Source: an uncultured cyanobacterium
GTDB lineage: Bacteria > Cyanobacteriota > Cyanobacteriia > Cyanobacteriales > Microcystaceae
DNA length: 64,000 nucleotides
NCBI GenBank assembly: GCA_963807635.1
Contig: CAWEDJ010000075.1
Coordinates: forward strand, 68,348-132,347
Reading direction: 5' to 3'
Shown here: one piece after another, positions 1 through 64,000 of the stretch
Numbering within the stretch: position 1 is the stretch's first letter
Layout of the letters: the number at the start of each line of letters is the position of its first letter
The notes under the pieces: model-generated
The model's database searches: none
What the model was told of the DNA's origin: nothing
The model's input: only the letters and a program-made list of their open reading frames with translations
Position numbers and translations under genes: made by a program

Positions 1-31
1 ATTGCGTGCGCCCTATTGACAAAAATCTGTC

Positions 32-619
32 ATGAAATTCGATCCAGAAAAACATCATCGTCGTTCTATTCGTCTTAGAAATTACAATTATTCCCAGCCA
101 GGATATTATTTTTTAACTATCTGCACTTATAAAAAACAATGTTGGTTTGGAGAAATTAAAAATGATCGAATGCACCTTAATCAAATCGGAAAAATTGTTA
201 TGGAGGAATGGTTAAATACACCTAAAATTAGACAAAATTTTCAATTAGATTAATGGATTATTATGCCTAATCATTTACACGGTATTGTGATTATTAATGA
301 GAATATTTTAAAATCAGGTGAGGAGAATATACATCTTTTGGGCGCACGCAATGCGCCCCTACGGCAGGAACCGAATTCTATTTCGTCTTTTGTTGCGGGA
401 TTTAAATCGGCTGTTACCAAACGGATCAATTTGTTACGAAATAATCGAGATATTCCCATTTGGCAAAGAAATTATTATGAATCAATTATTCGAGATGAAC
501 AATCATTAATAGCGATTCAGAAATATATTTTGAATAATTCTTTTCACTGGGAAAAAGACCCTGATAATCCAAAAAATGATCCATCAGAGCAATTATTAAA
601 TTTGGATTTATATTTTTGA
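32..619 (+). pseudogene. REP-associated tyrosine (Y1/HUH) transposase, RAYT-like, with in-frame TAA at 251-253
   Basis: ORFs 32..253 and 263..619 are in the same frame: RRSIRL..YSQPGYYFLTICT...QLD*WIIMPNHLHGI...WQRNYYESIIRDE..YILNN (HUH motif HLH, conserved Tyr). The single stop may be real or an error. Confidence 0.85.
340..362 (-). repeat. GTAG-type REP element inside the RAYT coding sequence
   Basis: Reverse complement reads GTAGGGGCGCATTGCGTGCGCCC (GTAG tail + hairpin). Window bases 1-13 (ATTGCGTGCGCCC) are the 3' part of an inverted copy. Confidence 0.75.
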
Positions 620-703
620 AGATGATCGCTATTTTGAATTTAGCCAATGAGAAGCGATCGCGAAAATCGTTCAATAACAATTCCTTAATCCATTATAAAT
701 TAT

Positions 704-1113
704 TTAATTGTCTGTAAAAAGTCCACTGGAACCCATCGTTTGACAATAATGAAGGAAAGATAGAAAATCTGTTTCGCAGTCGATCGCAATAATCCTAGCT
801 CCAATTTCGTCGTACTGTTCATTGCGAACCTTGCGCCAGACAGGATGAACCGTCACTTTAACTTCAGGTAATGACTCGGTATCACCCCGCTTGAGAATAA
901 TAGAAAAAGAGTCTTCCTGGGCCAAGTATTCGGTAAACTAAGACAAATGCCCGTTTCCGTTATATCAAAAGAGACACCGACAAAATGACCAGATTCATCT
1001 AGAATTTGGCAAAATGCTAGAACTCTCTCTACTTTTCGCCGTTCTTGCATCCGTTGCTCAAATTCAAATTGAGATAAGGAATCGTTTGCGTGGGGGGCTA
1101 GCTGCTCATTCAT
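704..1113 (-). CDS. PilZ domain protein (apparent frameshift near 920)
   Basis: ERRKVER (RxxxR) and DITETG (DxSxxG-like) motifs in ORF 853..1113; continues in ORF 704..925 (VWRKVRNEQYDEIGARII). Shift lies at a C-run. Confidence 0.75.
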
Positions 1114-1382
1114 AATTCAGTTATACCTCGATAAAGCCGATAGTTTTAATCTCAAAATTGTGATGATAATTCCTATTATGCAATCTAAGTCAAGGACTTT
1201 CATGTGATATAGATCATGAGTTAGTCCTTAAGGATTGAACCTCGGAGATGGATTTAGCGTCTCAAGATCTGAGGAAACCCAATTATCTCGTCTTTAAGGG
1301 GAAATCCAACCATCAATTTCTGATTAATTTTAATAGTCTCACCGCCCGTTCAACCTGTGATTTTCAGTCGAGCCTGATTCCC

Positions 1383-2369
1383 ATGTTTCAATTTCAGATC
1401 CAAAACGATAGCGATATTTCGGCTTCTAAACAACTTTTTGACCAGATTCGCTTTGCGATCGCCTGCCGTCAGTATTCTCCTGGTCATCGTTTACCCAGTA
1501 CCCGCCAATTGGCCATGATCACTGGTTTACACCGCAACACCATTAGCAAAGTTTACCAACAACTGGAAGAATCGGGACTAGTGGAATCGATCGCGGGGTC
1601 GGGCATTTATGTGAAAGTACAAAACCAGGAAAACAAAGTCGCTTCCCTAGATTCTCCAATTTTTCAGCAATACCCTGAAGCCAGTCAGCTTATCCAAAAA
1701 AATCTGGATGAATTGTTACTCAAAGGATTAAGTTTGTCCCAGGTGCGGGAATTATTTCTGGCAACCATCGATTGGCGATTGCGTTCTATGGCCAAGGTTT
1801 TGGTGACAACTCCCCAACGAGATTTTGGGGCGGGAGAATTAATTTTGCAGGAATTGGAGCAATTTCTCGATATTCCTGTGCAATTAGTCCCAATGGAGGA
1901 GTTGAGCCACACGCTTTCTGAAACCCAATCGGGAACGGTGGTAACGAGTCGTTATTTTCTGGCAGAGGCCGAATCTCTGGCGGCTCCCTTTGGTATTCGG
2001 GTCATTCCTGTGGATATTTACGATTACAGTAAGGAATTAGCCATGATCAAAAAATTACCCAAGGATACTTGCTTAGGCGTGGTGAGTCTCAGTCCTGGTA
2101 TTTTAAGCATTGCCGAAATTTTGATCCATAGTCTGCGGGGGGAAGAGATTTTTGTTAAGTGTGCCCAGGTCAGCGATCGCTTAAAATTAAGAACCGTCGT
2201 CCGTTCTGCCCGCATCATTCTGTCCGATCTCGCCAGTCATCCCTTGGTTATGCAAGCGATCGCCGAAAATCGAGATGATTTAATTCGTTTCCCTGAAGTG
2301 ATTTGTAGTGAACCCTACATCGGCGAAAAATCGATTAATACCTTAAAATTAGAGCTAGGATTAGGATAA
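1383..2369 (+). CDS. plmA: GntR-family transcriptional regulator, cyanobacterial PlmA type
   Basis: N-terminal wHTH (GHRLPSTRQLAMITGLHRNTISKVYQQLEE) and cyanobacterial C-terminal domain; ATG at 1383. Confidence 0.8.
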   Translation: MFQFQIQNDSDISASKQLFDQIRFAIACRQYSPGHRLPSTRQLAMITGLHRNTISKVYQQLEESGLVESIAGSGIYVKVQNQENKVASLDSPIFQQYPEASQLIQKNLDELLLKGLSLSQVRELFLATIDWRLRSMAKVLVTTPQRDFGAGELILQELEQFLDIPVQLVPMEELSHTLSETQSGTVVTSRYFLAEAESLAAPFGIRVIPVDIYDYSKELAMIKKLPKDTCLGVVSLSPGILSIAEILIHSLRGEEIFVKCAQVSDRLKLRTVVRSARIILSDLASHPLVMQAIAENRDDLIRFPEVICSEPYIGEKSINTLKLELGLG

Positions 2370-2379
2370 GTAAAAAAAA

Positions 2380-3060
2380 ATGGCTCAGGGTGACCAAATC
2401 TACGTTTATCGAGAACTCCTGAATTTAGAAGGGGTCTATGAACATCATGGCATTGATTGCGGTGATGGGACGGTGATTCATTATCGTAAACCCAGCGAAA
2501 CGATTGAACGGACGAGTTGGCAGGTTTTTAAACGGGGAAATCCGATTTATCGCAAAAAGCATGAGCAACAATTTTGTTTTTTACCCGATATCGTTATTAA
2601 TCGAGCCGAAAGTCGTTTAGGAGAACAAAAATATCATTTACTATTCAATAATTGCGAACATTTTGCGAACTGGTGTAAAACAGGTATCAGCGAAAGCAAA
2701 CAAATTCGGGACTTTTTACCCTTTATTACCCAATTAAATCCAGAAAAATTACCCCAGTTTTTCCAGGAAGTTTTTAAAGATAGTGATCCCGATAAGGCTC
2801 AACGCTTGCTCAAGGATGCCCTCGGTGATTTAAAAGAAGTTTGGGACGACATTCAGCCCCGCTATCAATCCGCTCGTTTGGAATCCGCTAGTTGGCAACG
2901 GGTCGCTCAGGAAGCATTAAAGGGCGATCGCGAAGATCTGGCGCGGGCTGCGATCGCTAAAAAACAGGATTATCAACGGCAAGCCGATCAATTTGAAACC
3001 CAATTAAAAGAGTTGGGTCTGCTCACCGAAAAAATTTTGAAACAGACCTTGTTACCCTGA
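2380..3060 (+). CDS. LRAT/NC-domain protein with C-terminal PspA/IM30-like helices
   Basis: YEHHGID, VIHY and NNCEHF motifs; C-terminal WQRVAQEALKGDREDLARAAIAKK. Confidence 0.8.
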   Translation: MAQGDQIYVYRELLNLEGVYEHHGIDCGDGTVIHYRKPSETIERTSWQVFKRGNPIYRKKHEQQFCFLPDIVINRAESRLGEQKYHLLFNNCEHFANWCKTGISESKQIRDFLPFITQLNPEKLPQFFQEVFKDSDPDKAQRLLKDALGDLKEVWDDIQPRYQSARLESASWQRVAQEALKGDREDLARAAIAKKQDYQRQADQFETQLKELGLLTEKILKQTLLP

Positions 3061-3104
3061 GAATAGTTTCTTATCAGAAAATTTTTAAACAAGTTTCAAG
3101 TTAC

Positions 3105-3255
3105 CGCTGTTCTATCACTCTAGAGAGAAAATAGATAGAAACCACAAGGAAAAATTATCTTCAACAGAGAATTTGTTAGTTTACTTAACTGGAAGAATAA
3201 ACGGCAAAATACTCGCAGAATTTGAGGTGTAAAAATTACGACTAACCAAGGTTTA
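3105..3255 (-). mobile_element. IS701-family right-end remnant (inverted, diverged copy of about 4570-4720)
   Basis: Reverse complement aligns to 4570-4720; both end in CGCTGTTCTATCA. Confidence 0.7.
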
Positions 3256-4316
3256 CAGCAAATTTCGTTCAAACCCGCTACAAGTATGGTAACATGAAAA
3301 AAACTTAAAAAAATTAATGAGATATGGCAGCATATTCGCTAGATTTACGCCAAAGAATACTAACGGCATGGCAAAACCAAGAAAATACTCAAAGAGGTTT
3401 AGCAAAACGATTTAAGGTTAGCTTATCTTTCGTTCGCGATTTTTTACGTCGGTATCGACAAACAAATGAAATAGCACCCAAACCCCAAGGGGGAGATCGC
3501 CGTTCAAAGATAAAGGGTGAAGACGAAGAATTATTAAAAAAAATAGTTGCAGAACAAAATGATATATATTTACGAGAAATCCAAGAAAAATTGCAACAAG
3601 AGAAAGGAATAGAAGTAAGTATATCGGGGGTAAGTCGAACTCTTACACGTTTAGAATTAGGGCGTAAAAAAAAAACATTAGTAGCAAGTGAGCAAGGCAC
3701 AGAAAAGGTTAAAGAATCGCGTTATGAATTTAGACGTTGGCTAGAGACGATAGATATAAGAAACCTGATATTCATTGATGAGACGGGTCTTAATCTAGCG
3801 ATGGTAAGACTCTATGCGCGTTGTCTGGGAGGAGAAAGGGTTTATGATGAGCGTCCAGGAAATAAAGGACAAAACATCACTTTAATTGGGGCGATGAGTG
3901 ATGAAGGTTTGATTGCCTCAATGACCTTTCCTGGCAGTCTAAATACCGATAGTTTTTTAGTCTTTATTGAGCAAGTATTATTACCTCAGTTATGGGCAGG
4001 GGCAATTGTCGTGATGGATAATTTGTCTGTACATTACGCTACCGTCACTACAAATCTGATTGAATCTGTTGGAGCCAAGGTTAAATTTTTACCTTCCTAT
4101 TCGCCAGATTTATCACCAATTGAGTTGTGTTGGTCTAAATTAAAAGAAATTATTCGCTCTGCTAAAGCTCGAACAATCGAGGCTCTTGACGAAGCTATTA
4201 CTAATGCGATCAATACCATTACTGATGAAAATGCTCTTGATTGGTTCCAACATTGTGGTCTCTATTTTGAGCCTTTGAGATAGCTTTTTTGTAGTGCGTT
4301 TGATCGGAAATTGCTG
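3256..4316 (+). mobile_element. IS630-family insertion sequence
   Basis: 28-bp imperfect TIRs (CAGCAAATTTCGTTCAAACCCGCTACAA / CAGCAATTTCCGATCAAACGCACTACAA, 23/28) flanked by TA on both sides. Confidence 0.9.
3324..4283 (+). CDS. IS630-family transposase
   Basis: YSLDLRQR N-terminal HTH; DDE motifs FIDETG, VMDNLSVH, YSPDLSPIELCWSKLK. Confidence 0.92.
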   Translation: MAAYSLDLRQRILTAWQNQENTQRGLAKRFKVSLSFVRDFLRRYRQTNEIAPKPQGGDRRSKIKGEDEELLKKIVAEQNDIYLREIQEKLQQEKGIEVSISGVSRTLTRLELGRKKKTLVASEQGTEKVKESRYEFRRWLETIDIRNLIFIDETGLNLAMVRLYARCLGGERVYDERPGNKGQNITLIGAMSDEGLIASMTFPGSLNTDSFLVFIEQVLLPQLWAGAIVVMDNLSVHYATVTTNLIESVGAKVKFLPSYSPDLSPIELCWSKLKEIIRSAKARTIEALDEAITNAINTITDENALDWFQHCGLYFEPLR

Positions 4317-4318
4317 TA

Positions 4319-4720
4319 GGATGGGCAGATTTTCGAGTAACAGAATATAAAAAAATTGAAAAGTGGTGGGAACTGGTCATGAGTGCTTACTTAATGGTGA
4401 GTCTTCAATCAGAAGCCTTGAACAAATCCAGAAAACCTCCTGATACATTAGCTGAATCTGCTCAAGAAGAAATGCAGAAACACCCAAAATGGAATAAGGG
4501 AAAGGGCTGGAAAAATACCCTCAATAATTTACGATTGTTTATTCAGCCATTATGTTACTTCAATCTGCTTAAACCTTGGTTAGTCGTGATTTTTACTCCT
4601 CAAATACTGCGAGTATTTTGTCGTCTATTCTTCCAGTTAAGTAAACTAACAAATTCTCTGTTGGAGATGATTTTTCCGCGTGATTTCTATCTATCTTCTG
4701 CCTAGATTGATAGAACAGCG
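4319..4720 (+). pseudogene. IS701-family transposase C-terminal fragment plus right end
   Basis: Reads GWADFRVTEYKKIEKWWELVMSAYLMVSL...KGWKNTLNNLRLFIQP directly after IS630; 5' part absent. Confidence 0.75.
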
Positions 4721-4761
4721 CTAAATAGCGATCGCATAGTGTCACTCTTGTGATCGCAGTT

Positions 4762-5001
4762 TTAGGGATTAGGGAAAAAACCAAACTTAATAATGGCTCC
4801 TACTACGGCAACGATGAGAACCCAAATTTGCGATCGCTGGCTCCCTCTTAAATCTTTGACATCTTCTTTAACCGTTGTGACATAAGCTTTTAGGGTTGCT
4901 ATATCAATTTTTATTGTGGTTACATCGCTTTCAATAGCTCCCAATCTTTTATCAATTCGGTCTAGGATTTCCTTAAGGTCGGTTTCAATCGTGGTTGCCA
5001 T
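4762..5001 (-). CDS. Small coiled-coil protein with C-terminal TM helix (cassette gene A; DUF4164/XhlA/Bdr-like)
   Basis: Heptad repeats then IWVLIVAVVGAII; AAGGA RBS; 77/79 aa identical to 47961..48200. Confidence 0.8.
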   Translation of the reverse strand: MATTIETDLKEILDRIDKRLGAIESDVTTIKIDIATLKAYVTTVKEDVKDLRGSQRSQIWVLIVAVVGAIIKFGFFPNP

Positions 5002-5120
5002 GATGTATTATTCCTTTAAGTTTTTGATTGAAGGGAAAAGTTAGCCGCTTCTTTTTTCTATTTTATGGGTTAATTTATGGGAGCGAGGTTATGATCGCGT
5101 GGCGGTATTGGGCGATCGCA
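5002..5120 (-). repeat. Conserved inter-cassette module (HIP1-like pair, TAAAAT -10, leader hairpin, RBS)
   Basis: Homologous to 5510-5590, 47860-47960, 48201-48321 and 48595-48668. Confidence 0.75.
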
Positions 5121-5209
5121 CTAATTGGAATTTGTTCTAAAAAATATTTTCATTTAAGCAAAAATAAGGTTGTGGCGATCGTACTTTTTCTAATGATTTT
5201 GATCGCAGT

Positions 5210-5509
5210 TTAAGGACGGATACCACCGCTTTTAAGAAACCAGCCGATAGTTCCCCCAATAGTTCCACTGAAGATCGAACTAATCATTGCAGTAGCGATA
5301 ATCAAACCAATTTGTTTCCAGTTTTTGAGTTCTCCTACTTTTTCGGCTAGGTCTGGAATTTTCTGGAGATTAGGTTGTTGAGATTGTAGAGTGGCCTCTA
5401 TTTTCCCAACACTAACTTTAAGGTCGGTTATTTCCGCATCAAGACGACTAAAGCCAGATGTAATTAAATCTTTTAATTCTTTAAGGTCGGTATCGGTGAC
5501 GGTTGCCAT
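5210..5509 (-). CDS. Small coiled-coil protein with C-terminal TM helix (cassette gene B)
   Basis: MATVTDTDLKEL start like the paralogues; coiled coil; TM IGLIIATAMISSIFSGTIGG. Confidence 0.8.
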   Translation of the reverse strand: MATVTDTDLKELKDLITSGFSRLDAEITDLKVSVGKIEATLQSQQPNLQKIPDLAEKVGELKNWKQIGLIIATAMISSIFSGTIGGTIGWFLKSGGIRP

Positions 5510-5590
5510 GATGTATGATTCCTTTCGTTTTTGATTGAAGGGAGAAGTTGGCCGCTTCTTTTTTCTATTTTATAGGGTAATCTATTACAT
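5510..5590 (-). promoter_or_regulatory. Cassette promoter/leader module
   Basis: Minus strand: TAGATTACCCTATAAAATAGAAAAAAGAAGCGGCCAACTTCTCCCTTCAATCAAAAACGAAAGGAATCATACATC-ATG. Confidence 0.7.
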
Positions 5591-5630
5591 CGCGGCACTG
5601 TATAATCGCACTGCGCCAACTTATAACGCT

Positions 5631-6389
5631 CTATTTTTTTTCTCTGAGCTTGCGCTGGAATGCTCTGATGCTGTCTTTAATAATAGCGTTCAAATTGATA
5701 CCTACACCTGCAATATTAGGCTTAAGTTCTAGCCATTCGGATTTATCAGCAATATCATCGGCAATCGCCTTTCGGGCTTTGGGTGGAATAATCTCGTAAT
5801 CAAGCAGCTTGGATACGGCATTAGTTGAATCACAGTAATCTAAATACTCTGAAGCTTTTGCTGGCTCAAATACTTTTGCCTGTCCAAGAAGAATGAAAGA
5901 AAATGACTCCCATCTTGAAGAGAGACGCATAGTAGTCAGTGAAGTATTACAAGTCGTATCCCAAACAGTATCATACTGGTAATGTCTTTTCTTCTGCACC
6001 TCTGGGTTGGTTTTATCATATGGATCAACAATATGTAGCTCCGTAAACTTGAAGTTAGGAGGTAACACTAGATTGTAAAATCCACCAGATCCTTGTCGTG
6101 GAGAACCGACGGGAAGCCCCATGTGTTCCCAATAAAAATTTATAGCTGTTTCTGAATCATTTATTTGGAATTTTCTTAATTTTGTTTTTTGGATCTGAAT
6201 TGAACAAGTTGATGCGTTGTAGACTCTTGATCCACCTATATTTATAGAATCTGAGCTATCAAACTCAATCTCAATGTCACGAAGACGATCAATAACGACC
6301 GAAGCATTATCGTCAAGTGGTGTAATTTTATACGTTGTAAGAACACCGTCAGGACTTATGTAATCAATCAGGGCAACAGCTATGTACAT
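5631..6389 (-). CDS. Hypothetical protein, 252 aa, probably foreign
   Basis: Long ORF with no HIP1 sites; C-terminal LELKPNIAGVGINLNAII motif. Confidence 0.7.
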   Translation of the reverse strand: MYIAVALIDYISPDGVLTTYKITPLDDNASVVIDRLRDIEIEFDSSDSINIGGSRVYNASTCSIQIQKTKLRKFQINDSETAINFYWEHMGLPVGSPRQGSGGFYNLVLPPNFKFTELHIVDPYDKTNPEVQKKRHYQYDTVWDTTCNTSLTTMRLSSRWESFSFILLGQAKVFEPAKASEYLDYCDSTNAVSKLLDYEIIPPKARKAIADDIADKSEWLELKPNIAGVGINLNAIIKDSIRAFQRKLREKK

Positions 6390-6688
6390 ACATTAAATAC
6401 TTGAGTTTTGAATTATTAATATTACTTGAGTATTCTGCCGATCACTTTTCAAGGATTCTCGGTTGACAACTGCAAACTATATTGAGACTGAACGCTAACA
6501 GGCAAGGTTCATAATGGGTCTCACCGATTATTTAGATGTTTAACTGTGAATTATACAGGGATTTTTTATATATTAGCCTAAATCGACTATTAGCCTAAAT
6601 AGACGATCAGAAGAAACATTTCTTATAATACCCTTTAAAACGTGTTATGCAGATTAATCACAATGATATTTAGTAACAATAATAAAGC

Positions 6689-7618
6689 TCACTTTTCAGT
6701 ACCGCATAACATATCTCCGTCTAATATTCTGATCCCAGATGTTTCAATCCCTCTCGCAATTTCATGCCCCCATCTATCACTCAATGTATGAATACCCTGT
6801 TCACCAAATTCTTGATGATATCCATCAGGTGCAGTCCACACTTCTTTTTCGTCATACTTTGTGTATTTAGGATCTAAGTATTCTGTAGGTACATATGTCA
6901 ATAAATCAGAGCATTCTTTTTTTGTGAGATTCTTTTTCAAAGAACGTATGATTAAAGTTCCTTGATGTCCACAGTCATCACACACGATATAATCGATAGC
7001 GTATGGCGGTAAATTTTTTATAATTCTTTCTCTTTCTTTTTTTTCAGCTTGAGCTTGTAGATCAGCAATCTGTTGTTGATGAATTGATTTTTTTGTAGCA
7101 ACCTCCTTATCACAGGCTAAACCTATATCATTTCTTTTTTTACCAGCTTTCTCATAGTCCTTAGAGATACAGGAAGTATCCTTCGTTATTTTTGGAGCGT
7201 AATACTTATGAAAAATATCTATACCAGGAGCAATTCTAGAGTTTAAATAAATAGCCTCTTTTAAGGATAATTTGCCACTAATAGCATTTTGTTTATAAGC
7301 ATATTTTTGTTTTTGAATCGAATTATAATCTACTAAAATAACACTTATTAAAGTAATGAAGAATAAAGCATATACAAAATACAAAAAAGGATACTTTTTA
7401 GTATATTTTATAAAAAATTGTATAATTGTTACAATCGCGATGAATAAAAAACTAAGTGCTTTTAAAATTGTTAGCAGTATAAAACATACTATCCAAAGAA
7501 TAGTACATCCTAAAAAAAAGTAAACGAAAGCCCAAAATAAAAGGTAAAATCCCATTAGCATTGAATATTTAGTCCTTTGTAACAGTAAATGAATTATTTT
7601 ATCTAAAAATAGCATCAA
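6689..7618 (-). CDS. Hypothetical membrane-anchored protein, very AT-rich
   Basis: 309-aa ORF; 2-3 N-terminal hydrophobic helices, Cys-containing soluble C-terminus; start uncertain. Confidence 0.6.
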   Translation of the reverse strand: MMLFLDKIIHLLLQRTKYSMLMGFYLLFWAFVYFFLGCTILWIVCFILLTILKALSFLFIAIVTIIQFFIKYTKKYPFLYFVYALFFITLISVILVDYNSIQKQKYAYKQNAISGKLSLKEAIYLNSRIAPGIDIFHKYYAPKITKDTSCISKDYEKAGKKRNDIGLACDKEVATKKSIHQQQIADLQAQAEKKERERIIKNLPPYAIDYIVCDDCGHQGTLIIRSLKKNLTKKECSDLLTYVPTEYLDPKYTKYDEKEVWTAPDGYHQEFGEQGIHTLSDRWGHEIARGIETSGIRILDGDMLCGTEK

Positions 7619-7787
7619 ACCGCAAAAAAGAAAGTAATGTGTTTTTACTCGAAATTCATTACCTTTTTAGCTTGAAATAACAGAGAAAGTATGCTATGCA
7701 CAAACCTTTCCAGAATATAGCCACTATAATCGCTGCCAAGAATAGATCCTAGCTACTGTCTATAATTTCGTCCTTAGTTCAAAAAAA

Positions 7788-9140
7788 TCAGAGTAAAGCT
7801 AAAGCCAAAGCTCGAAAATCATCACCTCGATGCTCAAAACTTTGATATTGGTCAAAACTCGCACAAGCAGGAGACAACAAAACCACCTTCGCGCCTTTTT
7901 CGGGAGCTAACTCCAATCCTCTTTTAACCGCGATCGCCATCGTTTCGACAATTTCATAATCGTAATAACCTGATTTTTTGAACTGTTCAGCAAAAGCAGA
8001 AGCCGCTTCCCCAATCAGTAAAACCGTAGCCGCTTTCTCCTTAATTTCCGCAATCCATTGACTATCATCCCCCTCCTTCGCTTCACCCCCTGCAATCAGA
8101 ATAGCGGGACTACTTACCGACGCTAAACCCACCGCCGCAGCATCATAATTTGTCGCCTTACTATCATTAATAAAATCGACACCTTTGATCGTACAAATTC
8201 TTTCTAAACGGTGAGAAACTCCCGAAAAAGTCGCCATCGCATCGGTGATAGCTTTCTTATCAATTTTCGCCAAACGAGCCGCCGCCGTTGCCATCAGTAA
8301 ATTTTGTTGATTATGACGACCCACCATTTTAAACAGATTAATTGGCAAAATTAATTCCCCAAAAGCACAAACCCAGTTATCTTGCAGATAAACGCCCTTT
8401 GCAGATTCACAGAGTAATTGCTCTTTTCCTTGCACACTTGTCCAATAAGCATCATTCCATTCCTGTTGACCCACGCTGGCTAAATGGGCATCATCTCCAT
8501 TAAAAATCTGTAATTTAGACCGTTTTAATAAAGACGCTTTGATGTTGTAATAATTTTCCAGGGTTTTATGACGACTTAGATGGTCAGGGGTAAAAGTTGT
8601 CCAGAGGCCAATTTTAGGCGCGAGTTCGGGGGAAGATTCAATTTGATAACTACTGATTTCGGCAATAATCCAATCAAAGGACTGATTTTGTAAAACCAAT
8701 TCACAGGCCGCATAACCGATATTGCCACAAGCAGGAGCATTTAAACCTGCGGATTTAAAAATTGCGTTGATTAATGCGGTCGTTGTCGTTTTTCCATTGG
8801 TTCCTGTAATGCCGACCCAGGGAGTACTTTTCAAATACCGCCAAGCAAGTTCTAATTCACCAATGACATCAATACCTTTTTCTCTGGCTTGCACAAGAGC
8901 AGGTAAATCCCAGGGAACGCCAGGACTGACGACAATTAATTGGGGTAAATCATCCAAATCTAAGGTTAATCGATGGCCTAAATCAAGCTGGATATCTTCT
9001 TTTTCTAACGGTTTACCCATTGCCTGCAAACTCTCGTTATTTGCGCGATCGCTGAGAACAACATCCCATCCTTCCCGTTTCAAAACTCTAGCGGCGGCAA
9101 TTCCCGAACGTCCCAACCCGATAATGTTAGCCTTGGCCAT
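7788..9140 (-). CDS. murD: UDP-N-acetylmuramoyl-L-alanine--D-glutamate ligase
   Basis: [35 protein letters not shown] motifs. Confidence 0.97.
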
Positions 9141-9232
9141 CCTAATCCTGATTTAACCTTATGTTAATTACTAAGCACAACATTCTATCCTAACCGTGCG
9201 GGGTATCTGTAACCGATTAGAATTTTTGTAAT

Positions 9233-10621
9233 TTAATCAAACTGTAATGGTTTGCCTCTGACTTGATCGAAAAATTGACCGCGCTCAAAAGCAATCTGAC
9301 CATTCACCATCGTTACTACTGGCCAACCCGTCAAATTCCAACCTTCAAAGGGACTCCAACCGCATTTAGTCTGTAATTCTGACCGCAAAACCTCATGATA
9401 TTGGTTTAAATCGACTAAAACTAAATCCGCATCATAGCCCACCGCGATCGCACCTTTATTGGGAATTTTGTAAGCTTTGGCCACATTCGCAGACATCCAG
9501 TTTGCCACCTGAGCAACGGTACATTTTCCTTGCATGGCTTGGGTCAACATCAAGGGTAAAGCCGTTTCGACTCCAGGCATTCCCGAAGGAACATTGGCAG
9601 GTTCCAGAAAGACCGTATCCGCCGAAGATATTTCCGATGGAGTCGAGATTGATATTTCTTCAGCCTGACCTTTTTCTGCTAGGGTATGGGGCGCGTGATC
9701 CGTTGCAATAAAATCAATCACTCCATCCAGTAGGGCCTGCCAAAGGATTTCTTGATCATGCAGCGATCGCAGGGGCGGATTCATCTTGGCAAAAGACCCA
9801 ATTTTTTCATAGGCACTGGTATTCAGTAATAAATGCTGGGGCGTAACTTCTGCCGTTACCCAGGTCGGCTTATCTTGTCGTAATAATTCGGCTTCCTCGG
9901 CAGTGGACATATGCAGAATGTGTAATCGCCGTTGATATTTTTTGGAAAGTTTTAACGCCAGTTGGGTGGCATTCAGGGCCGCTTGATTATCCTGAATAAT
10001 CGAATGAATCGCAGGATCAAGATTTCCCGCAAATTGTTGACGACGTTGGGCGATCCGTGCTTGATCTTCGGCATGAACCGCAATTAGGCGATCGCCCTGG
10101 GAAAAAATTTTATCCAAAACGTCTTCTTGATCCAGTAATAAAGCCCCGTGCATCGATCCCATAAACACCTTAATGCCACAGGTCGGATGAGCCGTTAGTA
10201 AATCAGGTAAAATTTCTGCCGTCGCCCCAATAAAAAAACCATAATTGACCAAAGACTTCTGGGCGGCTCGTTCTAATTTGTCATCTAAGGCTGCTTGAGT
10301 CGTGGTTAAAGGGCGGGTATTGGGCATCTCCAGAAAACTAGTGACTCCTCCTCTAGCGCAGGCCCGACTCGCTGTGGCCAAATCTTCCTTGTGTTCTAAA
10401 CCAGGCTCACGGAAATGCACCTGGGGATCAATCACGCCTGGTAACAAAGTCAATCCTGTTGCGTCTATAATCTGACTAGCCTGGGCATCCGCTATACTAG
10501 GAGAAATTTCTCGAATTGTTCCCCCTTCTATGAGGACATCCCCTTTGAAAAACTCGCCACTGGGTAACAAAATCCGTGCATGGCGAATCAATAACGGTGA
10601 TGGAGAAACCATTAGCCTCAT
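9233..10621 (-). CDS. pyrC: Dihydroorotase (multifunctional-complex type)
   Basis: DPQVHFREPG, EMPNT, ATDHAPH, KCGWSPFEG motifs. Confidence 0.9.
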   Translation of the reverse strand: MRLMVSPSPLLIRHARILLPSGEFFKGDVLIEGGTIREISPSIADAQASQIIDATGLTLLPGVIDPQVHFREPGLEHKEDLATASRACARGGVTSFLEMPNTRPLTTTQAALDDKLERAAQKSLVNYGFFIGATAEILPDLLTAHPTCGIKVFMGSMHGALLLDQEDVLDKIFSQGDRLIAVHAEDQARIAQRRQQFAGNLDPAIHSIIQDNQAALNATQLALKLSKKYQRRLHILHMSTAEEAELLRQDKPTWVTAEVTPQHLLLNTSAYEKIGSFAKMNPPLRSLHDQEILWQALLDGVIDFIATDHAPHTLAEKGQAEEISISTPSEISSADTVFLEPANVPSGMPGVETALPLMLTQAMQGKCTVAQVANWMSANVAKAYKIPNKGAIAVGYDADLVLVDLNQYHEVLRSELQTKCGWSPFEGWNLTGWPVVTMVNGQIAFERGQFFDQVRGKPLQFD

Positions 10622-10740
10622 CCTCGATTTAAGAATAACTTTATTATCCTATCGTTGACCTTCGTTAAACTAGAAGAGACACGATTTTTAATGCTCTTAT
10701 CCTTACCGTACCCAACTTTATTTTTGGTAGTAGCCCCACT

Positions 10741-11370
10741 ATGACGCGAAGCTTAGATCAAAAGCCTGTGAAAACGACCCTATCTTACGAAACTTGGGTA
10801 GAAGCCGCTAAAACCATCATCACCGCAGGAATTTTAGCCGTTGGGATTCGGACATTCGTTGCTGAGGCGCGTTATATCCCTTCTTCCTCAATGGAACCGA
10901 CCCTTCAAATTAACGATCGCCTGATTATTGAAAAAATTAGTTACCATCTTCATGATCCAAAACGGGGTGATGTGGTTGTCTTTAATCCGACCGATGCTTT
11001 AAAAGCCAGAAACTTTAAAGATGCTTTTATTAAACGGATTATCGGTTTACCTGGCGATACTATTAAAATTTCCAACGGCATAGTTTATGTCAATGGTGGT
11101 AAGCTTTCGGAAGATTATATTGCCCAAAAACCTGATTACGAATTTGGCCCCGTCAAGGTTCCTGAAGGTCAATATTTAGTATTAGGCGATAACCGCAATA
11201 ATAGTTACGATTCCCATTACTGGGGTTTTGTCCCCAAAGATAAGTTTGTGGGTCGTGCCTTTGTTCGTTTTTGGCCTTTTACTCGTTTAGGAACGCTAGA
11301 CCAACATTCGGGAGAACAACCCGCTCCTGCAAATGCTCCTAATACTGATACAGTCAAATCTCTGAAATAA
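10741..11370 (+). CDS. lepB: Signal peptidase I
   Basis: IPSSSMEPTL, FIKRIIGLPGD, GDNRNNSYDSH motifs. Confidence 0.95.
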   Translation: MTRSLDQKPVKTTLSYETWVEAAKTIITAGILAVGIRTFVAEARYIPSSSMEPTLQINDRLIIEKISYHLHDPKRGDVVVFNPTDALKARNFKDAFIKRIIGLPGDTIKISNGIVYVNGGKLSEDYIAQKPDYEFGPVKVPEGQYLVLGDNRNNSYDSHYWGFVPKDKFVGRAFVRFWPFTRLGTLDQHSGEQPAPANAPNTDTVKSLK

Positions 11371-11504
11371 TTCTTCAAAATACAATACTTTCTATCCAAA
11401 TCTCAGACTCTAAATTTAACGAATAAAAATGCGATCGCTTTCTCTTCTTTTCGTTATAGATTCTGAGATTTACTATTGATAAGCATAAAACGAAAAAACT
11501 AAAC

Positions 11505-12443
11505 TTACTTGGGTGTGGTGACTCCATTCGTGCCAACTTGAACATTGGGAGCTTGGATAATGGTGGCTTGTTGGCCATTCCACTTTTCAATTCTGGCTCG
11601 TTCAACCCGCAGACGTTCTAATTCAATCAATTGGGGCGTAACGGAAGACGATCGCAGACGATTGGATTCTGATTCTGCACGAGCCTGTTCAATGGTCACT
11701 TGGGCTTCACCTTTGGCTTTTGCGACATTTGCGGCGGCTTCTGCTTGCACCTTACGACGATTTGCTTCAGAAGTTTGGGCGGCTTGTTGAGCGGCAAATT
11801 GTTCATCAATACTCTTTTGAATATCGGGTGGCAAACGTAACGGGCCTAGCAAAGAAATATCTTGAACGGTAATAATCGGAAATCGTTTTTGGGTGCAATT
11901 AACCACTGCCGCAACTAATTTTTGCTGATTATAGGGTAACATTGAAGGAGTTAATTTTAAATCTTCTGAAACTTCTGAAAAACAATTTCTCAGACCATTT
12001 CGTAATTCATTTGCTCGAAAAGCATCGGGGGTTTTGCGATAGGTTTTATAAAATTGATGCAGTTTGGTTTCCGTACTATTGGGAACTGCTTCAGTGGTAA
12101 ATCCAAAGGACACACCCACATCCGCAGAGACAGGACTTCCCCCCACAGAAAAAACAATCGATTCATCGGTTGGAGAACCTTCGATAGAGGATTTTGTAAA
12201 AGGATAGGTATTAATATAGGTGGGAAAAATAACCACCTCTTCGGTGTAGGCATTGTACCAAACTCGACCCGTTACCAATTGAGCATTTTCGATGCCTTTT
12301 TCTCCGCCATAGAGTTGTATTTTTAGTCCTGCAAAGCCTGGTTCAACAGTGGCAATACTGGTTCCTGGGATAACGCCACAGGAACTTAATCCGCTAGCAA
12401 TTAATACTAGTAAACTGGTTTTTATAAGGTTAGACTTTAGCAT
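11505..12443 (-). CDS. SPFH/Band 7 domain lipoprotein
   Basis: Lipobox LSSC; VEPGFAGLKI SPFH start; C-terminal AKGEA...AESNRLRSSSVTPQLIE...IEKWNG. Confidence 0.8.
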   Translation of the reverse strand: MLKSNLIKTSLLVLIASGLSSCGVIPGTSIATVEPGFAGLKIQLYGGEKGIENAQLVTGRVWYNAYTEEVVIFPTYINTYPFTKSSIEGSPTDESIVFSVGGSPVSADVGVSFGFTTEAVPNSTETKLHQFYKTYRKTPDAFRANELRNGLRNCFSEVSEDLKLTPSMLPYNQQKLVAAVVNCTQKRFPIITVQDISLLGPLRLPPDIQKSIDEQFAAQQAAQTSEANRRKVQAEAAANVAKAKGEAQVTIEQARAESESNRLRSSSVTPQLIELERLRVERARIEKWNGQQATIIQAPNVQVGTNGVTTPK

Positions 12444-12823
12444 TATTTTTCCTGTTTTAATACATCAATCAATGAAATTTCTAAATCATCAAAATTTGGA
12501 TCATCATTGATAGCTTTTAAGAGTTGTAAATTTTGTTGAATTTGAGTGACCGAGAATCCTAAAAAGGGATCAATTCCTAAATAAGTATAATTTGGAAAAT
12601 GTCGAATAAATAGGGATCGCGCTTTCTGGGCATTTTTGATTTTGACAGCAGCATAAATGCCAGAAGTGCCTAATAAGCTGGGAACCAATAGCCAAATCCC
12701 AAAACCGATTAGGGGTTTATCGGAATTCAAAAAAATAGGTGCGATCGCAATCAGAAAAAAAGATAAAATAATTTCAGTAATCCCGATCGCAAACCATTTC
12801 TGGAGGGTCGTCAGGTGCTTCAA
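12443..12823 (-). CDS. Hypothetical 2-TM membrane protein, translationally coupled to the SPFH gene
   Basis: Two hydrophobic helices; stop overlaps the SPFH ATG (TAATG). Confidence 0.7.
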   Translation of the reverse strand: MKHLTTLQKWFAIGITEIILSFFLIAIAPIFLNSDKPLIGFGIWLLVPSLLGTSGIYAAVKIKNAQKARSLFIRHFPNYTYLGIDPFLGFSVTQIQQNLQLLKAINDDPNFDDLEISLIDVLKQEK

Positions 12824-12987
12824 TCTATCCTCCTGATGACGGCTAAAAAGTTTAATTATGGGGATATTTTTAGTTTAACCCCAAAAATCGCGATCGCCGA
12901 CGCACTTCAATATTTCGTAAAATTAAGGGGTAGGGAGCAAGTCTATCCTGTTAAAATTACGCTGATCGCTATCATTTGCATCACAAC

Positions 12988-13371
12988 CTAACTTTTTAAA
13001 TAATTGCTAATAATTTCTGTGGTAACTTGTTCTATATTGGGAATTTCAGAAGGAATAATTTTATCTTCAATATGTTTATGATTGAGATAACCTAAATCAG
13101 GTTTATATTTTGCATTATCATAGCGAAATATTAGGTTACTATCTCGGTCTTGATAGTGGAATGAATAGGATAGTTTTTCGATGGAATTTTGCAAGTTAAT
13201 GTATTCTTTGAAGAATAAATGGGAATCATCCCGAAATTCTAGGCTTCCTTGAATAAAACCGATATAAGTTGATCTGGAATCGACGGAAAACTCAAAAGAG
13301 AGAATCCAACCTTCATTCACATATTTTTGAATAGTAGTGATGAAATTCGATTGGTATTGATTAAGGAACAT
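12988..13371 (-). CDS. DUF6516/TumE-family putative toxin
   Basis: YSFHYQD...LIFRYDNA...HKH motif. Confidence 0.75.
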   Translation of the reverse strand: MFLNQYQSNFITTIQKYVNEGWILSFEFSVDSRSTYIGFIQGSLEFRDDSHLFFKEYINLQNSIEKLSYSFHYQDRDSNLIFRYDNAKYKPDLGYLNHKHIEDKIIPSEIPNIEQVTTEIISNYLKS

Positions 13372-13684
13372 ACTCGATCTCTTCTAATTTTTGTAGGGCA
13401 TTCATTAACTTTTTCTTGATTTGTATTTCTCCTGCCCAACTCACATATTCATCATCCCCTCCTTCCAGATTTTCTGCTGTCCAATGGGTAATAAAAAAAT
13501 CGGAAGATATTTGATATTTATCTTCAAATTTAAGTAATATATGATTGGTTTTTTCCAAGGAGCGTAATAAACTTTTTATTTCGGATTCAATAGCATTTTT
13601 GACTAAGCTTTTAACACTCTCGACATCGGAAGAATCGGATTTTATTTGTAGTTGTAGCATGAGATTTTTTAGGAAATGGGACAA
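13361..13684 (-). CDS. Putative antitoxin (TumA-like) upstream of DUF6516
   Basis: FEDKYQISSDFF...DDEYVSWAGE motif; overlaps the downstream toxin gene. Confidence 0.65.
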   Translation of the reverse strand: MSHFLKNLMLQLQIKSDSSDVESVKSLVKNAIESEIKSLLRSLEKTNHILLKFEDKYQISSDFFITHWTAENLEGGDDEYVSWAGEIQIKKKLMNALQKLEEIEYVP

Positions 13685-13820
13685 GATTCAGGTTAATTAT
13701 TTGTCATTAGGATAAGGCGATCGCGTTTCAGATTTTCTAATGGTGCTATTATAAGCCGATCACTAAAGTTTTGGTCATCCATTCTACATTTGATTTCAAG
13801 TAGTTACTACTATTCAGAAT

Positions 13821-14726
13821 TTAAACGGGTAAGAAACAAGCTAAAGGAAAAAGAATATATTCCAAGAAAAATAGCTTCCAAATAAATTGATAAAAGTCGG
13901 CGATCGCACTTTTTTGAGTCAGATCAACCCCTCGACTGCGCCACCACAATAGACCCAATAAAACTAGGTGAAAACCCACAAAAAAAGGCACATTAATCAA
14001 ACCCAATCCCAAAATTCCGACTAATGCCATCCCTAAATAACAAATAGTAATTACCCAACGAGTCAGATTAAAAATCACCGATGGCCCCCAAATTAGGGTA
14101 AAGGTCTGAATTTGATATTTTTTATCCCCTTCCAAATCGGGTACATCTTTAAAAACCGCGATCGCGATCGTGAAGATCAAAACAAAGAAAGTCAGTACCC
14201 AAACAACAGGCGGAATCAATACGGGTAACGTGACAGCCCCATTAAACTGTAAAAATAAACCTAAATTGACAATAATTCCCCGCACCGTCAAAATACAAAA
14301 TGCCGCCAATAGGGGAAAACGTTTCAATCGAATCGGTGGAACGGAATAGGCAGTGCCAATCAATAAACTAATGCCAACGGTCAGCCATAGCCAAAAACCG
14401 ACTAAAGAAGCGATTACAATGGCGAAAAATCCTGTTAAACCGACAATCCATTGACCTTGTTTGAGGGAAAATTGCCCACTGGCCAACGGTAAATCGGGTT
14501 TATTGACCTGATCAATTTCCACATCATAGAGTTGATTTAAGCCAACAATGTAAATATTTCCGCATAAACAAGCTGTCCAGGCTCCTAAAAGCTCTTTTAA
14601 CTGATCAACGCTAATGGTATTTTGATTGGTTGCAAGGGCAATAAAATAGAGGGCAAAAACACTCAAACTTGTCCCAAGAATGGTATGAGGGCGGGAAAAT
14701 TTCCAAAAACTTGATAAATAGGACAT
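13821..14726 (-). CDS. hpt: Homogentisate phytyltransferase (UbiA family)
   Basis: FSRPHT, NQLYDVEIDQVNKP, KDVPDLEGD, FYQFIWKLFFLEY motifs. Confidence 0.93.
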   Translation of the reverse strand: MSYLSSFWKFSRPHTILGTSLSVFALYFIALATNQNTISVDQLKELLGAWTACLCGNIYIVGLNQLYDVEIDQVNKPDLPLASGQFSLKQGQWIVGLTGFFAIVIASLVGFWLWLTVGISLLIGTAYSVPPIRLKRFPLLAAFCILTVRGIIVNLGLFLQFNGAVTLPVLIPPVVWVLTFFVLIFTIAIAVFKDVPDLEGDKKYQIQTFTLIWGPSVIFNLTRWVITICYLGMALVGILGLGLINVPFFVGFHLVLLGLLWWRSRGVDLTQKSAIADFYQFIWKLFFLEYILFPLACFLPV

Positions 14727-14909
14727 TAATTCAGAATTTATGATTTGGGTAAAGGGATTTTCCTAATTTAGCGTTTTTCAAGGGACTCAGGAACACAGCC
14801 CAATGAGACCAATCATTTTCAGATATTTTCAGAAGAAAGACCCAAAATCGGCGATCGCGTAGGCTTTTATATTACAATTTGTAAATAAATGTTTGGGGAA
14901 TAGGACTAA

Positions 14910-16368
14910 ATGCGAGTCGCGATCGTTGGTGCAGGATTAGCGGGAATGGCAACTGCTATTGACTTAGTAGATGCAGGATGTGAAGTTGAAATGTTTGAAT
15001 CCCGCCCCTTTGTGGGAGGTAAAGTCAGCAGTTGGAAAGATTCTGATGGAAACCATATTGAAATGGGATTACACGTCTTTTTTGGCTGTTATTACAACCT
15101 ATTTACCCTTATGGAAAAAGTCGGGGCGGGCAATGCGCTACGACTCAAGGAACATACCCATACCTTTGTTAATAAAGGCGGCAGACTGGGAGAACTGGAT
15201 TTTCGTTTTATCACAGGTGCGCCTTTCAACGGATTAAAAGCCTTTTTTACCACTTCCCAACTGTCTGCTGGCGATAAAGTGGCCAATTTCTGCCCTCGGA
15301 ACCAGTCCCATTGTGCGGGCTTTAGTGGATTTTGACGGAGCCATGACCACCATTCGCAAACTCGATTCCATTAGCTTTGCCGATTGGTTTCGCAGTCACG
15401 GTGGCAACAATGGCAGTCTGCGAAAAATGTGGGACCCGATCGCCTACGCCCTGGGTTTTATCGATACAGAAAATATTTCAGCCCGTTGTATGCTGACGAT
15501 TTTTCAATTTTTTGCCACTAAAACTGAAGCTTCTGTGTTGCGAATGTTGGAAGGTTCCCCCGATGAATATTTACATAAACCGATTGTTAACTATCTAGAA
15601 ACCAGGGGCGTAAAAATTCATACCCGTCGTCAGGTTCGAGAAATTTTATTTACCGAAAAAGATGATCAAGCAAAGGTAACAGGACTCGCGATCGCCGATG
15701 GAGAAAATACGGAAACCATTACCGCCGATGCCTACGTTTGCGCCTGTGATATCCCAGGAATTCAGCGACTATTACCCCAAGCCTGGCGGAAGTGGCCAAT
15801 TTTCGACAATATTTATCAATTAACTGCCGTTCCTGTCGCTACCGTTCAATTACGCTTTGATGGTTGGGTCACGGAATTGCATGATCCCGTTAAACGCAAA
15901 CAACTCGAAAAAGCCGAAGGTCTGGATAATTTACTCTATACCCCCGACGCGGATTTTTCCTGTTTTGCCGATCTCGCTCTCACTAGTCCCGCCGACTATT
16001 ACCGAGAGGGGGAAGGGTCCTGATTGCAACTGGTTTTAACGCCTGGCGATCCCTTTATTAAGGAAAAAAATGAAGATATTGCCAATCACGTTCTAGCACA
16101 GGTTCGAGAATTATTTCCTTCGGCACGGGATTTAAATATGACCTGGTATAGCGTGGTGAAATTAGCCCAGTCTCTTTATCGAGAGGCTCCTGGCATGGAT
16201 GTCTATCGTCCTTCCCAAAAAACCGCGATCGGCAACTTTTTCCTAGCAGGAAGTTATACCCAACAGGACTATATTGACAGCATGGAAGGCGCAACCCTTT
16301 CAGGCAAACAAGCGGCTCAAGTCATCCTAAAAAGTGCAGTCGCAATTAAAGAATTATCTCAATTTTAG
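14910..16368 (+). CDS. zds: 9,9'-di-cis-zeta-carotene desaturase (frameshift near 15290, TGA at 16021; likely assembly errors)
   Basis: [29 protein letters not shown] motifs across three ORFs; followed by SRPBCC as is usual in cyanobacteria. Confidence 0.92.
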
Positions 16369-16384
16369 AATCCCCAACAAAAAA

Positions 16385-16831
16385 ATGGCAAACTGGTTAG
16401 AACATAGCGTACAGATCGAAGTCGATGCACCCATCGATTTAGTGTGGGAATTGTGGTCAGATTTAGAACAAATGCCCCGTTGGATGAAGTGGATTGAATC
16501 AGTTACGGTCTTAGAAGAAAATCCCGATTTATCCCGTTGGAAACTTGCGACCACAGGTTTAGAATTTACCTGGTTATCTCGAATTACTAAGTTATCTCCC
16601 CGCCAAATTATCCAATGGGAATCAGTGGATGGTTTACCGAATCGGGGAGCCGTGCGTTTTTATGGCAGTCAGAATAAAAGCGTTGTTCGCCTAACGATTG
16701 CCTACGCAATTCCAGGTTGGTTGGGTAAATTAATGGATAACTTATTTTTAGGTAGAGCAGTAGAATCGACAATTCAAGCAGATTTAGAACGATTTAAGGA
16801 ATATATCACCAAACTTCAAGCCGAAGCTTAA
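16385..16831 (+). CDS. SRPBCC/polyketide-cyclase family protein
   Basis: WLEHSVQIEV...WSDLEQMPRWM...GLPNRGAVRFY. Confidence 0.88.
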   Translation: MANWLEHSVQIEVDAPIDLVWELWSDLEQMPRWMKWIESVTVLEENPDLSRWKLATTGLEFTWLSRITKLSPRQIIQWESVDGLPNRGAVRFYGSQNKSVVRLTIAYAIPGWLGKLMDNLFLGRAVESTIQADLERFKEYITKLQAEA

Positions 16832-16853
16832 CGAGTTAACTCTAAACTTGCCA

Positions 16854-17264
16854 ATGCTCTATTCTCGAACCATTCGTTTAAGCGATACAGATGCGGCGGG
16901 AGTGACTTATTTTGCGTCCCTATTGTCCATTTGTCATGAAGCCTACGAAGATCGCCTTCTTCAATCAGGGATTAATCTCAAAACTTTTTTTCGGAATACA
17001 GAAACCGCCTTACCCATCGTTCATGGGGAAATCGATTTTTTTCAACCCCTCTTTTGTGGCGATCGCATTGAGATTCAATTGATCCCCTACCGAATTAATG
17101 AACATAGTTTTGAAATTAGCTACCAGATTTTTTTATGCCAATCTCCTGACAAAAAAATTGCCCAGGGAAAAACCAAACACGTCTGTATCAATCCCCTCTC
17201 TCGTGAGAAAAAAGCACTCCCTGAGCCTATTCAAAAAGCGGTCTTCCGTGACTCAGATCACTGA
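16854..17264 (+). CDS. 1,4-dihydroxy-2-naphthoyl-CoA hydrolase (hot-dog thioesterase)
   Basis: DTDAAGVTYFA...CHEAYE...PLFCGD motifs. Confidence 0.85.
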   Translation: MLYSRTIRLSDTDAAGVTYFASLLSICHEAYEDRLLQSGINLKTFFRNTETALPIVHGEIDFFQPLFCGDRIEIQLIPYRINEHSFEISYQIFLCQSPDKKIAQGKTKHVCINPLSREKKALPEPIQKAVFRDSDH

Positions 17265-17353
17265 TAATTAAAGAAATGGATCACGGATGATTTCACAATA
17301 CTCTTTATAATTAGGCAAATCATCAAAATCAGTTTTTTTCCGCCGTGAATGAT

Positions 17354-17569
17354 ATGGCAAAACTATCTAGTCAGCCCTTGAAACCGAACCCTTTCATAAC
17401 TCGTCGCGACCCCAAAACGGGAATGTGGCTTGTCATCGAACCTGAATCAACAGAAAAATTGCCAGAAAATGACAAGAATCATTCAAAAGACTTAGTTAAC
17501 GACCAACCTCAAGCTCTCCATTCTACGGCCCGATTTAGATGTCCTCTGCAAAAATCTATACATTCTTAG
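17354..17569 (+). CDS. Small hypothetical protein
   Basis: NPFITRRDPKTGMWLV resembles a short cyanobacterial motif (from memory). Confidence 0.5.
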   Translation: MAKLSSQPLKPNPFITRRDPKTGMWLVIEPESTEKLPENDKNHSKDLVNDQPQALHSTARFRCPLQKSIHS

Positions 17570-17578
17570 CATAAAGAG

Positions 17579-17608
17579 TTGACATCGCGTCTCAAATATC
17601 GGTACTAT
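17579..17608 (+). promoter_or_regulatory. Sigma70-type promoter of the str operon
   Basis: TTGACA-N18-TACTAT about 60 nt upstream of rpsL. Confidence 0.7.
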
Positions 17609-17670
17609 GGTAATTTGTCAACGATTTTATTGATACCTGGGAGTTTGTTTTAATCTTCCTGAAATAACCC

Positions 17671-18039
17671 ATGCCCACCATTCAGCAGTTAATTCGCAGC
17701 GAACGCTCGAAAATCAAGAAAAAGACAAAATCCCCCGCACTAAAGCAGTGTCCTCAGCGTCGGGGTGTTTGTACGCGGGTTTATACAACAACCCCGAAAA
17801 AGCCTAACTCTGCCCTACGGAAAGTAGCTAGGGTTCGTTTGACCTCTGGCTTTGAAGTTACCGCTTATATTCCAGGAATTGGTCATAACTTACAAGAACA
17901 CTCCGTCGTGTTGATCCGAGGCGGACGGGTAAAAGATTTACCTGGGGTGAGATATCACATCATTCGCGGAACCTTAGACGCAACGGGAGTTAAAAATCGT
18001 AAGCAAGGCCGTTCCAAATACGGAACCAAGCGCGATTAG
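17671..18039 (+). CDS. rpsL: 30S ribosomal protein S12
   Basis: [20 protein letters not shown] motifs. Confidence 0.99.
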
Positions 18040-18227
18040 AAAGGATCAGATATTTCCGACTCTTTATTTTTAACTTATCGAGATATCCCCTTAACATCAA
18101 CTATTCTCGTCGTTATTGCGAAATCAATAGCGATCGCTGAATCTCTCCCTCAAATTTCCTAAACAGAACCCAAGGGAGATTATTAGAGCGTCTTATTTAC
18201 CATTATTAAAGGAAACATCAGGAAATT

Positions 18228-18698
18228 ATGTCTCGTCGCGGAAACATCAAAAAGCGAACCGTTCCTGCCGACCCGGTCTATAACAGTTGCCTCGTCAACA
18301 TGACCATCCGTCGGGTAATGAAAAGCGGAAAAAAATCCCTTGCATCTCGCATTGTCTATGATGCCTTGGAAAATGTCGGCGCAAAAACTGGCAACGAACC
18401 CCTAGAAGTTTTTGAAAAAGCCATCAAAAATCTTACTCCCCTAGTGGAAGTAAAAGCTCGTCGGGTCGGTGGAGCAACCTACCAAGTCCCGATGGAAGTT
18501 CGTTCTGCCAGAGGAACCGCCCTAGCACTGCGGTGGTTGATCCATTATTCTCGCGCTCGTGGCGGAAAAACAATGGCTAGTAAATTAGCCAACGAAATCC
18601 TAGACGCAGCCAATGAAACGGGAGCCGCCGTTAAAAAACGGGAAGAAACCCATCGCATGGCAGATGCGAACAAAGCCTTTGCTCATTACCGCTATTAA
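18228..18698 (+). CDS. rpsG: 30S ribosomal protein S7
   Basis: [21 protein letters not shown] motifs. Confidence 0.99.
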
Positions 18699-18825
18699 AG
18701 ATTTGGGCGGTTATCCGCCTACTTTGTCAGCATTTTTAGCAAAGAAACGTATAGAATTGTAAATAGTGTAAACCAATACAAAGACTTATCCGAAGACTAG
18801 ACGGGCAAGAACTAAGGAGGTAGCT

Positions 18826-20912
18826 GTGGCACGTACGATCCCGCTAGAGCGAGTGCGTAATATCGGCATCGCCGCGCATATAGATGCGGGCAAGACAACA
18901 ACAACGGAACGAATCCTATTTTATTCAGGGGTAGTTCACAAAATCGGGGAAGTCCACGATGGTACGGCTGTTACCGACTGGATGGAACAGGAACGGGAAC
19001 GCGGTATTACGATCACTGCTGCTGCGATTAGCACCAGTTGGAAGGATCACCGCATTAATATTATTGATACTCCCGGTCACGTTGACTTCACCATTGAAGT
19101 TGAACGCTCCATGCGGGTATTGGACGGGGTGATTGCTGTCTTCTGTTCCGTTGGTGGTGTTCAGCCCCAATCTGAAACAGTTTGGCGACAAGCGGATCGT
19201 TACAAAGTGCCTCGGATTGCTTTCATTAATAAAATGGATCAGGACAGGGGCTAACTTTTATAAAGTTTATGAGCAAATGCGCGATCGCCTCAGAGCAAAT
19301 GCTGTTCCCATCCAACTTCCCATTGGTAGCGAAGGTGAATTTAAAGGCATTGTCGATTTAGTCGAACTGAAAGCCTATCATCTACGCAAATGATTTGGGG
19401 ACAGAAATCCAAGAAACCGCGATTCCCGAAGACCTAAAAGACTTGGTTGACGAATATCGAGTCAAATTGGTCGAAGCCGTCGCCGAAAGCGAAGATGTTC
19501 TCATGGAGAAATACCTAGAGGGCGAAGAACTCACCGAACGAAGAAATTAAAAAAGGTCTTCGAGGTCGGGACAATTACTGGTGCGATCGTGCCAGTCCTC
19601 TGTGGTTCTGCTTTCAAAAACAAAGGCGTACAGTTAATGCTGGATGCGGTGATCGACTATCTGCCTTCTCCGACAGAAGTTCCTGCTATTCAAGGGGTAA
19701 TTCCCAGATGGGGAAACCGAAGAACTGGAAAGCAGACGATGAAGCACCCATTGTCTGCCCTGGCCTTCAAGATTATGGCTGATCCCTACGGTCGTTTGAC
19801 CTTTGTTCGGGTTTATTCAGGGAGTTTTGAAAAAAGGCAGCTACGTCCTGAATTCAACCAAAAATAAAAAAGAGCGGATTTCCCGATTGATTATTCTCAA
19901 AGCGGATGATCGGATTGAAGTCGATGAGCTTCGTGCAGGAGATCTGGGGCAGTGCTGGGACTCAAAGATACCTTGACAGGGGATACCCTCTGTGATGAAA
20001 GTCGATCCCATCATCCTGGAATCCTTGTTCATTCCTGAACCCGTTATTTCGGTGGCAGTCGAACCCAAGACCAAAGCAGGACATGGAAAAGCTCTCCAAA
20101 GCTCTACAGGCACTTTCCGAAGAAGATCCCACCTTCCGCGTTAGACTTGACCCTGAAACCAATCAGACCGTCATTGCAGGCATGGGTGAACTCCACTTAG
20201 AAATTATGGTGGATCGGATGATGCGAGAATTTAAGGTAGAAGCGAACGTGGGTGCAGCCCCAAGTTGCCTACCGAGAAACTATCCGCAAGCCTGTTCAAA
20301 GCAGAAGGCAAATTTATTCGTCAAAGTGGTGGTAAAGGTCAATACGGTCATGTGGTGATTGAAGCTTGAGCCAGGAGAAGCCGGATCGGGATTTGTATTT
20401 GTCTCTAAAATTGTCGGCGGGATCGTTCCCAAAGAATATATCAGTCCTGCCGAACAAGGGATGAAAGAAGCTTGCGAAACGGGTATTATTAGCGGGTTAT
20501 CCAGTGATTGATCTTAAAGCGACTTTGGTGGATGGTTCTTTCCACGATGTAGACTCTTCCGAAATGGCTTTCAAAATTGCTGGATCGATGGCGATTCAAA
20601 ACTGCCGTCAAGAAGGCGACTCCCGTTCTCTTGAGCCGATGATGAAAGTTGAAGTTGAAGTCCCTGAAGACTTTATCGGTAATGTCATCGGCGATCTCAA
20701 CTCCCGTCGTGGTCAAATCGAAGGACAAGGAACGGAACAGGGATTAGCGAAGGTTTCTGCCAAAGTTCCCTGGCAGAAATGTTTGGTTATGCGACCGATA
20801 TTCGGTCTAAAACCCAAGGTCGGGGTATCTTCTCGATGGAGTTTAGCCATTATGAAGAAATTCCTCGCAATGTTGCTGAAGCGATCATCGCAAGAAGCAA
20901 AGGGAACGCTAA
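18826..20912 (+). CDS. fusA: Elongation factor G (multiple apparent frameshifts)
   Basis: [43 protein letters not shown] spread over several frames; str operon position. Confidence 0.95.
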
Positions 20913-21002
20913 TAGTCAAATTAGGATCGTTTTAGTTCATGAAATTCAATCAGTTGTGAACAGGTCTAAACTCCTAAACTAAGCGAAATACAAATTATAT
21001 TC

Positions 21003-22242
21003 ATGGCACGCGCAAAATTTGAACGGAAAAAACCCCACGTTAATATCGGTACCATTGGTCACGTTGACCACGGCAAAACAACCTTAACGGCTGCTATCAC
21101 CAATGTCTTTAGCAAAGAAGGTGATGGCAAGGCTCAGAAAGTATGATGAAATCGATGCCGCGCCTGAAGAAAAAGCCCGTGGTATCACCATCAATACAGC
21201 CCACGTTGAATATGAAACTGAAGATCGTCACTATGCTCACGTAGATTGCCCTGGTCACGCTGACTATGTGAAAAACATGATCACTGGTGCGGCTCAAATG
21301 GATGGAGCCATTTTGGTGGTTCGGCTGCAGATGGCCCCATGCCCCAAACCCGTGAGCATATTCTTTTGGCAAAACAGGTTGGTGTTCCTAGCCTAGTTGT
21401 TTTCCTGAATAAGTCCGACATGGTTGACGATGAAGAATTATTGGAACTGGTAGAACTAGAGGTTCGCGAACTTCTCACCGACTATGACTTCCCCGGTGAT
21501 GATATTCCTGTCATTCGCGGTTCAGGATTCAAGGCTTTAGAAGGTGATGCCGAAATGGGAAGAAACCAGTCGTCGAGATTGATGAAGGCGGTTGATGACT
21601 TATATTCCTACTCCTGAACGCGATGTGGATAAACCTTTCTTGATGGCGGTTGAAGACGTATTCTCGATCACTGGTCGGGGAACCGTCGCAACAGGTCGGA
21701 TTGAACGCGGAAAGATCAAGGTCGGCGAAAACGTTGAATTGGTCGGCATTAAGAATACTCGTAGCACCACTGTTACTGGTATCGAAATGTTCCAAAAATC
21801 CTTAGAAGAAGGGATGGCTGGAGATAATGCGGGTCTGCTCCTTCGTGGTATTCAGAAAGAAGATATTGAACGGGGCATGGTTATTGCTAAACCTGGTTCG
21901 ATTACCCCTCATACTCAGTTTGAAGGCGAAGTTTATGTCCTCAAGAAAGAAGAAGGTGGCCGTCATACCCCTTTCTTTGCCAACTATCGTCCCCAATTTT
22001 ATGTGCGGACAACCGATGTAACAGGAACAATCCAGAGTTACACGGCTGATGATGGAAGCGCAGTAGAAATGGTGATGCCTGGCGATCGCATTAAAATGAC
22101 CGTCGAACTGATCAATCCGATCGCGATCGAACAGGGAATGCGCTTTGCTATCCGTGAAGGTGGACGAACCATCGGTGCGGGTGTCGTTTCCAAAATTCTG
22201 GAAGATGCCAAGGTTGATCCCAAGGCAGCTAAGAAAAAATAA
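21003..22242 (+). CDS. tufA: Elongation factor Tu (apparent frameshifts 21100-21600)
   Basis: [35 protein letters not shown] motifs. Confidence 0.97.
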
Positions 22243-22395
22243 TGCTGAGCTAGGATTCAGTGATCAAGCAATGGTTTTAGGAAAAAAATTGAGTTTATCT
22301 GTTTGATTTCCTGTAAACTAAGAACTTGGTCACTGATTACTGCTGACCGACAATTAAACAATTCTGAACCTTGAAAACTTAAGAAGTTTAAGATT

Positions 22396-22713
22396 ATGGC
22401 AACTCTCCAACAACAAAAAATTCGTATTCGTTTGAAAGCTTTTGACCGTCGTTTATTGGATACATCTTGCGACAAAATTGTAGAAACCGCCAATCGAACA
22501 AATGCGACGGCGATTGGCCCCATTCCCTTACCCACTAAACGTAAAATTTATTGTTTATTGCGGTCTCCCCACGTTGATAAGGATGCACGGGAGCATTTTG
22601 AAACCCGTACCCATCGCCGCATTATTGATATTTATCAACCCTCTTCTAAGACGATTGATGCTTTGATGAAATTAGATTTACCTGCTGGTGTTGATATTGA
22701 AGTAAAACTTTAG
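22396..22713 (+). CDS. rpsJ: 30S ribosomal protein S10
   Basis: [24 protein letters not shown] motifs. Confidence 0.99.
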
Positions 22714-22743
22714 TATTGAGATAGAATTAATCTGTTATGGATT

Positions 22744-22767
22744 CCCCGCTAATATGGTGGGGTTTTT
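22744..22767 (+). terminator. Rho-independent terminator after rpsJ
   Basis: CCCCGC-loop-GTGGGG followed by TTTTT. Confidence 0.7.
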
Positions 22768-22943
22768 GATTTTATAATGTTTGTCATAAGTCCTTTGTCG
22801 CTGTGTGTTTTAGATGATTACTTAGAGAGAAAAAGTTTGAAAATAGTTGAACATTGCTGAAAAGAAATAAGGTAAGAATAAAAAAATAATCATAGCATCA
22901 AGCAATATTTACAACACTATATCGTTAACGATTAAACAGAACC

Positions 22944-24782
22944 ATGTCAACCTTGGTCAATTCTCTACCGAATCTTGAAACCTATTTAAAATATTTCTTT
23001 GGCTATGACCAATTCCGTCCTGAACAGCGCAAAATTATTGAGAATGCCCTGGCAGATCGGGATTTATTAGTCATCATGCCAACGGGAGGCGGAAAGTCCC
23101 TTTGCTTTCAATTACCAGCATTACTGAAACCTGGATTAATGATTGTTATTTCCCCTTTAATTGCGTTGATGCAAGACCAGGTAGATGCTCTCCAAGATAA
23201 TGGCATTGGAGCGACCTATTTAAACAGTAGTTTAAGTTTTTTAGAAGTTCAAGAACGAGAAAAGCAGATTTTTGAGAATAAAATTAGTTACTTTATGTTG
23301 CTCCCGAACGGTTATTAGGCGATCGCTTTCAAGATTTTTTCCATCGTCTGATTACCCAGATAGGCGTTTCGGCCTTTGCCATTGATGAAGCCCATTGTGT
23401 TTCCGAATGGGGCCATGAGTTTCCGTCCTGATATTCGCCAATTGAGCCAACTACGCCAACAATATCCCCAAATTCCTATCTTTGCTTTTACGGCGACCGC
23501 CACAAAACGAGTCCAGAAAGATATTATTGACCAATTAAAATTATATAAACCCAGTGTCCACCTCACCAGCTTTAATCGACCCAATCTTTATTACGAAATT
23601 ATCCCCAAAGAAAAAAGAAGCTATGAGCAATTACTTAAATTTATTAAAACCCTAAAAGGTTCAGGTATTATTTATTGTATGAGTCGTAAAATGGTCGATG
23701 AGATTAGCGATCACTTACAAGAAGATGGCATCAAAGCGTTACCCTATCATGCGGGCATGGGAGATAAAAATAGGAGAATAAATCAGACTCAATTTATTCG
23801 AGATGAAGTCAGAATTATCGTTGCAACGGTAGCCTTTGGCATGGGAATTAATAAACCCGATGTCCGCTTTGTCATTCATTATGATTTACCCCGCAATCTC
23901 GAAAGTTATTACCAAGAATCAGGGCGGGCAGGACGAGATAATGAACCCGCTAAATGCTTACTCTTTTTTAGTTTTGGGGACTTGAAAAAAATCGAATATA
24001 TTATTCAACAAAAAGCTCCCTCAGAACAACAAAAGTCTCGTCAGCAATTACGACAAATTGTCGATTATTCAGAAGGATTAGCCTGTCGGCGAACGATTGT
24101 TTTACGCTATTTTGGAGAAGATTTTCCAGGAAACTGTGGAAATTGTGATAATTGTTGCTACCCTAGACCCCTAGAAGATTGGACAATTGAAACCCAGAAA
24201 TTTCTCTCCTGTGTTGCCCGTTGCAAAGAAAGATTTGGCATGATGCACATTATTGATGTCTTGCGAGGTTCCCGTAAGCAAAAAATTGAACAGTATCAAC
24301 ATCATTTATTATCTACCTATGGTATTGGGAAAGATCGAACTTTAGATGAGTGGAAACAATTAGGGGTATTTCTGATTCATCAAGGCTTTTTGGATGAAAC
24401 AACTGATGGTTATTCTATTTTAAAACTCAATGCCTATAGCTGGGAAATACTACGAAAACAGCGTAATGTTACCCTTGCAGTCAAGTTTAAAGTTAAAGAA
24501 AAAACAGATACGAGAGATAATCCTAGAGCTAGGGATGCAGAATTATTATTTGAATCTTTAAGGAGCCTCAGACGACGGATTGCCAAGAGCCAGGGTATTG
24601 CTCCCTATGTTGTTTTTGGGGATTCTAGTTTAAAATTAATGAGCCAATCAAAACCCACGACCCTAGAAGAATTTGCGTCAATTTCTGGAGTAGGTCGTTA
24701 TAAATTACAGCAATATGGTGAGCAGTTCGTCAAAGAAATTTGTACTTTTTGTCAACAGGATGATGATAGTCTTTCGTTTTAA
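22944..24782 (+). CDS. recQ: DNA helicase RecQ (frameshifts about 23285-23420)
   Basis: MPTGGGKSLCFQLP, YYQESGRAGRD, Zn-binding CGNCDNC, RQC and HRDC domains. Confidence 0.93.
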
Positions 24783-24883
24783 TTTTAACTTCACTTTTTT
24801 AAGCAGTTTTAACGATATCTTTAGATTGCGAAAAGAACAGAAATCAGTTATTGTACCCATACAATCAGTAATATTAAAAAGAA

Positions 24884-25590
24884 ATGACAACTAAGACGAT
24901 CGCCTATACCCCAGATTATTTTCAGAGCTTGGCTTTTGACACGGATTACCAGACCCTGGCTTCCTATATTGTAGAAATTTATCACCCCAAAACAGTGGTG
25001 GAATTCGGTTGCAGGCAGGACACCTCAGCCGAGAATTGGCCAAATTAGGAGTAGAGGTGACAGCCGTTGATGGTTTTTCCCGTCCCGATTTTACAGATCT
25101 GTCGGTAGAATTCTCTCCCCTCGATCTGAATAATCCCGACGCGATCGCCGCTTTTTTGGCAGATAAACGGTTTGATCTCGCGGTTTCTTTGGAAGTGGCA
25201 GAACATTTACAGCCCGAAAGCTCCCCGACCTTAGTTCAATGGCTCACCCAAGTTGCTCCTGTTGTCGTCTTCTCTGCCGCCGTCCCCTGTCAAGATGGTC
25301 ATGGACACATTAATCTGCAACCCCGTGACTATTGGCACAAACTCTTTACCCAAGCTAATTTTCTCATCGGCGATCGCATTCGTGAAAAATTACGCGCCCA
25401 CCCCAGCGTAGCTCCCTGGTATCGCTACAATGTTTTGGACTATGTTCATGCGAGCCATCCCCAAGCCCCCTCACTTACCGAAGTCATTGATCGGCTGATC
25501 GCTTCTGAATCTGCGGCGGCAACAGGTTATTACGATGAATCTAGAAAACTTTATCTTTTAGAACAAAAGACAGGAATTACCAACTCATAA
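24884..25590 (+). CDS. Class I SAM-dependent methyltransferase (frameshift near 25012)
   Basis: ATG 24884 MTTKTIAYTPDYF...VVEFGC, then GHLSRE...FDLAVSLEVAEHL, FSAAVP. Confidence 0.8.
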
Positions 25591-25653
25591 CTGCTTAAAG
25601 TCCCAATTCGGCAGAAAAGATAAAGAAGAAGATCGTTTTAGATGTTACCCAAA

Positions 25654-26880
25654 TTATTCATCAGGAAGATTTAAGGGACTATCACTATCCCTGGTCGTTC
25701 TTATCCAATTTTTTTCAGGATTAACTAAAAAACCTAAATAAATAGGGATTTTCCATAATAAATAAAAAGGAACAGATAAGAGCGCGAGTCCAGAAATAAT
25801 TTTACGGCCAAATTTTATCCAGGCAAAGAAAATCGCCAAGAAAATCATTGCCCCCATAATGGTAAAAAGCATCACTGCAAATGAGCCTGTTCCCAATAAA
25901 CTGACCAAAATAGCCCCCGTCATTCCCAATCCCCAAAAAATTACCAGCAGAGATAGGGGAGGAACCGACAACTCCAAAGCTAAAGCCAACAATTCCCACC
26001 GTCTAAATTGAATTGCACTCCGAAGTAAATAGGGAACTTGGGTAAGGAGTATTTGCAGATTGCCATGCTCCCATCGAGTTCTTTGCACCGTTGCAACGCT
26101 CTGCTCCTTGGGTAATCGTCCCGTCACTTGAATCTGGGGACAAAAAATCGGTGGATAACCCGCTAAGGTCAGATCAATTCCCAATTGCAGATCTTCTACG
26201 ATATTTCCACTGGCTAAGGACACACTTTTAATCGCCTTCCAGGGAAACGCCATCCCCGTACCATTTAACAAACTGGGTAATCCGAGTTTCATCAATCCTG
26301 TAGAGCGGACAACGTTTTTAACCAAAAAAGCCAACGCTGAAATTAAATCCTTCGTACTGGGGTTTTTAGGGGATTCCATTAAGTAGGCGGCTTGGACGGG
26401 ACGATTGGTTTTCTTAGAAATAGCTGCCAAAGTTTGTAAACAATCTGCTTGGCCAGAGCAATCTGCATCAATAATAATAAGGACATCGGGCGGATTGGAT
26501 TCTAGAAAACTGAGGCCATAGTCCAAGGCATAGCCTTTGCCCCGCTTCTCTGGGTTGTTCCGTTCAATAACCATCGCTCCATACTGTTGAGCAACTAGAG
26601 CCGTATTATCAGTACAATTATCCGCAATAACGATCAAACGGTCATTATTTTGGAGTTGGGGGATCAAGTTTTCTAGGGTTATGCCAATTTCGGCCGCTTC
26701 ATTATGAGCAGGGATAAGCACAGCAAGCTTGATCCGCTCAATCTGACCCAAATTCTGCTGGGGACGATGGGGAAAAAGGGCGGCCAGACATTCCACGAAC
26801 AAAACCGTAACAGGTACAAACAACAGGTAACCAATTACAATAAGTAGAAAGGAAGAGAAAGAAACAAATAGACTAATCAA
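25654..26880 (-). CDS. Glycosyltransferase family 2, membrane-bound
   Basis: LIPAHNE, ADNCTD, GKGYAL, DAD, ED, QRTRW motifs. Confidence 0.9.
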   Translation of the reverse strand: MISLFVSFSSFLLIVIGYLLFVPVTVLFVECLAALFPHRPQQNLGQIERIKLAVLIPAHNEAAEIGITLENLIPQLQNNDRLIVIADNCTDNTALVAQQYGAMVIERNNPEKRGKGYALDYGLSFLESNPPDVLIIIDADCSGQADCLQTLAAISKKTNRPVQAAYLMESPKNPSTKDLISALAFLVKNVVRSTGLMKLGLPSLLNGTGMAFPWKAIKSVSLASGNIVEDLQLGIDLTLAGYPPIFCPQIQVTGRLPKEQSVATVQRTRWEHGNLQILLTQVPYLLRSAIQFRRWELLALALELSVPPLSLLVIFWGLGMTGAILVSLLGTGSFAVMLFTIMGAMIFLAIFFAWIKFGRKIISGLALLSVPFYLLWKIPIYLGFLVNPEKNWIRTTRDSDSPLNLPDE

Positions 26881-27406
26881 TAGCTTTACAGAAAATGTAG
26901 ATATTTAGTCATATCAAACAGTCCTTGAGATGGATAGGGCATGGAAAGAGACCACTTTAATCCTCAAAATGGCTACCCACTCTTTTGATAAAATTGGTAT
27001 TATCCTCTGTTTGATTGAGACCGTTCACTTTGGCAAAATACTGAAGAACCATCGCTACTGATTGTAGCCTATCGCTTCTATGAGATCTAGCAATGTTAAT
27101 GTCAAGATTTATTTTTAAGCCAGTGCTACTTCTAAAATTTTGCGGCTAATTTCCTGGGGAACGCTTTCTTGCTCTTCTATCCTGTTTACTCTATTCCTTG
27201 ATAGATCGGAATTCGCGATCGCTGAAAGTTTGTGAATTTATGAATACTGGAGTCTGTACAGTTTTGTCAATGATAAACAAACATCAAATAAAGTCCAGTC
27301 AAAAAAGAGATTAGGGCCAAGGGGAAAGGTTGTCTAAGGTCTTATTTTGAATGTATAAAATGACTAGCGATTCCAAACTAAATCTTAGTCACACTAGCTT
27401 TTAATA

Positions 27407-27772
27407 TTAATTTAACTGTAATTGACGTAAATCGTTAGATTTTTGGGCAGATTGGCCCACTTTGGTTAAAATAGGCTCTTTGAGTAGATTAGCCAATTCT
27501 TGTAATTGGCTGATGGCTTCTGCGCCTTCTAACTTCATTAACTCTCGGTCATCCCGCATTTCTGTCCAAGTGATCCCGTAATCAGACACCAAAAAGCGAA
27601 TGAGATGATTCTCTCCCAAGCTCACCATAAACGATGCGCTATTCATCTGTCCGCCGCAGGTGTAGCAAGATGCCAAATAATTCCTATTTTCCAAAACAAT
27701 CGCCAAAGCCTGTAAATTCATCACCAAGTCTTGAACGAAGTCTTTATGTTGTTGCGCGAGTCGTGTAAACAC
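27407..27772 (-). CDS. DUF1815 family protein
   Basis: ASCYTCG..SASFMVSLGENHLIRFLVSDYGITWTE. Confidence 0.85.
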   Translation of the reverse strand: MFTRLAQQHKDFVQDLVMNLQALAIVLENRNYLASCYTCGGQMNSASFMVSLGENHLIRFLVSDYGITWTEMRDDRELMKLEGAEAISQLQELANLLKEPILTKVGQSAQKSNDLRQLQLN

Positions 27773-28286
27773 GGTGCCTCCTAGTTAGTAATACTTAGAT
27801 AAAATCTTAATACTTTTTTAAGATTCCGTCTCAGTCAGTATGATAATTCATTTTTGTAATCTGGTGTCAACCCTGGTACTTTTTCTTTTCCTCCTTGCTC
27901 ACAGTAGCTCACTTCCGAGAAAAATTCTCGTATTGAGGGTTACTTATTGACCGAGTTGTGATGAACTCCTGAAATTTGAGTTTTTTGGGCGATCGCCGTT
28001 TCAGATCCTCGAAACCTTATTAAACCGTAACAACTCAATCATTCCCAGAGTAGAGTCGATAATTACCATTGAGTTCGTAATTGCCATTAATAATAGAAAA
28101 TCGTCCACTGCTTGAGCAGTAAGCATTTGAACTCAGTCAAAAGACGTTTCCCCTGCAATTTAACTCTATTCTTTGGATATAGGCTCCTGATTCTAATCCT
28201 AATTCAATTGTTCCATGACAGCATTTTTTATGAAGACGATGTTACCGTAATGGGACAGAATCAATAACTTGGGAGTTATCTGGGTG

Positions 28287-28739
28287 ATGGACACTGAACT
28301 AATTTTTAATATTGCGAATCTTTTTGTCCTGCCATTTTGGGCATTAATGATTGTGTTACCCAATTGGGGCGTAACGAAAAAGGTGATGGATTCCCTGCTA
28401 CCTTTTGCCCTGTTGGCCAGCGTTTACCTCTATTTATTCGTGACGGCCATTACTCCCGAATCTGCCGAAGCCCTTGCTAGTCCTAAGTTAGCCGATATTG
28501 CGAGAGCTTTTGCCGATCAAAACGTGATGGCGACGGGTTGGGTACATTATCTGGTGATGGATTTATTTGTGGGACGTTGGATCTATCAACAGGGTCAAAA
28601 AACGGCGGTCTGGACAATCCATTCTTTGATTTTGTGTCTCTTTGCGGGGCCGTTGGGTTTGTTGTCCCATATTCTGACAACGGTGATCCGCGATCGCTTT
28701 TTCGCGAAAGAACCAGCCGATATTGCAACCCAGAGTTAA
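28287..28739 (+). CDS. ABA4-like (DUF4281) membrane protein
   Basis: VLPFWALMI...WVHYLVMDLFVGRWI...GPLGLLSH. Confidence 0.88.
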   Translation: MDTELIFNIANLFVLPFWALMIVLPNWGVTKKVMDSLLPFALLASVYLYLFVTAITPESAEALASPKLADIARAFADQNVMATGWVHYLVMDLFVGRWIYQQGQKTAVWTIHSLILCLFAGPLGLLSHILTTVIRDRFFAKEPADIATQS

Positions 28740-28748
28740 AAATTGGGA

Positions 28749-29912
28749 TCAGGTCAGTCGTTGAAAGGTTAATTTTTGGCTCACTTGATCTCCATACCAA
28801 CGCAGTAAACTCGCCTCCTGTCCCACTCCTAAACCTTTTAAGGCGATCGCCTGTCGAGGAGAGTCTGTGGCTAGGGCGATCGCGGATTCGGGAGAAGCAA
28901 TTCCCCAGTCTAATAAATTATTAACCCCAGCCAGTAGAGGTAGAGTTGTCCCTGAAAGCGTACCATCGGATAAACGGGCTGTACCTTGACTGACTTCGAT
29001 TTGTCGCTCATCCCAGGGATAAATGCCATCGGCTAACCCCATCGGAGCTAGGGCATCGCTGACCAGAAACGCCCCTTTTTCGGCATAACTAGCCCTCAAT
29101 AAAATATCTAACATTGAGGGGGAAACGTGCTGACCATCGGCAATAAAACCGCAATAAACTTGGGGATTGCGAATGGCCGCCGCGAGTAATCCAGGCTGTC
29201 GGTGGTGCAGGGGAGGCATGGCATTAAAGGCATGGGTAATCATGGAAGCCCCTAATGCAAAGGCATTTTCAGCTTCGGATTCAGTGGCTTGGGAATGGCC
29301 CAGGCTTACGATAATGCCCAGGGATTTGAGGTAAGGAATAATGGTATTACTAGGGTCTAATTCGGGCGCAAGGGTAATAATTTTGATTAATTCGGGATTT
29401 TTTCCTAAAACCTGATTCACGTTTTCCCAAGTCGGTTTGAGTAAATACTGGGCGGGATGCGCTCCTCGTTTTTCCAAATTCAAAAAAGGCCCTTCCAGGT
29501 GGACTCCCAAAATCTTGGCCGTTGGTTCAGTAAAGGATTTCTGAGCCGTTAAAAAAGTTTCAATCACCGACAGCGATCGCTGAATATTTTCAATAGAAGT
29601 CGTAATCAGCGTCGGTAAATAGGCATCTACTCCCTCTTGCCAGAGAAATTGACCAATTTTTTCCAATAACGGAAGATGGTGATAGTCCAGGTCAGGAAAA
29701 GCTAGTCCTAAACCACCATTAATCTGTAAATCTACCCCGCCCAAGGAGAGCCAATCGCCCTGCACATCAAGGATTTTATCGGACTGCTGAGAAAATTCGG
29801 TTTCAGATTGGGGAATAATTGCTTCGATTCTTCCTTGGTTATTAATCTGGAGTTGTTGTAGGTTGATATAACCTGGTAAGTGAGCATTAATAATTTGGAT
29901 ATTGGTGAGCAT
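28749..29912 (-). CDS. nagA: N-acetylglucosamine-6-phosphate deacetylase
   Basis: DLQING, HLEGPF, GAH, LGHS, THAFNAM, ADGQHV motifs. Confidence 0.93.
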   Translation of the reverse strand: MLTNIQIINAHLPGYINLQQLQINNQGRIEAIIPQSETEFSQQSDKILDVQGDWLSLGGVDLQINGGLGLAFPDLDYHHLPLLEKIGQFLWQEGVDAYLPTLITTSIENIQRSLSVIETFLTAQKSFTEPTAKILGVHLEGPFLNLEKRGAHPAQYLLKPTWENVNQVLGKNPELIKIITLAPELDPSNTIIPYLKSLGIIVSLGHSQATESEAENAFALGASMITHAFNAMPPLHHRQPGLLAAAIRNPQVYCGFIADGQHVSPSMLDILLRASYAEKGAFLVSDALAPMGLADGIYPWDERQIEVSQGTARLSDGTLSGTTLPLLAGVNNLLDWGIASPESAIALATDSPRQAIALKGLGVGQEASLLRWYGDQVSQKLTFQRLT

Positions 29913-29951
29913 GGGTTGATCATTTGGCTTTTTAACTAGTGCCAACTTCAG

Positions 29952-30572
29952 CTAAAGTATATTATTTTGAAAGACTTGGTTGACTGTGAGATTTAAGTCT
30001 GGAAAAGTTTGGGAAATAAGGCGATCGCCATTTTGAAACTTACTAATTTGATACTCGCCCTCTACTAAATTACAAATAGAAATCGTCGGTTGTTTGGGAT
30101 TTCCAATAAAGTTACGTCCGCCCAAAGCCGCATAATCCACAATCCAATATTCCAGAATTCCCATTTCCTCATAATCAGCAAATTTTGAGTAGTAATCATC
30201 CCGCCAATTCGTAGAAACAACTTCAATGACTAAAGGAATGGATGCGCCACTACTCAGAATAGATTCTTTCTTCCATCGAGATTCATTAGGCAAATTAGCG
30301 CGATTCATTATTAAAACATCGGGAAAATAACCAGAATCTTTGTCATCAGGTCTTACGATCACTTGATTCGGAATACCATAGGACAATCCGAGTCGTTTGA
30401 TTTCAAAGGAAATTTCGACATTCAAAAATCCTTTAATTTCTTCGTGTTCACCGACAAGTTGGGCCATTTCAACAATATTTCCACGATGGAGTTCATAACG
30501 CACGTCAGAATTTTCAGGGAGCCAATCAATAAATTCCTGAAAAGTCGTAATTTTGGGTAAGGTTTGGAGCAT
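29952..30572 (-). CDS. Uma2 (DUF820) family endonuclease
   Basis: PDV...PLVIEVVSTNWRDDY..K..YEEMGILEYWIVD. Confidence 0.9.
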   Translation of the reverse strand: MLQTLPKITTFQEFIDWLPENSDVRYELHRGNIVEMAQLVGEHEEIKGFLNVEISFEIKRLGLSYGIPNQVIVRPDDKDSGYFPDVLIMNRANLPNESRWKKESILSSGASIPLVIEVVSTNWRDDYYSKFADYEEMGILEYWIVDYAALGGRNFIGNPKQPTISICNLVEGEYQISKFQNGDRLISQTFPDLNLTVNQVFQNNIL

Positions 30573-30672
30573 AACTTTATAATTTACTGATAATAAAATA
30601 TTACCTGCTATTTTAACTTAATCAGAATTTTTACAAGTATTTAGTCGCAGAAAACGCGATCGCCTTCCACTA

Positions 30673-31785
30673 TTAAACTTTTTCGTCTGTTAACCAATGC
30701 CCAAATTCCGCTAAAAAGCGATCGCCAATAATTGCTTCTCGAATACGTTGGGTAAAACGAACTAATTCCGTAATATTGTGCAGAGATAACAGGATGTAAC
30801 CCAGCATTTCCCGCGATCGCACTAAGTGATTGAGATAAGCTCGACTAAAGGTTTGACAGGTATAACAGGGACAAGTTTCATCTAAAGGACGAAAATCTTC
30901 CCGAAAAGGTGCGTTTTTCAGGTTCCAACGCTCTCCCTGTACCAATGCCGTGCCATGTCGTCCAAAACGGGTGGGAATCACACAATCAAAAAGATCAATC
31001 CCCGATGCGATCGCGATCGCCATTTCTCGATAGGTTCCCACTCCCATGAGATAGCGGGGTTTATGGGCGGGCAATAGGGGCGCGGTAGCACGGACAATTT
31101 CATGCACCAATTCGGGAGCTTCTCCCACACTTACTCCCCCGATCGCATAACCAGGCAAATCTAACTGAGTCAACTCCTCAACGGCTTGAAAGCGCAAATC
31201 CAGATAGGTTCCCCCCTGTACAATGCCAAATAATGCCTGAGTTTCTTTTCTCTGATGGGCTTCAATACAGCGTTCTAACCATCGGTAGGTGCGTTCCGTT
31301 GCGGCTTGGACGTGTTCTCGACTGGCTTGGCCTGGGGGACATTCATCAAACGCCATGATCACATCGGCTCCCAGGGCATTTTGAATCTGGATCGACTTTT
31401 CGGGAGTAATCTCAATCATTCTTCCATCTTTGGGAGAACGAAAAATGACACCTTTTTCTGACAGCGATCGCAAGGCACTGAGACTAAATACCTGAAATCC
31501 GCCTGAATCAGTCAAGATTGGGCCAGACCAGCCCATAAAAGAATGCAAGCCCCCCGCTTTTTCGATGATAGATTCCCCAGGCTGCAAATGAAGATGGTAA
31601 GTATTCGCTAAGACCATCTGCGCTCCCGTTGTGGTTAATTGGGCGGGGGTGATGCCCTTAACCGTCGCCACTGTCCCCACTGGCATAAAACGCGGGGTTT
31701 CTACGATGCCGTGAGGGGTATGCCAGACTCCTGCCCTGGCGTGAGTATGGGAACATTTTGCGTGACACTGGTAAGAAAACTTCAC
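30673..31785 (-). CDS. tgt: tRNA-guanine transglycosylase
   Basis: [32 protein letters not shown] motifs. Confidence 0.97.
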
Positions 31786-32028
31786 TCTGGGTTTGAATTT
31801 TGATAGATTACTTGCTATTGTCTCAAATTAACTGCCGAAAAACTCTTTCCTGTATTTTCCAAATCAATTCATTCTCTGGCGATCGCAAATGGTCGATTCT
31901 TCGAGATAGATTTTATACTTTTAGTGGGATTGTGTCATAAAATGAATTTACATGAATAGATAATGTATGTAATTCCTCATACAGAGTCTCTGTGTAAAGA
32001 AGCTTGAAAAAATCCTCTAAGGTATTTT

Positions 32029-32277
32029 ATGACAAGACTCAACACTCAGTTATCTTCATTCTTCGATGGAATGTCGAGAGTCCTGGATCTGGGAGCTACC
32101 CGTAGCCTGCATTCCTCAATCCGTCGAAAATATTTTTTATCCACCAAAAAATTGCATCACTCAGATCTTTTATTTTTGGATCGAGCGAATTTAGTTGACT
32201 CTTCCGCTCTTGCTTCTGATTGGAGGTCTGTGGGAAACGATCTTCAATCTGCGATTTCTCAGTATGCAAAGAATTGA
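32029..32277 (+). CDS. Small hypothetical protein upstream of DUF2335
   Basis: SFFDGMSRVLDL...ALASDWRSVGNDL pattern, recalled as typical of DUF2335 partner genes. Confidence 0.65.
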   Translation: MTRLNTQLSSFFDGMSRVLDLGATRSLHSSIRRKYFLSTKKLHHSDLLFLDRANLVDSSALASDWRSVGNDLQSAISQYAKN

Positions 32278-32315
32278 GAGATAGTCCCTTCGTTTTAATC
32301 TATTGAAATTCAAGA

Positions 32316-32873
32316 ATGTCTCAAGATATTTTTCCTCATCAAGATTCTGATACTTCAGCGATTGCTCCAGAAAATCAAGTAAATTCCGAGGAAAGACAAT
32401 CATCGATATTGTCTAATAGTAACCCACCTGAAGAAAGCCAATTGCTGTTAGATGAGAAGAAAATAGAACGCATTGTTGTTTCAATAGCAGAGAGACGTTT
32501 AGATTATTTGGAGCATTCTTGCCCGCTTCCTCATCCAGAAATATTAGACGGATATGAGAAAGTTTTGCCTGGCAGTGCCGATAGAATTTTAAAAATGGCA
32601 GAAAAACAGCAAGATCATAGAACTTCTATCGAAAATAAACTGGTTAATGCAGAAAATCAGAGCCGTTTACTTGGTTTAGGAGCTGGCTTTTTAATTGCGA
32701 TGTTTGGTTTAGCTGGTTCAGTTTATTTAGGTAGTAATGGCAAAACCTGGGCTTCTGGAATCCTTTCTGGTGGCACTTTGGCAGGACTAGTAACGGTTTT
32801 TGTTAAAGGAAGTAATAACAATAATCAAGAAAAAGAGAAAATAGTTCCGAACCAAAATGATGTTGAATCTTAG
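32316..32873 (+). CDS. DUF2335 membrane protein
   Basis: PLPHPEILDGYEKVLPGSADRILKMAEKQQDHR plus two C-terminal TMs. Confidence 0.85.
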   Translation: MSQDIFPHQDSDTSAIAPENQVNSEERQSSILSNSNPPEESQLLLDEKKIERIVVSIAERRLDYLEHSCPLPHPEILDGYEKVLPGSADRILKMAEKQQDHRTSIENKLVNAENQSRLLGLGAGFLIAMFGLAGSVYLGSNGKTWASGILSGGTLAGLVTVFVKGSNNNNQEKEKIVPNQNDVES

Positions 32874-32881
32874 TCTTTCAT

Positions 32882-33832
32882 TTACGGTGCTTCAATGCCA
32901 CTAACCTGCAAAAGTTCTGCTACTGTGGAGCAATGAGCAGATAAACCCAGAGTTTTAGGACTAGTCGGTTGGGGATAGGTAAAATGTCGATAATCAACAC
33001 AAAATCGATCCCAGTCTGCCATTTGAATCCGAAAAATTTTGATGAAAAAATTCGCTAAGGCGATCGAGAGGGGAATACCAAAGTAGATTTTTTTATTGAG
33101 ATAACCCGCGATTTCGGCGATCGCCTGATTAACAGTTAAAGGCGCATTCCCTAAAACAATCTCTCGACTATCACCGTCAACGGGAGGATGATCAACCAAA
33201 TAACCGACGACCTGGGCAATATCTTGAGCATGGATAAAGTGAAAACCGCCATCGGCCTTGAACCAACGGATAAGATTAATCCACTTTAAAATATCTTTCA
33301 ATCCCCCCGACAAATGGGAGTAGGGTTTATTTTTGTCTCCCCCAAATACCAAAGTCGGATAGACCGTTGTAATCTTAGACGCGATCGCCAAATCGGGTAG
33401 AGCCTGATGACAAAGATATTTCGTGCGGATATAGTCCGTGCCGATGGTTCCCGCTTCCTTCATCGCATTTCCTTGACGGTCTAGAATACTGGCGGTCGAG
33501 AAATAAATCACCTGTTGACACACCTCTGGATCTAATCGCTCCATCAGGCCCAAGGTTTTAACCACATTGATCTCGTAGGTTTCCGTGGGATCTCCCCAAC
33601 TGGTTGCAATCAAAACCGCCGTATCAATGGTTTTTAATAAATCGCCATATTTTTCAATTTCTCGCAAATCCCCCGTTAGCAAATGAACATTCGGACGAGA
33701 TTCGACATTAAATTGTAATTTTGCAGGATTTCTGACTAATAAAAAAAGTTCATGCTCTGTCTTTTCAATTAATGTTTCCGCCACATAATGACCAATACAA
33801 CCACTCACACCCGTTAAAAAAATTCGCTTCAT
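32882..33832 (-). CDS. NAD-dependent epimerase/dehydratase
   Basis: TGVSGCIG Rossmann motif; YIRTK (YxxxK). Confidence 0.88.
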   Translation of the reverse strand: MKRIFLTGVSGCIGHYVAETLIEKTEHELFLLVRNPAKLQFNVESRPNVHLLTGDLREIEKYGDLLKTIDTAVLIATSWGDPTETYEINVVKTLGLMERLDPEVCQQVIYFSTASILDRQGNAMKEAGTIGTDYIRTKYLCHQALPDLAIASKITTVYPTLVFGGDKNKPYSHLSGGLKDILKWINLIRWFKADGGFHFIHAQDIAQVVGYLVDHPPVDGDSREIVLGNAPLTVNQAIAEIAGYLNKKIYFGIPLSIALANFFIKIFRIQMADWDRFCVDYRHFTYPQPTSPKTLGLSAHCSTVAELLQVSGIEAP

Positions 33833-33848
33833 AGATAAATTCAAAAAG

Positions 33849-34637
33849 TTAAGCTCCCATCCCTGAATAATATCTTAACCCTTTGTGCCATAGCCAACGA
33901 TTGACACAGAAAAAGAAAATCATCCATCCTCCGATAATACAAAAACTTTTCGTCAGATCTATCGGTAAACCCACAAAAATCGCCGCAGGAAAATAAACTC
34001 CATAGGGAAACGGTGTCCAAAGGGCAATCTCCTTAATCATCGGCGGAAAGGTGTCCAGGGGCGCAATCATCCCTGATAAAAAGATATAAAACAAAAACCA
34101 TAATTCCTGAATCGCGCTGGCCCGTTCCGTCCAAAAGGCAAACATGGAAAAAGTATATTGAACCAGAAAATACAAACTAAAGGAGAGAATAATCGCTAAA
34201 ATCCCTAAACAAAAAGTTGCCAAACTCGGTATCCAAAAGGCACGGGGATAGAGGGCAAAAAATAAGAAAGTTAATAAAATGGCGAGGGGAAATCGGGTGA
34301 TTTTTTCGGAAATATGACGGGCAACATGGTGCCAAGCAGGATCGAGGGGTTGCAATAATTTAAAGGATAATTTTCCTTCAATTACTTCCCGTTCAAATTC
34401 CCAAATGACCCAAATATTAGTAAATTGTCTTACTTGAAAAACGGCAAAAAAGTAACGGGTAAATTGTAGGGAATCTAGGCTAAAGTTTCCGCTATTCGAG
34501 GCTTCTATCCAAACGCCCATTAAAATGATCGGTAAAGATCCTGATAGAACCCAAAAGAAAATCTCTGCTCGATATTCAACCATGTGAGCGTAATAAACCG
34601 AGAGCAGGGTTGTAATTTTTTTCAATAACCACTTCAT
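33849..34637 (-). CDS. ABC-2 type transporter permease
   Basis: EYRAEIFFW, EGKLSFKLLQP, LSGMIAPL, WTPFP motifs; multiple TMs. Confidence 0.88.
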   Translation of the reverse strand: MKWLLKKITTLLSVYYAHMVEYRAEIFFWVLSGSLPIILMGVWIEASNSGNFSLDSLQFTRYFFAVFQVRQFTNIWVIWEFEREVIEGKLSFKLLQPLDPAWHHVARHISEKITRFPLAILLTFLFFALYPRAFWIPSLATFCLGILAIILSFSLYFLVQYTFSMFAFWTERASAIQELWFLFYIFLSGMIAPLDTFPPMIKEIALWTPFPYGVYFPAAIFVGLPIDLTKSFCIIGGWMIFFFCVNRWLWHKGLRYYSGMGA

Positions 34638-34657
34638 AAATTGTGTGTAAATCTTGA

Positions 34658-35281
34658 TTATAAATGATGAAAAATAAGAGAAAGATTATTAGCGGGCATG
34701 GGAATGATTTTATGCAAATTTAATTGATATTTTTCAGCCAATTCTACTACGTCTTCTAAGTTTCTTACTCCCCAGTCGGGATTTCTGAATTGCAATGATT
34801 GATCAAAGGCTTCATTGCTGGGAGCAGTATGTTTTCCTTCTCGTTTATAGGGGCCATAGAGATATAAAATTCCCCCTGAGTGCAAAATTTTTCCCACACC
34901 TTTCATTAATCCTTGGCAAGCTGACCAGGGTGAGATGTGAATCAGATTAATTGCAATAATTACCGCGATCGCCGAATGATCTATTTTTTCATCCCAATCA
35001 GACAAAGTAACATTAATATCTAAAGGAATTTGTAGATTATCACTCTTACAATCCTGTCGCCAAGCCTCAATACTCAACCGTAACAAGGGATCGGGATCAG
35101 AGGGAATCCATTGCCGATTGGGAAAATAAGGCGCAAAAAAACAAGCGTGTTCCCCCGTACCACTAGCAATCTCTAAAATATTTCCTTCTTTGGGAATGAC
35201 TTTCTGTAAGACTTCCAGTATTGGTTGACGATTTCGTTCCGTTGCAGGGGCGTATTGCTTGCTGGTTCTGGGGTTATTCAT
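34658..35281 (-). CDS. DUF938 SAM-dependent methyltransferase
   Basis: APATERNRQPI, LEIASGTGEH, YGPY, MPANN motifs. Confidence 0.9.
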   Translation of the reverse strand: MNNPRTSKQYAPATERNRQPILEVLQKVIPKEGNILEIASGTGEHACFFAPYFPNRQWIPSDPDPLLRLSIEAWRQDCKSDNLQIPLDINVTLSDWDEKIDHSAIAVIIAINLIHISPWSACQGLMKGVGKILHSGGILYLYGPYKREGKHTAPSNEAFDQSLQFRNPDWGVRNLEDVVELAEKYQLNLHKIIPMPANNLSLIFHHL

Positions 35282-35491
35282 GCTGATTGACGAATTTTCC
35301 TGATCTTAACCCAAGGGACAAGCTTAATTGGAGGGAATTTTTTATCGTGTTTTTCTGGAGACTGACCTAACTCTCTAACCATAATTTTTTTTGTTAATGT
35401 AAAAAAGTCTTTCTAACTTCAAGTTGTAAACTGACGTTACTGCAAGTAGCAATGTCCTCTCTACCTCAATTTTCCCTTCAAAATTATTCCT

Positions 35492-36916
35492 ATGAATAGC
35501 AAAATTGTCGGTTCTGTCCGATCGCAATTGGGATTTTTTGGCATCTTGGGTCTGCTTTTGACGGGTTGCCAGGGTCTGGGAGATGAAAATGCGAAGGCTC
35601 AACCCCAGCCTGGTTCTGAAAAATCCCGAAACCGTCCTATTTCCGTTGAAGCGGCGATCGCCCGTCCCCAAAAGTTCCTCACCGATCTGGAATATACAGG
35701 AACAACAGCCCCCATTCGAGAGGTTTCCCTGCGATCGCAAGTTGAGGGACAACTGCAAGAACTGAAAGTAGATGTGGGTGATGCGGTGCAAACAGGACAA
35801 ATTTTAGCTCGTATCAATGATGATTTACTTGTAGGGGCAGTGAACCAGGCCAAAGCAGAAAAAACGGCCCAGCGATTGGGAGTGCTGACCGCCAAGAGTC
35901 AGGTGGGGGATGCTCTGACGAAAGTGGAACAAGCTCGACTGCAACTCCAACAAGCTGAGGCAGATATTCTGAGATTGCAAACTGCCCTCAATGCCCGAAC
36001 CGAGCAAGCCCGTCTAGAGGTTCAGCAAACCAAAGCCGATGCCCTGAGATTAAAACAATTGGCCGAGCAAGGCGTGACTCCTGAACAGCAGGCTGAACAG
36101 GCCCAGACTCGGTTTCAACAGGCTCAGGAAATTTTACGCAACCAAAAGTCTAGTGCCGAACAACAACTCAGTCAGGCCAAGACAACAGCCAAAACCGCCG
36201 CGAAAATTCTCCGTTCCGCCGAAGCCCAAGTGGAAATTGAACAACAAAAAGTGTCTGCCGCCGAAGCCCAGGTGACTGCCCAAAAGGCCTTTATCAATCA
36301 AGCGAAAACTCGCCAATCCTACGCCGTAGTGCGATCGCCCTTTGCAGGAAAAGTGTTGCAAAAATCCAGTGAACCAGGCAACCTAGTCCAACCAGGGACA
36401 GAAATCCTCAAATTAGGAGACTTTAGCCGTCTCAAAATTAATGTTCAAGTTTCAGAACTGCAACTCAGTCGCCTTAAATTACAACAAACCGTTCCCATTA
36501 CACTTGATGCCTTTTCTGATCAGGAATTCACAGGCATTATCACCCGCATTTCTCCCGCCGCCGATCCCAGTTCTCGCCTCGTTCCCATCGAAATCACCCT
36601 CCCTAATCCAGGCGCGAAAATCGGCAGTGGACTCCTCGCTAGGGTTAATTTTTCTCAAAATAGGGCGAATAATATTGTTGTGCCTGAATCTGCTCTGGGC
36701 AAAGATTCCTCGGTGTTTATTGTGAAAAAATCGGGAGAAAAAACAACCGTAGAGGCTCGTCCCGTCAGCATCGGCAAAAAAGCTAACGGAAAGGTAGAAA
36801 TTCTCTCTGGATTATCCCAGGGCGAAAGCTATGTCGTTCGTAGCAGTCAATCTTTGCAAGATAATAGTCCCGTCAATCTCAGCGTTCTCTCGGAAACCGA
36901 AAAAACTATCCAATAA
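35492..36916 (+). CDS. RND efflux periplasmic adaptor (MFP), lipoprotein
   Basis: Lipobox LTGC; lipoyl halves flanking a long helical hairpin; GLSQGE. Confidence 0.9.
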   Translation: MNSKIVGSVRSQLGFFGILGLLLTGCQGLGDENAKAQPQPGSEKSRNRPISVEAAIARPQKFLTDLEYTGTTAPIREVSLRSQVEGQLQELKVDVGDAVQTGQILARINDDLLVGAVNQAKAEKTAQRLGVLTAKSQVGDALTKVEQARLQLQQAEADILRLQTALNARTEQARLEVQQTKADALRLKQLAEQGVTPEQQAEQAQTRFQQAQEILRNQKSSAEQQLSQAKTTAKTAAKILRSAEAQVEIEQQKVSAAEAQVTAQKAFINQAKTRQSYAVVRSPFAGKVLQKSSEPGNLVQPGTEILKLGDFSRLKINVQVSELQLSRLKLQQTVPITLDAFSDQEFTGIITRISPAADPSSRLVPIEITLPNPGAKIGSGLLARVNFSQNRANNIVVPESALGKDSSVFIVKKSGEKTTVEARPVSIGKKANGKVEILSGLSQGESYVVRSSQSLQDNSPVNLSVLSETEKTIQ

Positions 36917-36920
36917 GATT

Positions 36921-39900
36921 ATGTCTAGCCCCAATTCCTCCTCTGTGTTTAGTTTTAGTGGTGTGGCCATTCGTCGGCACATCGCCACCTTGATGCTCAC
37001 CCTGGCGATTATTGTGGTGGGGGTTTTCTTCGTGTTTAGTTTGCCCGTTGATTTGCTTCCTTCGATTACCTATCCCCGCATCGGTGTTAGAATTGACGCG
37101 CCAGGGATTGCTCCAGAAGTGGCAGTGGATGAAATTACCCAACCCCTAGAAGAGGCTTTATCGGCGACCGATGGCGTGGTTCAGGTTTATTCCCAGACGA
37201 GGGAAGGACAAATTAGCCTAGACCTCTTTTTTCGACCTGGGGGAGATATTGATCAGGCTCTTAATGATGCAACGGCAACCTTTAATCGAGCAAGAAATCA
37301 ACTGCCCGATACCATTGAAACGCCCCGTATCTTTAAGTTTGATCCTTCCCAATTACCCGTTTATGAGTTTGCCCTAACCTCTCCTTCCTTGTCTGGTTTG
37401 AATTTACGTTTGTTTGCTGAAGAAGAATTGGCGAGGGAATTAGGGGTCGTGCCAGGCGTGGCGGCGGTGAATGTTTCAGGAGCGGCAGAGGAAGAAATAC
37501 GCATTAATGTTGACCTAAAACGCTTACAGGCCCTAGATATTGGCTTGATCGATCTGTTAGATGGGTTGCGATCGCGGAATTTAGATATTGCGGGGGGAAG
37601 AATCATTGGCACGACTAGCGAACCCCTGACTCGTACCGTTGGCCGATTTCAAACGATTCGTGAAATTGAAGATTTACCCATCAGCAAATCCAATGCAAAT
37701 GCTGAAAACCCTGCCCCCCAGATTTATTTACGGGATGTGGCGGAAGTCATCGATGGCACCGAAGATCAGCGAGTTTTTGTCACCTTGAATGGGGAAAATG
37801 CCGTTAAGGTCAGCATTCAAAAGCAACCTGATGCCAACACCATTGAAGTGGTCGATGGGGTTAAAAAACGTCTTGAACAGTTGCGCCAAGCCCGTAGTAT
37901 TCCCCAAGACGCTATTTTAACGGCGACCCTAGATGACTCGGTCTTTATTCGTAATTCCATTAGTAATGTAGTTTTTTCGGGACTGGTCGGCACTTTATTG
38001 GCCGCGATCGCCGTTTTACTCTTTTTAGGTTCTCTGCGTCAAACCCTGATTATTGTTCTGTCTATCCCCCTGGCGACCCTGACCGCGATTATTTTGATGA
38101 AACTATTTGGATTATCCCTCAATGTTTTCAGTTTAGGCGGCTTGGCCCTGGGGGTAGGGATTGTCGTGGATAACTCGATCGTTATGTTAGAAACCATTGC
38201 AGAGGCGGCGGGCATGACCCCTGGCCACCCACAAAAAGTTCCCCTCAGTAAAAGAGAATTGCGTAATCAGGCGATCGCCAGTAGTCAGGAAGTAGAATCA
38301 GCCCTCATTGTGTCTACCAGTACCAATTTAGTAGCAGTGTTACCCTTTTTGATGATTGGCGGATTTATTTCCCTCATTTTCAATGAACTGATCCTGACCA
38401 TTAGTTTTGCCGTCGCCGCATCTATTCTCGTCGCTCTTAGCGTGGTTCCCATGTTGGCTTCCCGTTGGTTGAGTCTGCCCCAACAGAGCGGTATTGGGCG
38501 TTGGTCTTTTTTTCGAGGATTTAATCATTATTTTGAACAAACGATCCAGCGTTATCAGGCTTTTCTGAGTCAATTACTCAAACATAAAATCATTGTCATT
38601 GTCGCCACATTTTTAGTTTTAGGAGGCAGTAGCCTGTGGATGGTCGATAAAATTCCCCAGGAAATCTTACCCCGCATTAATACAGGACAAGCCGTTTTAT
38701 TTGCCCAATTTCCCCCAGGAACTCCCCTCGAACAGAATCAACGTTTGATGAAAATGGTTGATGACATTTTAATTAATCAACCCGAAACCGAATACACTTT
38801 TACCACCACAGGCGGGTTTCTGTTTGGCGGGAATACAAATGCCAATCCCCTGAGAAGTTCTAGCACCATTACCCTCAAGCCCAATACCAATGTAGATTCC
38901 TTCACCGAAAGAGTCACTCAACAATTAGATAAACTCAATCTGGTGGATATTCGGTTACGTCTAGTGCCTGGGAGCGTGCGGGGATTGATTCTCAATAATT
39001 CTCCTCTCCGTAATGCCGATATCGACCTGATGTTAGAGGGCAATAATCCCGCTACCCTCGCCCAAGCAGGTAAGCAAGTATTGGAAGTTTTGAGAGAAAA
39101 AGTCCAACTGTCCCGTTTTCGTCCCGATGCCAATCCCAGACAGCCCGAAGTGCAAATTCATCCCAATTGGGAAAGAGTTGCTCAGGTTGGACTCACTGCC
39201 CAAGAAATCGGAGATACCATTCAAACGGCCCTAGAAGGATCTATTCCTACTCAACTCCAACGAAAGAATCGCTTAGTTGATATCCGAGTCAAGCTCAATG
39301 ACAATCTGCTCCAAGACTCTTCTCAACTGCAACAATTACCCCTATTTGTGAGTAATAATCAGCAAATTCGCCTTAGTGATGTGGCCCAAATTATTGAAGG
39401 CGAGGCTCCCAGCGAAATCCAACGGATTAATCAACGTCCTGTCTTTTTGATCGCAGGCAGTTTAGCGGAAGGTAGTCGTTTGGGCCAAGCTCTGGAAGAA
39501 GTCAAAACGGTGATGGCGGACATTCCCCTACCCGATGGGGTGACTATCTTACCCAGTACGGCTTCGGAGAGTAATCGTCAATTACAGCAATCTTTATTGA
39601 TTCTGGGGAGTTTGGCGGCCTTTTTGGTCTTTGTTGTGATGGCAGTTCAATATAATTCCCTGCTCGATCCCCTGGTGATTATGTTTACCCTTCCCTTAGC
39701 TCTGGCGGGGGGAATTTTGGGATTATATGTCACTCAAACGGCGATCGGGGCGACGGTGATTGTCGGGACAGTGTTATTAGTCGGAATTGTGGTGAATAAT
39801 GCCATTATTATGGTGGAATTGGCGAATCAAATTTGGGAGAGGGAAGGTATTACTCGTCAAGCGGCTATTTTAAGGGCGGCTCCCCAACGTCTGCGACCGA

Positions 39901-40174
39901 TTTTAATGACGACGATTACGACGGTTTTAGGGATGTTTCCCCTTGCGTTGGGGATTGGCCAGGGTCTGAGTTATTGCAACCATTGGGAATCGTGGTTTTT
40001 TCTGGGTTATCTTTGGCAACGTTGTTAACGCTTTTTTTGATTCCCTGTCTTTATGTTTTGTTGCATGACTTTCAGGGGATCAATTTAGCTAAATTCAGAG
40101 GGAAAAAGGTCGAGAAGAAACCCCTTCTTTCCGAGTCAGATGCTCTTTATCAACGCGATCGCATTCATCGCTAA
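36921..40174 (+). CDS. RND efflux permease, AcrB family (frameshift near 39965)
   Basis: [33 protein letters not shown]; last TM in ORF 39833..40174. Confidence 0.92.
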
Positions 40175-40326
40175 TAACCGTTAGGAATTAATCTAATAGT
40201 ATGAAAATCACTTGATTGAGTCTAGGCGATGCGATCGCTTACAATCTTGAAAGTGCTAAAATTTAAATCAAATAGTTTGTGCGTGCCAAAAAAGTAATGC
40301 TTATGTAAAATAATACAAAAAGAGAA

Positions 40327-41052
40327 CTACGAAGGAACAAACTTTGCTAATCCTAAATAACGAATTCCTTCAGGACTGACTGCAAAACGACAGGGTAAGA
40401 CCATTAAACCTTTTTTAACGCCTGCTGTTAATAACTTGCCGTAGGTCGGATCAAATTCATTTCCAGCATTAAATTCGCTACAATCGTCCCGATTAATGAA
40501 ATAAAGCATCACTGATTTAGCATCAGGCAAAAGATCGGTTAATTCCTGCAAATGTTTTTGTCCTCTCGTTGTTACCGTATCGGGAAATAGGGCTAAATTT
40601 CCCTGGGAAAGGGTCGTATTTTTAACTTCTAGATAAATCGGCGGATGCTCAGTAGAAGTCAAAAGAAAATCAACGCGACTTTTTTTATCTTTACCGTAGG
40701 GAACTTCTGATTTAACTTCTTCATATAAATCGGCTAATTCAGGAAAGATTTTTTGAGTTAAAGCTGACTTAATCACTTGATTCGGTAATGCGGTATTCAC
40801 TCCAACCCAAGTATTATCAATTTGAATCATTTCCCAGGTATAGACTAATTTTCGTTTAGGATTATTACTCTGAGAAAGATATACAGGATTGCCAATTTGA
40901 CAAACCCCTGTCATCGGGCCAGTATTGGGACAATGGGCGACCACAATTTCTCCCGATGCTAATTCAATATCTGCAAAAAAACGTTTGTAGCGTTTCCGTA
41001 AAATTCCTGAAATAAGGGTCGGGTAGGGATAGAAAAAATCAGGAGTCATCAC
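40327..41052 (-). CDS. sfsA: DNA/RNA nuclease SfsA
   Basis: RYKRFFAD, HCPNTG, YLEVK, FPDTVTTRGQKHL motifs. Confidence 0.95.
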   Translation of the reverse strand: MMTPDFFYPYPTLISGILRKRYKRFFADIELASGEIVVAHCPNTGPMTGVCQIGNPVYLSQSNNPKRKLVYTWEMIQIDNTWVGVNTALPNQVIKSALTQKIFPELADLYEEVKSEVPYGKDKKSRVDFLLTSTEHPPIYLEVKNTTLSQGNLALFPDTVTTRGQKHLQELTDLLPDAKSVMLYFINRDDCSEFNAGNEFDPTYGKLLTAGVKKGLMVLPCRFAVSPEGIRYLGLAKFVPS

Positions 41053-41065
41053 AGATAAAATTGAT

Positions 41066-41665
41066 TTAAATTAAAGAACTAAAAGTCGGATTGACTTGTT
41101 GTTGAGATTGGTTTTCATCAAGCTGATCAAGTTGATTTTGCGTCGCCCAATGGCGATAATCTTGTAATAAATGTCCCAATAATCGTTGCTTAATACGAGA
41201 CAAGACTCCTTTGAGAATACTATTTCCTGCTACTTCTAAAAAGTGTGCGGGAGTTAGGGATAGGGCTGGTGGTAAATCCACACTAACTTTTAAATCCGCT
41301 TTACCCTGTAAATAGATTTTTCCATCTTGCTCGTAGGGAGATAATCTTCCTTTTAGTTGGAGAGAAAAACGATGATTAATGTAATCAATGCCTCGAATTT
41401 CACAGCTTTCTGATTCTAAATAAACGGTTCCTGTGGAAGTTGCCCAAACTTTTAATACAACAGTCGGTTGAAAGTGATAAATATCTAAAAAGTTAAGCGA
41501 TCGCATTTTTAGGCGAAATCTGTTTTCTGATAAAACTTCCATCAGTTGAGGATCGGCGATCGCACTGACTAGACGTTGGGGTTGGCGTAGATAGTGCTGG
41601 ATCGGGGCGGTGGGTTCGTCAACCGTGATGGCCAAGGATTCGTTCGCAGTGAAGGATACATTCAT
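41066..41665 (-). CDS. DUF1997 protein
   Basis: HYLRQPQRLV...FRLKMR...GKADLKVSVDLP. Confidence 0.82.
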   Translation of the reverse strand: MNVSFTANESLAITVDEPTAPIQHYLRQPQRLVSAIADPQLMEVLSENRFRLKMRSLNFLDIYHFQPTVVLKVWATSTGTVYLESESCEIRGIDYINHRFSLQLKGRLSPYEQDGKIYLQGKADLKVSVDLPPALSLTPAHFLEVAGNSILKGVLSRIKQRLLGHLLQDYRHWATQNQLDQLDENQSQQQVNPTFSSLI

Positions 41666-41880
41666 AAATTAGTCAAGACCAAAATACTATTCTTTTAATA
41701 TTACTTTACATTTCTTAAAACTTATTGTAGTAATTATAACCCTTTACGGTTGTTGACCATCCAATTTTAGGAAAGGAGAGCCAAAAATCTGAGAATCCCT
41801 TAATTTTTCTTAAAGAAACTTTTGAGAACCCTCTTTTGGTTTAATAGGATTAATAGAGCTTGAAAAATGACGGAATAATT

Positions 41881-42725
41881 ATGCCGCTTGACCTTGCCCA
41901 TCTTGACCAAAGGGAACGAATGCAGAAACCGCCGCGATCGCCTATGCTGATTGGTTGCAAAAAAATCATGGCGAAACGGTCAGACTGCTCCCCTATCCTA
42001 GTATTGCTCAGACCCTCTATGCGGCATCGGATCGGGCGGTGGATTTGGCGATTGTGCCTGTGGAAAATTCGACGGAAGGCGGCATTGCGATTACCCTCGA
42101 TACGCTATGGGAGCGGGGAAATCTACAAATTCAGCAGGAACTGGTCTTACCGATTATCCACGTCCTGTTATCGCGGGGAATTGCCCTAGAAGGGATTAAA
42201 ACGGTTTATTCCCATCCCCAGGCTCTTGGTCAATGTCAAAAGTGGTTAGAGCGACATTTGCCCCAGGCGCGTTTGTCTGCCACGAATGCTACAACGGAGG
42301 CGATCCAATTTATTCAACAAGATCCAACTGCGGCGGCGATCGCGTCTCCCCGTGCGGCTCAATTGTATGATTTACCGACTTTAGCGACGGATATTAATGA
42401 TTATCCTGATAATTGCACTCGATTTTGGGTTTTAGGGACTGAACCCTCTTTACAGGGAACTCACACGGCTTTAGCGTTTAGTGTGCCAGCCAATGTGCCA
42501 GGGGCTTTGGTGAAACCGTTACAGGTTGTGGCAGAACGCAATATTAATCTCAGTCGTATTGAATCTCGTCCGACAAAGCGATCGTTGGGGGAATATCTTT
42601 TCTTTATGGATTTGGAAAGTAGTCAGACTGACCCAAGGTTGCAAGATGCGTTGACAGAGTTAGGGAATTATACGGAAGTTTTAAAGGTTTTTGGGAGTTA
42701 TTTTATTTTATCTTTGCAAAAGTAA
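41881..42725 (+). CDS. pheA: Prephenate dehydratase (frameshift near 41905)
   Basis: VPVENSTEG, SHPQALGQC, NCTRF, SRIESRP motifs; ATG at 41881. Confidence 0.92.
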
Positions 42726-42974
42726 GATCTGAGTTATTTTTATCCGTAAACAAGCTAAATGATAATTTTGTCTCAAGATTAAAAAAAATATCATTTAATC
42801 AAAATCGCGCTTTTTTGTGCTGAGGGTTTGGGGAAGAATTTAAAATTGTTAATTGAATATCGTAAATTGCTGACAATGAGACAGTTAGGGGATTTTCAAG
42901 GAGAGGTTTTTCCTTTGAGGGGATTGTTTTATAAGCTATACTGCTAAAATCAAACAAAATTGGAGGTTTTAGCG

Positions 42975-44006
42975 ATGTTAGTATCTATAGTCAAAAAATA
43001 TTGGATTTTGGGTAGTCTAGTTATCGTAATGGTTCCCCATCCTTTTTTGAGTTTGCAAGTTTTAGCTCAAAGCAAAACATCTGTTCCAAATCTACCAGGT
43101 CTATCACCTTCACCTTCACTTACCGCAATAGATTACTATAATCGCGGAGTTGACAAAGAAAAATCAGGAGATAATCAAGGAGCGATCGCGAACTTCAATG
43201 AAGCCATTAAACTCAAACCTGACTTTGCTGATGCCTACTATAATCGCGGGGTTATAAGAAATGATAATTTAAAAGATTATCAAGGAGCGATCGCGGACTA
43301 TAATGAAGCGATTAAACTCAATCCTGACCTTTTTTTTGCCTATGTTAATCGCGGAAATTCTAAGAAGAATTTAGGAGATTATCAAGGGGCGATCGCGGAC
43401 TTCAATGAAGCCATTAAACTCAAACCTGACTTTGCTGAAGTCTACTATAATCGCGGAGCTTCCAAGGGGTTATCAGGAGATTATCAAGGGGCGATCGCGG
43501 ACTTCAATGAAGCCATTAAACTCAAACCTGACTTTGCTGATGCCTACTATAATAGCGGAGCTGCCAAGGGGTTGTCAGAAGATCATCAAGGGGCGATCAC
43601 GGACTTCAATGAAGCCATTAAACTCAAACCTGACTTTGCTGATGCCTACTATAATCGTGGAGTTTCTAAGTCTAATTTAGGAGATAATCAAGGAGCGATC
43701 ACGGACTTCAATCAAGCTATTAAACTCAAGCCTTACCTTGCTGAAGCCTACATTAATCGCGGAGTTTCTAAGAGTAATTTAAACGATTATCAAGGGGCGA
43801 TTGCGGACTTCAATCAAGCCATTAAACTCAATCCTGACTATGCTGAGGCCTACATTAATCGCGGAAATTCTAAGAAGAAGTTAGGAGATAATCAAGGGGC
43901 GATCAATGATTTTCGTCAAGCCGCTAAACTTTATCAACAACAAAACAAAATGGAAAATTATCAAAAGGTTATGAATGGACTTAAAAAATTAGGCATTTCC
44001 AATTAA
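42975..44006 (+). CDS. Secreted TPR protein with 8 tandem 34-aa repeats
   Basis: GGAGG RBS; signal peptide; repeated YYNRG...GAIADFNEAIKLKPDFA. Confidence 0.9.
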   Translation: MLVSIVKKYWILGSLVIVMVPHPFLSLQVLAQSKTSVPNLPGLSPSPSLTAIDYYNRGVDKEKSGDNQGAIANFNEAIKLKPDFADAYYNRGVIRNDNLKDYQGAIADYNEAIKLNPDLFFAYVNRGNSKKNLGDYQGAIADFNEAIKLKPDFAEVYYNRGASKGLSGDYQGAIADFNEAIKLKPDFADAYYNSGAAKGLSEDHQGAITDFNEAIKLKPDFADAYYNRGVSKSNLGDNQGAITDFNQAIKLKPYLAEAYINRGVSKSNLNDYQGAIADFNQAIKLNPDYAEAYINRGNSKKKLGDNQGAINDFRQAAKLYQQQNKMENYQKVMNGLKKLGISN

Positions 44007-44012
44007 ATTCCC

Positions 44013-44183
44013 GTAGGGGTTTGGTCTCCAAATCCCCAATTTATTGATTCCTATCCCAAATCCCCAAAATTTTAATTCCTATCTCAATATCCCTAATTTC
44101 AAACGAAAAAATTCGACCATAACATTTTTAAATATGGGCGATTATCGTGAATTTGGGAATGGATTTGGAAACCAAACCCCTAC
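44013..44183. repeat. Inverted pair of GTAG-type REP-like elements (REPIN-like)
   Basis: GTAGGGGTTTGGTCTCCAAATCC at 44013 and GGATTTGGAAACCAAACCCCTAC at 44161-44183. Confidence 0.7.
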
Positions 44184-44250
44184 CGTTTATAAAAATCAAA
44201 ATGTGATTGATCATTATCGGCAAATAGTATTCTGTCCATACAGTAAAACC

Positions 44251-44340
44251 ATGACTCTAAAAGAACAACTCCTCCAATAAATCGAACAGGCTCCCGAAAT
44301 TCTATTGCAATCCTGCTTAAAACTTATTCTCTCCCATAAG
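44251..44340 (+). pseudogene. Fragment of a small antitoxin-like gene (DUF2281-like)
   Basis: MTLKEQLLQ*IEQAPEILLQ..., internal stop and truncation. Confidence 0.4.
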
Positions 44341-44609
44341 CCCTCCGTTCTTTCCCCATCATAAATGAAATCAGAATCCGTAAAATGACTATCCCCATCA
44401 ACCTCAATCACCAACTTTAACTTAGGACAATAAAAATCAACAATAAAATTATTAATCGGTTTTTGTCGCCAGAATTTCACAGGAAAATTTCGTAAATATC
44501 CCCATAACTTACGCTCTGCAATCGTTGAATTCGTTCGCATTTCCCTCGCCCTAGCCACTAACTGTGGATTGTAAGGAAGAAAATAATCGCCTTCTTTAAA
44601 ATTAGTCAT
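44340..44609 (-). pseudogene. DUF559 (Vsr-like) endonuclease, 3' truncated
   Basis: RAREMR..T.AERKLW..LR...RQKPI..FIVDFYC..LVIEVDGDSH; the expected IRF-N C-terminus is missing. Confidence 0.75.
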
Positions 44610-44619
44610 AATTATCGTT

Positions 44620-45865
44620 GGCTCTTCTGGTTAAGGTGTGGAATTATAGTTACGAATTAAAACAAGCAAATAATTTCAGCCGCAAGTGTTGAAAGTTAGT
44701 AAATCCATAACTCATCCTTTTAATTAATTTGATTTTTGTATTCATTCCCTCCGTTATCCCATTCGTTGTATGTCTCTCAAAATAATTACAGATACCTGTT
44801 AAATGATTTCTAACCATATTGGCACTTTTTCGATAAATTATTCCACTGGTTCTCAGCCATTTTTCAAATTGTCTTTTTGCTCCATTGGCTTTTCTCAACC
44901 TTTCATAGATTTGTCTAAACTCTTCTTTCATTTCATACGCTATTCTCAAGAGCGGATATTCTTCTAATACCTTTTCTAAACTTTGTTTTTGTTCTTCCTT
45001 TAAGTCATTTTGATTTTTTCATAATAAATGGAGTAATCCTTTTTTATGCACGTTCATTATCTTTCTTAATTCATTCAGTTCCTCATTAACTATCCGCATT
45101 ATATGAAAACGATCATAAGTGATTTTTGCATTCGGAAATAATTCCTTGATTACTGCTGTAAAACCTTCCCACATATCCACACTTACTTCTTCTATTTTCT
45201 CTCTAACACCTTCAGGTTGAGACTTTAGCTCTTTCATCACTTCTTCTTGTTTATGCCCCTTTATCACCTCCAGCAACTTTTTATTGTCTAGATCTATTAC
45301 TGTTTTTATTAAGTCTTTATTTCCTTTTCTATTGCTAAATTCATCCAAACTTATTCTTTTTGGCGATTCCCACTCTTTCTTTTCATCTCTTTTTGCCAGT
45401 TCTTCAAAGATTGAATTAACTTCATCCCATCCTAGACCCTCTTCTTGACAAACCTCTTTTATATTTGACCTTTTAATTCGCTCATAAATCATTTCTTCAT
45501 AGCGAGTTGTGTGATGTTTTCTTAGTCTCATAAAACTTAGTCTTTCTATCGTATATTTGTCACAATTTTGACAATAAAACTGACGACGAGGGACTTCTAA
45601 GTATGCTGGATTTCCTATTATGGCTAGGTCGCGCGCTAGACTATACTCTGTCTGATTTATTGTGTCTAATATTCGATGGCAATTCGGACATTCTATCGTT
45701 TCATTTACAAGGTTTAATTTGAGGAATATTATCCCATCAATCTTTTTATAGTTGACGACGGTTACATTCGGTAAATCTAGAACTTGATCAATGATCATCC
45801 ACATAACTCACCTCCCGCCTATCTATTACCTATTATACTTTCTTCACACAAAGTCGTGAAGAGCC
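44620..45865 (-). mobile_element. ISL3-family IS; transposase 44650..45804 has an in-frame TGA at 45019-45021
   Basis: GGCTCTTC terminal IRs; CPNC zinc finger, SLDEF, VDMW, DRFH, TNGITEGMNTKIK motifs; no target duplication. Confidence 0.9.
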
Positions 45866-46130
45866 TTTTTTACTTTCTGAAGATGTGCGTCAAGCAAACT
45901 TTTACAGTAAAAAGCTGAGGAATCTAGCTCAAAGACAATGGCATAGAGAGATGTCTCTGTTTTGTGATTTAGTCTTATTTCATCAAATAAAAGAGTTGTT
46001 ATTTCGCCAAATATCAGTTCCATATCATATCAATATTGAGAGAACAAAACGATGGACTTATCTTGCAAAAGATACGCGAATGTTCATGGATATGATTGTT
46101 TTAGACGAATGCAGATATGTCTACGATTGG

Positions 46131-47427
46131 CAGGGTAAGCGCAAGAAAAATGTTAACGTAATATGATATACAAAAAAAGATGAAAAAAGATGAAAAAAGT
46201 AGAAATAAATCAAGACTCCCAATCAAACCTAGAAATTCAAGAAAAATCAACCCGAAAAGCCCAAGAAAGATGGTTATCCTATTTTCAGAGTCTGGAAGAC
46301 CCCAGAGGCAAACAGGGAAGAGAGCATAATTTTCTGAGTATCGTAATAATTTCCGTATTAGCCGTAATAGGAGGTGCAGTAGGCTGGGAAGATATAGAAT
46401 TATATGGAGTGAGTCATGAACAATGGTTGAGAACATTTCTAAATCTAGAAAAAGGGATACCAAGTGCAGATACCTATCGACGAGTATTAGCTAGGTTAAA
46501 GCCAGAAGCGTTACAGGGATGTTTTCAAGGGTGGATAAAGCAAGTGGTAGAGGAGACAGGGGAACAAATTATTCCGATAGATGGTAAAGAGATGAGAGGT
46601 TCTTATGACAGAAATTATCAACAAGGGGCATTAAGAATAGTAAGTGCTTGGGCGATGGAAAATCATTTGATGCTAGGGCAAGTAAAAGTAGATAACAAAA
46701 GCAATGAAATAACAGCAATACCGATACTATTAGAGTCATTAGAGGTTAAGGGCTGCACAATTACAATAGATGCAATGGGAACTCAGAAAGCAATAGCGGA
46801 AAAAATTGTAGAAAAGCAAGCAGATTACGTTCTGAGTTTAAAAAGAAATCACCCCACGTTGCATGATGAGGTAGAGTCATGGTTTGAAAAAGCAGAAGAG
46901 CAAAAGTTTCAGGGAGTAAATTTGAGCCATGACTTGGGCATAGAAGCAGGACATAACCGCCGAGAGAAGCGTGAAATCTGGGCAATTCCTCTAAGCGAAA
47001 TGGGAGGACTTTATCAAGAAGAAGAATGGGCAGGCTTGCAAACCATTGTCAGGGTGGAGAGATACCGACATCTCTGGAATAAAACCACTCACGAGATCCA
47101 ATTCTATCTCACATCGTTACCCTGTTCTGCTCAGGTTATTGGTCGGGCAATTCGTCAGCATTGGAGTATCGAAAATCAATTACACTGGGTTTTAGATGTC
47201 ACTTTTAGCGAAGATTCCTCTCGCATTCGTCGTGGACATGGAGCGGAAAACTTTACTTTTTTGCGGCGTATGGCTATCGGAATTCTTAATCAAGAAAATA
47301 GCAAAAAAAGGAGTCTCAGGCAAAAATCTCGATTGGCTTCTATGAACTCTCGATATATGCTTCAAGTCCTTACTCAAGCTTTCTTTTCTTAACATTTTTT
47401 GTTTCCTTTTTTCTTGCGCTTACCCTG
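46131..47427 (+). mobile_element. ISAs1-family IS with 9-bp TSD
   Basis: Perfect 20-bp TIR CAGGGTAAGCGCAAGAAAAA; TACGATTGG duplicated at 46122-46130 and 47428-47436. Confidence 0.95.
46190..47392 (+). CDS. ISAs1-family transposase
   Basis: DPR, IDGK, KSNEITAIP, TIDAMGTQ, HWSIENQLHWVLDV.F.ED motifs. Confidence 0.95.
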   Translation: MKKVEINQDSQSNLEIQEKSTRKAQERWLSYFQSLEDPRGKQGREHNFLSIVIISVLAVIGGAVGWEDIELYGVSHEQWLRTFLNLEKGIPSADTYRRVLARLKPEALQGCFQGWIKQVVEETGEQIIPIDGKEMRGSYDRNYQQGALRIVSAWAMENHLMLGQVKVDNKSNEITAIPILLESLEVKGCTITIDAMGTQKAIAEKIVEKQADYVLSLKRNHPTLHDEVESWFEKAEEQKFQGVNLSHDLGIEAGHNRREKREIWAIPLSEMGGLYQEEEWAGLQTIVRVERYRHLWNKTTHEIQFYLTSLPCSAQVIGRAIRQHWSIENQLHWVLDVTFSEDSSRIRRGHGAENFTFLRRMAIGILNQENSKKRSLRQKSRLASMNSRYMLQVLTQAFFS

Positions 47428-47711
47428 TACGATTGGATGCCTACTGTTGATATGATTGAAGCTGGTATGGATTCTATAGATAGGCAATTATGTTATCGAT
47501 TTGCGTTAGATGCTTTAGGAAAACATCGGAGATGGTACAATAATGAATACTTCTTTGGGACTGCGGTAATAAGTCAGTTTCAAGAAGGTTTTGAGGCAAA
47601 ATGTCTAGCCCGAAGAATTATCATCAATTGATAATAAAAATAATTTAAATCTTTGATATATTAATGGCATAATCAGTGCGATCGCGATCGCAGTAGGATA
47701 CGTTAACGCAA

Positions 47712-47806
47712 TATAGCGGTATTCAGTCGTATGAGGGGCAATAAAATTTTTGAAAGGCTTACTGTACAAGACTCCAATACACCTCACTCACGTGACTACC
47801 GCTATA
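47712..47806. mobile_element. MITE of about 95 bp with TA ends
   Basis: TIRs TAGCGGTATTCAGTCGTATGAGG / TAGCGGTAGTCACGTGAGTGAGG (16/23) flanked by TA; non-coding. Confidence 0.7.
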
Positions 47807-47859
47807 TAATCCACCTTGTTTTTGCTTGATCAAAACTATTTTTCAGCGCAGACTCCAAT

Positions 47860-47960
47860 TAGTGCGATCATAACCTCGCCCGATAGATTACCCTATAAAA
47901 TAGAAAAAACAAGCGGTCAACTTCTCCCTTCAATCAAAAACTTATAAGGAATAATACATC
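47860..47960 (+). promoter_or_regulatory. Cassette promoter/leader module
   Basis: GCGATC...GATAGATTACCCTATAAAATAGAAAAAACAAGCGGTCAACTTCTCCCTTCAATC...AAGGAATAATACATC-ATG. Confidence 0.7.
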
Positions 47961-48200
47961 ATGGCAACCACCATTGAAACCGACCTTAAAGAAATCCTAG
48001 ACCGAATTGATAAAAGATTGGGAGCTATTGAAAGCGATGTAACCACAATAAAAATTGATATAGCAACCCTAAAAGCTGATGTCACAACGGTTAAGGAAGA
48101 TGTCAAAGATTTAAGAGGGAGCCAACGATTGCAAATTTGGGTTCTCATCGTTGCTGTAGTAGGAGCCATTATTAAGTTTGGTTTTTTCCCTAACCCGTAA
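47961..48200 (+). CDS. Small coiled-coil/C-terminal TM protein (cassette gene C)
   Basis: Near-identical to gene A at 4762..5001. Confidence 0.82.
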   Translation: MATTIETDLKEILDRIDKRLGAIESDVTTIKIDIATLKADVTTVKEDVKDLRGSQRLQIWVLIVAVVGAIIKFGFFPNP

Positions 48201-48321
48201 ACCCGCGATCATCCATACCTCCACGCGATCGCAATCTTGATAGATTACCCTAAAAAATAGAAAAGGGAAAGTTCACAGCTTCCCCTAATCCATCAAACAA
48301 TATCTAAAGGAATGACAACTC

Positions 48322-48594
48322 ATGGCAACCACGATTGAAACCGACCTGAAGGAAATTTTAGGGGAATTCAAGCAAGAATTTTTAAAACTCAATCAGCGAC
48401 TAGACAGAATAGAGGGTGACTTAACTTCTCTCAAAGTCGATATGGCAACGGTCAAAACTGAATTGAACTTTATCCGAGAAGATGTTAAAGACTTGAAAGG
48501 TTCCCAACGCGCCCAGGTATGGGCATTAATTATCACTGTCATCGGAGCCACTATTGCCGCCGTTGTAAAATTTGGTTTCTTCCCTAATCCCTAA
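48322..48594 (+). CDS. Small coiled-coil/C-terminal TM protein (cassette gene D)
   Basis: Shares MATTIETDLKEIL and KFGFFPNP with A/C; longer, different middle. Confidence 0.82.
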   Translation: MATTIETDLKEILGEFKQEFLKLNQRLDRIEGDLTSLKVDMATVKTELNFIREDVKDLKGSQRAQVWALIITVIGATIAAVVKFGFFPNP

Positions 48595-48668
48595 AACTGC
48601 GATCGCCCAATGCTCCCACGCGATCACCATTTAGCCCCGATAGATGACTGTATAAAATAGAAAAAAAA
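48595..48668 (+). repeat. Terminal copy of the inter-cassette module, with no following cassette gene
   Basis: AACTGCGATCGCCC...CACGCGATC...GATAGATGACTGTATAAAATAGAAAAAAAA. Confidence 0.7.
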
Positions 48669-48845
48669 CTAGCATAAAGCCACAAAATACCGATATTTCA
48701 GCAAAAATTTCTGTAAAAAAGAATAACAAGAATATCTTAATCGTCAAAATCATCATTGAGAAAACTAACTCGATACCCTAAAAAAGTGCAAACTAATGTT
48801 AACTTAAGTTAAACTACTGTAAAGTTTATAGAGGAATACAACTGA

Positions 48846-50136
<1,291 letters not shown>

Positions 50137-50160
50137 GTTCTATATTCTGAAAATAGCATT

Positions 50161-50185
50161 GGTGGGGTCAAACCCACCTTTTTTT
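50161..50185 (+). terminator. Rho-independent terminator after ahcY
   Basis: GGTGGG-GTCAAA-CCCACC followed by a T-run. Confidence 0.8.
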
Positions 50186-50195
50186 ATGCGATGGA

Positions 50196-50966
50196 CTATG
50201 TCTTTGTGTATTTCTGAATCTTGTTAGTTAATTCAATTTGATCAGCACTAAAACCCGCTAACTTTAGATGGGATAAAAAGCTTGATTGTCGATAACGGGA
50301 ATCTAAGTTAATCGCTCGCTGATACATTGCTTTTGCTTCGGATTTATCTCCTTTGTCCCAATAAACCAAAGCGATCACGACCCAGGTGTGGGGATTATTC
50401 GGCTCTAATTGGGTTGCTTGTTGGGCGTGAGTAAGGGCGGGATCATATTTTTTAAGACGTTGATAGGCTAAAGCGAGATTATAGTGAGCAATTTCATTTT
50501 TATTGTCTAAACTGACTGCTTGCTGATGGGTTTTGACAGCATCATTCAAATTTCCACTGACCAAATAGACAATTCCCAAGGCATTGAGGGCAGGAATATT
50601 ATTCGCATCCTGAGCTAAAACTTGTTGTAAAACCTCGGTTGCCTCTGTTTCCTTTTCGGCTAAATGTAATGTCCAGCTCCAAAGAATCCGTCCCGAAAGA
50701 TTACTGGGATCAAGCTTGGCCGCTTTTTCAAAGAATTGAATTGCCTCAGTATAATTCCCCCGTTGACGCAATTTTAAACCTGATTGACGGTAGTTTTGGG
50801 CGGCTTTACGGTCAGCAGAGGAAGGAATAACGGGAGAAGGAGTACTTTGGGCGATCGCGGAAATGGTGGGAGAAGGAGAAATTGTTGCGATCGGTGTATT
50901 ACCACAACTTCCGATGCTTAAACCTGCACCGATGAGCATTAAACCGAAGCAAATCTGCTTAATCAT
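50196..50966 (-). CDS. TPR lipoprotein
   Basis: Lipobox IGSC; several TPR motifs. Confidence 0.85.
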   Translation of the reverse strand: MIKQICFGLMLIGAGLSIGSCGNTPIATISPSPTISAIAQSTPSPVIPSSADRKAAQNYRQSGLKLRQRGNYTEAIQFFEKAAKLDPSNLSGRILWSWTLHLAEKETEATEVLQQVLAQDANNIPALNALGIVYLVSGNLNDAVKTHQQAVSLDNKNEIAHYNLALAYQRLKKYDPALTHAQQATQLEPNNPHTWVVIALVYWDKGDKSEAKAMYQRAINLDSRYRQSSFLSHLKLAGFSADQIELTNKIQKYTKT

Positions 50967-52963
50967 TATTTTTTCGGGACGGAAGCTTGCACAAAGTTGG
51001 GGCCACTGACCTCTTCATGATCGGCGGGATAAAGGGCGATCGCGTGGGGAACAGGACGGGGCGTATAACTCACCTGGGATTCTCCTTTATAGGCAACGGA
51101 CGCACTTGCTCCCGAATCGACCATAATCGCATCACGATAACCCAATTTTTGCAGTATTTTACCCAGATTAACCGAATCAATCATTGTTCGCGTTACCCCA
51201 ACTACGGGTTGTCCTGCTTGATTAATCCCCCAAAAAGCCCGATTCCGATTAGCATCAAAGCCATAGAGATCATTAAAAGATTCAGGGGTGCTGGCTTTTC
51301 CATTTTTAACTAACCAGGCTCCTCCGACAAAGGCATCGGAAATCCAGGTTCCATCCTTGGATTCTTTTTGAATGCCCTCTAGGGTGTTGTGCTTTTCGGG
51401 ATCAAAGGGAATAAATTTAACGCCTTTTGCACTAATTAACGCTAAAGGACGACCCGCGAGTTTCGGATTTTCTCCTTTATTACCAGGCACAAAACCCCGA
51501 TTGGAACTGAGGGCTGGGCGAATTAAAATATTAGAGTTTAAAGATTTTAACGAGAAAAACGTGCCATCAACTCCCCCGATCGCGCCCGTATTCTTGAGAA
51601 TGTCCTGAACTTGATAACGGCTGTCGGCATGGATGGTTCGGGGTTTGCCGCCACTGACGAGAACAATTTCCGTACCGTCTAGGGTAAACTCTTGTTTTTC
51701 GACAGAACTCGTCAAATTAAATTGATCGGGAGGTAACGGTGCAGGATAGCCGCCCCAGGCTTTGGCGATCGCTTTTTCAATACTGGATTGGCCAAAACGC
51801 TTAATCGAGAACAGATCGGGAGATTCTCCTGCATACCCTTCACTGAGGTCGTTCATCGAGAATGCCATCTTATAACCCGCCGCGATCGCCCATTGTTTGA
51901 CTCTGGCATCAAATTTGCCTTCAGGATAGGTGAAATAGCGAATGGGAATGCCTAATTTTTCTTCCAAAATATGTTTGGTTTCAATAATTTCCTTGCCCAA
52001 TTCATCATCGGTCAGCAATCGTAAATCTTTGGGATGAGTCACCGTATGGGAGGCGATCGTTACTAGGGGATCGGCGGACATTTCTTTTAATTGCTCCCAG
52101 GTCACACTGGTTCGTTTGGTTTTTCCTTCCAATTTCTTGAGATAAATCGAAAATAGGGCGGGATAATTGTATTTTTTTAATAAAGGATACACATACTGAT
52201 AATGGCCGCCATAACCATCATCAAAGGAAAGCAAAACGGGCTTATTCGGCAAAGGAACCCCCGTCCGCAGGTGAGCTAACAGAGCATCGGGACTAATGGG
52301 AGTCATGCCTTCTTCTTTGATGCGCTGAAAATGGGCTTCTACTTCTTCAGGAGTGACATCAAAAAACACCTCTTTTTTCGCCACAATATCGTGGTACATG
52401 ATGATGGGAACAGAGGCTAATCTCGCTTGTTCATGAATCTGACCGAAGGGCGCGGCAGGGGGGAGAGTTATTTTGGGTTCCTCTTCAACTTGGGGCTTTG
52501 GGGGGGAGGGTTTGATGAATCCCATCAACGTTGCTAAAGATTTTTCAGGAACAGACGGCTCGATTTTTTCTTCGGTCACCGTTTGAGTCAGCCCGATGGA
52601 GTCGGATAAACTGATGCATGGATTGGTTTCTTGGGCTTCTACGGGTGATTGGGTCGGAGTTTCAACAGTTTGAGGCGGTACGGTTGAACTGGCAAGAGTT
52701 GCAGTCCCTTCGGCTGTTTCAGGGGCGGTATTACTAGCGACGCTCGTTGGGGCTTTTTTACAAGCTTTTTTGATGTCAATAATTGCCTGGGTCATAAAAT
52801 CAGGCTTGCTTTGGTTCGTGGATGGTTCGCTAGAAACGGCAGAGGCTGAGGATTTCAGAAATGATGAAACCGCGATCGCGGAGGTTCCCCCTAATCCGAG
52901 AAAGAGTAGCAAAACCAAAAAGATTTTCCGATGGGCAGCAGTCATGGCAATTAGACAAAACAA
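50966..52963 (-). CDS. Polysaccharide deacetylase with C-terminal phosphodiester-glycosidase-like domain
   Basis: PIIMYH, SFDDGY, SHTVTH, YPEG motifs; C-terminal VDSGAS...RPVPHAI. Confidence 0.85.
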   Translation of the reverse strand: MFCLIAMTAAHRKIFLVLLLFLGLGGTSAIAVSSFLKSSASAVSSEPSTNQSKPDFMTQAIIDIKKACKKAPTSVASNTAPETAEGTATLASSTVPPQTVETPTQSPVEAQETNPCISLSDSIGLTQTVTEEKIEPSVPEKSLATLMGFIKPSPPKPQVEEEPKITLPPAAPFGQIHEQARLASVPIIMYHDIVAKKEVFFDVTPEEVEAHFQRIKEEGMTPISPDALLAHLRTGVPLPNKPVLLSFDDGYGGHYQYVYPLLKKYNYPALFSIYLKKLEGKTKRTSVTWEQLKEMSADPLVTIASHTVTHPKDLRLLTDDELGKEIIETKHILEEKLGIPIRYFTYPEGKFDARVKQWAIAAGYKMAFSMNDLSEGYAGESPDLFSIKRFGQSSIEKAIAKAWGGYPAPLPPDQFNLTSSVEKQEFTLDGTEIVLVSGGKPRTIHADSRYQVQDILKNTGAIGGVDGTFFSLKSLNSNILIRPALSSNRGFVPGNKGENPKLAGRPLALISAKGVKFIPFDPEKHNTLEGIQKESKDGTWISDAFVGGAWLVKNGKASTPESFNDLYGFDANRNRAFWGINQAGQPVVGVTRTMIDSVNLGKILQKLGYRDAIMVDSGASASVAYKGESQVSYTPRPVPHAIALYPADHEEVSGPNFVQASVPKK

Positions 52964-53212
52964 TTAGGAGTATAGCCTATCGCCACTGAGTTAACAAGTG
53001 TTAAATGTCTCTCTACTCATCTGGGGATGGGAAAATTTAAAACCCATTTTTTGGCTCAGATAGAGTTTTTTAATTAAACCCGACTCCTGATTTGATCCCA
53101 TTCCATCGAAAAAAAACATCTTTGCCAGTATTCGATAGAATAGACACACCTTATAATGATCAGACAGGGGACTAATCCCCTCCCTCTGGAGTAGCTGGAG
53201 AAACAAACACAC

Positions 53213-55482
53213 ATGGGAAAAGTAGTCGGCATTGACCTCGGAACAACCAACTCCGTCGTGGCGGTAATGGAGGGGAGAAAACCCATCGTGATCGCCAATT
53301 CAGAAGGAATGCGGACAACGCCATCGGTGGTGGGATTCAACAAAGATGGAGAATTTGTGGCGGGTCAGATGGCACGGCGACAATCGGTGCTGAACCCTCA
53401 AAATACCTTTTATGGGGTGAAACGCTTCATGGGAAGGCGGTATGGCGAATTAACGACGGAATCGAAAAAAGTCCCCTATACCATCCGACGAGACGAAAAC
53501 GAGAATATCAAGATTAAATGCCCGCGACTGAAAAAAGATTTTGCCCCCGAAGAAATTTCGGCCATGATCCTGCGTAAATTGGCCGAAGAAGCCAGCCGTT
53601 ATCTGGGGGAAAAAGTGACGGGGGCGTGATCACAGTTCCCGCCTATTTTAATGATTCCCAACGGCAAGCCACCAGAGATGCGGGCAAAATTGCGGGTTTG
53701 GAGGTTTTACGAATTATCAATGAACCAACGGCGGCGGCTTTAGCCTACGGATTGGATCAACGCAGGAGCCAAAAAATTCTGGTGTTTGATTTGGGGGGAG
53801 GAACCTTTGATGTGTCGGTGTTGGAAGTGGGGGATGGCGTTTTTGAAGTAAAGGCGACCAGTGGTGATACCCAATTAGGAGGCGGTGATTTTGACAAACG
53901 TATTGTCAATTGGTTAGCAGAAAAATTTTTAGAGCAGGAAAAAATTGATTTGAGGGAAGATCGCCAAGCTTTGCAACGACTGACAGAAGCGGCGGAAAAA
54001 GCCAAAATCGAGTTGTCGGGCGTAACAGTAACGGATATTAATTTACCGTTTATCACAGCTACCGAAGCAGAAGGCCCAAAGCATCTGGAAACTCGGCTAA
54101 CCCGTCCAGAATTTGAAGATCTTTGCGGGGATTTAATTAGTCGGTTGCGTCGTCCTTTGAAACGGGCTTTATCCGATGCGGGCTTGAGTCCTGTGCAAAT
54201 TGATGAGGTGGTTTTGGTCGGGGGTGGCACCAGAATGCCCTTGATTAAGCAATTAGTCCGCAGTTTTATTGACAAGGAACCCAATGAAAATGTGAATCCT
54301 GATGAGGTAGTGGCGATCGGTGCGGCCATTCAAGCGGGCATTTTGGGGGGTGAGGTGAAAGATGTGTTGTTGTTGGATGTGTCTCCCCTTTCCCTGGGAT
54401 TGGAAACGATTGGTGGGGTGATGAAGAAATTACTGCCCCGTAATACGACAATTCCTGTGCGGAAGTCGGATATTTTCTCAACGGGCGACAATAATCAAAC
54501 GATGGTTGAAATCCATGTTCTGCAAGGGGAACGGGAGATGGCCGCCGATAATAAATCCCTGGGGCGGTTTAAGTTGACGGGAATTCCCCCCGCACCAAGA
54601 GGTTTACCGCAAATTCAGGTTTCCTTTGATATTGATGCCAATGGAATTTTGCAGGTGACGGCGCGGGATAAGACAACGGGCCGAGAACAGAGTATTACGG
54701 TGCAGGGAGCTTCGACGCTGAGCGAGTTTGAAGTTAACCGCATGATCCAAGAAGCTGAACAGTTTGCCGACGAGGATCGGGAGCGACGGGAACGGATAGA
54801 AAAACGGAATAAGGCTAAGGCTTTGACGGATCAGGCTCAACGACGATTGAAGGAAGTGACCCTAGATTTTGGGAGTGCTTTTACCGTTTCCTATCGTCGG
54901 CAGGTGGATGCGTTGTCGGGGGAAATTTTGGATGCTTTAGCCAAGGAAGATGAACGCCGTTTAGACCGCGCCCAGGCGGATCTGCAAGATGTTCTCTATG
55001 AGTTAAATCGAGAGGTTCGTCTGCAATACGCGGATGAGGACGAGGGCTTTTTTAGCGCGATTCGTAAAACCTTTACGGGTGATGATGACGATGAGGAGCT
55101 TTATGGTAGCCGTTCGGGTTATCGAGAGGATGTTCGTCCAAGTCGCAATGAAAATCGGGGTGCTTCCTATCGATCGCCGTCTGCGGCTCCCAGGGATAAT
55201 TATGGTTCGGGATTTCCCCAGTATGATGAGCCGAGAAATGTCCGCAAGCCTCGTTATAGCAATTACGATGCCTACGAAGAGTATCCAGAAAAAGGGGACT
55301 ATGATTACAATCGTCCGACTACCCCTCGGCAACGACCCACGAATAATGGCGATTTACAGGGCAGACCTGTACGCGATCGCGCCAATAGCTGGGATAATGA
55401 GCGAAATAGCACGGGGAAACGAGGCCGTCCAATGCCACCAGAAAATAATTGGGACGATGACGATGATGACGATTGGTTCTAG
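53213..55482 (+). CDS. dnaK: Chaperone DnaK, DnaK3 type with long acidic tail (frameshift at about 53625)
   Basis: [25 protein letters not shown] motifs; WDDDDDDWF end; followed by dnaJ. Confidence 0.95.
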
Positions 55483-55578
55483 GATCGTCGCCTAATTATC
55501 GATAATTAATTGTCAGTGGTGAGTATTTAAGCTATCAGCAATTAGCTGAAATAGGTTGTTCATAATCGCTAAATTTCT

Positions 55579-56460
55579 ATGCAACAAGTGCGTAATTATT
55601 ATCAAATTTTGGGTGTGCCGAGGGATGCGACCAATGAAGAAATCAAGAAAACTTTTCGTAAGTTAGCTCGCCAGTATCATCCTGACGTGAATCCCAATAA
55701 TAAATTGGCAGAGGAAAAGTTTAAGGATATTAATGAAGCCTACGATGTTCTCTCCGACGAGAGTAAGCGTTTAGACTACGATAATGTGCTTTTTGGGAAA
55801 GGAAAACGCAAGGTTCCTGTTCGTCCTCCCACGGGTAACCGCAATGGCGTTCCCCCCCGACAAACGGCAACAGATTGGAAGGATTTCGCGCCCCAGACCA
55901 CGAAACGAGCTAAAGTTGTTACCCCTAATCGCCAAACTCCGAGGGATGTGGAGGCAAAGTTAACGATTCCCTTAGAAAAAGCTTATCGGGGAGGAAGAGA
56001 AAGAATTCGTCTAGAAGATGGGCGATCGCTGGAGGTAGAAATGCCCCCAGGGATGATTGATGGCCAACGAATTCGTCTGAAAGAACAGGGAGTTAATGCA
56101 GGGGATTTGTATCTCAAAATTAGCATTTCTCCCCATGCTTTTTTTGAAGTGCAGGGATCAGATATTTTTTGTCAAATTCCTGTTACACCCAGTGAAGCGA
56201 TTTTAGGAGCGGCAGTAGAAGTTCCAACCATTGATGGGTTAGTAAAAATGACGATTCCCAAGGGAGTAAAAGCGGGACAAAGATTACGATTAGCCCAGAA
56301 AGGCTATCCTGACAATCGAGGCAGTCGCGGTGATCAACTGGTAGAAATTCAAATTGCCATTCCGCCCGAATTAAGTGAAAAGGAATTGGAATTGTATCAA
56401 GCGATTCGAGAGCTAGAAAGTTACAATCCCCGCAAACCGTTTTTACAACCGTTATCTTAA
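55579..56460 (+). CDS. dnaJ: DnaJ-class co-chaperone (J domain + C-terminal domain, no Zn finger)
   Basis: HPD motif; [15 protein letters not shown]. Confidence 0.9.
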
Positions 56461-56462
56461 AC

Positions 56463-56765
56463 TTATAGAAACGGAAAAATTGTCTTCACGAACTTACGAA
56501 TTTGTAATAGGAAAACCAGGTTGCGAATCTTGGAATTAATTTGCGGAGGATAGGGACTTTTGGCTTTTTCTTCCTTTAATTGGGCATACTCAGATGGCGT
56601 TACGGGTCTCCCATCAATCGGCGATCGCGCTTCGAGAATAATTTCAGTCCGTAAAACCTCTTCAGGAATATCATCGACAGGGGGTAAAGCTAAAATTTTT
56701 TGACTAGCAATTAATAATAGGTTCCCAATGATTAAAGAACTCAAATAAACTTTTTTTTGATTCAT
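56463..56765 (-). CDS. Conserved cyanobacterial hypothetical protein
   Basis: Signal-like N-terminus; DIPEEVLRTEIILEARSPIDG. Confidence 0.7.
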   Translation of the reverse strand: MNQKKVYLSSLIIGNLLLIASQKILALPPVDDIPEEVLRTEIILEARSPIDGRPVTPSEYAQLKEEKAKSPYPPQINSKIRNLVFLLQIRKFVKTIFPFL

Positions 56766-56803
56766 ATATTTATAAGTTTAAAGGAACTTTTCTAGTTTAT
56801 TTC

Positions 56804-57148
56804 TTAAAAACTAACTTTACGATATAACCAATTGACTAAAAGTTCGGCACAATTCTTTTTAAACCAACGCCACATGAGAACTTTTGCGACGGGCTTAGGC
56901 AACTTAGCCAGAGACTTGAGAAAACTATTTAAAGGAGAAAATTTGATTTTTTTATTAATAATATTAATGACTCCCACATCATAAAGAGAGTCCAAAACTA
57001 ATCTAATGGTCGATTCTTCTCGTTCAAACAGATCCTGGAGCATCACTTTGACATCGTGCATTCGTTCTTGCTTAAATCGTTCTTCGGCAGCGACTTTGGG
57101 CGAAACGGGACGGATAGCGATCGCCTGACTTTTTTGGGTTGTTAGCAT
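56804..57148 (-). CDS. Hypothetical protein
   Basis: Intact 114-aa ORF ending LVNWLYRKVSF. Confidence 0.65.
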   Translation of the reverse strand: MLTTQKSQAIAIRPVSPKVAAEERFKQERMHDVKVMLQDLFEREESTIRLVLDSLYDVGVINIINKKIKFSPLNSFLKSLAKLPKPVAKVLMWRWFKKNCAELLVNWLYRKVSF

Positions 57149-57239
57149 AATTTTTTTATAATAAACGAACTGTCGGGAACAGTTATAATTTAAGTCTTAA
57201 GCGAATTTTTAGCAATAAATTTAAGCTTTAAATTATAGG

Positions 57240-57988
57240 TTAAATTTTGCCAAAGCGTCGTTCCCGTTGTTGATAATCTAATAAAGCTTTATGTAATTCC
57301 TGTTGATCAAAGTCTGGCCAGAGCGTCGGGGTGACGTAAATCTCCGCGTAGGCCATTTGCCATAGTAGAAAATTACTAATCCGCATTTCTCCACTGGTAC
57401 GAATTAACAGATCGGGGTGGGATAAACCCGCCGTATAGAGGTGTTTCTCTAGAATGGTTTCATCAATCTCTTCTGCTTTGATCAATCCTGCCTGTACTTT
57501 TTGGGCGATCGCCTGACAAGCCTGGACAATTTCCTGACGACCGCCGTAATTAGTGGCTACCGTAAACTCAATCCCCGTATTATTCTGAGTATCCGCCATT
57601 GAACGGCTAATTTCTTCCTGAAGTGAAGCGGGAAGGGACTCTAGATTACCAACAAAGCGAATTCGCACATTTTCTTCCATCATCTCTTTTAACTCTTTCC
57701 GCAACACCCGTTCAAACAACGTCATCAAAAATTCCACTTCTTCCAACGGTCTGCCCCAGTTTTCCGTCGAAAAAGCGTAGGCAGTCAGGGCCAAATCCCC
57801 CAATCATTACAACAGCGCAATAAACTTTTGAGGGTATCAACCCCCCTTTGATGGCCCATGATACGAGGTAAACCCCGACGTTTAGCCCAACGCCCATTGC
57901 CATCCATAATGACTGCAATATGGTGCGGTAATCGATTTTGAACAAGATCGGCAGGGAGTTTTGGGGTCACAATGGGTTTAGCGGTCAT
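57240..57988 (-). CDS. uppS: Undecaprenyl diphosphate synthase / isoprenyl transferase (frameshift near 57795)
   Basis: [35 protein letters not shown] motifs. Confidence 0.93.
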
Positions 57989-58900
57989 TTCTTGTCGTCT
58001 TTCGCAGTTGATGAGGGAATTAGAAATAAACGTTTGAGAAACAAATTACTTTGTAAACCAATTGTACGACCTAGCCGCCCTAAACTCGGCGCAACGGATT
58101 CTCGTTCGACCAATGGTGTGTATTTTGCTTCTAATAATTCTTTGAGTTTGCTACTGGTTAGGGGACGATTGAGATTTCCATTTTCTGCGAGAGTAATCGA
58201 CCCTGTTTCTTCAGAAACCACCACACAAAGACAATTTTCGCTCCGTTCGGTAATTCCCATCGCCGCTCGGTGACGAGTTCCCAATTGTCTAAAGCAGTTC
58301 GTTCTGAGAGGGGCAAAATCACTCCCGCCGCCATAATTCGTGAACCCCGAATAAAAACAGCTCCATCATGTAAGAGAGTTTTAGGCTGAAAAATTGTTTG
58401 CAGCAATTCCTTTGACACTTCCCCGTTGAGCTTAACTCCTTGGTTGACAAATAGCTTATGGTCTAAAGTTCCAAAGGTTTCGACCACAATCAAAGCCCCA
58501 ATGCGATTTTGGGAAAGTTCCTTGACCGCATCAACCATTTCATCAATCAGATTATCGGCTTTGGGGGAAGAGCTTTGGGGCTTGAGGAGTTGTAAAATCT
58601 GCCCTCGTCCTAATAATTCCAAAAATCGTCGAAGTTCGGCTTGAAAAATGACTGCCATCGCCACGGCGGCGCTGCTAAGATAATTTTTCTAAGACAAATT
58701 TCAATAAATCGAGGTGGAGGCCATCGCTGATGACCTGAAGTAACATCAACACGATCAACCCCCGCATCATCCAGAGAGTACGACGTCACCAATAATCAGG
58801 AGCATCAGGTACAGCAACGCCAGCACTAGGGCCAACATCCAAAATATTGTGGAATAGTGCAGAGGGAAAGAAAGCGTTGGTCAGGAGGAAAACCCGACAT
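57985..58900 (-). CDS. cdaA: Diadenylate cyclase CdaA (several frameshifts; start approximate)
   Basis: [29 protein letters not shown] motifs; lysA-cdaA-uppS synteny. Confidence 0.9.
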
Positions 58901-58940
58901 GAGAAAAAAGGCGTGACCGCAAGAAGGAATAATCAACAAA

Positions 58941-60376
58941 TCATAACCGAGACGTTCTACTTTTAACAGTCTGGTTCGGTAGGCAATCCTGACGAGTTAG
59001 ATCAACGTAGGTTTCCCGTTGAAGGAAGAGGTTGGCTTCTCCGTTATTGACTAAAACCGCCGCAGGACGGGGTAAGCGATTGTAATTCAGAGCCATACTA
59101 TAGTTATAGGCTCCCGTATCCATTACCACCAAGATGTCTCCCGCTTCCGTTTCGGGTAAGGGAGTTTCTTTGATGAGAATATCCCCTGATTCACAATGTT
59201 TTCCTGCAACAGTGACAGTTTCTTGATAGGGTGCCGACATTTTATTTGGCTAAGGCAACCCGATATTGCGATTGATAGGTGATGGGGCGGGGATTATCGG
59301 ACATTCCTCCATCTACGGCGATATAGGTACGAATTTCGGGGACAACTTTGCGACTACCAACGGTATAGGGCTCAACGCAAGCCGTTCCAATCAGCGATCG
59401 CCCTGGGTTCTGCAATAATTTTAGGTAAGGCCATTTGTCGGGGTACTTCACAAGCTTTGACCACCGATTGAGCCGCCGCTTTCACCCATTCTTACAAATG
59501 CTCAGGGGGATCATCACTTTCGGTATAACGAATTCCTAAACCGCCACCAATATTTAATTCCATCAAGGGTAAACCGTAGCTGATCCTTTTTCGGAACCAT
59601 TCCACTAAAACCACCCCTAAATCCTGATGGGGTTGGCGTTCAAAAATTTGCGAACCAATATGGGCGTGCAGACCGACACAATTCAAACTGGGTTGTTGAC
59701 TCACGTAGGTAAAGACCCCTTCGAGTTGATGGAGATCAAAGCCAAATTTACTATCCAGATGTCCTGTGCGGATGTATTCGTGGGTATGACATTCGATGCC
59801 AGGTGTTAGGCGCAACATGATCCGAATGGTTTTTTCAGGAGAATTGGCTCCTAATTTAACTAAATTTTGTAATTCTAACCAATTATCGACAATAATCGTG
59901 CAGCCTGTTGCGATCGCGTATTCTAGTTCTTGAACGGATTTATTATTACCGTGAAAATAAAAAAACCAGCAGCATGGCGATCGACCAACCCATTTGTTCT
60001 AGGGCATTGAGGGTTGTAAACAGTTCTCCACCCGAAACCACATCAAAACCCAGATCTTCGCTGGCAACAACGGCACAAACACCGAAACAACTCCAAGCTT
60101 TAGACGCATAAATGACTTGAGATTCGCCAGGATAATCTTCCGAAAGGAATCCCGATACTGACGGCAAGCTTCCCGCAAAGTGACTTCATCTAAGATATAA
60201 AGCGGTGAACCGAACTGTTCGACCAACTGGGGAACATCACAACCGCCGATTTCTAAGGCATCTTTTTCGTTAATCTTGGCGGTTAGGGGCAATAAATTCT
60301 GATTAGGGGAAGTTGAGGGAGATGAGGTGAAATAATGCTTCCCAGAGAGTTGGGGTCGAGATTCTGTCGATAACAT
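58941..60376 (-). CDS. lysA: Diaminopimelate decarboxylase (many frameshifts)
   Basis: YASKA, SKFG, HAHIGSQ, NIGGG, VDGGMSDNPRP, GKHCESGD, GAY motifs. Confidence 0.92.
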
Positions 60377-60566
60377 AGTCAATATGGGTCAGATTAGGGA
60401 AATCTTGGAATTTGAGTCATAGTTCAATCTAATTGTATCAAGTTGTGGTATTTAGTGTTGATCCTATGATCCTTGGTCAGGAATTCCCATTTTTAGTCTC
60501 GGAGGCGATCGCTTCTTACACATTAGGAAAACTGCGATCGCCTCTTGATATCAATAGTCCAATCTT

Positions 60567-61229
60567 TTAAAAACTAATCTGACTCAAAATATACCGCAAT
60601 CGATCATAATCATCCTTCAACAACAAACTCAAATTTCTTCCCACCGTCACCAACCAAGCGCGATCGCCCTTTCGTAACCGATAAATATCCCGAACTGTCG
60701 CCGCAATCAACGCATCGGCTGGGGCATCAGTTACCTGTAACAATACCCGCAAAAAATCAGGCTTATCCGTAAAATCCATAATTTCTGCCTGATCGCACTG
60801 AAAAACCGCTTGATGAATTTGGGGCAGTAGGGGAGGAAGATAATGATAAATTTGCCCCGTTGCCAGGCAATCGCGTCCCGTCGGTGGCATCTCAAACCCC
60901 ACGATCGCCGCCCGAAACTCAGTCTTTAACATTGCAAAAATTTGGGGTTGTTGTTCCCGCAGTTCCTAGGACGAAAGACCCAACGCCCGCGCCCGATGAA
61001 TAGAATCAATGGGAGAAGTCGTCACATAACTCACCACCGCAAAAATTTTATTGCCCGTTTCCTCATCGATCGCCTTAATCCAACTCCCAAAGGGCGGCAT
61101 CACAGGAAAATTCAAATCTTCAGGCTCCAAACATTGGGCCAAAAAATTAGTCGTGGACGTTTCAATGACCTCGGCAATGTGATGGGGATGGCGATCGTTG
61201 AGAGTAAATTGGGGAAGAGAAGCACGCAT
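60567..61229 (-). CDS. HAS-barrel domain protein (frameshift near 60960)
   Basis: AEVIETSTT.F.AQC...PPFGSW...PIDSIHRARALG...LKTEFRAAIVG. Confidence 0.78.
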
Positions 61230-61248
61230 GGCAATGATTAGGAAACCT

Positions 61249-61440
61249 TTATTTTTTGCCCTTCACCGTCGGATCGAGAGCCGCTAATTCCTTCAGTTGA
61301 AATGTCACCAATTTATCCCAATTTCCATTTTCAAAAAGCACAGCCGCCTTACCATCACTCACCCGTTGAACGAGTCCTTCAAAACAATAGTAAGTATCAT
61401 TGGGATTAGTCACACGAACCGTTGCACCAGGTAAAATCAT
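61249..61440 (-). CDS. ndhS: NAD(P)H dehydrogenase (NDH-1) subunit S
   Basis: ILPGATVRV...[28 protein letters not shown]. Confidence 0.92.
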
Positions 61441-61504
61441 GGTTTTATTCCTCAGATAATTGAACTTGTTTTAGCTTAACAGGATCTTTGCCAGATTGAA
61501 ACCC

Positions 61505-64000
61505 TTAAAAACGGGATTTAAAAGTATTTTGTTTCCAAAAATCTTCCACCAGGGTATAGAAAACGGGAACCACAATCAAACTCAACAGAGAAGAGGTAAT
61601 CAGACCGCCAATAATCGCTACGGCCATGGGTTGACGCAATTCGGCTCCTGCCCCCAAACCTAAAGCCAGGGGCAACATTCCCAAAATTGTTGAAGCGGTG
61701 GTCATCAAAATCGGGCGTAATCGGACGACTCCTGTTTCTAACAGGGCATCATAAACCCAGGTTAAATCCTTTTTTGCGGAGTTGGTTGGCGTAATCAATC
61801 AATAAAATCGCATTTTTATCCAATAATCCCAACAAAAAAATCAGTCCAATCAAGGAAATCATGCCAAAATCGCTTTGGGTAATCAATAAACCTAACATGG
61901 CTCCGACGATGGAAAGGGGCAAGGAAAGGGCAATAACAAGGGGTTCCAAGAAACTTCTGAAAAGTAAGACTGGGAATAGACAACATTCCCCCCAAAGAAA
62001 GCAGGAGGGCGATCGCAAACTCAGTAAAAACTTAACGAGACCGATTCTGGCGGAATCTCCCTGGAGTTCAAGACTGACTCCCGTTGGTAAGAGGGATTGG
62101 GCTAGGCTCTCGACCTCGGTGGTGATTTCTCCCAGGGTATAGTTGGGGGCGAGATTGGCACTGAGATAAACTGCTCTTTTTCCCTTGAAATGTTCAATAC
62201 TATCGCCATTTTCCGTGATGCCTGTGAGTTTGATTTGAATTAAACCAGGGATTTTTTCGACTTTGGTTTTTAATTTTTCCGCCGTTGTTTGTAAAAGGTT
62301 TAGATCCTCGCCCATTAATGCCACTTTTAAGGGACTATCATCCCCTGTTTGCACAAATAAAATATCTTCCACACTGGTCGTCACCTTGGGAAGTTTCGGT
62401 AAGGATTGACGTAAATTTTCTTGGATTTGGCTAGTTTTGGGATTACCCGATCGCCCTTGAGTTGGACATAGATTTTGCCTTTGAGGGGATTGCCTTGTAC
62501 AGCCGCAATCGTAAAAATGGACTGAGTTTCGGGTAGGGCTAAAATCGTCGGCTCTAGTTTTTCGGCAGTGCGATGAGTCCTCCTTAACAAAAAGCCTTCG
62601 GGAGATTGGGCAATATCACCAACCCAATCAAAGGCTCCAGAACTTTCCGTAGCGTTTTTTTCAGCTTGAGGTTTGAATTTTCCCGCGAGGTTAGGCAATG
62701 CGGGCGTGTAGATGACATTAAATTCTCCTCGGTCTAAAACAGGAATAAAACATGGGGAATGAGGGGAATTAGGGCCAGTCCTGCGATTAAACTAGCGATC
62801 GCGATTCCTATAACCGTCGGACGATGGCGCAATGACCAATCTAAGACCTGACGATAGAGCGTTTGGCATTTCGATGAGTAGTGCGTAACCTTTCAATTAA
62901 AACTTTTTTCAGAAAGGTCAACCTTTTTTTCGTAACCACAAGACCGATAAAACTGGGGAAAGTGTCCGTGCCACCAACGAGAAAAAATCACCGCACTGGC
63001 GACCGTAAAGGCAAAGGGTTTAAAAAATTGCCCTAAACTGCCCCCCAATCAAGGCGATCGGCAAAAATACGGCAACAATCGATAAACTGGTCGCCGAAAC
63101 CGTTAATCCGATCTCTTCGGTGGCCAGGATCGCGGCTTGGCGGGGCGTTTCTCCTGCTTCGATGTGACGGCTAATATTTTCTACATCCACGATCGCATCA
63201 TCCACCACAATGCCAATCACCAGGGCGAGGGGCAAATAGGGTTAACGTTTCCAGATTTAAACCCAAAATTGCCATCACAATAAACGTTCCCAAGAGAGAC
63301 AGGGGAATGGCGATCGCGGTAATCAGGGTCGCCCACCAACTCCGTAAAAAGGGATAAATCACTAAAACTGCTAAAAAAATCGCCCCAAACAACGATTCAA
63401 GGGTGGCATTCGTCGCTTCTCGAATATAGTCCGGCCTGGGTTTCGGCTAGGGTAAACTGAATGGCTGGAAATTGATTTTGTAAAGTTTCAATGGTTTTTT
63501 GGGCAGATTTCACCACTTCTAGGGTATTGGCCGATCCTTTTTTGATTACCTGAACCGCTAGGACATCTTTGCCATTCAAACGGGTGAGGGTAGGAGGATT
63601 GGCATCGGGGACGCTTCCATCGGATATTTCCCTAAAATCGGCATCTCCTAACAAATTGACGGTCAAAACGCCCGATAATTGACTAAGAGCGGGAATAATT
63701 TTCGTTTTAGCAAGCTGACTGAGTTCTTCTAAGGATTGGGTCGAAGGTGCGATCGCGTAGGTAACGGCACTGGATTCATTGAGATTGAAGGGAAAAATTT
63801 CAATTTTGGCTCCAGCAGGTAAGGGGAGAGATTTGAGAGCTTTTTTAACGGTTTCTGTTGAACTTTCGAGATTTAAACCCGCATCAAAGGCAATACTGAG
63901 GACTGATCGCCCTGCATAGGTAGAGGAATAGAGGGTGGTTTGTGGTAACGGTTGCAGTCGTTTTTCTAGCGGTACGGTGAGTTGAGTTTCTGTTAGTTCT
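61505..64000 (-). CDS. AcrB-family RND permease, 5'-partial and heavily frameshifted
   Basis: [43 protein letters not shown] motifs in successive ORF fragments. Confidence 0.88.

Follow-up and report, generated by a model that had tools for sequence, protein, structure and literature searches.

The stretch of DNA analysed here (the window, 64,000 nucleotides; positions 68348-132347 of contig C75 of genome G000) comes from a genome of 41% GC that is rich in HIP1, the abundant palindrome GCGATCGC. Homologues of its array genes carry the source label Snowella, and the host is a Snowella-like, freshwater, unicellular cyanobacterium of the Microcystaceae. On the forward strand, gene C (47961-48200) encodes a 79-aa, XhlA-like coiled coil with a C-terminal transmembrane (TM) helix, and gene D (48322-48594) encodes a 90-aa coiled coil with a TM helix. 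On the reverse strand, gene A (4762-5001; 79 aa) is a near-identical paralogue of C (96% nucleotide identity), and gene B (5210-5509; 99 aa) belongs to a divergent subfamily. One hydrophobic 19-mer lies near the C-terminus of each of the four products. All four genes are present where a preliminary description of this DNA had placed them, with the shared ends that it reported. The C-D array is followed by ahcY (48846-50136, forward strand), a conserved anchor gene whose frame is 368 aa, versus 424-474 aa in relatives, owing to a frameshift near 49913 in an A-run; this is possibly an assembly error. The relatives compared (G001-G005) belong to the same genus, and all compared genomes represent different species.

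An iterative profile search of G000 recovered 25 ORF pieces of this gene family, corresponding to about 24 loci. Genome searches found the family in all six genomes of the genus and in 50 of 61 genomes of the taxonomic family, and its profile matched 1817 of 8000 scored database proteins. The family is under purifying selection: pooled dN/dS over 11 non-overlapping pairs of equal length was 0.086, and the genes are therefore functional. The protein tree has poor resolution and the genes are mosaics, so we draw no order of events. The locus points to a large, selected and uncharacterised family of membrane proteins.

The likeness of the proteins to XhlA, proposed in the preliminary description, is real but weak. 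XhlA (PF10779) was the best Pfam match of the family and stood among its best PHROG matches, but the scores of A (32.6 bits), C (30.4 bits) and D (29.1 bits) all lay below the gathering cut-off of 34.7, and gene B gave no PF10779 match. NCBIfam, PHROGs, PDB and Atlas yielded nothing beyond generic coiled-coil or XhlA-like matches, and no paper was found for MempromCC, a family name for membrane-anchored coiled coils. The gene D product was modelled as a single long helix. Its parallel homotrimer model scored 0.75 (best of three controls, 0.00). Of 30 solved homo-pairs 20 passed the mark on this scale, as did 1 of 23 single chains, and a generic coiled coil can pass it through likeness; the trimer runs agreed in at least 95% of contacts, with pLDDT of at least 82. 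The prediction for the family proteins is a trimeric coiled coil that a single C-terminal helix anchors. Like the XhlA family, whose members PBSX XhlA and SPP1 gp24.1 are described in the available part of the source as holin partners with a C-terminal TM helix (PMC6316719), they consist of a short coiled coil followed by a single C-terminal TM helix. Unlike it, they are multi-copy and chromosomal, lie outside recognisable lysis cassettes and score below the cut-off. No endolysin lies beside the window arrays, and none of 46 pattern matches to the family in viral contigs was confirmed. Their genomic neighbours and their XhlA likeness tentatively suggest a membrane role in phage exclusion or defence.

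HIP1 cores punctuate both arrays. Near C and D they start at 47678/47684, 47864, 48205 with 48225, and 48599 with 48620; near A and B they start at 4728 with 4752, 5093 with 5112, 5175 and 5201. On the forward strand, two overlapping octamers (47678-47691) form the left border of a spacer tile before C. A single imperfect HIP1, GCGATCAT (47864-47871), is the left border of tile C and the empty form of a 21-bp insert present before A. The C/D joint holds a HIP1 pair of 20-bp period (48205-48232), likely a decayed insert resembling the SDR5 element discussed below. After D, a pair of 21-bp period (48599-48627) is a degenerate SDR5-like insert with 8 of 15 core matches, and G004 has one HIP1 at this place. 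On the reverse strand, the pair before A (5093-5119) is the filled form of the 21-bp SDR5-like insert, with 9 of 15 core matches to the reference copy, and a pair of 22-bp period follows A (4728-4757). The pair spacings are 20, 21, 21 and 22 bp. Paired HIP1 had been proposed beside each gene; this is so after C, D and A, but C is preceded by a single core rather than a pair. Nor does A end in the same module as C and D, since the pair after it leads into the end of an IS at about 4722 and not into a promoter box.

The association of HIP1 with these genes extends to the family as a whole. A core starts within 12 nt of the stop codon in 36 of 82 family genes, compared with 119 of 2644 long ORFs of G000, and lies 55-135 nt before the start codon in 48/82 compared with 400/2644; both positions are occupied in 29/82 and 25/2644, respectively. 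The 82 are those with full flanks among 84 genes found in G000 and in loci fetched from G001-G005, and such counts are not independent events because the genes are homologues. Outside the genus, a stop-proximal HIP1 accompanies just 5 of 33 family genes and tandem arrays occur that lack it, so tandem growth of the family does not need HIP1. At L204 and L206, in another genus, a 27-bp repeat that lacks HIP1 stands between three tandem family genes. It is in the present genus and its near kin that the HIP1-tile form is most pronounced.

The preliminary description regarded the paired HIP1 as a possible recombination site. The pair is instead an optional 21-bp SDR5-like insert dispersed throughout the genome. 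The spacing of HIP1 cores in G000 has a local peak at 21 (45 pairs, versus 5 at 20 and 7 at 22), and a core sequence is common to 23 of the 90 pairs with a 21-bp period. The sites before A and before C differ by an exact 21-bp indel (filled versus empty), and with C69 and L162, each compared between G000 and G004, they make three empty/filled pairs. Copies lie at G000:C36:61101-61171 and about 20 other sites, with one tandem triple and with empty and filled alleles. The left octamer starts with GCGATCA in 15 of 24 pairs and the right octamer is perfect in 18 of 24; the cut is not uniquely placeable within the repeat, and the octamer pattern and exact 21-bp indels are compatible with insertion between HIP1 bases 3 and 4. 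Since the copies after C, D and A are degenerate, we infer, rather than observe, that those pairs derive from the 21-bp element.

SDR5 is described, in the portions of the literature accessible to us, as a 21-nt dispersed element inserted in HIP1 (PMC5861425, PMC4390886, PMC13756078), the insertion falling between HIP1 bases 3 and 4 (PMC4390886). The element in G000 is likened to it by description and not by consensus sequence: it is 21 nt long, dispersed and HIP1-associated, and has tandem copies and empty and filled alleles. It differs in its host, a unicellular genus of the Microcystaceae, whereas SDR5 is known from Nostocaceae and, in the available text of PMC5861425, is reported only there. 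The present case would place an SDR5-like element beyond the Nostocaceae, the first such report according to that text (PMC5861425).

Each of the genes C and D is preceded by an upstream box, a putative -10 region, and a leader. For C, box, leader and ribosome-binding site span 47882-47960; for D, box and leader span 48239-48321, the leader being of a type in common with the C67 paralogue. On the reverse strand, a leader, an upstream box and a decayed SDR5-like remnant precede gene B (5510-5615), with no exact HIP1 core. The third copy of the box that was claimed after D does exist (48639-48664, 3 mismatches), but it is degenerate and leaderless; the whole orphan (48639-48668, forward strand) has neither leader nor ORF. 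An nhmmer search with box and leader gave 14 matches (E up to 1), found only before family genes apart from two orphan copies and one weak match. A sigma-70 scan did not pick the box and canonical TAnnnT occurs in only part of 30 upstream boxes, so we treat it as a putative promoter. Among four contigs from RNA runs, one spans gene C (about 96% identity) and, at low depth, part of D, and another touches the 3' end of D, which does not prove transcription of C and D. At an A-run the orphan box gives way to the native DNA upstream of ahcY; truncated tiles terminate other arrays, and the box is likely a relic of a lost third tile. The rule of n genes and n+1 repeats, proposed for the promoter-leader module, holds for HIP1 sites instead: the arrays at G005:C63, C47, C67 and cobW end in bare HIP1, and G005:C63 has three tandem tiles and four HIP1 cores.

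Further HIP1-bounded units contain no family gene. The spacer tile before C (47692-47863, forward strand) consists of a GTAG-type start, a 96-bp insert and a spacer of ~55 bp; judged by motif type, the start is REP-like and the insert MITE-like. The HIP1-bounded spacer of ~55 bp precedes both A and C and is a repeat piece beyond the box and the pair. Spacers of this kind (about 55-60 bp) have four strong copies in G000 and are repeated between genes in the arrays of relatives. Box/spacer search and core scan placed another spacer tile, with the HIP1 cores at 5175 and 5201, after gene B (5120-5206, reverse strand). The MITE-like element (47711-47806) is 96 bp long with inverted ends, has three full copies in G000 and occurs at high depth in metagenome contigs. 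At 32-619 of the window lies a Y1_Tnp/RAYT-like gene split in two ORFs, with two further copies in G000, and a GTAG-type motif occurs no more than 25 nt from HIP1 in 5 of 6 copies. Both arrays adjoin clusters of IS remnants (ISAs1-type DDE_Tnp_1, ISL3-like and IS630), at 44214-47392 and 3120-4722.

The arrays are not invariant, in keeping with the earlier suggestion that cassettes are gained, lost or shuffled: content and order differ between congeners at cobW, murD, ahcY and C47. At the ahcY site, G004 (95% nucleotide identity) retains only the final ~70 nt of a family gene, together with one HIP1, and lacks the orphan box; G001 and G002 have no family gene and other neighbours. At the murD site, which holds the B-A array, family genes stand behind unrelated ORFs in four of six genomes; the G004 contig ends before this site, and G003 gave no murD match. 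The cobW site has two family genes and a methyltransferase-like ORF in G000, four family genes in G003, four with Septu PtuAB in G004, one divergent gene in G002 and none in G001. Two cobW tiles, X1 and X3, share 96-97% identity between G003 and G004 over the whole length from one HIP1 to the next, and between the two tiles lies a gene tile in G003 and a 59-bp HIP1-bounded spacer in G004. At the C47 site, G000 carries two cargo ORFs alongside three genes and a 3' fragment; G004 has one gene there that is mosaic inside its ORF, with an upstream switch at HIP1. The gene B tile (96% nucleotide identity) sits in another array context in G004.

Empty sites were less clear-cut. The nearest is G000:C46, where a single HIP1 occupies the place at which G004 carries a family gene flanked by two degenerate cores; none of the sites compared was a perfect empty site, with one HIP1 and two intact flanks, and rearrangement of C86 and C69 in relatives left no clean empty allele there for the gene. 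Of five sites with a family gene in G004 and none in G000, only two have HIP1 at a junction, and one lies at a tRNA end with no HIP1 at all. A metagenome pattern scan with the region upstream of ahcY returned one unrelated eukaryote-like contig and no strain-level alleles, and among the genomes and contigs compared no event was observed at the level of strains or reads. A G004 insert (L092:4820-6130) has a direct repeat of about 45 bp, a whole HIP1-pair unit, at its ends, and a single copy of this repeat lies at G000:C61:20262-20307.

Most ends of shared blocks fall on HIP1, which upholds the idea of shuffled cassettes. Over 10 locus pairs, chosen for holding family genes, a HIP1 core is found no more than 10 nt from 18 of the 28 internal block ends, against a local chance of 10.9%; the ends are not independent, as three-way comparisons count some joints twice. 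Because shared blocks end in this way, the unit runs from HIP1 to HIP1 and is not defined by the promoter repeat. Comparison of paralogues gave a similar picture. Their 3' homology stops at HIP1 in 137/455 pairs, and in 131/160 where both have a stop-proximal core; 5' homology does so in 37/727, all of these belonging to the 91 pairs in which both members have an upstream core and homology reaches 40 nt or more (null mean 4.8, maximum 11). Beyond the family, HIP1 coincides with 17 of the 88 breakpoints between G004 and G000 in 705 kb of G004, compared with 4-5% for one genome, a background that rises up to about double since HIP1 in either genome was counted; some of the scanned tiles were taken from contigs that carry family genes. 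In four metagenomes, contigs depart from the window at 48595-48607, just past the HIP1 that follows D, or connect D-type ends with a C-type box at HIP1, joints that do not distinguish circles from other gene orders.

We favour, with a probability of roughly 60%, the interpretation that the arrays are built by host recombination focused at HIP1 together with exchange between paralogues. Excision or strand exchange from HIP1 to HIP1 would free a unit of ~370-400 bp (upstream box, leader and gene), which could re-enter at another HIP1 or through homology to a paralogue, either within the cell or through natural transformation. Repetition of such events would give tandem arrays and hotspots that also take up spacer tiles and defence or toxin-antitoxin cargo, and no dedicated integrase would be needed for a tile to move. 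Recombination at the repeat alone, as first proposed, is too narrow, as the mosaic C47 gene of G004 implies exchange inside the reading frame too.

One could dispense with HIP1 altogether and invoke plain duplication, unequal crossover and gene conversion among paralogues, HIP1 being an ancestral, conserved hitchhiker at gene ends amid changing intergenic DNA. The HIP1-less arrays of other genera, the mosaic ORFs and the lack of enrichment among accessory genes all agree with this, and stop-proximal HIP1 is a shared inherited trait. However, identity falls from 95-97% to unrelated at HIP1 on both sides of swapped tiles, spacer and Septu tiles switch likewise without paralogue homology, and breakpoints away from the family are enriched too. 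We consider paralogue exchange by itself quite unlikely.

A trans-acting enzyme, either a tyrosine recombinase or a Y1/HUH single-strand transposase, might instead cut HIP1, with 21-bp elements, spacers and gene tiles moving as circular cassettes. Three size classes of tile with one common joint, and a 21-bp element that is a clean insert, would suit such an enzyme, as would the split Y1_Tnp-like gene with its copies, the GTAG-type motif beside HIP1 and the tyrosine recombinases elsewhere in G000; yet no recombinase is linked to any array examined, and the tyrosine recombinase and Y1-type genes are unlinked. The joints after A and D form hairpins that leave some bases unpaired (z -2.2 and -2.7), but other joints fold no better than shuffles, and pairing between any two HIP1 cores follows from the palindromic nature of HIP1. 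Metagenome contigs with joints that seem to go back would fit circles, although they fit other gene orders equally well, and homology-driven events are required in any case to account for mosaic ORFs and 3' gene fragments. This explanation is unlikely; in all likelihood HIP1 is not where a dedicated integrase acts but a joint common to the tiles, at which host recombination takes place.

The cargo of the arrays includes Septu and toxin-antitoxin pairs. PtuAB (Septu) in the cobW array of G004 was identified by PADLOC (E 1.7e-156 and 8.2e-75) and has HIP1 22 nt from each end. Toxin-antitoxin or nuclease genes differ between G003 and G004 in the C34 interval. HIP1 lies within 80 nt of 6 of 12 cargo units (background 19%) and on both sides of 5 of 12 (p 0.06), none of them in the window. 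The window itself has two genome-specific ORFs (252 and 309 aa; 5631-7618, reverse strand) between murD and the B-A array, with no Pfam or PADLOC family over the cut-off and no exact HIP1 core within 300 nt. The notion that all accessory genes are HIP1 tiles fails: in G004, 28 of 214 accessory ORFs are HIP1-flanked compared with 31 of 366 core ORFs (p 0.09, not significant). A hotspot adjacent to purS in three genomes has a HIP1-bounded repeat of ~130 bp (L037:1325-1620 and 1952-2082, L136, L139) that separates toxin-antitoxin and nuclease genes (DUF433/DUF5615, NYN, RNase III and RES-like). In a G005 array (L093:5733-6134), family genes adjoin an ORF labelled by eye as GH19-looking, without a Pfam match, and at L191 they stand directly behind an ORF that, by eye, resembles an HTH repressor. 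A bolder proposal, which we regard as doubtful, is that HIP1 serves as a universal, integrase-free attachment site, a natural modular-cloning joint through which one host machinery handles 21-bp elements, spacers, self-expressing membrane-protein genes and whole defence operons, the coiled-coil genes being homology anchors that seed defence hotspots.

Such cargo invites comparison with integron cassette arrays and CALINs. These likewise have tandem small genes in variable order and content, defence and toxin-antitoxin cargo, and a palindromic joint at the stop codon, and the palindromic repeat here begins at the stop codon. The ends of attC sites follow the consensus RYYYAAC and GTTRRRY. Such ends (RYYYAAC...GTTRRRY) occur in none of the six window modules on either strand, and no integron integrase passed the cut-off (TIGR02249 best 48.3 bits versus 265, in an assembly that is 94% complete). 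An Rfam search gave one chance match, and the genes carry their own conserved upstream box. An integron or CALIN with attC sites is a very improbable account; the present arrays differ in having neither attC ends nor IntI, in a joint that is an 8-bp genome-wide motif, in an upstream box for each family gene and in mosaic ORFs.

The closest parallels are with HIP1 itself, whose function has been a standing question for three decades in the sources as available to us (PMC13756078, PMC5861425). From the accessible parts of these reports, a HIP1-flanked segment of 352 bp was excised at smtB in Synechococcus PCC 6301 (PMC13756078), HIP1-mediated plasmid recombination is described for PCC 7002 (PMC13756078, PMC4390886), and evidence for site-specific recombination is given (PMC4390886). 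Homologous HIP1 raises integration or transformation, as far as that source was available (10.1101/2024.09.10.611283); HIP1 had little effect on editing in Nostoc punctiforme, according to the portion available (10.64898/2026.07.31.742098); and, in the visible text of one group of papers, HIP1 introduces no indels in alignments (PMC13756078, PMC4390886, 10.1101/2024.09.10.611283 group). No description of HIP1-bounded gene arrays was found in the literature searched, a search with most subscription journals and supplements outside its scope.

The locus suggests a possible natural role for HIP1, with natural, base-resolved, gene-sized units that start and end at it, and offers a defined 380-bp substrate for HIP1-dependent excision and insertion. 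If true, our interpretation would explain the integrase-free turnover of some cyanobacterial defence hotspots and could yield a simple integration tool. As far as the partly available sources describe HIP1-mediated recombination, the likeness is that the segment which is lost or exchanged has the size of a gene and carries GCGATCGC at either end, with no dedicated enzyme known. The difference is that those cases are single deletions or laboratory plasmids, whereas here natural repeated tiles, spacers and defence cargo occupy variable chromosomal hotspots.
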